Shown here: one piece after another, positions 1-48,636 of the stretch
Position numbering within the stretch: the first letter of the stretch is position 1
How the letters are laid out: every line of letters starts with the position of its first letter
From: a virus
Lineage: Duplodnaviria > Caudoviricetes
Reading direction: 5' to 3' (one strand)
IMG/VR virus record: IMGVR_UViG_3300025015_000047
Coordinates: 1-48,636 of that record
Length of the DNA: 48,636 bases
Translations under genes and position numbers: made by a program
Notes under the pieces: generated by a model
Database searches by the model: none
Told to the model about the DNA's origin: nothing
What the model saw: the letters and a program-made list of their open reading frames with translations, nothing else

Positions 1-111
1 GGCTCTTAGTAGGGCCGGAGCAGCGGGCGTTGATTGAAAAGGACTGGGGTGAACGATGTAGAAGCGAGGCCGCAAGGCTTAGATCACAAGACACAGATAA
101 GGAGAACATAG

Positions 112-849
112 ATGCGTAAGTACACAGAAAGGCCGCCGACACCCCAAGGGAGAGCCGAGGTCCGTCTGCTGAAGGACGAGATCAAGCTCATCGATCTAGA
201 TACGTCCGAGGTCCATCATATCGATCCGGCGGACATTGGCGAAGATACGGTCGTAAAGCCTGGCCGGAATCTGTTCTACCGCCTGTCATCCGATGGGCGC
301 AAGCTATACGGGCTCAACCCTTGGGATGGACAATACTTCCTCAAGGTGAAGGCGTTCCTGCCTCCCCCGAGGTCCGAGAACCAGACCATCCCCGCAACGT
401 ATGTCCTTCCTGGCGGCAAGGACATGGGCGGGTGGGTGTCTCGGGATCGATCCGTGTTCAATGTCCTCTTCGAGATCATCGGAGGGGAGTTCGAGGGGAT
501 GTCCGCCGTCAAGATGTTTACCTACCTGTTCCGCGCCGGTCAGGAAGACCTCGTGGAGATGGTGGGATCCGGAGGTAAGGCATACCAGGCGCTCGAAGAG
601 TTCCTCGGGGCCGCCGGGTTCGACTGGGACAAGGATAACGTCCAGTTCTCGAACAACATCCTACCGGACCTACAGGACCTCCTCTTGAAGAGGGGCGTCG
701 TGTTCCTGGGCAAGTTCGAAAAGGGCTGGCTGACCAGCTTCAGCAAACCTCCGGCAGGGATGGCTCCCCCAACCAAGAAGGTCCGCAAGCCGAGGGAAAA
801 GAAGGTCGTGGTTGAAGGTGAACCGCGAGATGAGCCGGCGGAAGAGTAA
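112..849 (+). CDS. Hypothetical replication-module protein, possibly ssDNA-binding
   Basis: 245-aa ORF with AAGGAG RBS; beta-rich core plus basic then acidic C-terminal tail (EGEPRDEPAEE); lies upstream of ligase/primase/helicase. The SSB role is inference only. Confidence 0.35.
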   Translation: MRKYTERPPTPQGRAEVRLLKDEIKLIDLDTSEVHHIDPADIGEDTVVKPGRNLFYRLSSDGRKLYGLNPWDGQYFLKVKAFLPPPRSENQTIPATYVLPGGKDMGGWVSRDRSVFNVLFEIIGGEFEGMSAVKMFTYLFRAGQEDLVEMVGSGGKAYQALEEFLGAAGFDWDKDNVQFSNNILPDLQDLLLKRGVVFLGKFEKGWLTSFSKPPAGMAPPTKKVRKPREKKVVVEGEPRDEPAEE

Positions 850-879
850 GACCTACTTAGTAGGTCACATGACCTACTT
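850..879. repeat. Three alternating copies of an 8-bp motif (GACCTACT / AGTAGGTC / GACCTACT)
   Basis: GACCTACT-T-AGTAGGTC-ACAT-GACCTACTT in the intergenic gap; forms two overlapping inverted repeats. Confidence 0.7.
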
Positions 880-925
880 TAGATAGCCGAGCGGCCTCGC
901 TTCCGCTCGCACCTTAGGAGGAACA

Positions 926-1267
926 ATGAACGTGGAAGGGTTCGTACCAGATTACACACCGGGCGTCGATACAAAGTGTGATATGTGCTTCGGAACAGGG
1001 GAAGCACAGACCTACGTCACGGAAGACGGCGAACAGATTTGGGGAACAACCGATGTCAATTGGGAACTACCGGAGGGTGCTAAGATCGCTGAGGTTCTTT
1101 GTAGAACCTGTGGTGGGACGGGTATCATGCCAGAGACTTTGAAGCCCGGTTACTGGCAACAGCGGATTGAGGAGTGCAAAAAGGGCAACAACCCTCTAAA
1201 CGTTCTCAAGATGGCCATCAACCCTCTAAACGTTCTCAGGATAGCCATCAAAGCCATCGTTGGTTAG
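926..1267 (+). CDS. Small zinc-finger protein (DnaJ-like CxxCxGxG pairs)
   Basis: CDMCFGTG and CRTCGGTG motifs; AGGAGG RBS. Confidence 0.6.
   Translation: MNVEGFVPDYTPGVDTKCDMCFGTGEAQTYVTEDGEQIWGTTDVNWELPEGAKIAEVLCRTCGGTGIMPETLKPGYWQQRIEECKKGNNPLNVLKMAINPLNVLRIAIKAIVG
1189..1251 (+). repeat. 30-bp tandem duplication within a CDS
   Basis: CAACCCTCTAAACGTTCTCAAGATGGCCAT then CAACCCTCTAAACGTTCTCAGGATAGCCAT; encodes NPLNVLKMAI/NPLNVLRIAI. Confidence 0.85.
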
Positions 1268-1278
1268 TAGGAGGAACC

Positions 1279-2175
1279 ATGCATATCAGTTCGTATGCTA
1301 CGGTGTACGCCCTGGGACACAAAGCTATTTTGGACATCTTCTCCAGTTCAGTAGTGGTGCAGGAGAAGATCGACGGCTCCCAGTTTAGTATGGCCAGGAC
1401 AGAATCAGGAGAACTGGTCTGCCGCTCCAAGTCCGCCGAGATCCAGATAGACGAGCCGGAGAAGATGTTCAAGAATGCCGTCGATACGGCCAAGTCACTT
1501 GATCTTCGTCCGGGCTGGGTCTACCGCTGTGAGTATCTAAGTAAGCCAAAACACAACACACTGGCGTACGATCGTACGCCCAACAAGTACCTAATCGTCT
1601 TCGACATAGACACCGGGACGGAAAGCTACGTATCGCAGGGGGGCCTGGCCCTTGAGTGCGAGAGGTTGGGCTTGGAATACGTCCCACTATTCTATGAGGG
1701 CAAGATTACGGGAATGGCTGACCTGGACACATTCCTTGATCAGGTATCCGTCCTCGGGGGCTCCAAGATCGAGGGCGTCGTCGTCAAGAACTACGACCAA
1801 TTCACCCCAGAGAAGAAGGTGGCGATGGGGAAGTTTGTCTCCGAGCGGTTCAAAGAGATCCACAACGCCGACTGGAAGGAACGCAATCCATCTACCAAGG
1901 ACATCGTTACCCGTATCGTAGACAAATACCGCTCGGAAGCCCGCTGGGAAAAAGCTATTCAGCACCTCCGCGACGTCGGGAACCTGACTGAATCTCCCAA
2001 GGACATTGGGGCGCTTATCAAGGCAGTTCCAGAAGACATCCTGACGGAATGTGCAGATGAGATCATGGAAGCCCTATTCACCCACATTTGGCCGGACATT
2101 CGGCGTGGGGTGACCCGAGGGCTTCCCGAATGGTACAAACGAAAACTAGCAGAGACTTCCTTCCCGACTGGGTAA
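1279..2175 (+). CDS. ATP-dependent RNA ligase (Rnl2-like nucleotidyltransferase)
   Basis: Motif I EKIDGS, VFDI, VPLFYEG, motif IV EGVVVK, K..SERFKE. Start moved to ATG 1279 after the GGAGG RBS. Confidence 0.8.
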   Translation: MHISSYATVYALGHKAILDIFSSSVVVQEKIDGSQFSMARTESGELVCRSKSAEIQIDEPEKMFKNAVDTAKSLDLRPGWVYRCEYLSKPKHNTLAYDRTPNKYLIVFDIDTGTESYVSQGGLALECERLGLEYVPLFYEGKITGMADLDTFLDQVSVLGGSKIEGVVVKNYDQFTPEKKVAMGKFVSERFKEIHNADWKERNPSTKDIVTRIVDKYRSEARWEKAIQHLRDVGNLTESPKDIGALIKAVPEDILTECADEIMEALFTHIWPDIRRGVTRGLPEWYKRKLAETSFPTG

Positions 2176-2178
2176 GTT

Positions 2179-3045
2179 ATGGTAACTCTGGATGACCTCA
2201 TCGTTGCAGGGCAGGGTAGGCGTTACCAAGGCTATTTGGCTCTTGTCTGCCCGTTTCACAAGTCCTACCCGATCAGGCAGTCGCTCTTTGCGTGGCAGGA
2301 TGGGTGGTTCCGTTGTGCCTCCTGTGGCAAGTCCGGCAGGAACGAGTATCTGCTGGACATCCTGCGGGGCCGTCCCGTGCGCATCTCGGTCGATGAAGTC
2401 ACGGATTGGGTGCCTCCGACCCTCCCAACCGACCCTGCCGAGATCGACAAATTCTGTGGGAAGGCACATGAAACCCTAATCAACAACCCCGCCTTCGCCT
2501 GGTACTACCAGATGCGGGGGGTGGAGGATATGATTGAAATCGCCCTGCTGGGGTGGTATAATGGATGGGCTACAATTCCCGTCCGATCCCAAGAAGGTTC
2601 CATCCAAGGTGTCATTCTCCGAGCGGGACCCCATATCGAGCAAGCCAACGACGGTGTTCGGTTTCACCAGCCCCGAGGGCAGAAGGGCATGATGTACTGC
2701 CCGAATTGGGGCCTGCTGAACAGGAGCAATAAGGCCGCAATCGTGTTTGGCATCTTCGACGCTCTGGCTGTGGCCTCTATTGGCATCCCCGTCGTTACCC
2801 CAACCTCGGGCAAGGATTCCTTCAAGCCAAAGTGGTTGGATGATGTATGGCGCGGATCGGTGATCATCGTACCGGACAAGAAGGAGGAGGCGACCGCCTA
2901 CAAACTTCACAAGGACCTGTCTCTGTTCGGTATCCACAACGACGTTCTGCTTCTAGACTATCCGAGCGGCACCAAAGATCCGGCGGATTACCTCCGCATG
3001 GGGAAACGCTCCCAGTTAGAAAAGGTTCTGCATACCTATATCTAG
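2179..3045 (+). CDS. DNA primase-like protein (CHC2 zinc finger + TOPRIM, degenerate acidic motifs)
   Basis: CPFH...FRCASCG zinc ribbon, TIPVR, GIFDALA, KDPADYL; sits upstream of the helicase. Confidence 0.8.
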   Translation: MVTLDDLIVAGQGRRYQGYLALVCPFHKSYPIRQSLFAWQDGWFRCASCGKSGRNEYLLDILRGRPVRISVDEVTDWVPPTLPTDPAEIDKFCGKAHETLINNPAFAWYYQMRGVEDMIEIALLGWYNGWATIPVRSQEGSIQGVILRAGPHIEQANDGVRFHQPRGQKGMMYCPNWGLLNRSNKAAIVFGIFDALAVASIGIPVVTPTSGKDSFKPKWLDDVWRGSVIIVPDKKEEATAYKLHKDLSLFGIHNDVLLLDYPSGTKDPADYLRMGKRSQLEKVLHTYI

Positions 3046-3054
3046 AGAGATAGC

Positions 3055-3264
3055 ATGAATCAGATAAAAGACGAACTACCAATTTGTCCCGTGCATAAGA
3101 AATACAAAGCTACGAAAGCGCCAACTACTGGATGCCCAGGATGTTGGCTGCGATGGCTAGCACGACAAAATCATAGAGGTGATTGGGCACTAAAGACCGA
3201 ATTGGATTCTCACATCCAGTTCTGTCATTCCGCACCCCGCTATGGACGAGATTGGGGACTATGA
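3055..3264 (+). CDS. Small Cys/His-rich hypothetical protein
   Basis: CPVH...CPGC; fills the gap after the primase. Confidence 0.5.
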   Translation: MNQIKDELPICPVHKKYKATKAPTTGCPGCWLRWLARQNHRGDWALKTELDSHIQFCHSAPRYGRDWGL

Positions 3265-3470
3265 TCAGACATTGCCAAGCCTGTTCCGGCGCAAATGGTC
3301 TCTACTATGTATATCCCGCCGTCCATTTAGGATTCCGTTCATCTGAAGGCGTTCTACTATGTGAGGATTGTCGCAAGTTGGATCATGAAACACTCAAGGA
3401 GATGCTGAGTGACACACCTGTTCGGCCTCGCAGAAATCGTAACCGGGAAAGCACTCGCAGGGGAGATTGA
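3261..3470 (+). CDS. Small zinc-finger hypothetical protein
   Basis: ATG overlaps the upstream TGA (ATGA); CQAC...CEDC. Confidence 0.5.
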   Translation: MIRHCQACSGANGLYYVYPAVHLGFRSSEGVLLCEDCRKLDHETLKEMLSDTPVRPRRNRNRESTRRGD

Positions 3471-4587
3471 TCCAAACACGATTGATCCGTCCATCATGCC
3501 CTCCCCTTACGATGAGGTTCTGCTTGGCCTGCGGGAGGGAAAAGACACCACGGAGTTGATGGGGAAGGTTGGGGTCTCCCTCATCACGGGCTGCAAGAAT
3601 GCTGCCGAGAAGGTCAATGGGGCGGGCCTGGACTACATCAGCGCCCTAGAACGTGCCTACATCCATGCCAGTGTCGGAAAGAAGCTAGAGCCGCTGGTAG
3701 ACAAACTGAGCCGGGGAGAGGAAGTCGATGTCGGGAAGGTCCTCTCCGAATTGGGCAGGCTGGAGAGAGAGCAGAAGGTTTTCACACCCCTGTCCCAGGT
3801 TGATCCCAAAGCGGCCATCTGGCGTCCTACCTTCTATGCGCCCGTCGATCGATATCTACAGGGTTTACCGGAATCGTCTATGTGTGTCTGCGGAGGTCCC
3901 CCAGGCACAGGCAAAACGACGTTCCTTCTTCGGTTGTTGATTGAGGCGGCCAAACACGGCAAACGTACAGCGTTCTTCTCCCTCGAGATGACGATGAACC
4001 AGATTGCGCATCGGCTGCTAGAGATTGAGAAGAAGCTAACGAAAAAGGAACGCTCCCTCATCCTCACTACCGATGCCATGCACACCCACGATGAAATCTA
4101 TTCCCATGCCAGCAAACTTGTAGTTACCCACCCCGATCTCTACATGATCGGCGTTGACTTTGCTGACATGATTGTCCCCGAGCGGCGGTCCTACAACGAA
4201 GTCGCCCAGATTGACGAAATCTACAGGACGATGGCCAGCCTCGCCAAGAGGGTTGGAGTGCCCGTCCTGGTTTTGTCCCAACTAAACTACAACTACGTCG
4301 GCGGTCGCCCTCGCCTGAACCACCTACGGGGCTCCCGTCTGATTGAGGCGCTGGCCGCCGTGGTGATCCTACTGTACAACCCGGATCAGGTAGACGTAGA
4401 CCAAGGACAGGACAAGAGAGACAACTCCCTCCCCTGGCGACATGGAACCGCATACATTCAGATCGCCAAAAGCCGCTATGGCTACGTTCGTGGGACGACT
4501 GGGGCGGTGCGGGTGATGTGGGATGGGGCTCGGGGATGGGGAGCCGAAGATGGAGTCGATGGCTGGACTAGCCTAGCATCTGTTTAG
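3409..4587 (+). CDS. dnaB: Replicative DNA helicase, DnaB family
   Basis: Walker A GPPGTGKT, FFSLEM, GVD, VLSQLN, LRGSRLIE, IAKSRYG; GTG start with AAGGAG RBS. Confidence 0.9.
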   Translation: MTHLFGLAEIVTGKALAGEIDPNTIDPSIMPSPYDEVLLGLREGKDTTELMGKVGVSLITGCKNAAEKVNGAGLDYISALERAYIHASVGKKLEPLVDKLSRGEEVDVGKVLSELGRLEREQKVFTPLSQVDPKAAIWRPTFYAPVDRYLQGLPESSMCVCGGPPGTGKTTFLLRLLIEAAKHGKRTAFFSLEMTMNQIAHRLLEIEKKLTKKERSLILTTDAMHTHDEIYSHASKLVVTHPDLYMIGVDFADMIVPERRSYNEVAQIDEIYRTMASLAKRVGVPVLVLSQLNYNYVGGRPRLNHLRGSRLIEALAAVVILLYNPDQVDVDQGQDKRDNSLPWRHGTAYIQIAKSRYGYVRGTTGAVRVMWDGARGWGAEDGVDGWTSLASV

Positions 4588-4596
4588 GAGGAACCA

Positions 4597-4857
4597 ATGA
4601 ACCTGTATGTATTTCCGGCCCTGTACTATGGAGGATATGGACGACATGTTTCTTGTGTTGTAATAGCCGACAATATAGAACAGGCGAAGGAACTTATGGT
4701 TGAAAGAATAGCCCTTTTGGCGGCGGTCGAGAAACACTCCGTCGTGGACTCGATACGCGCAATGCGAGAATGGATAGCCGGGGATGACAGGGGGAAAATC
4801 CAGGAGTATGTGTTGGATGATGCCCCATTGACGGTTATTGTTGAAACATACGAATGA
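4597..4857 (+). CDS. Hypothetical protein
   Basis: 86-aa ORF with AGGAGG RBS; stop overlaps the polymerase start. Confidence 0.6.
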   Translation: MNLYVFPALYYGGYGRHVSCVVIADNIEQAKELMVERIALLAAVEKHSVVDSIRAMREWIAGDDRGKIQEYVLDDAPLTVIVETYE

Positions 4858-6554
4858 AATTGACTAAAGGTCTGCCCAGGAAGGCCAACCCCAAAGAGCC
4901 GGTTGGCCTAGACATAGAACTCTACGGCATGGACGAGGCCAAGTTGCACCGTCCTACCGGTACCTTCGCCTGCCTATCCATCGCCTATGAGGATGGGACA
5001 GTCTACCAGGTCTACGATCTGACCGATCTCCGGGCAGCAATCGAGATCGTCAACGATGGCCTCTGGGTCTTCCACAATGCCCTGTTTGATCTCAACCACC
5101 TGCGCCGCTTCACCACCTTCAGGCAGCGACCTATCTGGGATACGATGCTGATGGAGCAAAACTTATTTGGGGGGTATTATGACACTTTCCGCTTGAAGGA
5201 CCTATCTCGCCGCTGGATTCGTAAACCTATGGAGAAGGAGACGGTCCAACTCTTCATTGATGGCTCCAAGATGACCAAAGAGATGCAGACCTACGCGGCC
5301 CTCGACGCCCTGACGGCTGTCCTCTGCGCGAGGATGCAGATGGAGTACATCAAGGAGCACGATCGGGAGATGGACTCCTACCACAAGATTGACGAGCCGG
5401 CGCTGTGGGCAGTGTTAGATTTACCTCCTGTCAAAGTAGACGTAGACGGATGGCTGGCCCTGGCCGATGAGAATGAACGCCTAGCAGAGGATGCCGAGAA
5501 GGACCTTGCCATCAATCCCCGATCCCCCAAGCAGGTCAAGGCGGCGCTGGAGAAAGTTCTGAGAACTTCGGTCAAGAACACAGAGGCGGGTACGTTGCAG
5601 GTCCTCTTGGAACGGGCTCAGGAGAAGGATAACAAGAAGGCCCAAGCCCTGATTGAGAAGATCCTAGAAGCACGGATGTACGAGAAGGCCGCCTCCACCT
5701 ACGGCAAGTTCTGGATCGAGCAGCACGTTGAGGAAGGGAACCTGGTCTACCCCAACTACCTCATTACCCAGGCGGAGACGGGACGGATGGCCTGCCGATC
5801 CCCAAACCTCCAGAACATCCCGGCCCGCCGGATGCCTCAGTTTCGAGAGCAATTCATCACCAGCTACCCTGGCGGGACCATGCTGGTTGTGGATGTGGCA
5901 CAGCAGGAGCCTCGGGTGCTGGCCTACTCCTCCAAGGATCAGGAACTTATCAAGGCCATCTTATCAAGGGAGGATTTGCATCTAAGCGTTGCCCGGACCA
6001 TCTTCAACGAGCCCACCATGACCAAGGACGACCCGCGGCGGTTCATTGGGAAGACCATCAACTTGGGCACGTCCTACGGCCTGACGGCGATTGGGCTTGC
6101 CAAGCGGATCAAGGTCACGGAGGATGAGGCCCAGAAGTTCCTCAACCAGTATTTCAATAGGTTTCGGGCCGTGGCAGATTGGACGCACCGGCAGCATAGC
6201 ATGGGTCAGAGATTGGGTTATGTGGTGACGCCAATTGGTCGTAGGGTGTGGATCAATCCGTACTCGAAACAGTGGCAGAACAATGCGATCAATGCTCCAA
6301 TCCAGGGTGGGGCAGCAGATATGACCAAGTACGCCCTCGCCTTCATTCACAAGGAGACCAAACGCCTGGGGTTGCCCTATGGCGTCTGTCTGTTGGTCCA
6401 CGATGAGTTGGTCTGCGATCTACCGAAGGGGACCATCAGGGCGTACAAGGAGGTACAGAAGGAGGCTTGGAGCGCGGCAGGAAAGATAATGATACCAGGA
6501 ATTCCAGTAGAAGTCGAGATGTACACCGGCCCTAATTGGGGGGCCAAGCACTAG
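4854..6554 (+). CDS. polA: DNA polymerase family A with 3'-5' exonuclease
   Basis: Exo motifs DIE, FHNALFD, YAALD; TGRMACRSPNLQNIP; motif A DVAQQEPR; motif B R..GKTINLGTSYG; NAPIQGGAAD; motif C VHDEL. Confidence 0.95.
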   Translation: MKLTKGLPRKANPKEPVGLDIELYGMDEAKLHRPTGTFACLSIAYEDGTVYQVYDLTDLRAAIEIVNDGLWVFHNALFDLNHLRRFTTFRQRPIWDTMLMEQNLFGGYYDTFRLKDLSRRWIRKPMEKETVQLFIDGSKMTKEMQTYAALDALTAVLCARMQMEYIKEHDREMDSYHKIDEPALWAVLDLPPVKVDVDGWLALADENERLAEDAEKDLAINPRSPKQVKAALEKVLRTSVKNTEAGTLQVLLERAQEKDNKKAQALIEKILEARMYEKAASTYGKFWIEQHVEEGNLVYPNYLITQAETGRMACRSPNLQNIPARRMPQFREQFITSYPGGTMLVVDVAQQEPRVLAYSSKDQELIKAILSREDLHLSVARTIFNEPTMTKDDPRRFIGKTINLGTSYGLTAIGLAKRIKVTEDEAQKFLNQYFNRFRAVADWTHRQHSMGQRLGYVVTPIGRRVWINPYSKQWQNNAINAPIQGGAADMTKYALAFIHKETKRLGLPYGVCLLVHDELVCDLPKGTIRAYKEVQKEAWSAAGKIMIPGIPVEVEMYTGPNWGAKH

Positions 6555-6563
6555 GAGGAAACA

Positions 6564-6800
6564 ATGGTCGAGTGGACTGAGTACGGCGACTGCATGATTT
6601 GTGGAACCAAAGCAACTCTAGAGGAAAACGCCTACGGCTGGCATACGTGCTCTAGATGTGGAGATAGTACGCCGTCCATGAATAACGAGAAGACCAGGCG
6701 GGTTGGTCCAATAGAATACTTCTTCTGGTGGCTGTGTTGGAAGTTTTCAGATCCCGAGCATGGAGTTGTCCCTCCAGAATGGAGATGGTTTCCAAAATGA
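6564..6800 (+). CDS. Small zinc-ribbon hypothetical protein
   Basis: CMIC...CSRC; AGGAGG RBS. Confidence 0.55.
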   Translation: MVEWTEYGDCMICGTKATLEENAYGWHTCSRCGDSTPSMNNEKTRRVGPIEYFFWWLCWKFSDPEHGVVPPEWRWFPK

Positions 6801-7051
6801 AGGTCATCATGAGATGTGGCCATGTGGCGATGGGAAGAGATATGGAGGACGGAACACCCGTCTGCCCAATCTGCATTGGCCTGACAGAGGATGCTCTGTT
6901 CGCCATGATCCCCCAACCCAACCTGGAAGGGCGACAGGCCACCTGTATTGTGTGTGAGGAAAACAAGCCCAGCAGCTTGTATCTGCCTTACTTCCAGTAC
7001 CGGGAGAGCGGGGATGAGTTCTACTGTGGGTGTAGGGAGGCATTGGAATGA
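6797..7051 (+). CDS. Small Cys-rich hypothetical protein
   Basis: ATGA overlap with the upstream gene; CGH, CPIC, CIVC, YCGC. Confidence 0.55.
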   Translation: MKVIMRCGHVAMGRDMEDGTPVCPICIGLTEDALFAMIPQPNLEGRQATCIVCEENKPSSLYLPYFQYRESGDEFYCGCREALE

Positions 7052-7539
7052 GTTTGCTTCCACGTCTCACTCGCGGTAGCAACGACCTTACTACGCCCGA
7101 GGAGGCCCTACTTCCGATCCTCCCCTACCTACCCCACAGGGTATGGGAGTGCGCCCCTGGGAAGTGGCCGGAGTGGAGGATGGTGCGGGAGTTGGAGGCC
7201 AGCGGGCGTTACGTTCTAGCATACGACGACCTCGACTTCCTACAAGACGAACCCCCCGACTTGGATACGTTTTGCGCTATTGTGACAAATCCCCCATTTT
7301 CTACAAAGACGCAATTTATGGCTCGGTGTGCCGAGATCGGGAAGCCTTGGGCCTTGCTATTACCAGTTACAGCCCTAGGTGTATACAAGTGCCAACGCTA
7401 TTTACACGATGCCGAGATTCTCTTCCTTCCCAAGCGCATCGACTTCACAGGCAAGAAGGCCCCATGGTTCGCCGTAGCCTGGTTCACATGGGGGCTGGGG
7501 ATAGGACGGCAGATGACGTTCATGGAGGTCATGCGATGA
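7048..7539 (+). CDS. Small phage DNA amino-methyltransferase (N6-adenine type)
   Basis: VWECAPG, DFL, IVTNPPFS catalytic motif, ALLLP, RIDF, AWFTWG. Confidence 0.8.
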   Translation: MSLLPRLTRGSNDLTTPEEALLPILPYLPHRVWECAPGKWPEWRMVRELEASGRYVLAYDDLDFLQDEPPDLDTFCAIVTNPPFSTKTQFMARCAEIGKPWALLLPVTALGVYKCQRYLHDAEILFLPKRIDFTGKKAPWFAVAWFTWGLGIGRQMTFMEVMR

Positions 7540-8621
7540 TCTCTCAGGCCAACGCCCGCCACATCCCGCTGGCGGACGAGAGCGTGCATATGTGCATGAC
7601 CTCACCGCCATACTGGGGGTTACGGGACTACGGGCTGGCGACGTGGGAGGGTGGGGATGCGGGGTGCGACCACCTCGGGCCGCCGAAGTCGTCGGGGAAA
7701 AGTACGCTAAAGAACGACGGACGCCCGATGGAGATGGTTGGGCAAAACGACTACGAGCGGGGTGCCGTAACCCCGTTCCGAGAAACCTGCGGCAAGTGCG
7801 GCGCGGTTCGCCACGACTCCGGTATTGGGCTGGAGAAGACGCCCGAGGAATACGTGGCAAATATCGTCGCGGCGTTCCGTGAGGTGTGGCGGGTGCTGCG
7901 GGACGACGGGACGCTGTGGCTGAACATGGGGGACTGCTACACCGGAGGAGCAAACACGGGCGGCGCGGGCAAGCGAGCAGGCGGGGGGGTTCCCTACCGC
8001 ATCTCTGGACTCGCGCCAAAGCTAGGTGACGGCCTCAAGCCCAAGGACCTGGTAGGTATGCCCTGGCGCGTGGCGTTCGCCCTGCAAGCGGACGGGTGGT
8101 ATCTGCGAAGCGATATCATCTGGCACAAGACAAACCCGATGCCGGAGAGCGTGAGGGACAGGCCAACGAAGGCGCACGAGTACCTGTTCCTGCTGGCGAA
8201 GCAGCCGAGGTATTTCTATGACGCACAAGCGATTGCGGAGTCGGGAAGCCAAACGTCAGGAGGGTGGCAACAAAGGGCCGCTATGGGGAATAGAGCGCAT
8301 GGCAATGGTGAGAGCGCGCAGGGGCGGGGACTCGGGGGCGTGGGGCTGGCCGGCGCAACCCGCAACCGTCGCGACGTGTGGACGATCCCCACCTCGCCAT
8401 ACAAGGGTGCACACTTCGCTACATTCCCGCCGAAGTTGGTCGAGCCGTGCGTGCTGGCCGGATCTCCCATCGGCGGGATTGTCTTTGATCCCTTCTGTGG
8501 CTCGGGCACCGTGGGCCAGGTCTGTCGCCTACACGGGCGGCGGTTTGTGGGGTTAGACCTGTCGCTGAAGTACCTTCGGGAGCTGGCGTTACCCAGGGCC
8601 GAGGGGAAACAGAGACCATGA
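7536..8621 (+). CDS. DNA N4-cytosine/N6-adenine methyltransferase (beta class)
   Basis: TSPPYWGLRDY, RVLRDDGTLWLNMGD, IIWHKTNPMPES, HFATFP, DPFCGSGT. Start at ATG 7536 overlapping the upstream stop. Confidence 0.92.
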   Translation: MISQANARHIPLADESVHMCMTSPPYWGLRDYGLATWEGGDAGCDHLGPPKSSGKSTLKNDGRPMEMVGQNDYERGAVTPFRETCGKCGAVRHDSGIGLEKTPEEYVANIVAAFREVWRVLRDDGTLWLNMGDCYTGGANTGGAGKRAGGGVPYRISGLAPKLGDGLKPKDLVGMPWRVAFALQADGWYLRSDIIWHKTNPMPESVRDRPTKAHEYLFLLAKQPRYFYDAQAIAESGSQTSGGWQQRAAMGNRAHGNGESAQGRGLGGVGLAGATRNRRDVWTIPTSPYKGAHFATFPPKLVEPCVLAGSPIGGIVFDPFCGSGTVGQVCRLHGRRFVGLDLSLKYLRELALPRAEGKQRP

Positions 8622-9151
8622 GGGAGGAGTGCCCGATCTGTGGTAATCTGTTGGTCCTACCGGCTGGTCCGGAGGATAGCCCCATCATTCTGATTGGGGA
8701 GTTCCCCGGCTACTACGAGATCCTCAACGGCTGGCCGTTTGCTGGTCCATCTGGGGAGATCCTGGAGTCTGAGTTGGATCGGGTCGGTATCCGCCTTAGC
8801 CGATGCCGGCAGACCAATCTCTGGCTCCATGCTATCCCCCCAGCCAAAGAAGGCCGAGGGGTCAACCCCCTATTCAGCGTGGAGGCGAAGTGGCATAATG
8901 ACAAGATGATGGAGGAACTTATCCACCCGGCCCGTAAGGTTGCCCTCCTGATGGGATCGGATGTAGCCCGATATTTCGGCTACGGCAACATCAGCGACGT
9001 AACGAGCCTACCCGTAAAATCGAAACTGATACCTTCGAAATGCAGGGCAGTAGCTTCTTACAACCCAGCCATCGCAGAGTATGGGGCGGTAGGTGAAATC
9101 CGGCTAGCGATGGACACCCTAGCACGTTATGCGAAAGGACTATGGAAATGA
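8618..9151 (+). CDS. Uracil-DNA glycosylase family 4-like protein
   Basis: ILIGEFPG..E...G.PFAGPSG..L, TN, LLMG, YNPA. Confidence 0.8.
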   Translation: MREECPICGNLLVLPAGPEDSPIILIGEFPGYYEILNGWPFAGPSGEILESELDRVGIRLSRCRQTNLWLHAIPPAKEGRGVNPLFSVEAKWHNDKMMEELIHPARKVALLMGSDVARYFGYGNISDVTSLPVKSKLIPSKCRAVASYNPAIAEYGAVGEIRLAMDTLARYAKGLWK

Positions 9152-9435
9152 ATGGCCTAATAAGATTCAGAGTTAGCGCAGAGTTACTAAGACAAGTGAT
9201 GAATATGCCGGAGGACTGTACCATCGTCGGTGTAAAGGAACAACCTTTCGGATGGGGTACGGATGTGTGGTTCTTGGTGACATCTCCTTCCTTCCCTGAT
9301 GTACTAGAGTCGTGTACCATCCCTGAGATAGTGCCCGTAGTCATTACTCACCATTTTGTGGCCGGAGAAGTTCCGCCAACTACAACCTGGAATGAGAGCG
9401 AATGGCAGTGGAAGCTAGGAGAAGACAATGACTGA
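9148..9435 (+). CDS. Hypothetical protein
   Basis: ORF coupled (ATGA) to the UDG gene. Confidence 0.55.
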   Translation: MNGLIRFRVSAELLRQVMNMPEDCTIVGVKEQPFGWGTDVWFLVTSPSFPDVLESCTIPEIVPVVITHHFVAGEVPPTTTWNESEWQWKLGEDND

Positions 9436-10102
9436 TGAACTTGCAAGTCCTCATGACCAGCCCATGCTTCTGAGCGAGGCCGAATTGGACGTGATCACTT
9501 CTGTTGATAGGGTGATCGAAAAAAGTGTTACGACGGGCGATCCCCGTATTGCCTTAGCCTACATTGGGGACCTGCGACGTTCGGGCCACGTCACGGGCCT
9601 AGCAATGGCAAAAGCCCTGTACGAGCTGAAGATCAGATGGGATAGTTTCCCCATTGACGATGACTTCGTAGACGTAGCCATGGCTGAAACCGGCTTAGGC
9701 GTTGGGACCATCCGCAAGTACGTTGACCTCTGGGAGGCCATCTTTATGAACCCCAAGGTCGAACAGAAGGTCAAGGAGGCCCTGTTCGGTAAGCCCATCG
9801 GGTCCCTGTATCTGCTGGCCCCCGCCGCCAAAGAGGGCCAACTGGACACGAACGATTGGCAGAAGGCTGTCATAGCCCCCGATCGTCAGGCCATCCGAGA
9901 TATCGTTCAGGCCAAGCGGGGCGTTGTTGGTCCAGCTAGCACAACCATCGTCATCATGCTGGATCGGGATGGGACGCTCAAGGTCCGCAAGGGTCAAGGT
10001 CACTACGTCCCCTTTGGCTATCTGAACCTGAAGTTAGAAGACGAGAACGCCAAGACGGCCATCGAGCGTATCCTCAACTATGCCCACGTCGTCAGGAGGT
10101 AA
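9428..10102 (+). CDS. Hypothetical protein, possibly helical DNA-binding
   Basis: 224-aa ORF; AETGLGVGTIRKY resembles an HTH recognition segment. Confidence 0.5.
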   Translation: MTDELASPHDQPMLLSEAELDVITSVDRVIEKSVTTGDPRIALAYIGDLRRSGHVTGLAMAKALYELKIRWDSFPIDDDFVDVAMAETGLGVGTIRKYVDLWEAIFMNPKVEQKVKEALFGKPIGSLYLLAPAAKEGQLDTNDWQKAVIAPDRQAIRDIVQAKRGVVGPASTTIVIMLDRDGTLKVRKGQGHYVPFGYLNLKLEDENAKTAIERILNYAHVVRR

Positions 10103-10103
10103 G

Positions 10104-10325
10104 GTGAGAATCGAGACGATCCTTCGGGCTATGATAGCAGCGAAAGAACAGGCCTTAGAGGCATCTTGGGCTCAAGGATTCACAGGTCAGGGGAAGAAGA
10201 AGGAATCTCCGAAAGAGTATGCTGCCCGACTAGACTTCATAGCTCGACGGAACAAACAAGCCGGACGCTTCCGAGCGTACATGTACCGAAAGGCGGGCTG
10301 GGATGCCGATACTCCTGGAAGGTAA
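10104..10325 (+). CDS. Small basic hypothetical protein
   Basis: GTG start after AGGAGG. Confidence 0.5.
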   Translation: MRIETILRAMIAAKEQALEASWAQGFTGQGKKKESPKEYAARLDFIARRNKQAGRFRAYMYRKAGWDADTPGR

Positions 10326-11268
10326 GATCCGCGAAGAAGAACGAGTCCTGACAGGGTTGTACGGCGTGGATAGGGCCTTGGGTTTCTTAGGTAACTTGGG
10401 CGCTCCCCTGCGGGCTATCTATGAAATCTACGGCAGGGAGCAATCCGGTAAGTCTACCCTAGCCCTGTACCTGGCCGCAAGGGTGAAGCCAACGGGCAAG
10501 ATCGTCGTAGCGGACTTGGAGGATTCCTACCGCCAGTCCCCTCACATTGAGCGGGCTGTTCACAACGCCGGCTTCAGTGGGACGGTCAGGATCGTTCCTA
10601 GCATGGACGAGAAGAAGAAGGGCCGCCCCCACGAGGATATCCTGGAGGAGGCTGCCGACAGTCTACTGGAGGATGATGTCAACGCTTGCATCATTGACAG
10701 CCTGGGCATGTTCGTCACCATAGCTGAGGCCGAGGCGGACCTGGAGGATCGAAACGTCGGCTCCCGAGCCTTCGAGACAGCCCGCCTGACCAGACGCCTT
10801 ATCAGCCGCCTGGGGACGGTCGTGGAGCCCAAGCTGGCCATCTACGTCAACCACATCCAGTCGGTCATTGGAGGCCGAGGCCACACCACCCCAGCAGGGG
10901 ACACCAAGAAGTACGGGGCCACCGTCCGCCTATGGATGTTCCGGGCCGACAGCGACTTCGAGCACGGGGCCTTCGAGGCCCAAGTCAAGGTGGAGAAGCT
11001 ACGTTGGGGCGGTCACGGGGACCGGATTGCCTCGGTGTTTGTGATCCCCGGCGTCGGTGTCCACCCAGGTATGACCGCCGTCATGGACTGCCTGCGGGGT
11101 GGCCTGGCCAAGCGGGAGAACGTGGTGAAGGTCAAATCTATCATCCGTGGGGAGGAGGAGTGGAAATCGGCAGGACGAATGAAGCAGCTAGTCGAGTGGG
11201 CGATCGAGGGGGACGAAGCCAAATTCAATTCATTCCAGAGGGCATTGAAAGGAGATGCGGATGAATAG
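10303..11268 (+). CDS. recA: RecA/UvsX-like recombinase
   Basis: TG...VDRALG, EIYGREQSGKST Walker A, DLE, IIDSL Walker B, YVNHI, TPAG..KKY.A.VRL. Confidence 0.9.
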   Translation: MPILLEGKIREEERVLTGLYGVDRALGFLGNLGAPLRAIYEIYGREQSGKSTLALYLAARVKPTGKIVVADLEDSYRQSPHIERAVHNAGFSGTVRIVPSMDEKKKGRPHEDILEEAADSLLEDDVNACIIDSLGMFVTIAEAEADLEDRNVGSRAFETARLTRRLISRLGTVVEPKLAIYVNHIQSVIGGRGHTTPAGDTKKYGATVRLWMFRADSDFEHGAFEAQVKVEKLRWGGHGDRIASVFVIPGVGVHPGMTAVMDCLRGGLAKRENVVKVKSIIRGEEEWKSAGRMKQLVEWAIEGDEAKFNSFQRALKGDADE

Positions 11269-11533
11269 TCAGCAAGAGTTGCCCAACATGCCCCCCAAAG
11301 TCAAGCCGATCGACGGACTGGCCGGGGCGGATCTAATAGCCTTCGCTGATGTTCTACGGCAAACCATACACCAGGGGGGCATCGTTACCTTCCACCAAGA
11401 TGCCGAACTAGGAGTCGCCTGTGTCATGACTTTGGGTAGGTCAATCGCTGTAGGTAAGGGGAGCAACCTGCTCCGGGCCTTGGATCGAGCTAAGGCCAAC
11501 TACGCAACCGATGTCCTATTTGGAGAGAGCTGA
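11261..11533 (+). CDS. Hypothetical protein
   Basis: ORF overlapping the recA stop, with AAGGAG RBS. Confidence 0.55.
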   Translation: MNSQQELPNMPPKVKPIDGLAGADLIAFADVLRQTIHQGGIVTFHQDAELGVACVMTLGRSIAVGKGSNLLRALDRAKANYATDVLFGES

Positions 11534-11534
11534 C

Positions 11535-11963
11535 ATGAACAAAGCAGATGCCGAAGCACAGTATGATGGAATCACGAAGCTGCTGGCCGAGCGCCTGAAG
11601 AACCTCGACCGAGCCCGAAGGGATCAACTCAAGACCAAAATCTCCTTCGAGCGAGAGCAGGATGCCTTTGGTAAGACGGTGCGGGATCTGAAGATGACCT
11701 ATGCCGACGACCCATCTATCCGTAGCCAGCCGGACCCCTCCACAGGCAAGCCCAACAAGGAATGGGCAGCTTGGCTGATCGAGCGGGCCGTCGAGCGAGA
11801 TCAGGAGTTCATCCAGGGGACGGGGCGCTTCTATGCCGTACAGGAGGGCTACTTTGGGGCCGAACTTGCCCTGCATCAGGCGGGCGAGGAACTCAACGCC
11901 GTCAAGGCCGAGATGTTGTTATTCGCTGCCTTGATGCGGTATCTTTCGACTCCAGAAGGATAA
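11535..11963 (+). CDS. Helical/coiled-coil hypothetical protein
   Basis: All-helical character; lies between recA and ruvC (a recombination mediator role is speculation). Confidence 0.55.
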   Translation: MNKADAEAQYDGITKLLAERLKNLDRARRDQLKTKISFEREQDAFGKTVRDLKMTYADDPSIRSQPDPSTGKPNKEWAAWLIERAVERDQEFIQGTGRFYAVQEGYFGAELALHQAGEELNAVKAEMLLFAALMRYLSTPEG

Positions 11964-11966
11964 CAT

Positions 11967-12036
11967 GGCAGGGCGCGGCCCGGCAAGGTAGGGCAGGGCA
12001 TGGCTCGGCCTGGCTTGGCGTGGCGAGGCAGGGTAC
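11967..12036 (+). ncRNA. GGY-NN pentamer array 1 (one unit: 13 pentamers + GGTAC); putative guide/structural RNA
   Basis: GGCAG GGCGC GGCCC GGCAA GGTAG GGCAG GGCAT GGCTC GGCCT GGCTT GGCGT GGCGA GGCAG GGTAC; fills the gap between stop 11963 and ATG 12041. The repeat is certain; RNA function is inferred. Confidence 0.75.
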
Positions 12037-12040
12037 AAGG

Positions 12041-12586
12041 ATGCTAGAAGTTCTTAGTCGTCTAAAGTTTGAAGATTCAAAGAAGATCGACTGGCTACCT
12101 GGGTCGCGAGTCAAGATGTTTATGGCGTTGGCTCCCGACATCAAAGCCTGGGCTGTTGGGATCGATCCCGGCAGGAACTTTGGGATTGCGATCGCCACCA
12201 AGGGCTACGTTGTTGTCTATGATGGAAGCCTCCCACAGCAACCAGAAAAATGGAAGTATGGTGTCTTGGCGATCGATCTGGTCAAGCGCATCTTCTCGGG
12301 ACCTCCCCAGAACTTCCAAGTGGGGATTGTTGAGGGTCCGGCGTTCAATGCCCGATATGGTCAAGTTTCGTTGGCCGAGGCGAGATTCGGATTCCTGTAC
12401 GGACTGATCGAAGTTGGGGTCAAAGATGTTCGAGTAGCGGCCCCGGCTAGCATTCGAAAGGTCGTCTTGGGAGGAGGTCGATATCCGGTACCGTATGAAA
12501 CTTGGCCCAGATTGTCCACAAATGGAACAGATGCGTTGCTAGCCCTAGGATTTGCCCTCTTGACAATGGACAAATCCGGCGTATAA
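12041..12586 (+). CDS. ruvC: RuvC-like Holliday junction resolvase
   Basis: VGIDPGRNFGIA, IVEGPAF, LAEARFG, PASIRKVVLG, TDALLA. The ORF track's N-terminal extension through the array is discounted. Confidence 0.8.
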   Translation: MLEVLSRLKFEDSKKIDWLPGSRVKMFMALAPDIKAWAVGIDPGRNFGIAIATKGYVVVYDGSLPQQPEKWKYGVLAIDLVKRIFSGPPQNFQVGIVEGPAFNARYGQVSLAEARFGFLYGLIEVGVKDVRVAAPASIRKVVLGGGRYPVPYETWPRLSTNGTDALLALGFALLTMDKSGV

Positions 12587-12587
12587 T
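12560..12587 (+). promoter_or_regulatory. Consensus sigma70-type promoter upstream of array 2
   Basis: TTGACA (12560-12565), 16-bp spacer, TATAAT (12582-12587); predicted start about 12594, just before the first pentamer at 12596. Confidence 0.8.
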
Positions 12588-12595
12588 GGATTCAT

Positions 12596-12717
12596 GGCGC
12601 GGCTAGGCGCGGCTAGGCGAGGCAAGGCTGGGCAGGGCGAGGTACGTGGCGAGGCCAGGCAAGGCGAGGCAGGGCGTGGCGAGGCAAGGCGAGGCATGGC
12701 GGGGCGAGGCGAGGTAC
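12596..12717 (+). ncRNA. GGY-NN pentamer array 2 (two units: 9 and 13 pentamers, each + GGTAC)
   Basis: NN series GC TA GC TA GA AA TG AG GA | GGTAC GT | GA CA AA GA AG GT GA AA GA AT GG GA GA | GGTAC; intergenic. Confidence 0.78.
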
Positions 12718-12745
12718 AGGGGTAGACTAACAACAAGGAGAGAAA

Positions 12746-13531
12746 ATGACCAAAAGGGTCTTGATTCTAAGCGATACGCACTGTGGGCACGAGGTTGGGC
12801 TGACACCGCCCAAATGGAATCCGCAATACCCAGAGTTTCCGGCCCTCCAGAAGATGTCGGACTATCGAGCCTACCTCTGGGACAAGTTCAAGTCAGAGTT
12901 GGACGAGTGGCGGCCCTTTGACGTTTGCATCGCCGACGGGGATATGATCGATGGTCGCGGTGAACGCATAGGTGGGACAGAGGAAATCTTCGTCGACCGA
13001 GTACAGCAAGTCGAGATGGCAGCAGAAATCCTCGAAACCGTGAGGGCAAAGGAGTTGTATGTCGCTCGGGGTACGGATTATCACGTCGGACCCTATGAGA
13101 ACTTCGAGGACGGTATTGGTAAGTTGGTCGACGTAACGCGCACCGGAGATGTCCTGAACATCGACATCGCAGGTTTGATGTTCAATGTGCGCCACCACGT
13201 TGGGGGTTCACAAGTACCCCACGGTAGAGCCACAGCGCTCCTCCGGGATTGGTCATGGAACATTATCTGGTCTTCAATGCAGGAGTTTCCAAAGGCAGAT
13301 GTGATTATCCGTGCCCATGTCCATTACCACCTGGCAGTAGATCAGCCCGGTTCGCTGGCGATGACCACGCCCGGACTCCAAGGCTACGGAACCCGTTATG
13401 GAGAACGCCGCCTGAGCGGCCTTATCCACTTTGGGTTCATTCTGTTCGATATCAATAGCAAGGAGGACTTTGCATGGACGAAACGTATCTTCCCCTTCCC
13501 CAGACCCCCGGTCTCCGTATCCGAAGCATAA
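12746..13531 (+). CDS. Calcineurin-like metallophosphoesterase
   Basis: LSDTHCGH, DGDMIDG, RGTDYH, VRHH, RAHVH motifs; AAGGAG RBS. Confidence 0.85.
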   Translation: MTKRVLILSDTHCGHEVGLTPPKWNPQYPEFPALQKMSDYRAYLWDKFKSELDEWRPFDVCIADGDMIDGRGERIGGTEEIFVDRVQQVEMAAEILETVRAKELYVARGTDYHVGPYENFEDGIGKLVDVTRTGDVLNIDIAGLMFNVRHHVGGSQVPHGRATALLRDWSWNIIWSSMQEFPKADVIIRAHVHYHLAVDQPGSLAMTTPGLQGYGTRYGERRLSGLIHFGFILFDINSKEDFAWTKRIFPFPRPPVSVSEA

Positions 13532-13549
13532 CGAAGACCGGATCAGAAT

Positions 13550-13587
13550 TGCCATACTCTCTTGACGCAATCGAAGAGATTATGGCA
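13550..13587. promoter_or_regulatory. 14-bp imperfect inverted repeat upstream of the RAMP-like gene
   Basis: TGCCATACTCTCTT-N10-AAGAGATTATGGCA (13/14 complementary). Confidence 0.55.
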
Positions 13588-13624
13588 GCCGCCGCAATAG
13601 AAAAGAAGGAAAAGGAGGAGCACG

Positions 13625-14200
13625 ATGTTGCAGGTCTTGAAAGTACGACTCTGTGGGGCGTCCCAGATGATTCTGCACAACGGCCAAACAGCCAATCCCT
13701 TGAACAAGTTCGCCAAGCAACTGAAAGCCGTCAGCAGGAAGAAGAACAAGACGGAGGACGACATGGAGGAGCTGGCGAAGATCGAATTCTTGGCCGGCTG
13801 GTACCAGAATCCGGCGGGGGCGTACACACTCCCAGCCCACAACATCGAGGCAACGATGCTGGAGGGAGCAAAGAAGAACAAGAACGGTAAGCTCATCCAG
13901 AGTGGGGCGTTCGTTGTCGATGACCCGATCCTAGTCTTTCCTGGATCGAATCTGAACCCAGAGGAGCTGTGGAAGCGGGGCGAGAATGCCCTGATGGTCT
14001 CCGTTCGAGTTCAGCGCAATCGAGTTATGAGAACTAGGCCGACCGTCCCTCAAGGATGGACAACGGAGGTGGAGATCAGGTTCGATCCCCAAATCATCGA
14101 ACCCCCGGCGATTGTCCAGGCTCTTGAGGTTGCCGGTTTGGAGCGGGGCTTGGGGGATTGGCGACCTAAGTATGGTCGGTTTCTCGTAGAGCAAGTCTAG
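13625..14200 (+). CDS. Standalone RAMP/Cas7-like RNA-binding protein; candidate effector of the GGY-NN arrays
   Basis: 191 aa. N-terminal strand ending in G (LKVRLCGASQMILHN), LPAHNIEATM..GA (RAMP IPxxxxxG-like helix), basic thumb VRVQRNRVMRTRP, W..EVEIRFD, and C-terminal glycine-rich loop AGLERGLGDWRPKYGRFLV. Strong AGGAGG RBS; the array begins at its stop codon. Confidence 0.75.
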   Translation: MLQVLKVRLCGASQMILHNGQTANPLNKFAKQLKAVSRKKNKTEDDMEELAKIEFLAGWYQNPAGAYTLPAHNIEATMLEGAKKNKNGKLIQSGAFVVDDPILVFPGSNLNPEELWKRGENALMVSVRVQRNRVMRTRPTVPQGWTTEVEIRFDPQIIEPPAIVQALEVAGLERGLGDWRPKYGRFLVEQV

Positions 14201-14452
14201 GTACGCGGCCCGGCGCGGCAAGGCTCGGCAGGGCAGGGCATGGCGAGGCGAGGTACGTGGCAAGGTGCGGCGTGGCTTGGCTGGGCGCGGCTTGGCGAGG
14301 CAGGGCGAGGTACGAGGCGTGGCGTGGCTAGGCTTGGCCGGGAGAGGCTTGGCAAGGCCCGGCAGGGCGAGGCGAGGCGAGGTACGTGGCAAGGCTTGGC
14401 CTGGTGGGGCGTGGCTCGGCGAGGTGAGGCAAGGCTGGGCGAGGCAAGGTAA
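14200..14452 (+). ncRNA. GGY-NN pentamer array 3 (four units of 9, 10, 13 and 12 pentamers separated by GGTAC-GN)
   Basis: GGTACGC | CC GC AA TC AG AG AT GA GA | GGTACGT | AA GC GT TT TG GC TT GA AG GA | GGTACGA | GT GT TA TT CG GA TT AA CC AG GA GA GA | GGTACGT | AA TT CT GG GT TC GA GA AA TG GA AA | GGTAA. Only one pentamer (GGAGA) deviates from GGY. Confidence 0.82.
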
Positions 14453-14458
14453 ACAAAA

Positions 14459-14477
14459 GGCCCGAATGACTCGGGCC
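14459..14477 (+). other. Hairpin immediately 3' of array 3
   Basis: GGCCCGA-ATGAC-TCGGGCC, a 7-bp perfect stem preceded by ACAAAA. Confidence 0.6.
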
Positions 14478-14489
14478 ACAATAGATGTG

Positions 14490-14520
14490 GAAGGGCGGCC
14501 CTAGAGCCGCCCTTCTTCGT
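14490..14520. terminator. Likely intrinsic terminator between the convergent arms
   Basis: GAAGGGCGGC-CCTAGA-GCCGCCCTTC 10-bp stem followed by TTCGT; located exactly where + and - transcription converge. The U-tract is weak. Confidence 0.65.
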
Positions 14521-14828
14521 TACCCTTCGTTGATTTCGCTTGACCGAACCGAGATACCCATCCGCTCGGCCAGGGGCTTCACGGCATATCCATATCCGAG
14601 CGTAGCGGTCAGGATTGCCGAGATGGCCACGACAACGGCGTTGACGTAGACTTCAGACTCCGGGACGAACTGGATCAGGAACCACATGGCCGCAAAGCCA
14701 AGGGCTCCACCCAAGGCCCCAAGCCGAAGGTGCGTCTCTTGTTCAACCCCCAAAAACTTCAAACTCTGAACGAACAGAATGACGAACGCGCCGATCTGAA
14801 CACCCGCAAGAGCAATTGACAGATCCAT
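14520..14828 (-). CDS. Small membrane protein with about 3 TM helices (holin-like)
   Basis: Three hydrophobic segments and a charged C-terminus; last gene of the late arm; GGAGG RBS. Confidence 0.6.
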   Translation of the reverse strand: MDLSIALAGVQIGAFVILFVQSLKFLGVEQETHLRLGALGGALGFAAMWFLIQFVPESEVYVNAVVVAISAILTATLGYGYAVKPLAERMGISVRSSEINEG

Positions 14829-14856
14829 TCATGCCTCCATAGCTATGGTTAGGTCT

Positions 14857-14886
14857 ATTATAGCACCTATGCTACCCGGTAGTCAA
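14857..14886 (-). promoter_or_regulatory. Sigma70-type promoter for the membrane protein gene
   Basis: Minus strand TTGACT-N18-TATAAT with extended -10 TG (TGCTATAAT). Confidence 0.55.
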
Positions 14887-15409
14887 TATCCATGATGAAG
14901 TAGCTTCCATTGCGTGTCCAGATAGAACCACCTCCTGCTTGGGGGTAGATGCCGGTCAGGAAGCCGGGTCCGGCGTTCAGCGGCGTCCATAGCATGGTGA
15001 AGTAGTAGTTGGGATCCGCAAAGCCGATAATCGATTGCCCACCCGTGATCGAACCCTGCCCTTCCGCCCACAGGCGCAGATTGCCAACGGCGCGGCGGAT
15101 AGGCTTCACCCGGCCCGTGAGCGGGTACAGCACCCACTGCGACGTTGGATTGGGTGTGCTCCAGCCGTTTCCAAACCGGGCCGAGACGTGCAACTTGCAT
15201 AGGCCCGGCAGGAAGTAGGCTTCGGCCACGAACTCTCCATCGCCTACGTTGATCCACTTCGCGTGTTCCCCCCGGACAGTGAACAAGAAGTCTGCCCTCA
15301 CATCCTGCCACCCCAGATCAGGAAGGCTACCACCGCCCCCTCCTAGATCATCATAGATGCGCTTCTCAAGGTCTACTAGATCCTGTGTTACGGCAATGTC
15401 AAGTGGCAT
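14867..15409 (-). CDS. Beta-rich hypothetical protein, possible receptor-binding/fibre tip
   Basis: ATG 15409 after GGAG; short helix, GGGGGS linker, then an aromatic beta-rich domain. Confidence 0.45.
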   Translation of the reverse strand: MPLDIAVTQDLVDLEKRIYDDLGGGGGSLPDLGWQDVRADFLFTVRGEHAKWINVGDGEFVAEAYFLPGLCKLHVSARFGNGWSTPNPTSQWVLYPLTGRVKPIRRAVGNLRLWAEGQGSITGGQSIIGFADPNYYFTMLWTPLNAGPGFLTGIYPQAGGGSIWTRNGSYFIMDIDYRVA

Positions 15410-15419
15410 TGGTTGTCTC

Positions 15420-15812
15420 CTACTGCCTACTAGCAATGACGCCCGAAATGGCCGCCGCAATCGCCCCAATCACGCTGGCAATGACACCAACTTGCTTATC
15501 CGATACCCGGAGTTCGACAATCTTGTTGTCTATGATATCCAGCCTACCTCCAACCTTATCTATTTCCAACATCCTATCCATGAGACCACCGGGCTTGTCC
15601 CGCAAGTCCTGTAGCACCTGTAGGCCAACTTGTACGCCGGCGTACTGATTCGTTACCCGCTCCCTGTTCTCCATCACAGCCACCAAAAGACCGTCCAGCT
15701 TGGCACTGAGCTTGCTGTCCAAATCTGCGACAGATTTCCCCAGCCCCTCTCCAAGCCTGGTGAGGTCCTCATAGTGTTGCCTTTGGGAAACCTTGCTACC
15801 ATTCGTCTCCAT
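15420..15812 (-). CDS. Coiled-coil protein with C-terminal TM anchor (lysis-associated type)
   Basis: Heptad-rich body; VGVIASVIGAIAAAISGVIA at the C-terminus. Confidence 0.55.
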   Translation of the reverse strand: METNGSKVSQRQHYEDLTRLGEGLGKSVADLDSKLSAKLDGLLVAVMENRERVTNQYAGVQVGLQVLQDLRDKPGGLMDRMLEIDKVGGRLDIIDNKIVELRVSDKQVGVIASVIGAIAAAISGVIASRQ

Positions 15813-15823
15813 ATCCCACCTCT

Positions 15824-16159
15824 CTATGTTGCTTGGGCTACTTCCATGATAAACTGATCCGACTTGGTAAGCGTCGTCGTGCTGATCCTCAACTCTACCG
15901 TCCCAACCCAGTCTCCAGACTCCGATAGGTCTCCAGCAGCAAAGGCAAACGAGATCCGACCATCTGACCCATCCGACGTAAACGATGCGGTGCAGCTAAC
16001 TTCCTTGTTGCTCTTAGGAGAACGGAAGAGAACATTCTTGGTCCCTGTATAGGATGAGATATTCTGGACCGTGCCCGCAAGGTCCTTGCAAGTTAGGATG
16101 ATGGTCTTGTTGAATTCCCCTACGACACATCCCTTTAGTTTCGCAACACTCGTCGCCAT
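15824..16159 (-). CDS. BppU N-terminal-like / Ig-like tail-associated protein
   Basis: D..G...NIS, DGSDGRISFAFAAGDLSESGDW..., KSDQF..EV pattern typical of this beta-sandwich family. Confidence 0.55.
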   Translation of the reverse strand: MATSVAKLKGCVVGEFNKTIILTCKDLAGTVQNISSYTGTKNVLFRSPKSNKEVSCTASFTSDGSDGRISFAFAAGDLSESGDWVGTVELRISTTTLTKSDQFIMEVAQAT

Positions 16160-16168
16160 GGCCCGCTC

Positions 16169-16585
16169 CTATATTTTGTCGAAGACGACCCCATAGATCG
16201 GGTCGGGATCGATCGTCACGTCGTCCGCAGGTGCCCCATCCACCACAACCCCCACACTTGGGGCGGCGGTGATATAGATGTCTACGGGCTTGATCCTACG
16301 TCGTAGGATGTCCCCAACGAAAGTTAGAGCACCAGCAAGGATCTTCTTGGTCTTCCTAACCAACGTACCAGTGAATGTCAGAGCCCCAACAAGCGCCGTT
16401 TTTGTCTTCTTCACCACCGTCCCCACAAAGGTCAAGGCCCCCACCAATGGCCTAGATAATTTCTTCGCTATCGTTCCCACGAATGTTAGCGTGCCGAGTA
16501 CGGAAACGCTGGAGAGGCCCGTAGCCTGGAAGGCATCGGATTGGAAGGTGGTTCCCCCGCCCTGAAAGGCTCTATAGGTCGGCAT
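16169..16585 (-). CDS. Virion-associated protein with four ~18-aa repeats
   Basis: L.G(A/T)LTF(V/T)G..(K/R)(K/R) repeated four times. Confidence 0.55.
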   Translation of the reverse strand: MPTYRAFQGGGTTFQSDAFQATGLSSVSVLGTLTFVGTIAKKLSRPLVGALTFVGTVVKKTKTALVGALTFTGTLVRKTKKILAGALTFVGDILRRRIKPVDIYITAAPSVGVVVDGAPADDVTIDPDPIYGVVFDKI

Positions 16586-17236
16586 TTAGGGCCACCATAT
16601 AACAGATTGGCCGCCAGCCGGGAGTGCCGGCACCAGCGGCACGGCCGCCGCATACCAGGTGGCAGCCCCCGTCCAGGTCCAGGTCATCGCCGTCGAGACG
16701 CCGGCGGCAATCTCGTCTGAACACCCGAATCCAGGCCAGGTTCCACCTGATCCACGATCGGTTTGTGAAGCTCCGACAGTTATGCCCGAGGGTGCCGCCT
16801 CGACCACTAGGCCATCAACCACTCTATCGCCCGCTACGGTCGTCGCCGTAACACTTGATGCAGATGCGCCGCCTCCGCCTGCGGTAGCAGCCGTTCTGGT
16901 CGGCGTCGTTTGGTCTACCCCATTCCACGAGGAGGCGACGAAGTAGTTACCGTAAGTCGAAGGCGCATACGTGACGACAACATTATTCGCCCCGGACGCC
17001 GGGGCGAGCTTGCCCCACAACTTCAACTCGTACCACACACTTTCCGACGCGGCAAGCAGGGTCATCGCCGCACCGGCGTAAGTAACCCCGGAAACTCCGG
17101 CAGCCTCATTGTTTGGCCTCGTGGCCGTCATTACGACTAGGTACGTTTGGCTCCCGGACACTGTATGGGAAAAGGTGCATGGGCTTGCTACACCATATCC
17201 GCCCCCAAAGGTTGCGGCATCGAAGGTGATCGCCAT
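16586..17236 (-). CDS. Putative virion structural (beta-sandwich) protein
   Basis: Ala/Gly/Thr/Ser-rich; MAITFDAA start; VSGVTYAGAAMTL motif typical of tail accessory proteins. Confidence 0.55.
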   Translation of the reverse strand: MAITFDAATFGGGYGVASPCTFSHTVSGSQTYLVVMTATRPNNEAAGVSGVTYAGAAMTLLAASESVWYELKLWGKLAPASGANNVVVTYAPSTYGNYFVASSWNGVDQTTPTRTAATAGGGGASASSVTATTVAGDRVVDGLVVEAAPSGITVGASQTDRGSGGTWPGFGCSDEIAAGVSTAMTWTWTGAATWYAAAVPLVPALPAGGQSVIWWP

Positions 17237-17247
17237 TCTCCCTACCT

Positions 17248-17739
17248 TTAGGTTGTCGCTGCCAAGGGTGTAAAACCTAATGACAAGATGAACCCCTTAG
17301 CAACAACCCCTGCCGTTAGCGTATCAATATCCACTCGGATGATATCGCCCGCCGCTATTGTATCAGCATCCGTGTTGATTGATAGTTGGGTTGTCGCATC
17401 AGATGTATAGAGTTCTCCTAACTCAATACTGATTGGCTGAATCAGTATGTCCAAGCTGTCACTGACATTCCATAGCTGGGCCTCCAGAGGCCCATCACTC
17501 GTTCCGGCTGTTCCTACGGCCCCCCAAACCGATGACAGATAGTACCCATCAACCGTATTAGGGCAGTACAGATACGCTTTGCCGTCCCCAGTTGTACAAT
17601 CTGCATCTGGAGCAAAGACCGTCAGTTGGACGTATTTGATGTCCTTGTCTACGTGGTCGGCATTCCAGTCCACGGGGCGAACAACCGCCGTGTCGGCCCC
17701 ATCCGCCACACCAGAAACGAAGGAGTGAACAATAGCCAT
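17248..17739 (-). CDS. Putative tail/fibre-associated structural protein
   Basis: N-terminal H.FVS..ADG.D...VRP.DWNADH attachment-like motif; acidic beta domain ending AGDIIRVDID. Confidence 0.55.
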   Translation of the reverse strand: MAIVHSFVSGVADGADTAVVRPVDWNADHVDKDIKYVQLTVFAPDADCTTGDGKAYLYCPNTVDGYYLSSVWGAVGTAGTSDGPLEAQLWNVSDSLDILIQPISIELGELYTSDATTQLSINTDADTIAAGDIIRVDIDTLTAGVVAKGFILSLGFTPLAATT

Positions 17740-17740
17740 A

Positions 17741-18373
17741 CTAGCCTCCAGCAGTCACAGTCATAGAGTACGTGAACTCGATGGAGTCTCCGTTGACAAC
17801 GTTGACCGCACCAAACACATGCCGGTCCAGCAAGGTACCTGCCGTAGCATCGTTGAACAGGCCGTGCTCGGTGATGGCCTTGGTCGTTGTGTAGGCAATG
17901 GTTCCTACGGACCGATAGATGACACTGGTCGCCTCAACCTGCGTTCCGGTTGCCCGGCCCTCGCCATCTGTCGTCTCAATACCTGTATCACCGATGAGGG
18001 CTCCAGTTGTACCAACACCACTATCGTGGAACTTGAAATCCCCCCAGACAGAGGTCTCCGTGATGAGCTGGTCTACCATCAATTCACAGAACGCCGTGGT
18101 TACGACTCTCCGACTCAAAACACCGTAGTTCGTTGCTACGCCGCCCCGGCTGTAGTGGATGGCTCGTAGCTCCCCAACAGCCGTCATCAGGCCCAGGGTC
18201 TTAGCCAGGGGCCTGCCGACCCTCCAAGCCAATTCGCCCTTGATGTAGGCCCAACGAAGGGCATTCCTCAGCTTCCAGGACAGGGAAGCCGCCTGTCGAA
18301 CATAGAACCGACCAGCGACCTGGATTCCCTTCCGGATTGTCAACGTCCCAATAGGTGAAAGGCTGCTATGCAT
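17741..18373 (-). CDS. Putative tail structural protein
   Basis: ITEHGLFNDATAGTLLDRHVF..VNVVNGDSIEFTY resembles tail-fibre N-terminal/collar modules. Confidence 0.6.
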   Translation of the reverse strand: MHSSLSPIGTLTIRKGIQVAGRFYVRQAASLSWKLRNALRWAYIKGELAWRVGRPLAKTLGLMTAVGELRAIHYSRGGVATNYGVLSRRVVTTAFCELMVDQLITETSVWGDFKFHDSGVGTTGALIGDTGIETTDGEGRATGTQVEATSVIYRSVGTIAYTTTKAITEHGLFNDATAGTLLDRHVFGAVNVVNGDSIEFTYSMTVTAGG

Positions 18374-18382
18374 CCGAACCTC

Positions 18383-18778
18383 CTACTTGATTGAACCGTC
18401 AGGGAAGAGTTGCCTTTTGGCAATCTCCTCCACAACGATGCACATGATCTCGGCATCCTGATACGATACGTTCTTGCGCATCCAGCCAAAGTTCTGGCGA
18501 TGCGATCGATAGGTAATACAGAGCTTGGTGTCTGGATCCATCCCCAGGGTGTCAAGTTCCTCCCTGGGATCGGACCACCCCACCATCCTCTTTAGTGTAC
18601 ACGCTAAGGCCACCTCACGGCAAGTTACCAGAACTTCCCAGTCGTTCATTCCCTGGGCGGAATATGTCGTATGTCTAGACCCGTCCTCCTGGACTTCCAA
18701 CTTGATGCACAGATGGCCGGGGGTCTCGAAGAGGTCGGCCATTCTCATGATCTGGGATTCAGGAACAAGAGCAAGCAT
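18383..18778 (-). CDS. Hypothetical protein
   Basis: 131-aa ORF with GGAGG RBS. Confidence 0.55.
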   Translation of the reverse strand: MLALVPESQIMRMADLFETPGHLCIKLEVQEDGSRHTTYSAQGMNDWEVLVTCREVALACTLKRMVGWSDPREELDTLGMDPDTKLCITYRSHRQNFGWMRKNVSYQDAEIMCIVVEEIAKRQLFPDGSIK

Positions 18779-18787
18779 CTGATCCTC

Positions 18788-19375
18788 CTAGTTTTTACTG
18801 CACCAAACAACGGTGAGGTAGGGCGGGTTGTTGCTGGCCGTTCCCGATGTGCCACCTCCCGCCGACGCGTTTGCCATGGCCCCAGAGAGTACCCCGGCGT
18901 GATTGTGGCTGGGCCAACTTCCGGATATTGTGTCTGCGCTGGTATAGCGCCTAGCATTGCTACTTCCACTTGTACGGTTCCCAAGGCTTGCGGGTGTGTC
19001 ATAAGAATGGTTGTGGGAGCCCCCAGATTGGATAGTTAGAGTGCCGGCGGAGTGAGTGTGTGCGATGACGCCGGCGATGCTATGGGTATGGGTTGTAGCC
19101 CCTCCCGTCCCGCCGTAAGTTGCCTTCCCTACCAGGAACTTGTCGTCGAAGGCCGTTACCGTCGTCCATCCCACAGGACAGGCCGCGTTGAACATCCCAA
19201 TGAAGTTCCCGCCCGTAGGAACGGCGTTTGCTGTTGCATACGCAGTTACGCGGTTTTCCAGGGCCAGAACGTCTCCATAAGTGGCTGTATCGATGGGCTG
19301 ATCTGATATGCCTCCAGACAAGAGTTGTTCCAGGCGATCCAGATTGGCGAGAACTTCGTCTGCCGATACGGTCAT
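18788..19375 (-). CDS. Short tail fibre/collar-like protein, paralog 3
   Basis: ACPVGWT, GKATYGGTGG, HTHS/HTH/HNH repeats, PPYLTVVWC. Confidence 0.7.
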   Translation of the reverse strand: MTVSADEVLANLDRLEQLLSGGISDQPIDTATYGDVLALENRVTAYATANAVPTGGNFIGMFNAACPVGWTTVTAFDDKFLVGKATYGGTGGATTHTHSIAGVIAHTHSAGTLTIQSGGSHNHSYDTPASLGNRTSGSSNARRYTSADTISGSWPSHNHAGVLSGAMANASAGGGTSGTASNNPPYLTVVWCSKN

Positions 19376-19376
19376 T

Positions 19377-19952
19377 TCAGTTCCTCGAACAGAACACTAC
19401 TTCGATATATGGAGGAAGCATTGTATTCGTTCCACTGGTGGCTGATGCATCTCCGGCGCTGGTTGTATTCCCAGTTAGACTATGGTCATGACTTCCCCCA
19501 CTGCCCGTAGTCGTAGTTGATACACTACCGATTATGTCCGAGACGCCCGCTCCGGCGGTTGTAGATGCTATGGTCGTGACAACGGTGTAGCTATGGTCAT
19601 GACTTCCATCACTTCCAAGGTTTAGAGTTCCAGCCCCATGGGTGTGAGCGATGACTCCACTATACGAGTGGGTGTGGGTTCCACTACTGCCGCCGGTCCC
19701 CCCATACGTCGCCGCCCCCCGAATGAACTTATCATCCCAGGCCGTTACTCTAGTCCACCCGGTCGGGCAGGTAGTATTGAACACGGCAATTAGCTTGTCC
19801 CCCGCCGGTAACAACACTCCGTGCCCTATCGCACTGCTGTAGGCAACCTCGATGTCCCCAAGGTTCCCCAACTGCTCTGTTTGGTTTGAAGCATCCGGAA
19901 CGAGCCCGATCAGAGCTAGAACCTCGTTGTTGATGTCATCTAACGTTCTCAT
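19377..19952 (-). CDS. Short tail fibre/collar-like protein, paralog 2
   Basis: TCPTGWT, GAATYGGTGG, HTHSY/HDH repeats, PPYIEVVFC. Confidence 0.7.
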   Translation of the reverse strand: MRTLDDINNEVLALIGLVPDASNQTEQLGNLGDIEVAYSSAIGHGVLLPAGDKLIAVFNTTCPTGWTRVTAWDDKFIRGAATYGGTGGSSGTHTHSYSGVIAHTHGAGTLNLGSDGSHDHSYTVVTTIASTTAGAGVSDIIGSVSTTTTGSGGSHDHSLTGNTTSAGDASATSGTNTMLPPYIEVVFCSRN

Positions 19953-20539
19953 GGTACGGCCTTACAAATCACAACGTCAATGTAGGGAGGAAGCGTTCCA
20001 CCGGCCGCCGATGTTTGGCTGGCCTCTCCCGATGAACCCGTGCTCCCCGCTACTGTATGGGTATGTCCGCCTCCCGATCCAGTTGTACCAGATGTAGTCC
20101 CAGCGTAACGAAGGGCAACACCCACCCCAGAAACGGTAGCCTGTGCTCCATCTTTGGTATAGCTGTGGGAATGCGAAGACGAGTCGTTCCCTATCACCAT
20201 ATCGGTTCCGTGTGTATGGGAACCGATGCTATCATAGCTGTGGGTATGGGATGACGCCCCTCCTGCCGTTCCATACGTCGCGCCGCCCATAGGGAACGTG
20301 TCATTCAGAGCCGTCACGTTCTCCCACCCACTAGGACAGGCCGTGTTGAAAATCCCGAGGAATATCCCCGTGTTCGGCACGCACGCCGCCGCTACAATGT
20401 CCCCCAAGGAGTCGATCTGTTCCATGATGTAGCTTTGGGTCACGGCATCGGGAAAGATGTCCTCTCCCAACACCTTCATCCGCTCGATCTGATCCCTCAG
20501 GATTTGTACTCTCTCCCGCACCTGCGTTATCGTCGCCAT
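19949..20539 (-). CDS. Short tail fibre/collar-like protein, paralog 1
   Basis: ACPSGWE, GGATYGTAGG, HTHSY/HSH repeats, PPYIDVVIC. Confidence 0.7.
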   Translation of the reverse strand: MATITQVRERVQILRDQIERMKVLGEDIFPDAVTQSYIMEQIDSLGDIVAAACVPNTGIFLGIFNTACPSGWENVTALNDTFPMGGATYGTAGGASSHTHSYDSIGSHTHGTDMVIGNDSSSHSHSYTKDGAQATVSGVGVALRYAGTTSGTTGSGGGHTHTVAGSTGSSGEASQTSAAGGTLPPYIDVVICKAVP

Positions 20540-21213
20540 TGCTCAAAGATGTCCCTTATGACCTGCAAGTCGTCCCAAATCCGATCGATGTCCCCACCCT
20601 CTGTCGGCTCCTGAATCGTATCCATCTTGGGGGTCGTGCCACCTGTTCCTCCGGCGGGAATGCCTCCCAGTCCAAACAGCCTTCTGATCCAGTCCTCAAA
20701 CGCGTACTCGTCGTAAACCGTCTTCTCCTCTATGTCGAAGACGGTGTAGCCCATCTCCTCCAGGATCAGTTTTTGCTCTTCGTCCTTTCGGAACTGGAAT
20801 GGTCCTTGGTGGGTTGGTCCCTGTACCCGAAGAATGAACATATGGTCAGGCAGAATGAAGTCGGCAACGAGCCCGCCCAGTTCGAGTCTTCCACCTTGAA
20901 GACTGGATTGGAAGTCAAAGTAGACACGAAGTTGGGTAAGACGAAGGTATAAGATGCGCTCTGGTAGGCTTCCATAGACCTGTTCCTTAGAGACCGCTCG
21001 GGCCTCTAGTGGGTCCTCTCCAATGAGAGGTCTCCGTAGTCCCCTCCGGTGCCCTATCCACCACCAAGGGTCGTCTTTGAGAAGGTCTTCTCGAATGACA
21101 TCTCGACGGATGCGCCAGGGCATCTTGAACCGAGGAGGAGCCCGTAGACGCTCCTCTCGGGACATAATCTTCTGTTCACGAGCCCGAACCCGACCATACT
21201 TCCTCTTGTCCAC
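20527..21213 (-). CDS. Protein with a Vsr/DUF559-like endonuclease-fold domain
   Basis: S.PERILY..L, FDFQ, VADFIL, RVQG..H, KDEEQ..ILEEMGYTVF pattern. Confidence 0.6.
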   Translation of the reverse strand: MDKRKYGRVRAREQKIMSREERLRAPPRFKMPWRIRRDVIREDLLKDDPWWWIGHRRGLRRPLIGEDPLEARAVSKEQVYGSLPERILYLRLTQLRVYFDFQSSLQGGRLELGGLVADFILPDHMFILRVQGPTHQGPFQFRKDEEQKLILEEMGYTVFDIEEKTVYDEYAFEDWIRRLFGLGGIPAGGTGGTTPKMDTIQEPTEGGDIDRIWDDLQVIRDIFEQWRR

Positions 21214-21215
21214 AT

Positions 21216-23126
21216 CTAGCCGACCTCTGCGAGGTTGACGTTGATCCGAGCCTCGATGTTGGGGGACCCTCTGCTGGAAGCATGTTCCTCAACCGCCGAC
21301 AAAGAAACCGCCGTCACATAGACCTGGTGCTCGTGTCCATATGGGTCGACATACTTCACCGGACTTGCGCTATCCCGCGCGTCCTTCAGATCCGTGACGA
21401 TTTGGTCTGGAGTTCGGTTGTCGGAATAAGGGCCGTATTGGACATCCTGGGCCGCAACGATCGTTGCCGCAAAGCCCCAGAGCGTTTGAGGGCGTAGGAG
21501 CAGCCGGACGGCGATCGCTTCCAGAACGGGGGTTTCAGTCGCCGTGGCGGTATAGAAGTGGATCCTCAGTTGCATGTAGTTGTACTCTAGGGTGGAGGGC
21601 TCATAGCCCAATGGGTTCTTCAATTCCGTTACTCCATCCGTTACAACAACATTGGTTGTTCCATCCACACCGCCCCAAGCGTGCCATGTACTTTCTCCGT
21701 CTAGGGCGTAGAATACCGATAGGTAGGTATTACCTACAGCAAGGTTGCTACCCTCGATGATGATGGAAGGTGTCGATTTCTTGACACGCCTAAAGCCGGC
21801 ATCAATGCGTGGGGTAAACAGTCGATTCTGGCCCGAGGTTGGGAAGTTGGCGTAGGCGAACTCCGAGTTGTCCTGGAAGGGGATATAAGAGGTCAGGTTC
21901 GATGCCGCCTTGGTAACGTGATACCAGAGGTAGTTCCGGGACGTGTCGAAATACATGGCCGTGACCGATCCGTCACCATCCGTAATTGGATCCATTAGGC
22001 GATGCCAACCAACCCCATCCCATACCACAATGCTCTCGGTGTAGGTCGTCTCGTTGGTCCTGGCCGTCATGAATAGATAGGAGCCTACAGTCACGAAGTT
22101 CCGGAACCGGCCGTAGGTAGTGTAGGGGAACTGTTCGGTCAGCCTGGGCGGGGTGATGTTGGTGACGCGCATTCCGTTCCAGGAGTACAAGGTGTTCCGG
22201 ATAGGGTAGACGTAGGCATTATTGTAAATCGCCCCGGAAGCAAAGTTCTCAGAACTTGTCTGATCCCCGTAATCCAAGACCTTGCGGATAGCCGATTTGT
22301 CCCGGTCCATCTTCCAAAGACCATCAGGACGACGAAAGTCTATATCTCCAAGGAAGGAGAAGGCCCCAAGAATCTGCATTCCATCTATCCCCGCATATAG
22401 GACATTGGGATCATCCGATGCTACGGTGTATAGATCCGACAAATCCACCGCATCTGAGTAGTGAACCTGGTTGCCCAAGAGACCACTGGCATTCAACTGC
22501 CGACCAGAGTAGACAAAGCCGTCATGATGCTGGATCCAATAGGTATCGATCTGAGCCGTCGTAGCCCCGGCCCCCGTCCAATCGGTGGCGGCAGAAGTCG
22601 GGTTGGTAGTGTAGTAGGGCTGCTCATCATCAACAAAGGCGAACAGGTACTTCCCATTCGACCACCCAGTATGGATAGCAGCGGAGGTGGCTAGCGGCTC
22701 GGCTTCTGTCCATGTAGGGGTTGCCGTGTCGGCCAAGGCTGTATCAGACACCCGGCCGCCCTTGTCCGTCCAGGCGAACAGGTGATCATCAAATAGGGTG
22801 AAGCCGTTCTTCTGCTCGGCCGCCGTATCGCTGGCAGTCGCTTGGGTCATGAGTGTTACAAGGCCCATATGTCGGGTGTCTAGATTGCCCGTCGTCCGCA
22901 GGTAGCCGGAGGCAGCCCCAGCCTCGGTCATCCACTGGAACCCAAAGCCCCGGCTCCAGTCCGTCATGACCAAGACCTGATACAGTCCCATCTCCCCAAA
23001 CACGATCCCGCCCCCAGGTGTCGATGAGCGTGGGGAGAAATCGGTAACGTCCCTAGCCTTGTACGAAGCTAGATCGATCCGATAGTCCTTGCCATTCAGG
23101 TGGATGTTGCCACGCTTCTCATCCAT
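21216..23126 (-). CDS. Putative tail nozzle/stabilisation protein (T7 gp12 / P22 gp10-like, beta-propeller)
   Basis: 636 aa, aromatic and beta-rich; directly follows the adaptor-like gene. Assignment is mainly by synteny. Confidence 0.55.
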   Translation of the reverse strand: MDEKRGNIHLNGKDYRIDLASYKARDVTDFSPRSSTPGGGIVFGEMGLYQVLVMTDWSRGFGFQWMTEAGAASGYLRTTGNLDTRHMGLVTLMTQATASDTAAEQKNGFTLFDDHLFAWTDKGGRVSDTALADTATPTWTEAEPLATSAAIHTGWSNGKYLFAFVDDEQPYYTTNPTSAATDWTGAGATTAQIDTYWIQHHDGFVYSGRQLNASGLLGNQVHYSDAVDLSDLYTVASDDPNVLYAGIDGMQILGAFSFLGDIDFRRPDGLWKMDRDKSAIRKVLDYGDQTSSENFASGAIYNNAYVYPIRNTLYSWNGMRVTNITPPRLTEQFPYTTYGRFRNFVTVGSYLFMTARTNETTYTESIVVWDGVGWHRLMDPITDGDGSVTAMYFDTSRNYLWYHVTKAASNLTSYIPFQDNSEFAYANFPTSGQNRLFTPRIDAGFRRVKKSTPSIIIEGSNLAVGNTYLSVFYALDGESTWHAWGGVDGTTNVVVTDGVTELKNPLGYEPSTLEYNYMQLRIHFYTATATETPVLEAIAVRLLLRPQTLWGFAATIVAAQDVQYGPYSDNRTPDQIVTDLKDARDSASPVKYVDPYGHEHQVYVTAVSLSAVEEHASSRGSPNIEARINVNLAEVG

Positions 23127-24299
23127 TTACCACCCCAAGGGGTTCCCTATATCATCACCCGCCGAAGAGACGTGTGTTCCATCTTCATCTTCATCCTGCC
23201 ATAGCGAGCCCGCCAGCACACGCCGTCGATGGAGCCTAGCGTACTCCGCAGCCCGATCGGCGTAGTATTCTGCCGTCCCCCCATGCATCGTCCGATCAAC
23301 CCGGTTGTCCCCAATCATGCTGTCGTGCAGGGTCGCCAGAGCCTTGTTGACTACAAACTCCTTCGGTACTGAGGTCACATCCGAGTCCGCAGACAGAGCT
23401 GATGGCCACCCAAGATACGTCTGCCGGAACCGGAACCCATACACGCTCGGCATAAGATTCTGGAGATACATCTTGTCCGGATAATCCTTGCGGTTGAAGT
23501 GGATGCCAAGCAGGCTTACCCAGTCGTGCCACTGCTCGTCCGCATCCCACCAGCGGTACTTCGATGTTGAATCGGCGTCCGTCGTCAAATAGGTTGCCGC
23601 CGAGTTGCCTACCGTGATGAGGTTAGTCAAGGTGTCCCCAGAGATGACAGAGCGAACCTGACCCTTTCCAGGGCCATCATAGATCGAGACGTACCAATCC
23701 GTATCAATCCCCGACAGGTCATCGTCCGTATCGACCCCAACCACCGCAGAGGTACAAGCAGACGTACACGTTCCTGTAACTGACTTACTGGATCTTTCTA
23801 CCCGTATCTGAAGCATCTTCCAGGGTGTCACGGATAAGCCAGAGATATCGTAGGCCAGCCGGTCCTCCACCACAATCATAGACTCATCAACCGTCTGGGC
23901 GGGCCAGTATTCCCCACCCTCCTCGAGGGCGTCGTTGATAGCAGAGTTGATCTGGGAAGGAGGCCAGATGTGATAGATCTCAATACGGTCTGCGGCAGCC
24001 GGAGCAGTATCAAACGGCCACTCGGGGATGATCTTGTTCCCACTTCGCTCGAACGCTTGGATACGCCGCTCTGTGCCGTAGACCCCGGCCGAATCGGAAA
24101 CGTATACCCAGGCATTCTGCCAGAAGTTCTCTGTTTGGGTTAGAGACGGAGCGTAGATCACGTCCGTCGTCTGGATAGTTGCGGACGTGGGATCAGCTAA
24201 GGCAACATCCGTGTCCCCATAGGCAAGGAAGAATGGCATCCTGGCCTTCAGGGCGATTGCCCGTCTCAATGCTTGTCGAGTTGCGGTCGGTTCGGTCAT
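23127..24299 (-). CDS. Putative head-tail adaptor / tail tubular protein
   Basis: N-terminal T...LRRAI helix, INSAINDAL, L..DSD.TSVP.EFVV..A motifs of adaptor proteins, with beta insertions. Confidence 0.55.
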   Translation of the reverse strand: MTEPTATRQALRRAIALKARMPFFLAYGDTDVALADPTSATIQTTDVIYAPSLTQTENFWQNAWVYVSDSAGVYGTERRIQAFERSGNKIIPEWPFDTAPAAADRIEIYHIWPPSQINSAINDALEEGGEYWPAQTVDESMIVVEDRLAYDISGLSVTPWKMLQIRVERSSKSVTGTCTSACTSAVVGVDTDDDLSGIDTDWYVSIYDGPGKGQVRSVISGDTLTNLITVGNSAATYLTTDADSTSKYRWWDADEQWHDWVSLLGIHFNRKDYPDKMYLQNLMPSVYGFRFRQTYLGWPSALSADSDVTSVPKEFVVNKALATLHDSMIGDNRVDRTMHGGTAEYYADRAAEYARLHRRRVLAGSLWQDEDEDGTHVSSAGDDIGNPLGW

Positions 24300-24308
24300 G
24301 CGCCCATC

Positions 24309-25034
24309 CTATGCTAATGCTATGCCCCACTTGTCGGATAGATAGGTTTCCACAAGGCCCCTGTTGGCACTAGAGAGTGCGCCCGTGTAGACGACGACCT
24401 CATAGAGTTGACCATCGAACCCATACTGGGTCATGTCATACTCGCGCCCCATACCCACCGTCCCCCCAAGAGCCTTCTGCGCCCACGCCTTACCGGTCGC
24501 TATGGACGCCCCATCACGGAAGACGCTTGCCCCCGCATCATCAAAAACAAACGAGAGGATTTGAACGGCATTGGTTGCCGCAACGGCGTTGTTCCATCCC
24601 TCCGGAAGAGTGATCCAGCCGACCCAGCCGACTGTCGCCGTAACACTAGAGACAATGAACCTCCCGGTCTGAAAGTCAAAGAGCCGTTGATCCGCGTTTA
24701 CATTTGTTGTCTCTGTTTTGGTAGCAAAGATGAAGGTGTAGTCTTGTGCGCTCACTCCCGTAGAAAAATCGACCAGCATCCCATGATTGGTGCGGTCGAA
24801 ATCTACCCCCGGTAGGCCATTCTGCTGGTTGGTCATGTAGATCGGCTTCTTGGCCTCAGTGGTCTGAGTGGCATGACGAGCGTTGCCGCTCAGGTCACTC
24901 CAGGAGGCGACGGGGTCGTTATTCGCCAGTCCTGTTATCTCGCTGGCGTCCAGCCACAAGACAAGCCCCACAAGATCCGTAGGTGCCCAAGCGGCCGCAG
25001 CTATACCTTTTGATCGACGAACTCTACGCATCAT
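24309..25034 (-). CDS. LamG/concanavalin-A-like virion protein
   Basis: LVLWLDASEI...VASWSDLSGNARHATQ..P, FDGQLYEVVVY..ALS, VETYLSDKWG. Confidence 0.75.
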   Translation of the reverse strand: MMRRVRRSKGIAAAAWAPTDLVGLVLWLDASEITGLANNDPVASWSDLSGNARHATQTTEAKKPIYMTNQQNGLPGVDFDRTNHGMLVDFSTGVSAQDYTFIFATKTETTNVNADQRLFDFQTGRFIVSSVTATVGWVGWITLPEGWNNAVAATNAVQILSFVFDDAGASVFRDGASIATGKAWAQKALGGTVGMGREYDMTQYGFDGQLYEVVVYTGALSSANRGLVETYLSDKWGIALA

Positions 25035-25042
25035 CTTACTCC

Positions 25043-25525
25043 CTATGTCGTCACAGAGCGGACGGTCGCTACTCTCCCCAGGACGAATATCTCCAGCTTG
25101 TCCGAATCCGCCGCGATCGAGTCACAGTCAAGGATCTTCATCGACCAGTGGTTCGGCATGATGATGTCCGGTAGCGTTCGGGTCAGATGGTCGGTATCGA
25201 CAAAGGAGGTCATATCCTGGCCCCCAACGAAGAAGTTGTAGTATCGAACTCCACTACCCGCCGTAGCACTGTCCGCCGCCGCCTGATTGACCGCCGACAC
25301 CGCTCGGAAGATAGGGTCCTCATCTGAGTCCTGATAGATGACCTGGAGCCTACGGTTCCCTGCCGTATCTGTCGTGGCAGTCATTTGTATCCGAATGGAA
25401 TCAATCAGGTAGATCAGGTTCCCGTCAGTCGGGGCGCTGGATGTCCCAAACACCCATTCCCCATCCGCCGCCCCAGCTGCTGTGTCCGAGTATAGAAAGG
25501 GTCTCCATTCATAGTCAGCGGCCAT
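25043..25525 (-). CDS. Acidic beta-sandwich structural protein, paralog of 25527-25943
   Basis: Shares DT.GNR, DSD.D, R.YNF, FVDTD.LT.TLPD with the neighbour. Confidence 0.6.
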   Translation of the reverse strand: MAADYEWRPFLYSDTAAGAADGEWVFGTSSAPTDGNLIYLIDSIRIQMTATTDTAGNRRLQVIYQDSDEDPIFRAVSAVNQAAADSATAGSGVRYYNFFVGGQDMTSFVDTDHLTRTLPDIIMPNHWSMKILDCDSIAADSDKLEIFVLGRVATVRSVTT

Positions 25526-25526
25526 G

Positions 25527-25943
25527 TTACGCCTCGTATCCGGCGATCTCGCCAAAGACCTGAAGTTCCATCAGGTCGCTGCCAGGGTCTAGGGCCGACT
25601 GTTCTAACACAACCAGGTTGCAGCCCTCGGGCAACCAAACGTCCGGCAGGGTATTGGTCAGTTGGTCAGTGTCTACGAAGGCTGTCTGGTCGGCAAGGCT
25701 GGTCCCGAAGTTGTAGAACCGAACCGCCGACGCAGCTAGCACCGCTCCACCCCGAACCTCCAACACGATGTCCCCATCCGAGTCTGTCATCCGAACCACG
25801 GGGGTCCGGTTCCCTACCGTATCGGACGCTGTGTACTTCAGATGGACCCCAGTGATGTGAAGGATTCGCCCAGTGGGAACGGGGAGCGTATCCCCTGCCC
25901 CCGTCAACGTGCTGTCATTGTGAAAGTAAGGCTTCCAGTCCAT
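25527..25943 (-). CDS. Acidic beta-sandwich structural protein, paralog of 25043-25525
   Basis: ATG 25943 after GAGGTG; shared motifs as above. Confidence 0.6.
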   Translation of the reverse strand: MDWKPYFHNDSTLTGAGDTLPVPTGRILHITGVHLKYTASDTVGNRTPVVRMTDSDGDIVLEVRGGAVLAASAVRFYNFGTSLADQTAFVDTDQLTNTLPDVWLPEGCNLVVLEQSALDPGSDLMELQVFGEIAGYEA

Positions 25944-25947
25944 TTGC

Positions 25948-26742
25948 TCACCTCGCGTTATCCACCGCCAAAATCTGTGATTGATACTGGCGGTCCCTAC
26001 CCGTCCCAAGCCGGACGGAAATCCTATCCTGTTCAGCCTCTAAGTCCCGCGATCTCATCCCCGAAGTCAGGGCGGCCTCTCGGGCGGCCTCGTCATCCAT
26101 TGCCGTCTTCACATGTCGATAGCGGTCCGCAAAGACTGAAGGCACCCCAAGGTTGTGGCCGGGCTTCAGGTCGTAATACTGATGCATAATCCGTACCCGG
26201 ATCGGCAGGAGCCTAGGCGTCGGAGTACCATTGACCATAATCGTCTCCACCACCCCTGGGCACTGCACGTCTTCTTTTGGCCCATTGGCGATCATCCAGT
26301 CCAGTTGCAGCTTCTTAGATTCCCTGGTAGCAACAGACTTGGTCCTAGCGTCCTGATACATCTTGGACGCCCGAGCTTCCATTTGGGCCTTCTTATCGCC
26401 CGTAGCAATCCGCTTCTCGGCGTCCGACCAAACCTCGTCATAGAACTTCACCGGATCCTCAGACCACCGACGCTCGGCGTCTTCAATCTCAGAGGCCCGT
26501 GCCCGCATCTTGTTGATGTGATCGGCATACTTCGGGTTCTCTAGGACTGACTGATCCCCCATCAGGTACCGATCCAGAGCTAAGGCAAGCTCCATCGCCT
26601 CTGCCTGCTTGGCCGTCGGCATCTTGGTCAGGAATGCCCTGACCGCCGGGTCTTCCCCAATCCCATCCAGACGGACCTTGGAACGAAGAATCTCCTCAGC
26701 CCGCTGCTGGGCTGCCGCTCGGCGCTTGCGTCGGCTGCTCAT
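25948..26742 (-). CDS. Hypothetical helical protein
   Basis: ATG 26742 after GGAGG; charged helical composition. Confidence 0.55.
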   Translation of the reverse strand: MSSRRKRRAAAQQRAEEILRSKVRLDGIGEDPAVRAFLTKMPTAKQAEAMELALALDRYLMGDQSVLENPKYADHINKMRARASEIEDAERRWSEDPVKFYDEVWSDAEKRIATGDKKAQMEARASKMYQDARTKSVATRESKKLQLDWMIANGPKEDVQCPGVVETIMVNGTPTPRLLPIRVRIMHQYYDLKPGHNLGVPSVFADRYRHVKTAMDDEAAREAALTSGMRSRDLEAEQDRISVRLGTGRDRQYQSQILAVDNAR

Positions 26743-27853
26743 CTGGGACCTCCTCCCCGTCGTAGTAATCAATGTACTCCTCAATCAGCTTGAGGTTCTT
26801 TTCTTTCTCTTCCTTCTTAGGGTCCTCAATCTTGTGTCCGTTCGGGTCGTAGAGGACCGGGCCTTCTTGTTCCGATAGACGAACATCGGCCCCAAAGGTT
26901 GGGGCAATCTGCCTATCTATACGGTTCAGCAACCCATTGATATACTGACGAGCACCCGTTACGGCATTCAGCCTTCCGAACGATTGCTCAATTTGCTTCA
27001 TGGCGTTCTCAAGTTCTGTCTCCCAGCGGGCCTTCTCATCCGGCGTCTTTGCCGCCTGGATTTGTCCTGCAAAGTAGTTCCTGACCCCCTGAACGGAATT
27101 GAGCTTTGCCATCGCCTGGCCCTCTTCATTCTTCATCCGGACCAGATCAAACTCAATGGCCTGCCGCCCGACGTTTGGGAGCCAGTCGAACCCATACCGC
27201 TGCCCCCGTAGCAGGTTGGCTTCCTTGGGCAGATGTATCTTGACTCCCCGCCCCATCATGAAGCCAATCCAGAACTCCCCATTCGGTCGCTGATACTTGT
27301 ACTCGGTGTCACTGGCCATCTCGACACCATACATCCCGACTTCCTTGTAGCCCATCCAGGCCGCAAGTCCCAGCATATAGGATATGGAACTACAGTAGTA
27401 GTTGATCCCCAGGTCCCTCTCGATCTCATCTAAGGGGAACTTGATGGATGCGGGAACGTCGGCAAACTGATCCTGCATGTAGATCGGGAATGCCTTGGGC
27501 TCCCCGAGAGGTTTCTGTGCTCTCAACCACTCCGGGTGCTTAGGGTCGTTTGGATTGCCTTGGCGCATGAAATCGAGGTAGGGGTGTATCTGGAACCATC
27601 GGTCCCAGCGCCTCATCCACTGGAAGCGGTACTCCTCATTGAGACCCCAGATTTCCCATGTAGGGTCGTCAAATGGAGCAAAGTGGCGGGTCGTCTTAGA
27701 GAACGCAACGATCGCCACCTTATCGGTCACGCGTTTCCAAGGATCGGTGACCCTACCAGTCGGACCTGGCCTCTTCTCCCGTGCGGGGACCTCCCGACGC
27801 TCAACAGGGATATCCTCCACGGGCATCGTGAAGATCTTATCGTCCATGTTCAT
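26696..27853 (-). CDS. Putative glycosyltransferase-like (Maf/DUF115/sialyltransferase-like Rossmann) protein with C-terminal coiled coil
   Basis: KVAIVAFS, WEIWGLNE, SSISYMLGLA..MGYKEVGMYGVEM pattern recalls this fold; the assignment is tentative. Confidence 0.45.
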   Translation of the reverse strand: MNMDDKIFTMPVEDIPVERREVPAREKRPGPTGRVTDPWKRVTDKVAIVAFSKTTRHFAPFDDPTWEIWGLNEEYRFQWMRRWDRWFQIHPYLDFMRQGNPNDPKHPEWLRAQKPLGEPKAFPIYMQDQFADVPASIKFPLDEIERDLGINYYCSSISYMLGLAAWMGYKEVGMYGVEMASDTEYKYQRPNGEFWIGFMMGRGVKIHLPKEANLLRGQRYGFDWLPNVGRQAIEFDLVRMKNEEGQAMAKLNSVQGVRNYFAGQIQAAKTPDEKARWETELENAMKQIEQSFGRLNAVTGARQYINGLLNRIDRQIAPTFGADVRLSEQEGPVLYDPNGHKIEDPKKEEKEKNLKLIEEYIDYYDGEEVPDEQPTQAPSGSPAAG

Positions 27854-27855
27854 AG

Positions 27856-27938
27856 GACAACCTCCTGGTTGTTGTCGGGGAGAGGACACGGAACTCCAGG
27901 ATAGCTCCGCCTCGGGATCTGGCCCTAGTCCCCTCCCC
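27856..27938 (-). other. Structured RNA leader (three-way junction plus RBS-occluding hairpin)
   Basis: Minus-strand RNA: GGGGAGGGGAC/GUCCUCUCCCC closing GGG/CCC and CGGAGCU/AGUUCCG stems, then GACAAC/GUUGUC hairpin containing GGAGG. Confidence 0.5.
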
Positions 27939-27954
27939 TAACTATGGTAGATTG

Positions 27955-28395
27955 TTACCGGAAAGCACCCGTTACCCAAGACTGCTTTCCGCTATTCAGA
28001 CGGTAAAGCAACACGGGGGTAACAACACCAGCACTCGCACCAGAACCCCACACGAAACTCAGGGTCGCTCCATCGGGATAGTCCGTATCCGTGTACTTCT
28101 CGAACCTCCAATAGAACGGCCTGGAATCTGTGTCTGCTAGGGTTCCTTGACCAAGATTGATCAGATGGTTTCCATCTGAGTCGTCAACGGTTGCCGTGAT
28201 GTAGTCGGCCCATGCTGTGCTAACACGAAACCCGATACCCACGACCTCGCAGTTACCAGGAAGCGTGAACATTGCGGCCGGGGACGTATCCGAGTAGGTG
28301 ATAGCATCACCATAGGCTTCCCAGAGCATCGCCTCAGCCAGTTCTTGGGCAGGCCAACCGAGTTTTGGTGCAGGCTTGATAAGCACTACTGACAT
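27955..28395 (-). CDS. Putative capsid decoration protein (distant paralog of the pair upstream)
   Basis: FTLP, TAW, ITATVDD, Y.D..T pattern resembles the 28408/28907 proteins. Confidence 0.5.
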   Translation of the reverse strand: MSVVLIKPAPKLGWPAQELAEAMLWEAYGDAITYSDTSPAAMFTLPGNCEVVGIGFRVSTAWADYITATVDDSDGNHLINLGQGTLADTDSRPFYWRFEKYTDTDYPDGATLSFVWGSGASAGVVTPVLLYRLNSGKQSWVTGAFR

Positions 28396-28407
28396 GGTTG
28401 GTCTCCT

Positions 28408-28896
28408 TTACCTGGCCATCGAGTAGATGAGGATGAACTTCGTCAGTCCAGCATCACAGGCAGTCGTGCTGAGGGGGAACGTAGCCGCGATGGTCGCTCC
28501 CGTGTCGTAGAACTTGCCTAGTGCGTTGCTAGCTTGCCGACCGATCCCCGTAGGCCCGTTGGCCGAGTCGTTCGGGGCGAGTTGAGTGTCAGTGAACCAG
28601 GTATCTACGCTGGACGTATCTCCAACGGTGATGTTTCCATCATCACTGGTTCCCCAAGAGTCCGGGGTGATGCCATAGATGCCGTGAACAAAGACCCCCG
28701 CAGGTAGTGTCCAGAGGCTCACGGTTTGTGCGGCCGAAGAGCCGGTCACGGCGATGTCGTCACTATCGACATCCGTACCCCACGTCACAGCCGATGTGTT
28801 CCGACCCGTCAGGTACATGATGACTTCGTCGGCTCTCTCCGCCCAGGGGTTGTCCCCTAGGTAGATGTCACCGTAGGGAGGAATAGTTTTAGCCAT
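28408..28896 (-). CDS. Putative capsid decoration/cement protein, copy B
   Basis: Highly similar to 28907-29398; adjacent to the major capsid gene. Confidence 0.65.
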   Translation of the reverse strand: MAKTIPPYGDIYLGDNPWAERADEVIMYLTGRNTSAVTWGTDVDSDDIAVTGSSAAQTVSLWTLPAGVFVHGIYGITPDSWGTSDDGNITVGDTSSVDTWFTDTQLAPNDSANGPTGIGRQASNALGKFYDTGATIAATFPLSTTACDAGLTKFILIYSMAR

Positions 28897-28906
28897 TATT
28901 CCTCCC

Positions 28907-29398
28907 TTATCGAGCCATAGACCAAACGAGTACGAACTTGGTCAGTCCAGTCACAACGGCCGAGTGGGCAAGCGGGAAGGTGGCGGAGATGGTTGCACCC
29001 GTGTCATAGAACTTTCCGGCCGGAGGCGTCAAGGCGTTGGTCTTGAAGACGCCAGCGGCATCGGTCGCGCAGGGGGCGAGCAGCGTGTCCGTAAAGTACG
29101 TATCCACTGCGCCTGTGTCCCCAACCGTGATGTTGCCATCGTCGCTGTTGGTTCCCCAAGAGTCGGCCGTGTTGGCATAGATCGCTTTCACGAACGCTCC
29201 CGCAGGTAGAACCCACAGGCCCACCGTCTGGGCCGCCGAAGACGCCGTTACAGCGATATCGTCGCTGTCCACGTCCGTCCCGTAGGTCACAGCCGATGTG
29301 TTCTGGCCTGTCAGGTACATGATAACCTCGTCCACTCGCACGGCCCAGGGGTTATCGCCTAGGTACTGATCTCCATACGGAGGAAGGGTTTTAGCCAT
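28907..29398 (-). CDS. Putative capsid decoration/cement protein, copy A
   Basis: MAKT.PPYGD.YLGDNPWA.R.DEVIMYLTG.NTSAVT.GTDVDSDDIAVT shared with copy B; immediately downstream of the MCP. Confidence 0.65.
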   Translation of the reverse strand: MAKTLPPYGDQYLGDNPWAVRVDEVIMYLTGQNTSAVTYGTDVDSDDIAVTASSAAQTVGLWVLPAGAFVKAIYANTADSWGTNSDDGNITVGDTGAVDTYFTDTLLAPCATDAAGVFKTNALTPPAGKFYDTGATISATFPLAHSAVVTGLTKFVLVWSMAR

Positions 29399-29422
29399 TG
29401 CAAAATCTCCTTACTTACCGGA

Positions 29423-30412
29423 TTACGAGCTAACTGCGTGCTCTAGTGCGCGGACCCAAACGGCATTCAGAACCGCGGACTTGTGGACCATCTTCCAGCC
29501 GATCGTCCCACGCTGCTTCAACGGGTCGAACCCAGTCCCACCAAGGTCATTGATGATGAGTTCAACCGGCTTTTGCTGCGGGCGTCCGGTCTGGACAGCC
29601 AGTTCCCCACCGCCTGCATCCAAACTCACGTTCGGGGTCAGTGCCGCGATCCCTGCCGCTCCGATGGCCTCGTTACCCATGAAGAGGGTCGTATACACAT
29701 CGATCGAACTGGTGCCCGCGGCCGAGTTCACATAGGCATTACTGGTCACATAGATCTTGCAACGCAGAAGGCTACCCATCTCGCCACGTCGGTACGCCTC
29801 TCCGCCCTCACGAGTGATAAGCGTAGCGAACATCGAGTCCTGCATCAGGGTGAGCCAGGTGAAGGGGTGAGCCACAACCCAGTAGCTATTACCCTCGATG
29901 GGCATGGCATTCGCACTGTCGAGGTTCGCCACCTGGGATAGGAAGTCGGAGAACGCGATCTTGTCATTCGTGGAGTCAACCGTAGCGGTCGTGGTGGCCC
30001 CACCTGCGTAGTCCGCCGTCGCCCCAGCCTCAAGAACGTCGCGGATCAGGGTGTCCACAGACAGCCCTGCCTGTTCGCCCAGGATGCTGGAGAACTCAGA
30101 GAGCAAAGGATCGTAGGCCGTCATGATGATCTTGTCCGTGAAGCCAAGCCAAGCACCATACCACAGGGGCGTGATGGTGGTCGTGGCCACGGTCGGGCTA
30201 GCCAGCTCGTTGGGGGTGTTCCCCTCCGTCAACTCGGATGTAACGGCTGAAAGCCCGGCGTACTTGCGAAGTTCGTAAGCACCAAACTGATTGAGTCGTG
30301 CAGAGGTGACGTGCTTGCCGTGAACAAGGCGCGGGAGAGCACGGCTGAGTAGCCGCTTCTCGTAAAGCGTCTTGACGGCATCACTCAAAGCAGCAACATT
30401 GGCGTGAGCCAT
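29423..30412 (-). CDS. Major capsid protein (N4-gp56-like, HK97 fold)
   Basis: LTEGNTP, YGAW..FTD, LGEQAGLSVDTLIRDVL, HP, GEMG, DPLKQRGTIGWK; follows the scaffold. Confidence 0.88.
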   Translation of the reverse strand: MAHANVAALSDAVKTLYEKRLLSRALPRLVHGKHVTSARLNQFGAYELRKYAGLSAVTSELTEGNTPNELASPTVATTTITPLWYGAWLGFTDKIIMTAYDPLLSEFSSILGEQAGLSVDTLIRDVLEAGATADYAGGATTTATVDSTNDKIAFSDFLSQVANLDSANAMPIEGNSYWVVAHPFTWLTLMQDSMFATLITREGGEAYRRGEMGSLLRCKIYVTSNAYVNSAAGTSSIDVYTTLFMGNEAIGAAGIAALTPNVSLDAGGGELAVQTGRPQQKPVELIINDLGGTGFDPLKQRGTIGWKMVHKSAVLNAVWVRALEHAVSS

Positions 30413-30449
30413 CGTAAGTCTCCTAGTTTATCCCCCTTGTCAGAACGCC

Positions 30450-31271
30450 TTACGGCGTAGACAAGCCGGGGATTTGTTTGTTCAGGTCTTGTTGTCCCGT
30501 CTCGAAGATCCGCCAGATTTCCTCTTCGGAGAGTGGTCTGCCGACCTTCTCGGAGTACAACTTCTGCAACTGCGCAAATGCCTCATTCGGGGTCATCTGT
30601 GCAGGCGGCGTACCTGTTCCCGTCACGACCTGAGGTGGCGTTGGGCGTCCAGGTACGGGGGCCGCAGGTTGGACCGGAGCAACGGCCGCAGGTGCCGCTT
30701 CCGCTTTGGCGCGCAGGTCTCGGATATACTCCTCGAACCGGCTGTCCGCCTCACGGAAGAATACATCAGGGTCGGAGAACTCTAGGTCTGCCAAGTTGAC
30801 ACCCAACCTGGTCAGACGTTGAGCATAGTTGATCATGGAGATGGCTGCTTGGCGAGCACCCTTCTCCTGCTCCAACTCTTCCTGCAATCTTCGCTCTTTG
30901 TCCGTTCGAGACTCGGCTTCGTAGGCTGAACGCTCTTCCGGCGTCATTCTTGCCAGAAGATCCGATTCCAACCTAGAGGTCAAATCACGAATCTCGCGGT
31001 CCCGCTCTGCCAATTGACGGGAATACTGGGAATCGAGTTTGGACTGGAGACCAGCCATATCTCTCTTCCACTTGGCCTCAATGGCATCCCGCTCCTTGGC
31101 CATGCGGGTGTTCCACTCAGCCTCGGCATCGACAGGCTGTGCAGGGGCATCCACTACACCAACTGCGCCTGGTTGTACAGGGGCAGGTGCAGGAACTCCC
31201 GTGGCGGGCACCGTGGGCTTATCACCCTCAGAACCGCCAGTAGCGCCTTCAACTCTTGGCATCGGAAACAT
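30450..31271 (-). CDS. Capsid scaffolding protein
   Basis: Pro/Ala-rich ends around a charged coiled coil; directly upstream of the MCP. Confidence 0.7.
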   Translation of the reverse strand: MFPMPRVEGATGGSEGDKPTVPATGVPAPAPVQPGAVGVVDAPAQPVDAEAEWNTRMAKERDAIEAKWKRDMAGLQSKLDSQYSRQLAERDREIRDLTSRLESDLLARMTPEERSAYEAESRTDKERRLQEELEQEKGARQAAISMINYAQRLTRLGVNLADLEFSDPDVFFREADSRFEEYIRDLRAKAEAAPAAVAPVQPAAPVPGRPTPPQVVTGTGTPPAQMTPNEAFAQLQKLYSEKVGRPLSEEEIWRIFETGQQDLNKQIPGLSTP

Positions 31272-31352
31272 CGTCTTTCTCCTTTATTGTAAGGTTCACC
31301 ACTTAGACTACCACACCAGATGGGCCTAGCGCAAGTGTTATTGTCAAGACGG

Positions 31353-34300
31353 TTACTTACGAACCTTAGCCTTTTCTTGACCTTCTGCCATCTTGGCCAG
31401 AAGTTCCTCTTCCTCTGGTGATAAGCCCCCAGTTGTTCCTCCACCCCCGCCCGATCGGGTCAAGCTGGCCCCTCCCAATGGGGGCAAGTTGCCCCCGGCC
31501 CCACCAGAGCCCAACCTCCTCCCGGCCTGGAGCAGTTCTCGCCCCTCGGCAGCACCACGATAGCCCAGAGGGATGTAGGACAAACGCCGGGTAGGCGTCC
31601 GGGTTCCACCACCCCCTCCACGCCTGCCTCCCCCTCCACCGCCACCTCCGCCCCCTCTAGTTGTGGTAACTTCACCAAGGTAATACTGTGCCCAGACAGG
31701 ATGGGACATGCCCCACATATCCTTCATGGCATAGTATTGATCGATCAGGCCAGATAAGGTTGGATCCTGCTCCCTGGCAGCGGCCCGCTCCGATTGGCTG
31801 AGGGACATGTACCAACTGAAGGTTGTCCAGAAGTCCTCCCCAAGCCGCCCCGTCACAAGTCCCCGAAATTGGTCCTGCTCCTCTCGGGCCTGTGAGCGGC
31901 TCGCAAGCTCCTCATCACCCACCGGCTGGTTGTATCCAAGCTCCCTCAAGGTCCGTTCTAGGATGGCCTCAAACTGCTGGGCGTCTTCGGGATTCCGCCA
32001 ATCGGCCGTGGAGGTTGTCCGTCGGAACGCCTCCATCCACCCGTCATCGCCCTCATTCCGACGGAATGTATCCATAAAGTCGTCGTAGGCGGCCCCAGGT
32101 GGGACACGATTGAGAAGGTTCCAGATGCGCTCATCCCGTCCCGCAGCGGCCTCTCCAACCCGCAACTCTGCATTCTGAGCCTGACGATCTTCCATGGATA
32201 GGATGGCCCGCCCATAAAGGCCCTGCCGAATGTCTTGAACCGTGAAACGATCCCCGTACCGGGCCTGCATCCACTCGATGATGTCTTCCTCAGTCGGACG
32301 ACCATCCGGCCCAAACTGACGTAGGAAGTTCCTCTCAAGAAGTTCCCGCCCCTCGGGGGTTGTTGCCTTCCCAACCTCTTCGTAGTACCGCTCTTGGAAG
32401 TTGTGAACCCAGACGTAGTTGATTGCCGAGTGAATATCGTCGGTTTCGATCCGCCACTGCTCCAACCCAGCCGCATTGGTCTCCGCAACCAGCATGAGAC
32501 CTAGGTCCTCCGGCCGGTTGAGCGCGGCGTTCATGAAGTTGGCCTCAGCAAAACGGGTCTGCATCTCCCTCATCATGGGGGCCGCAATGGCAGGTAGGCG
32601 GTCCAGCCACGTCTGGTAGTCCCGCTGGTAGTCAGCGTAGACCTCATACCGATCAGGATCCCACGACGGAGCCCCATCCAGTAGGGTGTGCCACCACAGG
32701 TTACGGAAGTCCTCGTAGACCAACTGTTCGGGCTTGTAGCCGATAACCCAATCACGGGGCGCTAAGGGGTACCGCAGTTCCAGGTCTGCTACCTCGGCCG
32801 CATATCGCCGCTGGATTTCAATTTCGACCGCGGGGTTGTTACCGGCCGGCAGGGCATGTAGAGCTTGGTCTCTCACCTGTCGAATACGCTCCCACTCAGC
32901 CATATACTCATGCCGCTGGCGCTGGGATTCTATGTTGAACGCCACGATGACGTTGTAGCTCATCCCATCCACAGACTCGTAGGATGAGGAAACCCGACTG
33001 ACCCGATCATAATATGCCTGGGGGCTCTCTCGGGTCGGGTCATAGGGCTCTGATCCAGACGGAACCCGAACCCAGGAGAAAGCCGTATAGAGGTTGGCGG
33101 CGTAGTTCGCTGGCACGTCATTGATGCGGCTGGTGATGATGCCCCACATCTGCTCGATATCCTTCGGTAGCTCCAACATGTGCGCCCCAAGAACATCGTT
33201 GGCAGCCCACCGCAGGCGGGCATTCTCGGCCCTGGTGTAGAGTAGGCGGGCATCCGCGTCTGTGTGCATTCTTGGATAGATCCCCGTGAAGTAGCCCAGA
33301 GTCGCAGTCAACCAGTCATCCGTCTGAATATGGCCGTAGGCTTCTTCCCATAGCCTCTGGGCCGCCGGGTCCTCGCCCCGAGCATACATGTCCAAGGCAT
33401 TCTGTGCCGTATCCAGAAGCGCCCACCTTTGAGCGTCCGTCATGCTTGGATCGGCAATTTGCTCCAGGAAGCTGATTAGGATCTGCTGCTCGACTAGGAA
33501 GTCGATGTAGGATGCGTCGGGATCCAAAAGTTCCATCGCCAAACGACCAAATGTCGTCTGCCGGGCCACTCTCTTCAGAAGGGCATTAGCAACCGGTGGG
33601 ATAAGCTGTGCTTGGGGCAGCAAACCCATCGGCTGGTAGATGTCAGCGTCCAACGTCCCCGTAACCCGGAAGAGAAGCGGCACCCAAGGCGATGGGGATG
33701 CCCCAAACATCGACAGGGAACGCAACGCGATGCTGGTTGCGATAGTCCCAAACCCTACATCCTGGTCGGTCATCTCCTGAAGATCGTAGTAATCCAGGTT
33801 TGGGAAGACGTAGCGCATGGATAACGGCCCAGTCGGGTTCCACCACATCCCGTTCCCCAAGGGGATCAGGCCCCGCATGGACGGCAGCGGTTCCCCCCTG
33901 GATGTTGCAAAGCCGTGCTGCCAGGCGACCATGCTGGTGTTGCTCATGTACCGTAGGTACCATCCAACCAACTCTGGATCGTGAACCATGGCCCCCAACC
34001 AGAATGGGATCGATCGGGATGGGAACATCCAGAACGGGACGACATTCTTCATCATCCGGTCGAACTGAGAGAACTGATGGTAGCCGATGAAGATACGGTT
34101 GGTCTCTTCGAGGACGCCCCGATAGTTGCGACCCAAGAACTCGCCCCCACTCATGACGGCCTCTTCACCAAGCGCCATGTTCTCGACGTAGCCACGCCCA
34201 ATGCGTTGGATGAGGGTCTGCTGCTCAGGAGATAGCTGACGGAAGAGGACATCCCCCTCAACCATTCGATTACGAATGTGAGAGCGTATGTCATCCGTCA

Positions 34301-37300
34301 ATTGACGGAACTGATTGACGAAGGCTGTTTGGTCGTCCAGAGCCCGGAAGTAAGCCACCACGTTCGGGTCCATCATCTCCCGGCTAGGATATCGGAACCG
34401 ACGACTACCAAGCCCCATCGGGATGCCCTCGCGCTCGGCCTCTCTCATAATACGGGCTTCCCACGCCGAGATTAGTTCCTCAAGATGCCTCTCGATCTGT
34501 GCTTCCCGACGAAAGTCACCAGCCGCCGCATAGGCGTGCATCCGCATCCGAAGATGTTCAGCCAAGTTATCGAATGAATCAGTCGCCATTCGTCCATCAG
34601 GAAGTCTCTGTCCCCCATACAGATCGTTGACACTCCGACCGCTGTCAAAACTGAAGGGCTCCTGAACATTCGGCCCTATCATCTCTCCCCATACACCCCG
34701 CCTCAGGTTTTCCTGTCGAGCCTGTAGCGATGCTTGTGCCGCCGCTCTAGCCTGGGCTACCTCGGGAGCAGGAGCCTGAACCCCAGGCGGGGACGCATCC
34801 AACGGCAACCACTCTACAGATCCCTCGGGGAACAGGACATAGCGGTAGGGTTGATCCGTTCGGCTTGTGGCCGCGTCAATGGCCTCCTGAAGTCTTCTCT
34901 CATAGTCCGGTCCGGGCGCAACCGTTACATTGTTGACACCCTGACCATGTTCAAACTCATACCGAATAGCCGCCCGCCGACCATCTTGGTATTGTTGCTC
35001 TGTTACATAGGCAACCCGTATTCTCTCTTGGTGATCCGTCCACGTTCCAACCCGTAGTCCGGCATATCCTTCGGCGTCCGTTAGAGTTCCGCCAAATCTA
35101 CCAAATCTTCCCGGCTGGGCACTTGGGTCAGGTTGCCCATGGTAGACAACCCTTAGCCCTTGATGTTCAGCTAGTTCCCGGTTCCTATCTGCAATCTGAC
35201 GTAGGGACGGGGGCGGGGGTGCTTCCGGAACCGTAACCGGCCTGGTTGCCCTGGCGATCCGCTCGGCGGCCTCGGCCTGTTCTCTGGCAATGAGTTCCGC
35301 GGCCCCTAGGAGTTCCCCTTGCTGATTCCGAAGCGTCCGCACCGGTGTATCCAACCAGGTAGCAACTTCGGGGCTGGCAGCGGTTCCATTGAATCCAAGG
35401 CCCCGGAGAAACTCATTAGGTACGGAACCCCAAGTCGATGAGACCGTCGTAAATGCCCCACCCGTATGAGAAAGGACTCTCAACGACCCATCAGGGTTTA
35501 GTTCTATCGTATAGCCCGCCGCCTCCAAGAACGATCGCGGCGTAAACAGTTCGCCGGATTCAACCAGGGCCTGAAAGGCCGCCGGATCTGCCTGCATTAG
35601 ATGCTGGGACTCCTCCAGGGCTCTTGTGAGAATGGTGTCTGCGGCCCGGTACTCCCCTGCGATGATCTCATAGACCTGTCGCCAACGCATGTTCCGCGTA
35701 CGAGGGGAGTAGGGGACATTGAGCGCCCAGGCCAAAACCCAATTTCGGTGGTCTCCAACTCGGGCAAACCGACCAAGAGCTAGATCGAGATCTCCCAGAT
35801 ACAACGACTGCAAGTTCAGTTGAGCAGCCTGCTCTAGGGCCAGTCGAGATGCCGTGACATCGGCTGCCGTCCTTGCCGCCTGCAAAGCCCCCTGGGCTGC
35901 CTCGTTGAGATCGGCCCGCAGGTTCGATAGGGCGGCGGATGTCCGTCCCATCTGCGCCCCTGCCCTCGCTGCGTCCCTTCGGATAGATGGCCCTTCCTCA
36001 CTAAAGAGTTCATTCAACTGCTGAGCCCCCGCCTCGTTACCATCCGCCCGCAGACGACCTATGTCATCTCGCAAGCCAGCATCAGCCTCATCCAAAAGGT
36101 TCCGCCCAGGAGGAATGTCGACAGCCTCCGGGGCCGCTGCCGGAGTTACGGTAACTTCTGGGGCGGCTGTTGGGGCGGCGGGCATAGCATCCAATGCCTC
36201 TCTCAGAAGGCGGGCATCCTCTCTCATGAGGTAGAATTCCTGCATTCCCTCCTCGTATGCTCCCTCGCCCAGGAGGATGTCTTCTAGGCGCTGTAATTCT
36301 GCCTGTGCTTCCCCCCTGGTTCCCTCCCATACGCCAGTGGGTCCCTCAACCCTGATCCTTTCGGGGATGGCCGTGGGCGCGGCCTCAACAGCCGCCCTTG
36401 AAGGCAAGCCTACATTGTCAACAACGACCCTAGCCTCCCCGTCTGCAATGCCTCGCATCTGATCTCGAATATCCCGATATACACGGGTGGCAAGAGCAGA
36501 CGCGTCATCCTCGCTTATACCTAACCGCCCAGCAACACTCGCAATGGCCGCCCGAGCTTCCGAAGCGGGTAGAGGATTCTGCCCCCGCATGGTCCGGGAA
36601 AGTTTGGAGCCGGCATCATAGAGATCCCTTTGAACATCAGAGGCGAAGGTAATCTCGGCTTGTCGATGTCCAGCGCGCCATGAGCGGGTGAGAGTTTCTC
36701 TTGGTGCTGGTCTCACATTCTGCGTCGGCCCAGGATGTGCAGGGGCTTCAGGAGGTGGAGCGTCTGGGGGCACCTCCGGGAGGGTCCCAGCCTCCATCGC
36801 ATCGTCTACAGCATTGGCCGCCCCGTTCATCCTCTCGGGATCGATCGGCACGTCAGCACCTGGCATGTTGCGGAGGTTCTGCAAGTTCTGGGCCGCCTGA
36901 TCCTCCTCGAAGCCGGCCAGGATGTCATCAAACAACTGCCCTATGGAACGATCAATCTCCTCCGGCGTCCCACCCTGCTGAAGGATGTCCCGGACGCCCT
37001 GTTCAATCACGGCATGGGCGGCACGGGCGTTGGGGTCGTTCCCCAACAGGTTCATCATCCGGTTCATCAGGTCTTCGCTCAGGATCAGGGGGACACGGCC
37101 TCGGGTCCTCAACCCGGCAAGGAGATCCAGGACCTCTGTCATCCGGGACGGGTTGGCAATCCCGTACCCCGTCGTACTCCTACTCACCCGATAACGAAGG
37201 CTTCTCAACAGGGCCGATGCCACCGGATCTGCCTGACTCTCAAGAAGAGCGGCGGAAAGCCAATTATCCAGATGGTGTGCCATGATGGAAACATCAGTCT

Positions 37301-40160
37301 CATACAGGCGCAGGTAGGTTGCGGCTCGGGCGGTGACTTCGGTCCCCTCCCAGATGGCCCCTAAACCTCCAAGCCAGCCGTTCCAGGCCGGTATCCGTCC
37401 GTGGCGCACTCCCTCCTCAGCACCCATGCGGAACCACTCTACGAAGTTCCTTGGTAGACGGCCCTCGAGTGCCAGATCCTCTAGGCTACGGCCCCCAAGT
37501 TGGGTCGAATGTAGGACCATCCTAAGATCCTCGGGGAAGAAGGTCCCAAGTTCCTGGAATCTGGCCAGAATTGTGTCCAAGGACTGGAAAGGGTTTGAGC
37601 CCGTGATGATGGCTTTGAAGTAGGTATCAATGATGTTGTTGATGACAAAGGAAGGCCGGGCTCTCAGCACCATTGTCGTCCAGAAGCTCATGAACCCCTG
37701 ATAGGTGTCGTTGATAGCCACCATCGCCCGTACCAAGCCACTAACGTTGGATGAAGGGCGCACCATCACACCTTCGAGCCGACCAATCGCATCCTCAGGG
37801 ATCCCGTGAAGATCCCAAACGTTATCTATGTTTCTTGAGAAGTCACGAAATAGTTGTTGTGGATCAACACTATCCAGACCTAGCTCTCTCAGAATTCGAC
37901 GCACTCTCCCAATCGTGGCCGGCTCGTTGGTTTGGTGATACGCCCAAGCAATCAGACCCTCATCCAAATACCGAGTCCCCCGTGCTCCCCCAAGCCCCGG
38001 AAGAACTCTCAACTCCAAATACCTCTGCCGGAAGCGTTCGGAAAGCGCGTGCACTAGGCTCCGAGGCTCACTGGCAAACGCATTGGCCGAGCGGACCAGT
38101 TCCAGATCAGTTGCCGCAGTCCGTCCCGCCCCAGCCTCCCGACGCAAAACGACTAGCCGAGCCTCCGCTACCTCATCGGCGGCATCCGATACCATTGCAA
38201 CAAACTGCCGCTCCGTAAAGGGGGCAGCTTCGGTTCCTAGTCTCTCAATGAGTCCCCTGAACCGTCTCATCAGGTTGTCGGTCAGGCCATACCGTACCCG
38301 CTCGACGCCGGTCATCGGATTCGTCCTATCAAACATCCGATGAATAACATGCAACATCCCATCCGTCCCCGTCACCCGCTCCGTAGCGCGGGCGATCGTG
38401 CCCATAATGCGCCCACCCCATGACCGACCCCAAACATACGAAGCCGATAGATGTGCCATCCCTCTGAAGATCTCTCGGGCAGCCACAAATCCCCGCCCCA
38501 CGACCGGGGCGTGTTCCGCCATCTCCCATGCCGCCCGAACCCCCTTCCCAAGAGCCCCACCCAATGACCTTACAATATCATCAGCAAACGGGATGGAAAC
38601 ATAGTTGAATACGTCCGTGAGGCCCTGCCAAGCAAACTCCAGACCTTGGTCCGCATTGACCATCGTAAGCTGGCGCATCTCGTCTTGGCCAGGCAAGCGT
38701 CCCTGTTGAAGAATGAATAACCAGATGTTTCGGTTATCGGCCTCCCATCGCTCCTGGCCGTCCGCCAAAAACATGTAACTGGCTGTCCATCCACCCATTC
38801 CAACCGAATGGAACTCGGGATCATACGAGTCCCGCAAGGCCCCAACCGCCGCAGATCCCCTCTCAAACAGAGCGTTCATTTCATCTTGTGCCTGACGCCC
38901 GCTTGTCCACCTAATTATGCTTTTGGGGTCCATCCATCGATTGTACTGGTCCACAAGGTCCTGAATATCCTCCATGCGCCGAAGTGGGGCATCCCGGATT
39001 TCAACAGATTCTTGGATAATCTCCTCGGTCATCTCCGGGGAGACGCCCGACAACAACATCGTCTGACGAGCCCCATCCAGGTCGTCCGCTCGGATCTGAT
39101 TTATCACATGATGGCGAGATACCCCAAGCAGTTCGTCATGGGGCACTGGAGATTCAACCTCTTCACTAAAGACGGACTTGACCACCTCCACAATAGCAGC
39201 CGGAATCTCGGCTTCCAGCAATCCAACGAAGTTGGTTACATCTTGCGAGAACGTCTGCCACCCCGCGTCTTCTTCTAGTCTCTCAACAAAGGGAGCCTGC
39301 TCTATTGGCTCCTGACGTATTTCTCCGACGCCGGCCCGCCCACTTATCAACGCACGCGGCTCGGCACTCAAAGTGTAGGCCGGCTGAAAATACGTCCTCA
39401 AAATACCAGGAATCGCATTCTTGATAAGAGACCAATCCACTATGAGCCCACGCCAAGAAATGGAGGACGTTTTTACGAGGAAGTTTACGACAGGGTTCCG
39501 CCTACGCAACTCAATCCAGTCCTGCATCCGATTGAAGGTTAGGCGGTTCCACAAAGAGCCGGCATGTTGTAATAGATCCCGATCCTCAAAAGGCTGTACG
39601 GAGAATGTTCTTAGTTCCGTCTCTCCTCGATGGTACAGATAAACACTCTCACCCGAGGCCGGCGGTCGTCCTGTGATGCCCAGCGCCGATGGGAAGTTCA
39701 GCCACCCATTTTCTCGAAGAACCCCCCTTTGTGTCACCAGATGTTGGTATTCCCTCATCCGTTCTGAGTTTTCAATCCCCTCTAGGTTCCCCTCCGCCTC
39801 CATCTGTGAAATCTGGTTGTTGATCTCCACTACGTCCCAGTTCTGAGGACCTGCCGGACGAATGACGTGCCCGCCCGCCAAAATCGCTTCTGGGATCTGA
39901 GCATGTTCGGGTGGGGCCGCCTCCGCCTCCATAGGAATCTCTCCGACCCGCGGGCCGGGTTTTCCCCGGACCAAGGACATTGGAGACCATGCCCCCTGGG
40001 CAGGAGGAGCCCCCTGGGCGGGATGAAGAAGAAGAGAATCCGCGGGCCGTCTCTTTGGCCCCGGATCACCAGGCCCCTTTATCCCCCGACCCGTAGCAAC
40101 GTCCCTGAATTCCTTGGAGCGTGGATCCAGTCGAGGAAATCTCGATTGTTTGAGCGGCAT
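31353..40160 (-). CDS. Giant internal virion / DNA-ejection (polyvalent-type) protein, 2935 aa
   Basis: Very long helical ORF between portal and scaffold, with Pro/Ala linkers, a PFW.FPSR segment and a Gly-rich C-terminus. Confidence 0.7.
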   Translation of the reverse strand: MPLKQSRFPRLDPRSKEFRDVATGRGIKGPGDPGPKRRPADSLLLHPAQGAPPAQGAWSPMSLVRGKPGPRVGEIPMEAEAAPPEHAQIPEAILAGGHVIRPAGPQNWDVVEINNQISQMEAEGNLEGIENSERMREYQHLVTQRGVLRENGWLNFPSALGITGRPPASGESVYLYHRGETELRTFSVQPFEDRDLLQHAGSLWNRLTFNRMQDWIELRRRNPVVNFLVKTSSISWRGLIVDWSLIKNAIPGILRTYFQPAYTLSAEPRALISGRAGVGEIRQEPIEQAPFVERLEEDAGWQTFSQDVTNFVGLLEAEIPAAIVEVVKSVFSEEVESPVPHDELLGVSRHHVINQIRADDLDGARQTMLLSGVSPEMTEEIIQESVEIRDAPLRRMEDIQDLVDQYNRWMDPKSIIRWTSGRQAQDEMNALFERGSAAVGALRDSYDPEFHSVGMGGWTASYMFLADGQERWEADNRNIWLFILQQGRLPGQDEMRQLTMVNADQGLEFAWQGLTDVFNYVSIPFADDIVRSLGGALGKGVRAAWEMAEHAPVVGRGFVAAREIFRGMAHLSASYVWGRSWGGRIMGTIARATERVTGTDGMLHVIHRMFDRTNPMTGVERVRYGLTDNLMRRFRGLIERLGTEAAPFTERQFVAMVSDAADEVAEARLVVLRREAGAGRTAATDLELVRSANAFASEPRSLVHALSERFRQRYLELRVLPGLGGARGTRYLDEGLIAWAYHQTNEPATIGRVRRILRELGLDSVDPQQLFRDFSRNIDNVWDLHGIPEDAIGRLEGVMVRPSSNVSGLVRAMVAINDTYQGFMSFWTTMVLRARPSFVINNIIDTYFKAIITGSNPFQSLDTILARFQELGTFFPEDLRMVLHSTQLGGRSLEDLALEGRLPRNFVEWFRMGAEEGVRHGRIPAWNGWLGGLGAIWEGTEVTARAATYLRLYETDVSIMAHHLDNWLSAALLESQADPVASALLRSLRYRVSRSTTGYGIANPSRMTEVLDLLAGLRTRGRVPLILSEDLMNRMMNLLGNDPNARAAHAVIEQGVRDILQQGGTPEEIDRSIGQLFDDILAGFEEDQAAQNLQNLRNMPGADVPIDPERMNGAANAVDDAMEAGTLPEVPPDAPPPEAPAHPGPTQNVRPAPRETLTRSWRAGHRQAEITFASDVQRDLYDAGSKLSRTMRGQNPLPASEARAAIASVAGRLGISEDDASALATRVYRDIRDQMRGIADGEARVVVDNVGLPSRAAVEAAPTAIPERIRVEGPTGVWEGTRGEAQAELQRLEDILLGEGAYEEGMQEFYLMREDARLLREALDAMPAAPTAAPEVTVTPAAAPEAVDIPPGRNLLDEADAGLRDDIGRLRADGNEAGAQQLNELFSEEGPSIRRDAARAGAQMGRTSAALSNLRADLNEAAQGALQAARTAADVTASRLALEQAAQLNLQSLYLGDLDLALGRFARVGDHRNWVLAWALNVPYSPRTRNMRWRQVYEIIAGEYRAADTILTRALEESQHLMQADPAAFQALVESGELFTPRSFLEAAGYTIELNPDGSLRVLSHTGGAFTTVSSTWGSVPNEFLRGLGFNGTAASPEVATWLDTPVRTLRNQQGELLGAAELIAREQAEAAERIARATRPVTVPEAPPPPSLRQIADRNRELAEHQGLRVVYHGQPDPSAQPGRFGRFGGTLTDAEGYAGLRVGTWTDHQERIRVAYVTEQQYQDGRRAAIRYEFEHGQGVNNVTVAPGPDYERRLQEAIDAATSRTDQPYRYVLFPEGSVEWLPLDASPPGVQAPAPEVAQARAAAQASLQARQENLRRGVWGEMIGPNVQEPFSFDSGRSVNDLYGGQRLPDGRMATDSFDNLAEHLRMRMHAYAAAGDFRREAQIERHLEELISAWEARIMREAEREGIPMGLGSRRFRYPSREMMDPNVVAYFRALDDQTAFVNQFRQLTDDIRSHIRNRMVEGDVLFRQLSPEQQTLIQRIGRGYVENMALGEEAVMSGGEFLGRNYRGVLEETNRIFIGYHQFSQFDRMMKNVVPFWMFPSRSIPFWLGAMVHDPELVGWYLRYMSNTSMVAWQHGFATSRGEPLPSMRGLIPLGNGMWWNPTGPLSMRYVFPNLDYYDLQEMTDQDVGFGTIATSIALRSLSMFGASPSPWVPLLFRVTGTLDADIYQPMGLLPQAQLIPPVANALLKRVARQTTFGRLAMELLDPDASYIDFLVEQQILISFLEQIADPSMTDAQRWALLDTAQNALDMYARGEDPAAQRLWEEAYGHIQTDDWLTATLGYFTGIYPRMHTDADARLLYTRAENARLRWAANDVLGAHMLELPKDIEQMWGIITSRINDVPANYAANLYTAFSWVRVPSGSEPYDPTRESPQAYYDRVSRVSSSYESVDGMSYNVIVAFNIESQRQRHEYMAEWERIRQVRDQALHALPAGNNPAVEIEIQRRYAAEVADLELRYPLAPRDWVIGYKPEQLVYEDFRNLWWHTLLDGAPSWDPDRYEVYADYQRDYQTWLDRLPAIAAPMMREMQTRFAEANFMNAALNRPEDLGLMLVAETNAAGLEQWRIETDDIHSAINYVWVHNFQERYYEEVGKATTPEGRELLERNFLRQFGPDGRPTEEDIIEWMQARYGDRFTVQDIRQGLYGRAILSMEDRQAQNAELRVGEAAAGRDERIWNLLNRVPPGAAYDDFMDTFRRNEGDDGWMEAFRRTTSTADWRNPEDAQQFEAILERTLRELGYNQPVGDEELASRSQAREEQDQFRGLVTGRLGEDFWTTFSWYMSLSQSERAAAREQDPTLSGLIDQYYAMKDMWGMSHPVWAQYYLGEVTTTRGGGGGGGGGGRRGGGGGTRTPTRRLSYIPLGYRGAAEGRELLQAGRRLGSGGAGGNLPPLGGASLTRSGGGGGTTGGLSPEEEELLAKMAEGQEKAKVRK

Positions 40161-40163
40161 AGG

Positions 40164-40364
40164 TTATTCCTTGGGAGCTTCGACCGTCACTTGCCGTGCG
40201 CGGGGAGGTTGGGTAACTTCCTTCATCAGGACCAGCACCACGTCCATGTTGAAGGGAGCCCACGCAACAACCTTGTATCCGTCCATACCAAACTCGTTCA
40301 GACTCTTCTCTGACTCTATGTTGTTGGTAGCCGTCACTCGGGTAATCTTGTACTCGTATTTCAT
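40164..40364 (-). CDS. Small hypothetical protein (DUF4177-like)
   Basis: MKYEYK....E..LNEFGMDGYKVV pattern. Confidence 0.55.
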   Translation of the reverse strand: MKYEYKITRVTATNNIESEKSLNEFGMDGYKVVAWAPFNMDVVLVLMKEVTQPPRARQVTVEAPKE

Positions 40365-40379
40365 CTCAGCCTCCTGGGG

Positions 40380-41447
40380 CTAGAAATATAGGTACTTCGA
40401 ACCACGAGCCCGGCCAAACGTCCCGGCCTGGGTCGTAGGTCGTAGATTGAAATTGGTAAAATAGGGCTGTGTTAGGGATTGTCCGAGAGGACCATAGGCA
40501 CCCAACTCCCCACCCTTAGCCGTAGCTAGCAAAGGATCCACATTAGAGAGCATCTCCATGTAGGATTGGCGTGTCTTGCCTCCGCCCGTTGATGTCACTC
40601 CACCCAGAACGTCCTGGAGCCACCGATACCCGGCCCCCAACTTGCTTGCATCCCCTCCAGCCTCGGATGCAATGAGATTAGACAGGGTTTGGATAGCGTC
40701 CTGCGATCGCTGGGTTCCCATGAAGTATGACGTGTCCTGCTTACGTCCTTCCATGAAGGCAAAGTCTCTTTCCTCCCAAGCATCTCCGCCCGTCACAGAC
40801 TCAGGGGAGTAGGGGGTAAGATCCTTCCCCCAAACCGTGTACAGTTGGTTTGCAACCCTCGCCTGGTCCTCTGGAGATAGATAGGGGATCAGGGCATTCG
40901 CCATCACCGTCCAGGCTACGTCCGGCTGGTCCATCAGGGCACGATCGGTCGGAACCCAAGGCTTCCACCAAGCCGGGACATTCGGCCCCGCAGCCTGATA
41001 GGTCCCCGTTGTCCACGAGATGGTAGGCGCAGCACCTCCGCCCCCACCATCGCCACCCCAGCCCCCATCACCCCCACCTCCCCCAAGGTACTCTTTGGGG
41101 GGCATAAAACCTGGCATCTTCCCTCCCATAATCTCGGGCGGGGTATATTGGGAAGGGCCACCACTCCAGTTCACTGCTTCCTGGTTCCACCAATCGGGGC
41201 TCATTGAGGTCCCTAAATAGGAACGACGCCATTGACTGACCTCTCCAAAGGGGGTCAGGCTGCTCGGGCGGATGACATCAGCCCTCTCTCCAGGCAGAAC
41301 TGGAACATCTGATCTAGTCTCATCCCGGAAGTATCTAGGGCTTGTTGTCCTTGGCGCAGTGTACGTAGTGCCTCTTGGTGAACGTGTAGTCGTCGTGCGC
41401 CTAGACGACTTATAGGCAGGTGCAAAATCACCCGTTGTCCTTGGCAT
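40380..41447 (-). CDS. Putative internal virion protein
   Basis: Thr/Arg-rich N-terminus, Gly run; lies between portal and the giant protein. Confidence 0.5.
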   Translation of the reverse strand: MPRTTGDFAPAYKSSRRTTTTRSPRGTTYTAPRTTSPRYFRDETRSDVPVLPGERADVIRPSSLTPFGEVSQWRRSYLGTSMSPDWWNQEAVNWSGGPSQYTPPEIMGGKMPGFMPPKEYLGGGGGDGGWGGDGGGGGAAPTISWTTGTYQAAGPNVPAWWKPWVPTDRALMDQPDVAWTVMANALIPYLSPEDQARVANQLYTVWGKDLTPYSPESVTGGDAWEERDFAFMEGRKQDTSYFMGTQRSQDAIQTLSNLIASEAGGDASKLGAGYRWLQDVLGGVTSTGGGKTRQSYMEMLSNVDPLLATAKGGELGAYGPLGQSLTQPYFTNFNLRPTTQAGTFGRARGSKYLYF

Positions 41448-41646
41448 TGTGGGCCTTCCTTTTCTCCATGTCGATCAAGTACCGCTCGACCTGCTCATCC
41501 CCATAATGCTCTCGCAGAGTCTTGATGCTGTCCGGAGATATCTTCATATAGAAGTCAAGATCCGGGTCCATTGCCATCCCGGCCTGGCCCTTGAGCATGT
41601 TCAGGGCCTTCTTGTAGTTGCCTTTCATCCGTGCGAGATTGTTCAC
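41428..41646 (-). CDS. Small hypothetical protein
   Basis: Start overlaps the portal stop codon. Confidence 0.5.
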   Translation of the reverse strand: MNNLARMKGNYKKALNMLKGQAGMAMDPDLDFYMKISPDSIKTLREHYGDEQVERYLIDMEKRKAHNAKDNG

Positions 41647-43556
41647 TGAACTCCTCCTGTCAGCATCCCAGGAGCCGCATTCGCCAGAGCATCCATCATG
41701 TCCGTGGCTGCCTGGCCTGGGGCTTCCCCACCTGCCTGTTGCCTAGTTGGCTGGCCAGTCGACCCCATCCCGCCCATCATCTGCTCAGGGTTGCTAGGCT
41801 CCTTGGGCCGCCCAGGCTCCCCAGACAACTGTCCCTGCTGCATCATCACCAGGACTTGCTGGGCAATCTCATCGCCCTCATCAGCCGCTTCCTTCAGGGC
41901 CGCCATGACGGCATACTGTTTGAAGGCTGGGTGCTGGGTTGCCTGCCACTGGATCAGCTTGTCAACCTCATCATCCGGCTGCTCAATGTCCAGGTACCGC
42001 TCCATGATCGTCCAAGGAGACAGCCAAGGGGCGGCCTGCGTCGCCATGGCGTGGTTGCGTACCTGATCGTTAGGGAACTTGGGCTTGATATAGGCCCGCA
42101 CCAGATACTCGGATACTTCCTGCCCAAATATCTGCTCAACGAAGTCCTTGCCTCGCATCCGCCCATAGGCTCGTATCATCGAGCCGGCACCAAAGGTTGC
42201 AATCAGCCGTAGGACCTTCCGGCCCCATTCCGACCACATCCGCTCCAGATGCCGAACCGGCTGCTCCAACCGAATGCGGTTCTGGTCTCCCATCTGGGAC
42301 AGGGCGTAACCGGCGACTTGTCCGGTCCCCGATCCAAACATCACATCTGCAAACCCGGACTGCTGAAGCCTGGCCCTTAGGTAGTTGATTTGCTGATCAA
42401 CATCCGGCGGGTTGCCGGGCCATTTGGGAAACTCTAGACTCTCGTCCGGGGTCAACTCCACAACTTTGGTTAGGCCGGGGTCGATGTCTACTCCACGGCC
42501 CGCCGCTACCCTCGCAACCATAGGCATCCCGGTATATACCTTGACCTGATGCATCCTACGGTTGACAGATTTCTCCAAGAAATCAATAGTTCCCTCTAAA
42601 GGTCGGATGATGCTGTCGAACCCAACAGGGTCTAGTTTCCTTGTAGGTTTGAACTTGCCAATCTCGAAGGGGAGATCTTCGTACCCATCAGCGATCGCCA
42701 ATGGCCACATCACCTCGCCCGAGTACGTCAGGGCGTGCTGGATCACTTCCTTCTTGACTGTGTAGACCTCCGGCTGTCCCAGGACGGGATTGAATCTTGG
42801 CATCCCATCCGGACCAATAACCGGCTGCTCGATCTCCATCTCTGTTCGGCACCAGTAGTCCACCAATTCGGCCTTGGAGGCCAAGTCCATCTTTTGTGAT
42901 AGACTCCAGGTGGCGTACTTCGGAGGCAACATCCCGAATTCCTGCTCAACCTGATAGGGGCTCATCTGAACGATCCGGAAGATGTGATCGAACCCGCCCT
43001 TCCCGCCAGGAATGAACTTGATCTCCGTAGCGTCCAAAACCTTGAGGCACATAGGCGGGGTCTTATAGACCTGGATCGGCTCTCCAGTCTTAGGATGCTG
43101 CCCCATCGTCTTCTCGGATTCATCAAGTTTGGGATCCCAAACCGTATAGAGCACAGACGACCCATCCCGGCAGGCTTGCAGGATGCTCTCATACTGAATA
43201 TCGTAGCCCTCCCGCTCCGATGCAACATCCACTAGACCCACCAGGAACTTCTCGATCCGGCTGGTATCCTCCCGCTCCCCATGCGATGGGCTGAAGCCTA
43301 AAGCCCGGAACTCCAGACCGTTGGCCATAATGATCCCGACTGCCAAGTCTGTAACGTTGGTGGCGGTAGGGTCGGGGAACCTTTCCTCTCCAGCCTTGGG
43401 CTGTCCTTTGTAGTGGTCAAACTCATACAGACGACGCCACCGACGAATGTTCTCGTGCCAAGGGTTGGAGAATTTCTCCGCCTCAACTCGGTACTTCACG
43501 ATAGCATCAAGGGTTCTCTTGTTGTCAACTGAGTTTTGATCAAGATAAACTGACAT
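41643..43556 (-). CDS. Portal (head-tail connector) protein
   Basis: 637 aa directly after TerL; helical, with a Gln/Met/Gly/Pro-rich C-terminal tail typical of podoviral portals. Confidence 0.8.
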   Translation of the reverse strand: MSVYLDQNSVDNKRTLDAIVKYRVEAEKFSNPWHENIRRWRRLYEFDHYKGQPKAGEERFPDPTATNVTDLAVGIIMANGLEFRALGFSPSHGEREDTSRIEKFLVGLVDVASEREGYDIQYESILQACRDGSSVLYTVWDPKLDESEKTMGQHPKTGEPIQVYKTPPMCLKVLDATEIKFIPGGKGGFDHIFRIVQMSPYQVEQEFGMLPPKYATWSLSQKMDLASKAELVDYWCRTEMEIEQPVIGPDGMPRFNPVLGQPEVYTVKKEVIQHALTYSGEVMWPLAIADGYEDLPFEIGKFKPTRKLDPVGFDSIIRPLEGTIDFLEKSVNRRMHQVKVYTGMPMVARVAAGRGVDIDPGLTKVVELTPDESLEFPKWPGNPPDVDQQINYLRARLQQSGFADVMFGSGTGQVAGYALSQMGDQNRIRLEQPVRHLERMWSEWGRKVLRLIATFGAGSMIRAYGRMRGKDFVEQIFGQEVSEYLVRAYIKPKFPNDQVRNHAMATQAAPWLSPWTIMERYLDIEQPDDEVDKLIQWQATQHPAFKQYAVMAALKEAADEGDEIAQQVLVMMQQGQLSGEPGRPKEPSNPEQMMGGMGSTGQPTRQQAGGEAPGQAATDMMDALANAAPGMLTGGVQ

Positions 43557-43559
43557 TGA

Positions 43560-45095
43560 TTACCTCTTATCCCGCAACGGCTCGGGTAGCATCGACTGGT
43601 CTATGTAGTTTGCGTCCCAGCCTGTTGCATCCGAGAACGGGGATTCGATCCGAATCCGGTTGCTCGTATCAATACCCCCTACCTTCACCACATAGTAAGA
43701 CGCCATGGCCATGGCTACCGCGGCATCGATAGGGTAGGTGGATTCCTTATCCTTGACCAAACGGAACCCACGCTCGTCTACCTTCGCTTTGGCGAAATGG
43801 ACATGCTGACGAAGTTGGTCATCAGGGTAGACGGCCATGATCCCCTGCCGGAATAGGTCATACATGTTCTGCGTTGCCGCAATCATGTTGGTGGAGCTTT
43901 GTGTAAACTCCACTAGAGGCAGACCCCGTTTGTGTAAAGTCACCATCGAACGGTGGAATTGGGACGGATCGTAAACAATCGCGGCTACTTTGAATGCCTT
44001 CGCCATTTGTATGATCCACGCCTCAATCGTCTCCTCAAGATCCAATCCAATCATCCCTGGGGGCGGGGTCCATATCCGGTGGAAGCCCAGCCCGACCTGG
44101 GGCCTCATCATATCGTAGTACATCCCCAGCCCAGCCGTGCAGTCGTGCTTGACCCCAATATCCACCCCAATCACCATTGGCAGTGTCCTGGCGGGGTTCT
44201 GGGGCTGAAGCATTAGCGGTGCCGTAAGGGTCGTACACTTGTCGTACCATTCGATCGGCATGAACTGCTCTTCTGTCGTCACCCACTCGACCCGGTGCAT
44301 CCTCAGGAAGTCCGAGGGACGAAGGCTCTGCATCTCGGTCTCGTAATACTCCGGAGTCTGCCAAGGCATCCTGGGCTCATGGTCCCAATAGCAGAACGTC
44401 CCACCGCTCTCATAACAAACCGGACCCTTGGAGTCCGTGATGTCCTTCAATTCCTCAACGACCGTCCCATTCTTCACAACCTTGTTGTACATATCGAGAA
44501 GCAAGTTCGGAGATTCGTTCTCATACCCAGCGTAAGTTACGATAACTTGGATTGGATTCTTGACTGTTGGAGGGATGGTCATCTCAGCCCACATCCGCAT
44601 TGCATCCTCACTCGTGTAGGCCCACAACTCATCAAACAACGTACATCCAGGTTGAGCGCCTGCCGCCGACCGATAGTGCTTCGCAAGCACCTTGACAAAC
44701 GAGCCGTTGGGGAGGTCAATACGGAACTTCTGGGTCCGCGACCGGTCAGATGGAGGAAGTTCCTCATTCTCGTGATCGAAATGCCAACGCATCGCAGCGA
44801 ACACCCGCGCCTCCGCCTGCTCTATGTCATTGGCGCAAACATACACTTCACTTCCAGGCGGCCCGACCTCCCGGATGTACCAAGTACCAATAGCAGCCGC
44901 CAGCAGGGTCTTCCCAGACTTCTTAGGACACGCCCAAATGATGCGCCTATATGGTAATGTCCCATCCTCCTTTGGTGTCAGACAGTGGCGAAGGATCCTC
45001 TCGGCTATGGGGAATAGCTCATAGTGACCGCTATCCACAACCTCTGAACTACATAAGAACCCGTTGTCCTTCACCCAGTCCACGAAGCCCCGCAT
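43560..45095 (-). CDS. terL: Terminase large subunit
   Basis: Walker A CPKKSGKT, AND.EQA, Walker B LFDELW, VTYAG, nuclease GVDIGVKHDCT, YDP, IDAAVAMAMA. Confidence 0.93.
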   Translation of the reverse strand: MRGFVDWVKDNGFLCSSEVVDSGHYELFPIAERILRHCLTPKEDGTLPYRRIIWACPKKSGKTLLAAAIGTWYIREVGPPGSEVYVCANDIEQAEARVFAAMRWHFDHENEELPPSDRSRTQKFRIDLPNGSFVKVLAKHYRSAAGAQPGCTLFDELWAYTSEDAMRMWAEMTIPPTVKNPIQVIVTYAGYENESPNLLLDMYNKVVKNGTVVEELKDITDSKGPVCYESGGTFCYWDHEPRMPWQTPEYYETEMQSLRPSDFLRMHRVEWVTTEEQFMPIEWYDKCTTLTAPLMLQPQNPARTLPMVIGVDIGVKHDCTAGLGMYYDMMRPQVGLGFHRIWTPPPGMIGLDLEETIEAWIIQMAKAFKVAAIVYDPSQFHRSMVTLHKRGLPLVEFTQSSTNMIAATQNMYDLFRQGIMAVYPDDQLRQHVHFAKAKVDERGFRLVKDKESTYPIDAAVAMAMASYYVVKVGGIDTSNRIRIESPFSDATGWDANYIDQSMLPEPLRDKR

Positions 45096-45490
45096 TACAA
45101 CATCCCCCTTCCGTGATAGCCGAGTCCAAACAATCGGGCGATGGTACCCTTGCGATAGTCCTGGAGGGAAGTCCTCTTCATCGCATTACACGCCCTACAC
45201 AAAGGCTGCAAGTTGTCAAGTCCCTTCTTGCCCCCCTCATCGATCGGGATCACGTGGTCCCGCTCTAGATTGTCTCTCGACCCGCACCGCAAGCACCTAT
45301 GGTCAAAGATACGCAAGCACCATTCCCAGTCGTCATTGTTGAAGTCGGCGCTTACTCTCTTGCGCCGCTTCCCTGTGTTGTACCCACTTCCTACCTTCTT
45401 GGAATACCACTCCTTGTTCTGGGCCTTCCGCTCTTCTTTGTGCGTTTCGTAGTACCGCTTCAGGGTGGCCTTCCTGGAGGCCGTAGTCAT
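45095..45490 (-). CDS. HNH endonuclease
   Basis: CLRCG...LERDHVIPI..GG...DNLQPLCRACNAMK. Confidence 0.9.
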   Translation of the reverse strand: MTTASRKATLKRYYETHKEERKAQNKEWYSKKVGSGYNTGKRRKRVSADFNNDDWEWCLRIFDHRCLRCGSRDNLERDHVIPIDEGGKKGLDNLQPLCRACNAMKRTSLQDYRKGTIARLFGLGYHGRGML

Positions 45491-45741
45491 TACTCAATCC
45501 ACCGATAGTGCTCATGGCCCGACTTGCCACACCAGACCTGAACCTGCAATCTTCCATCAGACAGGAGCCATTCATGACGACGCAGCCGCTTCCCACAGTC
45601 AATACAGATATCCATCTCTCCATTGAAGAAGTATCTCTCCTCGTCCGTCAATGGACGAGCAGCTCGCCCCGCCATACAGGTCGTGACCAACATCGCTAGG
45701 AAGAGGAAGACTGCGACCGAGATTCCCGCGCCGTCGCTCAC
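45490..45741 (-). CDS. Small membrane-anchored zinc-ribbon protein
   Basis: N-terminal hydrophobic helix; CIDC...C..SGH. Confidence 0.5.
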   Translation of the reverse strand: MSDGAGISVAVFLFLAMLVTTCMAGRAARPLTDEERYFFNGEMDICIDCGKRLRRHEWLLSDGRLQVQVWCGKSGHEHYRWIE

Positions 45742-45890
45742 TTCTTCTCCTTCTTCACAGTGCTCCAGAGCTTCTTGAAATAGGGCATAGCCGCTTCCCG
45801 ACTTGGGTACGGCTTGGCGTTCTTGCGTTCACCGGTCTCAGAGTTGACTACGTAGTAGCCATTCCCAGACTTTATGATCTTGTAGGGCAC
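45738..45890 (-). CDS. 50-aa basic protein absent from the ORF track
   Basis: Translated by hand: MPYKIIKSGNGYYVVNSETGERKNAKPYPSREAAMPYFKKLWSTVKKEKK; exactly fills the gap and overlaps the next start (GTGA). Confidence 0.7.
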   Translation of the reverse strand: MPYKIIKSGNGYYVVNSETGERKNAKPYPSREAAMPYFKKLWSTVKKEKK

Positions 45891-46346
45891 CTACTGTGGG
45901 GCTCCTCCCCCTGTTAGAGCCGTCCATAGTTCCATCAAACGTGCCGGCAAATCCCCACGAATACTCCTGTCTAGTTGTCCACCAGGGCCGTAGGTTTGCA
46001 TCGCCTCCCTGTTCGCAAGAATCGCCGGGTTCTTGAACGGTACAGGGTTGACGCGATTGGGGTCTTTCCCAATCCCATCACCTAACAGGTTCCGGGGACG
46101 GATCGAGGCCGGGCCAGGGGCTCGCCCCATAGTAGGAAGCATCCGCCGGATCCCTGGTCGGATCATGTTTGGGGAATACGGTACTTTCCCCCTCGAGGGG
46201 TCTTTCGTAGGACCCCCACCCCCGGCGCGAGGAGCAGGCGGCCTAATAACGGGCAGAGAGCCTGGCCGCGGGCTCATGCGGCTCTTAGACGGGTCCGGCC
46301 TCGGGGTAGGACTTCTATACGCGGCAGGATAAAGCATCTTGGCCAT
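45891..46346 (-). CDS. Pro/Arg-rich low-complexity protein
   Basis: GGAGG RBS; internal PxRP / KDP.R repeats. Confidence 0.55.
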   Translation of the reverse strand: MAKMLYPAAYRSPTPRPDPSKSRMSPRPGSLPVIRPPAPRAGGGGPTKDPSRGKVPYSPNMIRPGIRRMLPTMGRAPGPASIRPRNLLGDGIGKDPNRVNPVPFKNPAILANREAMQTYGPGGQLDRSIRGDLPARLMELWTALTGGGAPQ

Positions 46347-46384
46347 AGCAAACCTCCAAGGTAGTTATTGTCTAGTGTAGTCTA

Positions 46385-46603
46385 TCAGAGTTTGGGGTCG
46401 GGACGCAAGTCCGTGGGGGAGCAGTCGGGGCATATCGAACGGGCGTCGGAGAAGACGTACCTGTGACAGCCAGAGCACCTGGTCACAAACCAGTGTTCAT
46501 GTTGTGAGCAAACGTACTCAGCGCCCTGAGTAAATCGGTACCGCTTTTCACAAATCGGACACTTTGGGTCCTTCTTTGGCTTATCCTTGTGATCGGTTCT
46601 CAT
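46385..46603 (-). CDS. Small zinc-finger protein
   Basis: CPIC, CSQH, CSGC, CPDC. Confidence 0.55.
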   Translation of the reverse strand: MRTDHKDKPKKDPKCPICEKRYRFTQGAEYVCSQHEHWFVTRCSGCHRYVFSDARSICPDCSPTDLRPDPKL

Positions 46604-47357
46604 TGTCTCCCTCCACCACCATCATGACACTGACATCGGTTCCCTGACGGAATAGCCATCCGTGGGTCATGTACGTTATAGGGTTTAGACCCACCCGCCT
46701 CACCACATTCGCTAGCCCTTCCACCGTGTAGGCAAAGAGGTGGGACCTTTGGAATGGGTTGTTACCATCCTTGGGACTGTAGTTCGGAACCTCCAAAAAC
46801 AGCTTGCCCCCCGGTTCCAGATGTTTAGCGATCTTGCTAAGGAACTGAATCGGGTCCGGAACGTGTTCTAGGACGTGAATGCAAGTGATGGTATCATAAG
46901 TTTCGGTAACTTCATCCAAGGTTTCGAAGAGAGGTATACCCTTCACAATAACGTATTCCTTGAGAGGCTCAACAGCACTAACGATTGCTTCCTGCCACTC
47001 CCTGTGGGCCGACCAGGCCATAACCCCCATGCCCGCCCCGATGTCCAGGAGCCGCCTTGGAGTAACCCCAAAGGCGACAATGGTCATCAGCGTATGTTGC
47101 GCTCGAAGTGCCTCGTTGACCAACTCGGAAACGAAGGCGTCAGGGATGTTCAGACCTCGTAGGTTCTTTCGATCCTTGTAGACCTGCTTCCGGTATTCCC
47201 CGGTCTTGTAGATCGCCAGGGATTCTTCGGGCGTAGGTAGGTCCTTCAAAAAGAAGACCTTGCACGCATCACACCGAGCCCACTTCTCGTTGGGCCTCCT
47301 TCCTTCTGCTCGAAGGACGATATCCTTCCTTGGTCCGTTACAGATTGGACAGGTCAT
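46581..47357 (-). CDS. Class I SAM-dependent methyltransferase (sugar/small-molecule type)
   Basis: N-terminal CPIC...CDAC, LLDIGAGMG, VEP, YDTITCIHVLEHVPDP, LEPGGKLFLEVPN. Confidence 0.85.
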   Translation of the reverse strand: MTCPICNGPRKDIVLRAEGRRPNEKWARCDACKVFFLKDLPTPEESLAIYKTGEYRKQVYKDRKNLRGLNIPDAFVSELVNEALRAQHTLMTIVAFGVTPRRLLDIGAGMGVMAWSAHREWQEAIVSAVEPLKEYVIVKGIPLFETLDEVTETYDTITCIHVLEHVPDPIQFLSKIAKHLEPGGKLFLEVPNYSPKDGNNPFQRSHLFAYTVEGLANVVRRVGLNPITYMTHGWLFRQGTDVSVMMVVEGDNENRSQG

Positions 47358-47363
47358 CTTCGC

Positions 47364-47582
47364 TCACCTTGCCTCCTCTGCTAAAACACGGCGGGCCTGA
47401 CGCAGCGCCTCATACAGTAGATAATCTTCTCTGCCATCAAGGCTGATGTCCTTCACCTGAAGATATACCGCATACAGCGCCCTCGCTACCCGTCGGGCCT
47501 GGTCCCGCTCCCGAACGACCTGCTCCGTCTTGCTGTACCATGGATACTCATAGTACCAAGGCGTCCATGTCCTGTTGTCCAT
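47364..47582 (-). CDS. Hypothetical protein
   Basis: ATG after GGAGG; ERDQARRVAR motif. Confidence 0.5.
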   Translation of the reverse strand: MDNRTWTPWYYEYPWYSKTEQVVRERDQARRVARALYAVYLQVKDISLDGREDYLLYEALRQARRVLAEEAR

Positions 47583-47583
47583 C

Positions 47584-48270
47584 TCAACCTCCAAGTAGAC
47601 CTTTCTTGGTCATGATCCACTCACACAACTCCAAGTCCTCGGGGGTGTCAATCTCAAACCGCGACCACCCAGGCATCTCCACAATGCCAATCTTGCCCCC
47701 CAGCCTAGTCCCATACATCTCCAGTACCCCCGTCTGGAAACAGTAGATCGATCCATTCTCGACGAATTCCGATACATCCTGCCGCATGGGCCGATTCCCC
47801 TTCGGATCATAGTTCAACGATACCGCCTCCGTATCCTCTTTCACCCACACGAACTGATGAAGACGGACCGCGGATAGGACGCTCGAAAAGATGCCACTAT
47901 CTACCAGGGAGATGGCCTGGGCGATATGGATAGGAGAACGAAGGGGGTTGGTTGCCTGCAAGAACACCACAATGTCCGGCCTGTAATCAATGTTCTTCAA
48001 CACGTGCCGCAAGGCGTCCTCGGACGGAGAATCTGGGCCACTCAGTTCCGGGGGACGCATGACCACCCGCGCTCCCCACAACTCTGCAACCTCGGCTATC
48101 TCTGCACTGTCGGTCGACACCACAACCTCTTTGATCCCCGGCGAATACGGCGTCGCGAAAGCATGATCGATCGAGTGTGCCAAGAGGGGCCTGCCAGCCA
48201 GCATGGCGATGTTCTTCTTGGGTAGACCCTGACTACCCCCACGAGCAGGGATGATGCAGAGGATACTCAT
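47584..48270 (-). CDS. neuA: Acylneuraminate (CMP-nonulosonate) cytidylyltransferase
   Basis: IIPARGGSQGLPKKNI..LAGRPL, VVSTDS.EI, RP.ELS, LQATNPLR, RQD...ENGSIY, EIDTPEDL. Confidence 0.9.
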   Translation of the reverse strand: MSILCIIPARGGSQGLPKKNIAMLAGRPLLAHSIDHAFATPYSPGIKEVVVSTDSAEIAEVAELWGARVVMRPPELSGPDSPSEDALRHVLKNIDYRPDIVVFLQATNPLRSPIHIAQAISLVDSGIFSSVLSAVRLHQFVWVKEDTEAVSLNYDPKGNRPMRQDVSEFVENGSIYCFQTGVLEMYGTRLGGKIGIVEMPGWSRFEIDTPEDLELCEWIMTKKGLLGG

Positions 48271-48584
48271 GATAGCAAATCCAGGGCTTCCTGAAGGTGC
48301 CGTTTGCACATCAGGGCCTCTTCGAGCCCATCACCCCCTGGGACAAAGTCATCAAAGAAGCTAGCCACAATCACACAGTTCGTTTTGGCCTCCTTCGCCA
48401 GCCTATCATACTCGTCCCCAGCGGCCTCCCCCATCTCACGGTTGTATTTCATGGCGGAAGCCACTTCGTCCTTTGTCATCTTGCTAACCCTAACATTTTT
48501 CCTTTGCACCTGCCCCCAAGTGGAAGCGTGGATTTCTTTCTGGCACCAGTCACAAAGTCCGTGTTTGATTTCCATGTCGCTCAT
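48267..48584 (-). CDS. Hypothetical protein
   Basis: CDWC...C..H; stop overlaps the neuA start. Confidence 0.5.
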   Translation of the reverse strand: MSDMEIKHGLCDWCQKEIHASTWGQVQRKNVRVSKMTKDEVASAMKYNREMGEAAGDEYDRLAKEAKTNCVIVASFFDDFVPGGDGLEEALMCKRHLQEALDLLS

Positions 48585-48636
48585 TCCCAATCCTCCCACT
48601 TTTCTCTCCTAAAAGTCGTACATTCAGTAGGTTCCG

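Follow-up and report, generated by a model that had tools for sequence, protein, structure and literature searches.

The phage DNA analysed here, a 48.6-kb record (48,636 nucleotides, called the window below), is best explained as carrying a locus of VIPR, a recently described RNA-guided system (bioRxiv 10.64898/2026.04.26.720920), in which the conserved word GGTAC-NN-GG splits a repeat array (array 3) into four units that likely mature as separate guide RNAs. The locus combines a Vipr-type gene, a unit grammar and a conserved junction, and whole units are turned over among its relatives. Published vrRNAs have 9-16 repeats, and their NN pairs read double-stranded DNA with every third base skipped, silencing transcription (bioRxiv 10.64898/2026.04.26.720920). 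According to the available part of 720927, Vipr subunits polymerise with one subunit per GGY/NN repeat.

The window is a virus record. Its replication genes lie on the plus strand, whereas the minus strand encodes terminase, portal and head proteins, with PHROGs matches to terminase, portal and major head protein. VIPR systems are mostly encoded by phages and have no CRISPR array, and we found no CRISPR-length tandem array in the window. It also holds an RNA ligase-family gene (PF09414; 1174-2175), on the same strand as the arrays and 10 kb upstream of them, and a 2935-aa open reading frame in the head-gene region (31353-40160, minus strand).

A Vipr homologue with a predicted RAMP-type fold

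Array 3 follows a gene (13625-14200, plus strand) whose 191-aa product is 33% identical over 192 aa (E 1e-34) to YP_009199429.1 of phage SUSP1, the protein named as Vipr in the available text of 759431. In a Foldseek search with the predicted structure (pLDDT 96), the top PDB matches were Csm3/Cas7-type chains (E 1.6e-6). Vipr itself is a stand-alone RAMP protein built of an RRM core, a thumb and a G-loop. The RAMP partner protein assumed in the original prediction is therefore real, by homology to SUSP1 Vipr and by its Csm3/Cas7-like predicted fold, and we assign the locus to phage VIPR because array 3 follows this gene.

The structure preprint lists 14 residues that contact GGY or DNA in the cryo-EM structures, and in an alignment to SUSP1 Vipr the window protein has the same amino acid at nine of them (H17, K33, K82, G87, K88, R138, D177, W178 and R179). 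It has K in place of R39, and E71, M72, C173 and position 175 are changed, so that the pyrimidine-pocket residues E71, M72 and C173 are not those of SUSP1. All four residues at which an alanine change abolished silencing, as described in the available part of 720927 (K33, K82, R138 and D177), are retained. No model in Pfam or NCBIfam matched the window protein, and its match in PHROGs is phrog_4652, of unknown function.

Grammar of the arrays

Array 3 (14200-14452, plus strand) opens with GGTAC-GC. Four runs of in-phase pentamers follow, with 10, 11, 14 and 13 pentamers each and with GT, GA and GT between them. Parsing thus bears out the original prediction that the 5-nt phase is broken only by four 7-nt GGTAC words; the 9, 10, 13 and 12 pentamers that it counted are the parsed numbers minus the terminal GGTAC or GGTAA of each unit, and its unit size of about 52-72 nt agrees with the measured junction spacings of 52, 57 and 72 nt. 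It had missed an in-phase degenerate pentamer, GGAGA, at 14341-14345.

The array begins inside the vipr gene: the G of the TAG stop codon is the first G of the first GGTAC, and this leading junction (GGTAC-GC-GG, 14200..14208) stands between the stop codon and unit 1. Unit 1 (14204..14256; 10 pentamers), whose boundaries follow from the overlap of one shared C proposed below, starts with C-GC-GG and ends in GGTAC. It is followed by unit 2 (14256..14313; 11 pentamers, GGTAC end), unit 3 (14313..14385; 14 pentamers, including the degenerate one at 14341) and unit 4 (14385..14452; 13 pentamers), which has no junction and ends in GGCAA-GGTAA. All four are candidate vrRNAs on the plus strand. Two hairpins are predicted after unit 4 (14459..14521, plus strand); the predicted fold of 14449-14525 reaches -40.5 kcal/mol (z -5.95), and the first hairpin also scores as a minus-strand terminator-like site. 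These hairpins are likely a 3' tail, a terminator or both.

Two further arrays lie upstream on the same strand. Array 1 (11964..12040, repeats 11967-12036) comprises only one unit, with 14 pentamers, and is flanked by genes on both sides at a distance of about 1.6 kb upstream from vipr; it starts with C-AT-GG and ends with GGTAC-AA-GG, after which the next gene follows. That open reading frame (12038-12586) had no match in Pfam, PHROGs or NCBIfam, and contains a GIDPG motif reminiscent of RuvC-type resolvases. Array 2 (12593..12721, repeats 12596-12717) has two units of 10 and 14 pentamers. It starts with C-AT-GG without the GGTA, 6 nt downstream of a perfect sigma-70-type promoter match (12560..12587, plus strand; TTGACA-16-TATAAT, 12/12, a consensus match only), and ends with a complete GGTAC-AG-GG before the next gene. 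The three arrays together therefore hold seven units of 10-14 repeats, which fit the published tracts of 9-16 GGY/NN repeats.

Unit ends are strongly marked. As originally claimed, five of the seven units end in GGCGA-GGTAC; of the other two, one ends in GGCAG-GGTAC and one in GGCAA-GGTAA. The dinucleotide AC occupies the NN position in six of 86 pentamers, all at unit ends (1.5e-8 by permutation over the three arrays). The 5' NN strings were said to differ from one another, and they are unrelated: units 1-4 share at most two NN at the best offset, and array 1 shares four with unit 1. GGTAC is frequent throughout the genome (45 occurrences on the plus and 52 on the minus strand), and what is special about it is its position within the arrays, not its presence.

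RNAfold of five local windows gave no fold common to the junctions. Between 11800 and 14700 there was no Rfam family at gathering score and no hammerhead ribozyme between units, and units joined by only 2 nt have no room for an interspersed ribozyme. Contigs from four DNA sequencing runs contained no array variant of the window phage; apparent array differences in them were ruled out as cross-mapping from array 2. The sequencing runs listed for the phage included no RNA run.

The junction word in two Vipr clades

We compared these arrays with those at 80 metagenome loci picked by similarity to the window Vipr protein. Relatives with 65-78% identical proteins show the same grammar wherever DNA is available, with internal junctions in four loci (L004, L005, L007 and L064) and GG[T/C/A]AC-NN leaders after vipr in L003-L008 and L064. 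A search by junction pattern, which forced at least one junction per locus, returned 23 viral loci, two of them the window phage itself. A Vipr-like gene adjoins the array in 21/21 of the non-self loci; these proteins are 21-24% identical to that of the window and form a separate group in a quick tree with long branches. This distant clade (L084-L106, except L089 and L097) shares the GGTAC junction. Its arrays are found upstream of vipr, and in place of a junction the final unit has a short inverted repeat, GGGCAATTTCGCCC, at its end.

Phase breaks are almost confined to the junction. Of 49 breaks in 130 unique arrays, 42 are insertions of 2 nt after GGTAC; four are 2 nt after GGTCG (in L040), one is 2 nt after GGCAC, and two are of 1 nt. 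In-array GGTAC is followed by NN-GG in 6/6 cases in the window, in 14/14 among the protein-picked relatives and in 26/26 among the pattern-picked loci, the last figure being biased by the selection; over the two Vipr clades this makes 46/46, array ends included. At other VIPR loci GGTAC is an ordinary repeat, in phase in 22/24 cases and with the +2 break in 0/24. In 55 unique units, all 43 occurrences of GGTAC are terminal and none is internal.

These comparisons redraw the proposed delimiter. The idea that NN=AC occurs only there holds for the window but not for the relatives, where GGCAC is found as a normal internal repeat, in phase in 21/22 cases; the signal is therefore the whole word GGTAC, not AC. 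Nor is it GGTAC-GN, since relatives also have AT, TT, AA, AC, AG and TA after GGTAC. By its distribution over these loci, the signal is GGTAC-NN-GG, rather than NN=AC or GGTAC-GN. The dinucleotide that follows GGTAC is biased (AT, GT and GC make up 31/39), as could be expected of a fixed motif no less than of a position that is read.

The placement of the word is informative as well. Arrays that end on GGTAC retain NN-GG in 9/9 rows, three of which are degenerate internal junctions of L101, and the full 9-mer stands at array ends in the window (12032 and 12713), twice in L005, and in L064 and L101, as expected of a terminal repeat. A leading junction is found in array 3, which is embedded behind the vipr frame, and the GGTA is missing from the start of array 2 after the promoter match. 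This is the pattern that would be expected if the word marked RNA ends, and it fits such a role without amounting to proof of cutting.

An alternative is that the junction is a filament boundary and not a cut site, either because one long RNA carries several Vipr filaments or because a sequence-blind host RNase trims between them. The +2 break is common to two words, GGTAC and the GGTCG of L040, which suggests that geometry may matter more than sequence, and the single Vipr subunit per repeat described in 720927 is also in line with this alternative. We nevertheless regard it as unlikely: GGTAC is near-invariant in two clades whose proteins are only 21-24% identical, GGCAC is read through, and the 9-mer is kept at array ends, where no next filament needs a register break.

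Several loci depart from this scheme. L040, whose Vipr is 36% identical to that of the window, has a very long staggered array of 88 repeats (L040:1967-2465) with a junction of GGTAG-GGTCG plus 2 nt; that a second fixed word carries the same +2 break is also in line with the division into units proposed here. Unbroken tracts of 21-33 repeats without a junction, above the published 9-16, are present in L074, L075, L076 and L069. Single vrRNAs with degenerate repeats (GCCAT, GCCCC) and a nearly fixed NN string occur in eight alphaproteobacterial and related loci (L046, L049, L056, L059, L060, L061, L109 and L110), suggesting a conserved target or fold. At L079:1190-2093 (minus strand) there are at least seven tailed vrRNA-like tracts on the strand opposite to the vipr match.

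Turnover of units and their constrained 3' end

It had been proposed to align arrays from related phages, and this shows units gained, lost and duplicated between close relatives. Phages of the second clade that are 93-97% identical outside the arrays have three to five units each, with recurring units; L091 has an extra unit between junctions and L096 a duplicated one. Identical arrays were recovered in separate records (L086 and L093; L087, L092 and L103; L090 and L104), a recurrence that speaks against errors of assembly. Relatives also show slippage by single pentamers and units of chimeric make-up, so that array change is not confined to junctions, and odd units of 3, 5, 17 and 19 repeats occur among them.

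This variation in unit number and order, including the duplication in L096 and the extra unit in L091, is what one would see if the junctions were scars of unit duplication or insertion, sites of recombination or template switching with no role at the RNA level. Such an origin seems to us quite improbable. Junctions persist both next to vipr, where the array starts, and where arrays end in front of genes, the GGTA is missing where an array starts at a promoter match, and array 3 as a single guide of 48 repeats would be three times the published size (9-16; bioRxiv 10.64898/2026.04.26.720920).

The slippage, together with a 70-aa open frame (14240-14452) that ends at the final TAA of array 3, could also recall a plain microsatellite shaped by slippage, or else a short repeat that is translated. 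The data largely refute this, and we give it next to no credence: GGY does not vary, whereas each NN position holds about 3.0-3.8 bits, such arrays adjoin vipr at locus after locus among the relatives, all three frames of L004 contain stops, and the junction spacing keeps no frame.

Within the units, variability falls towards the 3' end. Over 40 units ending in GGTAC, positions -1, -2 and -3 have entropies of 0, 1.8 and 2.3 bits, compared with 3.2-3.6 bits at inner positions. In junction arrays, 79% of the 80 NN at -2/-3 consist of two purines, versus 39% of 307 inner positions; in 121 other VIPR arrays the corresponding values are 38% and 31%. A GA/AG bias of the last positions had been noticed originally, and the purine bias at -2/-3 is more pronounced where arrays have junctions than in VIPR arrays of other kinds. 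As read from this sequence variation, the 3' end of junction-array units is constrained.

A metallophosphoesterase-like neighbour

Between array 2 and vipr lies a metallophosphoesterase-like gene (12746..13531, plus strand), whose product matches Pfam Metallophos with an E of 0.0023, below the cut-off. A homologue stands beside vipr in 11/107 loci (L003-L007, L019, L024, L028, L040, L072 and L108), which include distant loci and loci without junctions. None was found in the second Vipr clade within flanks of up to 2.5 kb, a result that speaks for the junction as a mere filament boundary, and our searches identified no nuclease common to the two junction-bearing clades. The gene is perhaps an unlisted accessory of VIPR, since the word phosphoesterase is absent from the main text of bioRxiv 10.64898/2026.04.26.720920. 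Judging by its distribution over these loci, we consider it a candidate accessory, not a required processing enzyme.

Search for targets

Targets were sought in viral contigs only, with exact seeds of 16-18 nt followed by extension, under the 1-nt skip rule and at an NN match of 80% or more. Six such scans, with window units 2, 3 and 4, unit 2 of array 2, and units of L086 and L085, gave nothing beyond chance. We accepted as a target none of the 41 loci of unit 4 (best 22/28), the one locus of unit 2 (19/24), the six loci of array 2 unit 2 (best 26/30, in one virus family), the 44 loci of the L086 unit (best 25/30) or the 16 loci of the L085 unit (best 24/36), nor the best full-length match of unit 3 (23/30). 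Unit 1 and array 1, compared with their own genome, the relatives' loci and G001, stayed at shuffle level. No self-target reaches 80%, the best own-genome matches of units 1-4 being 15/20, 15/22, 18/28 and 18/26 nt.

One partial match deserves description. The lead dinucleotide and first nine NN of unit 3 match 20/20 nt in the HK97-type portal gene of L200, in frame and with the skipped base on the wobble position, and the 3' GA GA GA is unmatched. Against a profile built from 57-87 portals, which were selected while the motif was masked and are no more than 40-50% identical to L200, these ten positions reach 27 bits; the highest score among 1000 shuffles was 19. The lead GA of unit 3, found at 1/39 junctions, fits the invariant D/E of the portal motif. 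The number of 20/20 matches expected by chance is about 0.5 over the four window units scanned, as estimated by hand from hit counts. Landing in a virion or packaging gene is common by chance, because 12 of the 52 distinct open frames under 112 seed matches hit such families. No further unit, whether from the window or from four close relatives, also pointed to G001, the phage with the portal gene. In the best match of array 2 unit 2 (26/30, in another virus) the 3' GA GA is paired, so the two best leads disagree on whether this end is a handle. The unit 3 match is within chance, and from the sequences compared here we would put the portal as its target at roughly even odds.

A more elaborate account would make GGTAC-NN-GG a minimal processing repeat of 9 nt, cut by the Vipr filament or by the phosphoesterase, with GA-GA-AC as a handle. 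Guides would be read from the junction dinucleotide, and unit 3 would silence the portal of rival phages, its skipping of wobble bases covering a whole rival family. Taken together, we see this as a tentative possibility that we doubt in its full form.

Relation to known systems

The original prediction framed the feature as new. VIPR and a class of staggered arrays are already part of the 2026 preprint (10.64898/2026.04.26.720920), in which the legend of Fig. S18 mentions 'staggered arrays with overlapping vrRNAs' that overlap by 1 nt. As far as the available text goes, sequencing in that work confirmed ribozyme and single-vrRNA arrays, not staggered ones (bioRxiv 10.64898/2026.04.26.720920). 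Array 3 resembles the staggered arrays in its back-to-back GGY/NN units with no spacer and no tail, and if '1 nt overlapping' is taken to mean a GGYNN end and a YNNGG start that share one base, the result is exactly the +2 break seen here. Array 3 thus probably belongs, by the form of its repeats, to this published class, itself without experimental confirmation. The available text of 10.64898/2026.04.26.720920 names no junction word, handle or processing route for staggered arrays, and GGTAC is absent from the text of its supplement, of which the figures or data S1-S4 may already show the junction. The word 'staggered' does not occur in the accessible parts of the VIPR-related preprints 759431 and 760802. 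To published VIPR the present analysis adds a rule for the junction, shows that two distant clades conserve it, and describes the logic of its placement and the turnover of units.

The window locus resembles type II VIPR (SUSP1 and a P. fulva prophage) in several respects, with a Vipr homologue of 33% identity, a phage location, 10-14 repeats per unit and arrays both upstream and downstream of vipr. In SUSP1 a structured tail, about 40 nt long, stands between one vrRNA and the next, whereas units 1-3 of the window abut and hairpins appear only after unit 4. The repeats are almost all GGC (538/551 internal positions of arrays with junctions), GGT being used mainly at the junction itself, and the neighbouring gene is metallophosphoesterase-like, not an annotated DNA-binding vap1. 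VIPR types I-VII are distinguished by clade and by a type-specific gene among vap1-6.

Pre-crRNA arrays of class 1 CRISPR systems are processed by Cas6, and their guides are held by a backbone of Cas7/Csm3 subunits. By general analogy, the window locus shares with them a filament protein of RAMP fold and a fixed word that stands between variable guides and is kept at the array end. It differs in that its arrays have neither direct repeats of 25-40 nt nor contiguous spacers; the fixed word is 9 nt long with two variable bases, and specificity lies in gapped dinucleotides.

A model for array maturation

We propose that each unit ends in GGT-AC and the next starts with C-NN-GG, the C being common to both, and that this shared C would correspond to the 1-nt overlap of the published 'staggered' arrays. 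At the +2 register break one Vipr filament may end and another begin, and the junction exposed between them could be cut or trimmed, taking over from the structured tail that type II vrRNAs have. Most of the specificity would reside in the first dinucleotide and the 5' 9-11 NN, the last two or three NN (GA/AG, AC) would form a constrained end, and the targets may be genes of competing phages.

VIPR has been proposed as the precursor of class 1 CRISPR. For the maturation of multi-guide VIPR arrays, the locus described here offers an explicit junction rule that can be mutated, together with natural variants and a compact cassette of four guides. If the junction is a cut site, this would amount to a pre-crRNA-like processing without Cas6, and would provide a simple format for multiplexed guides.
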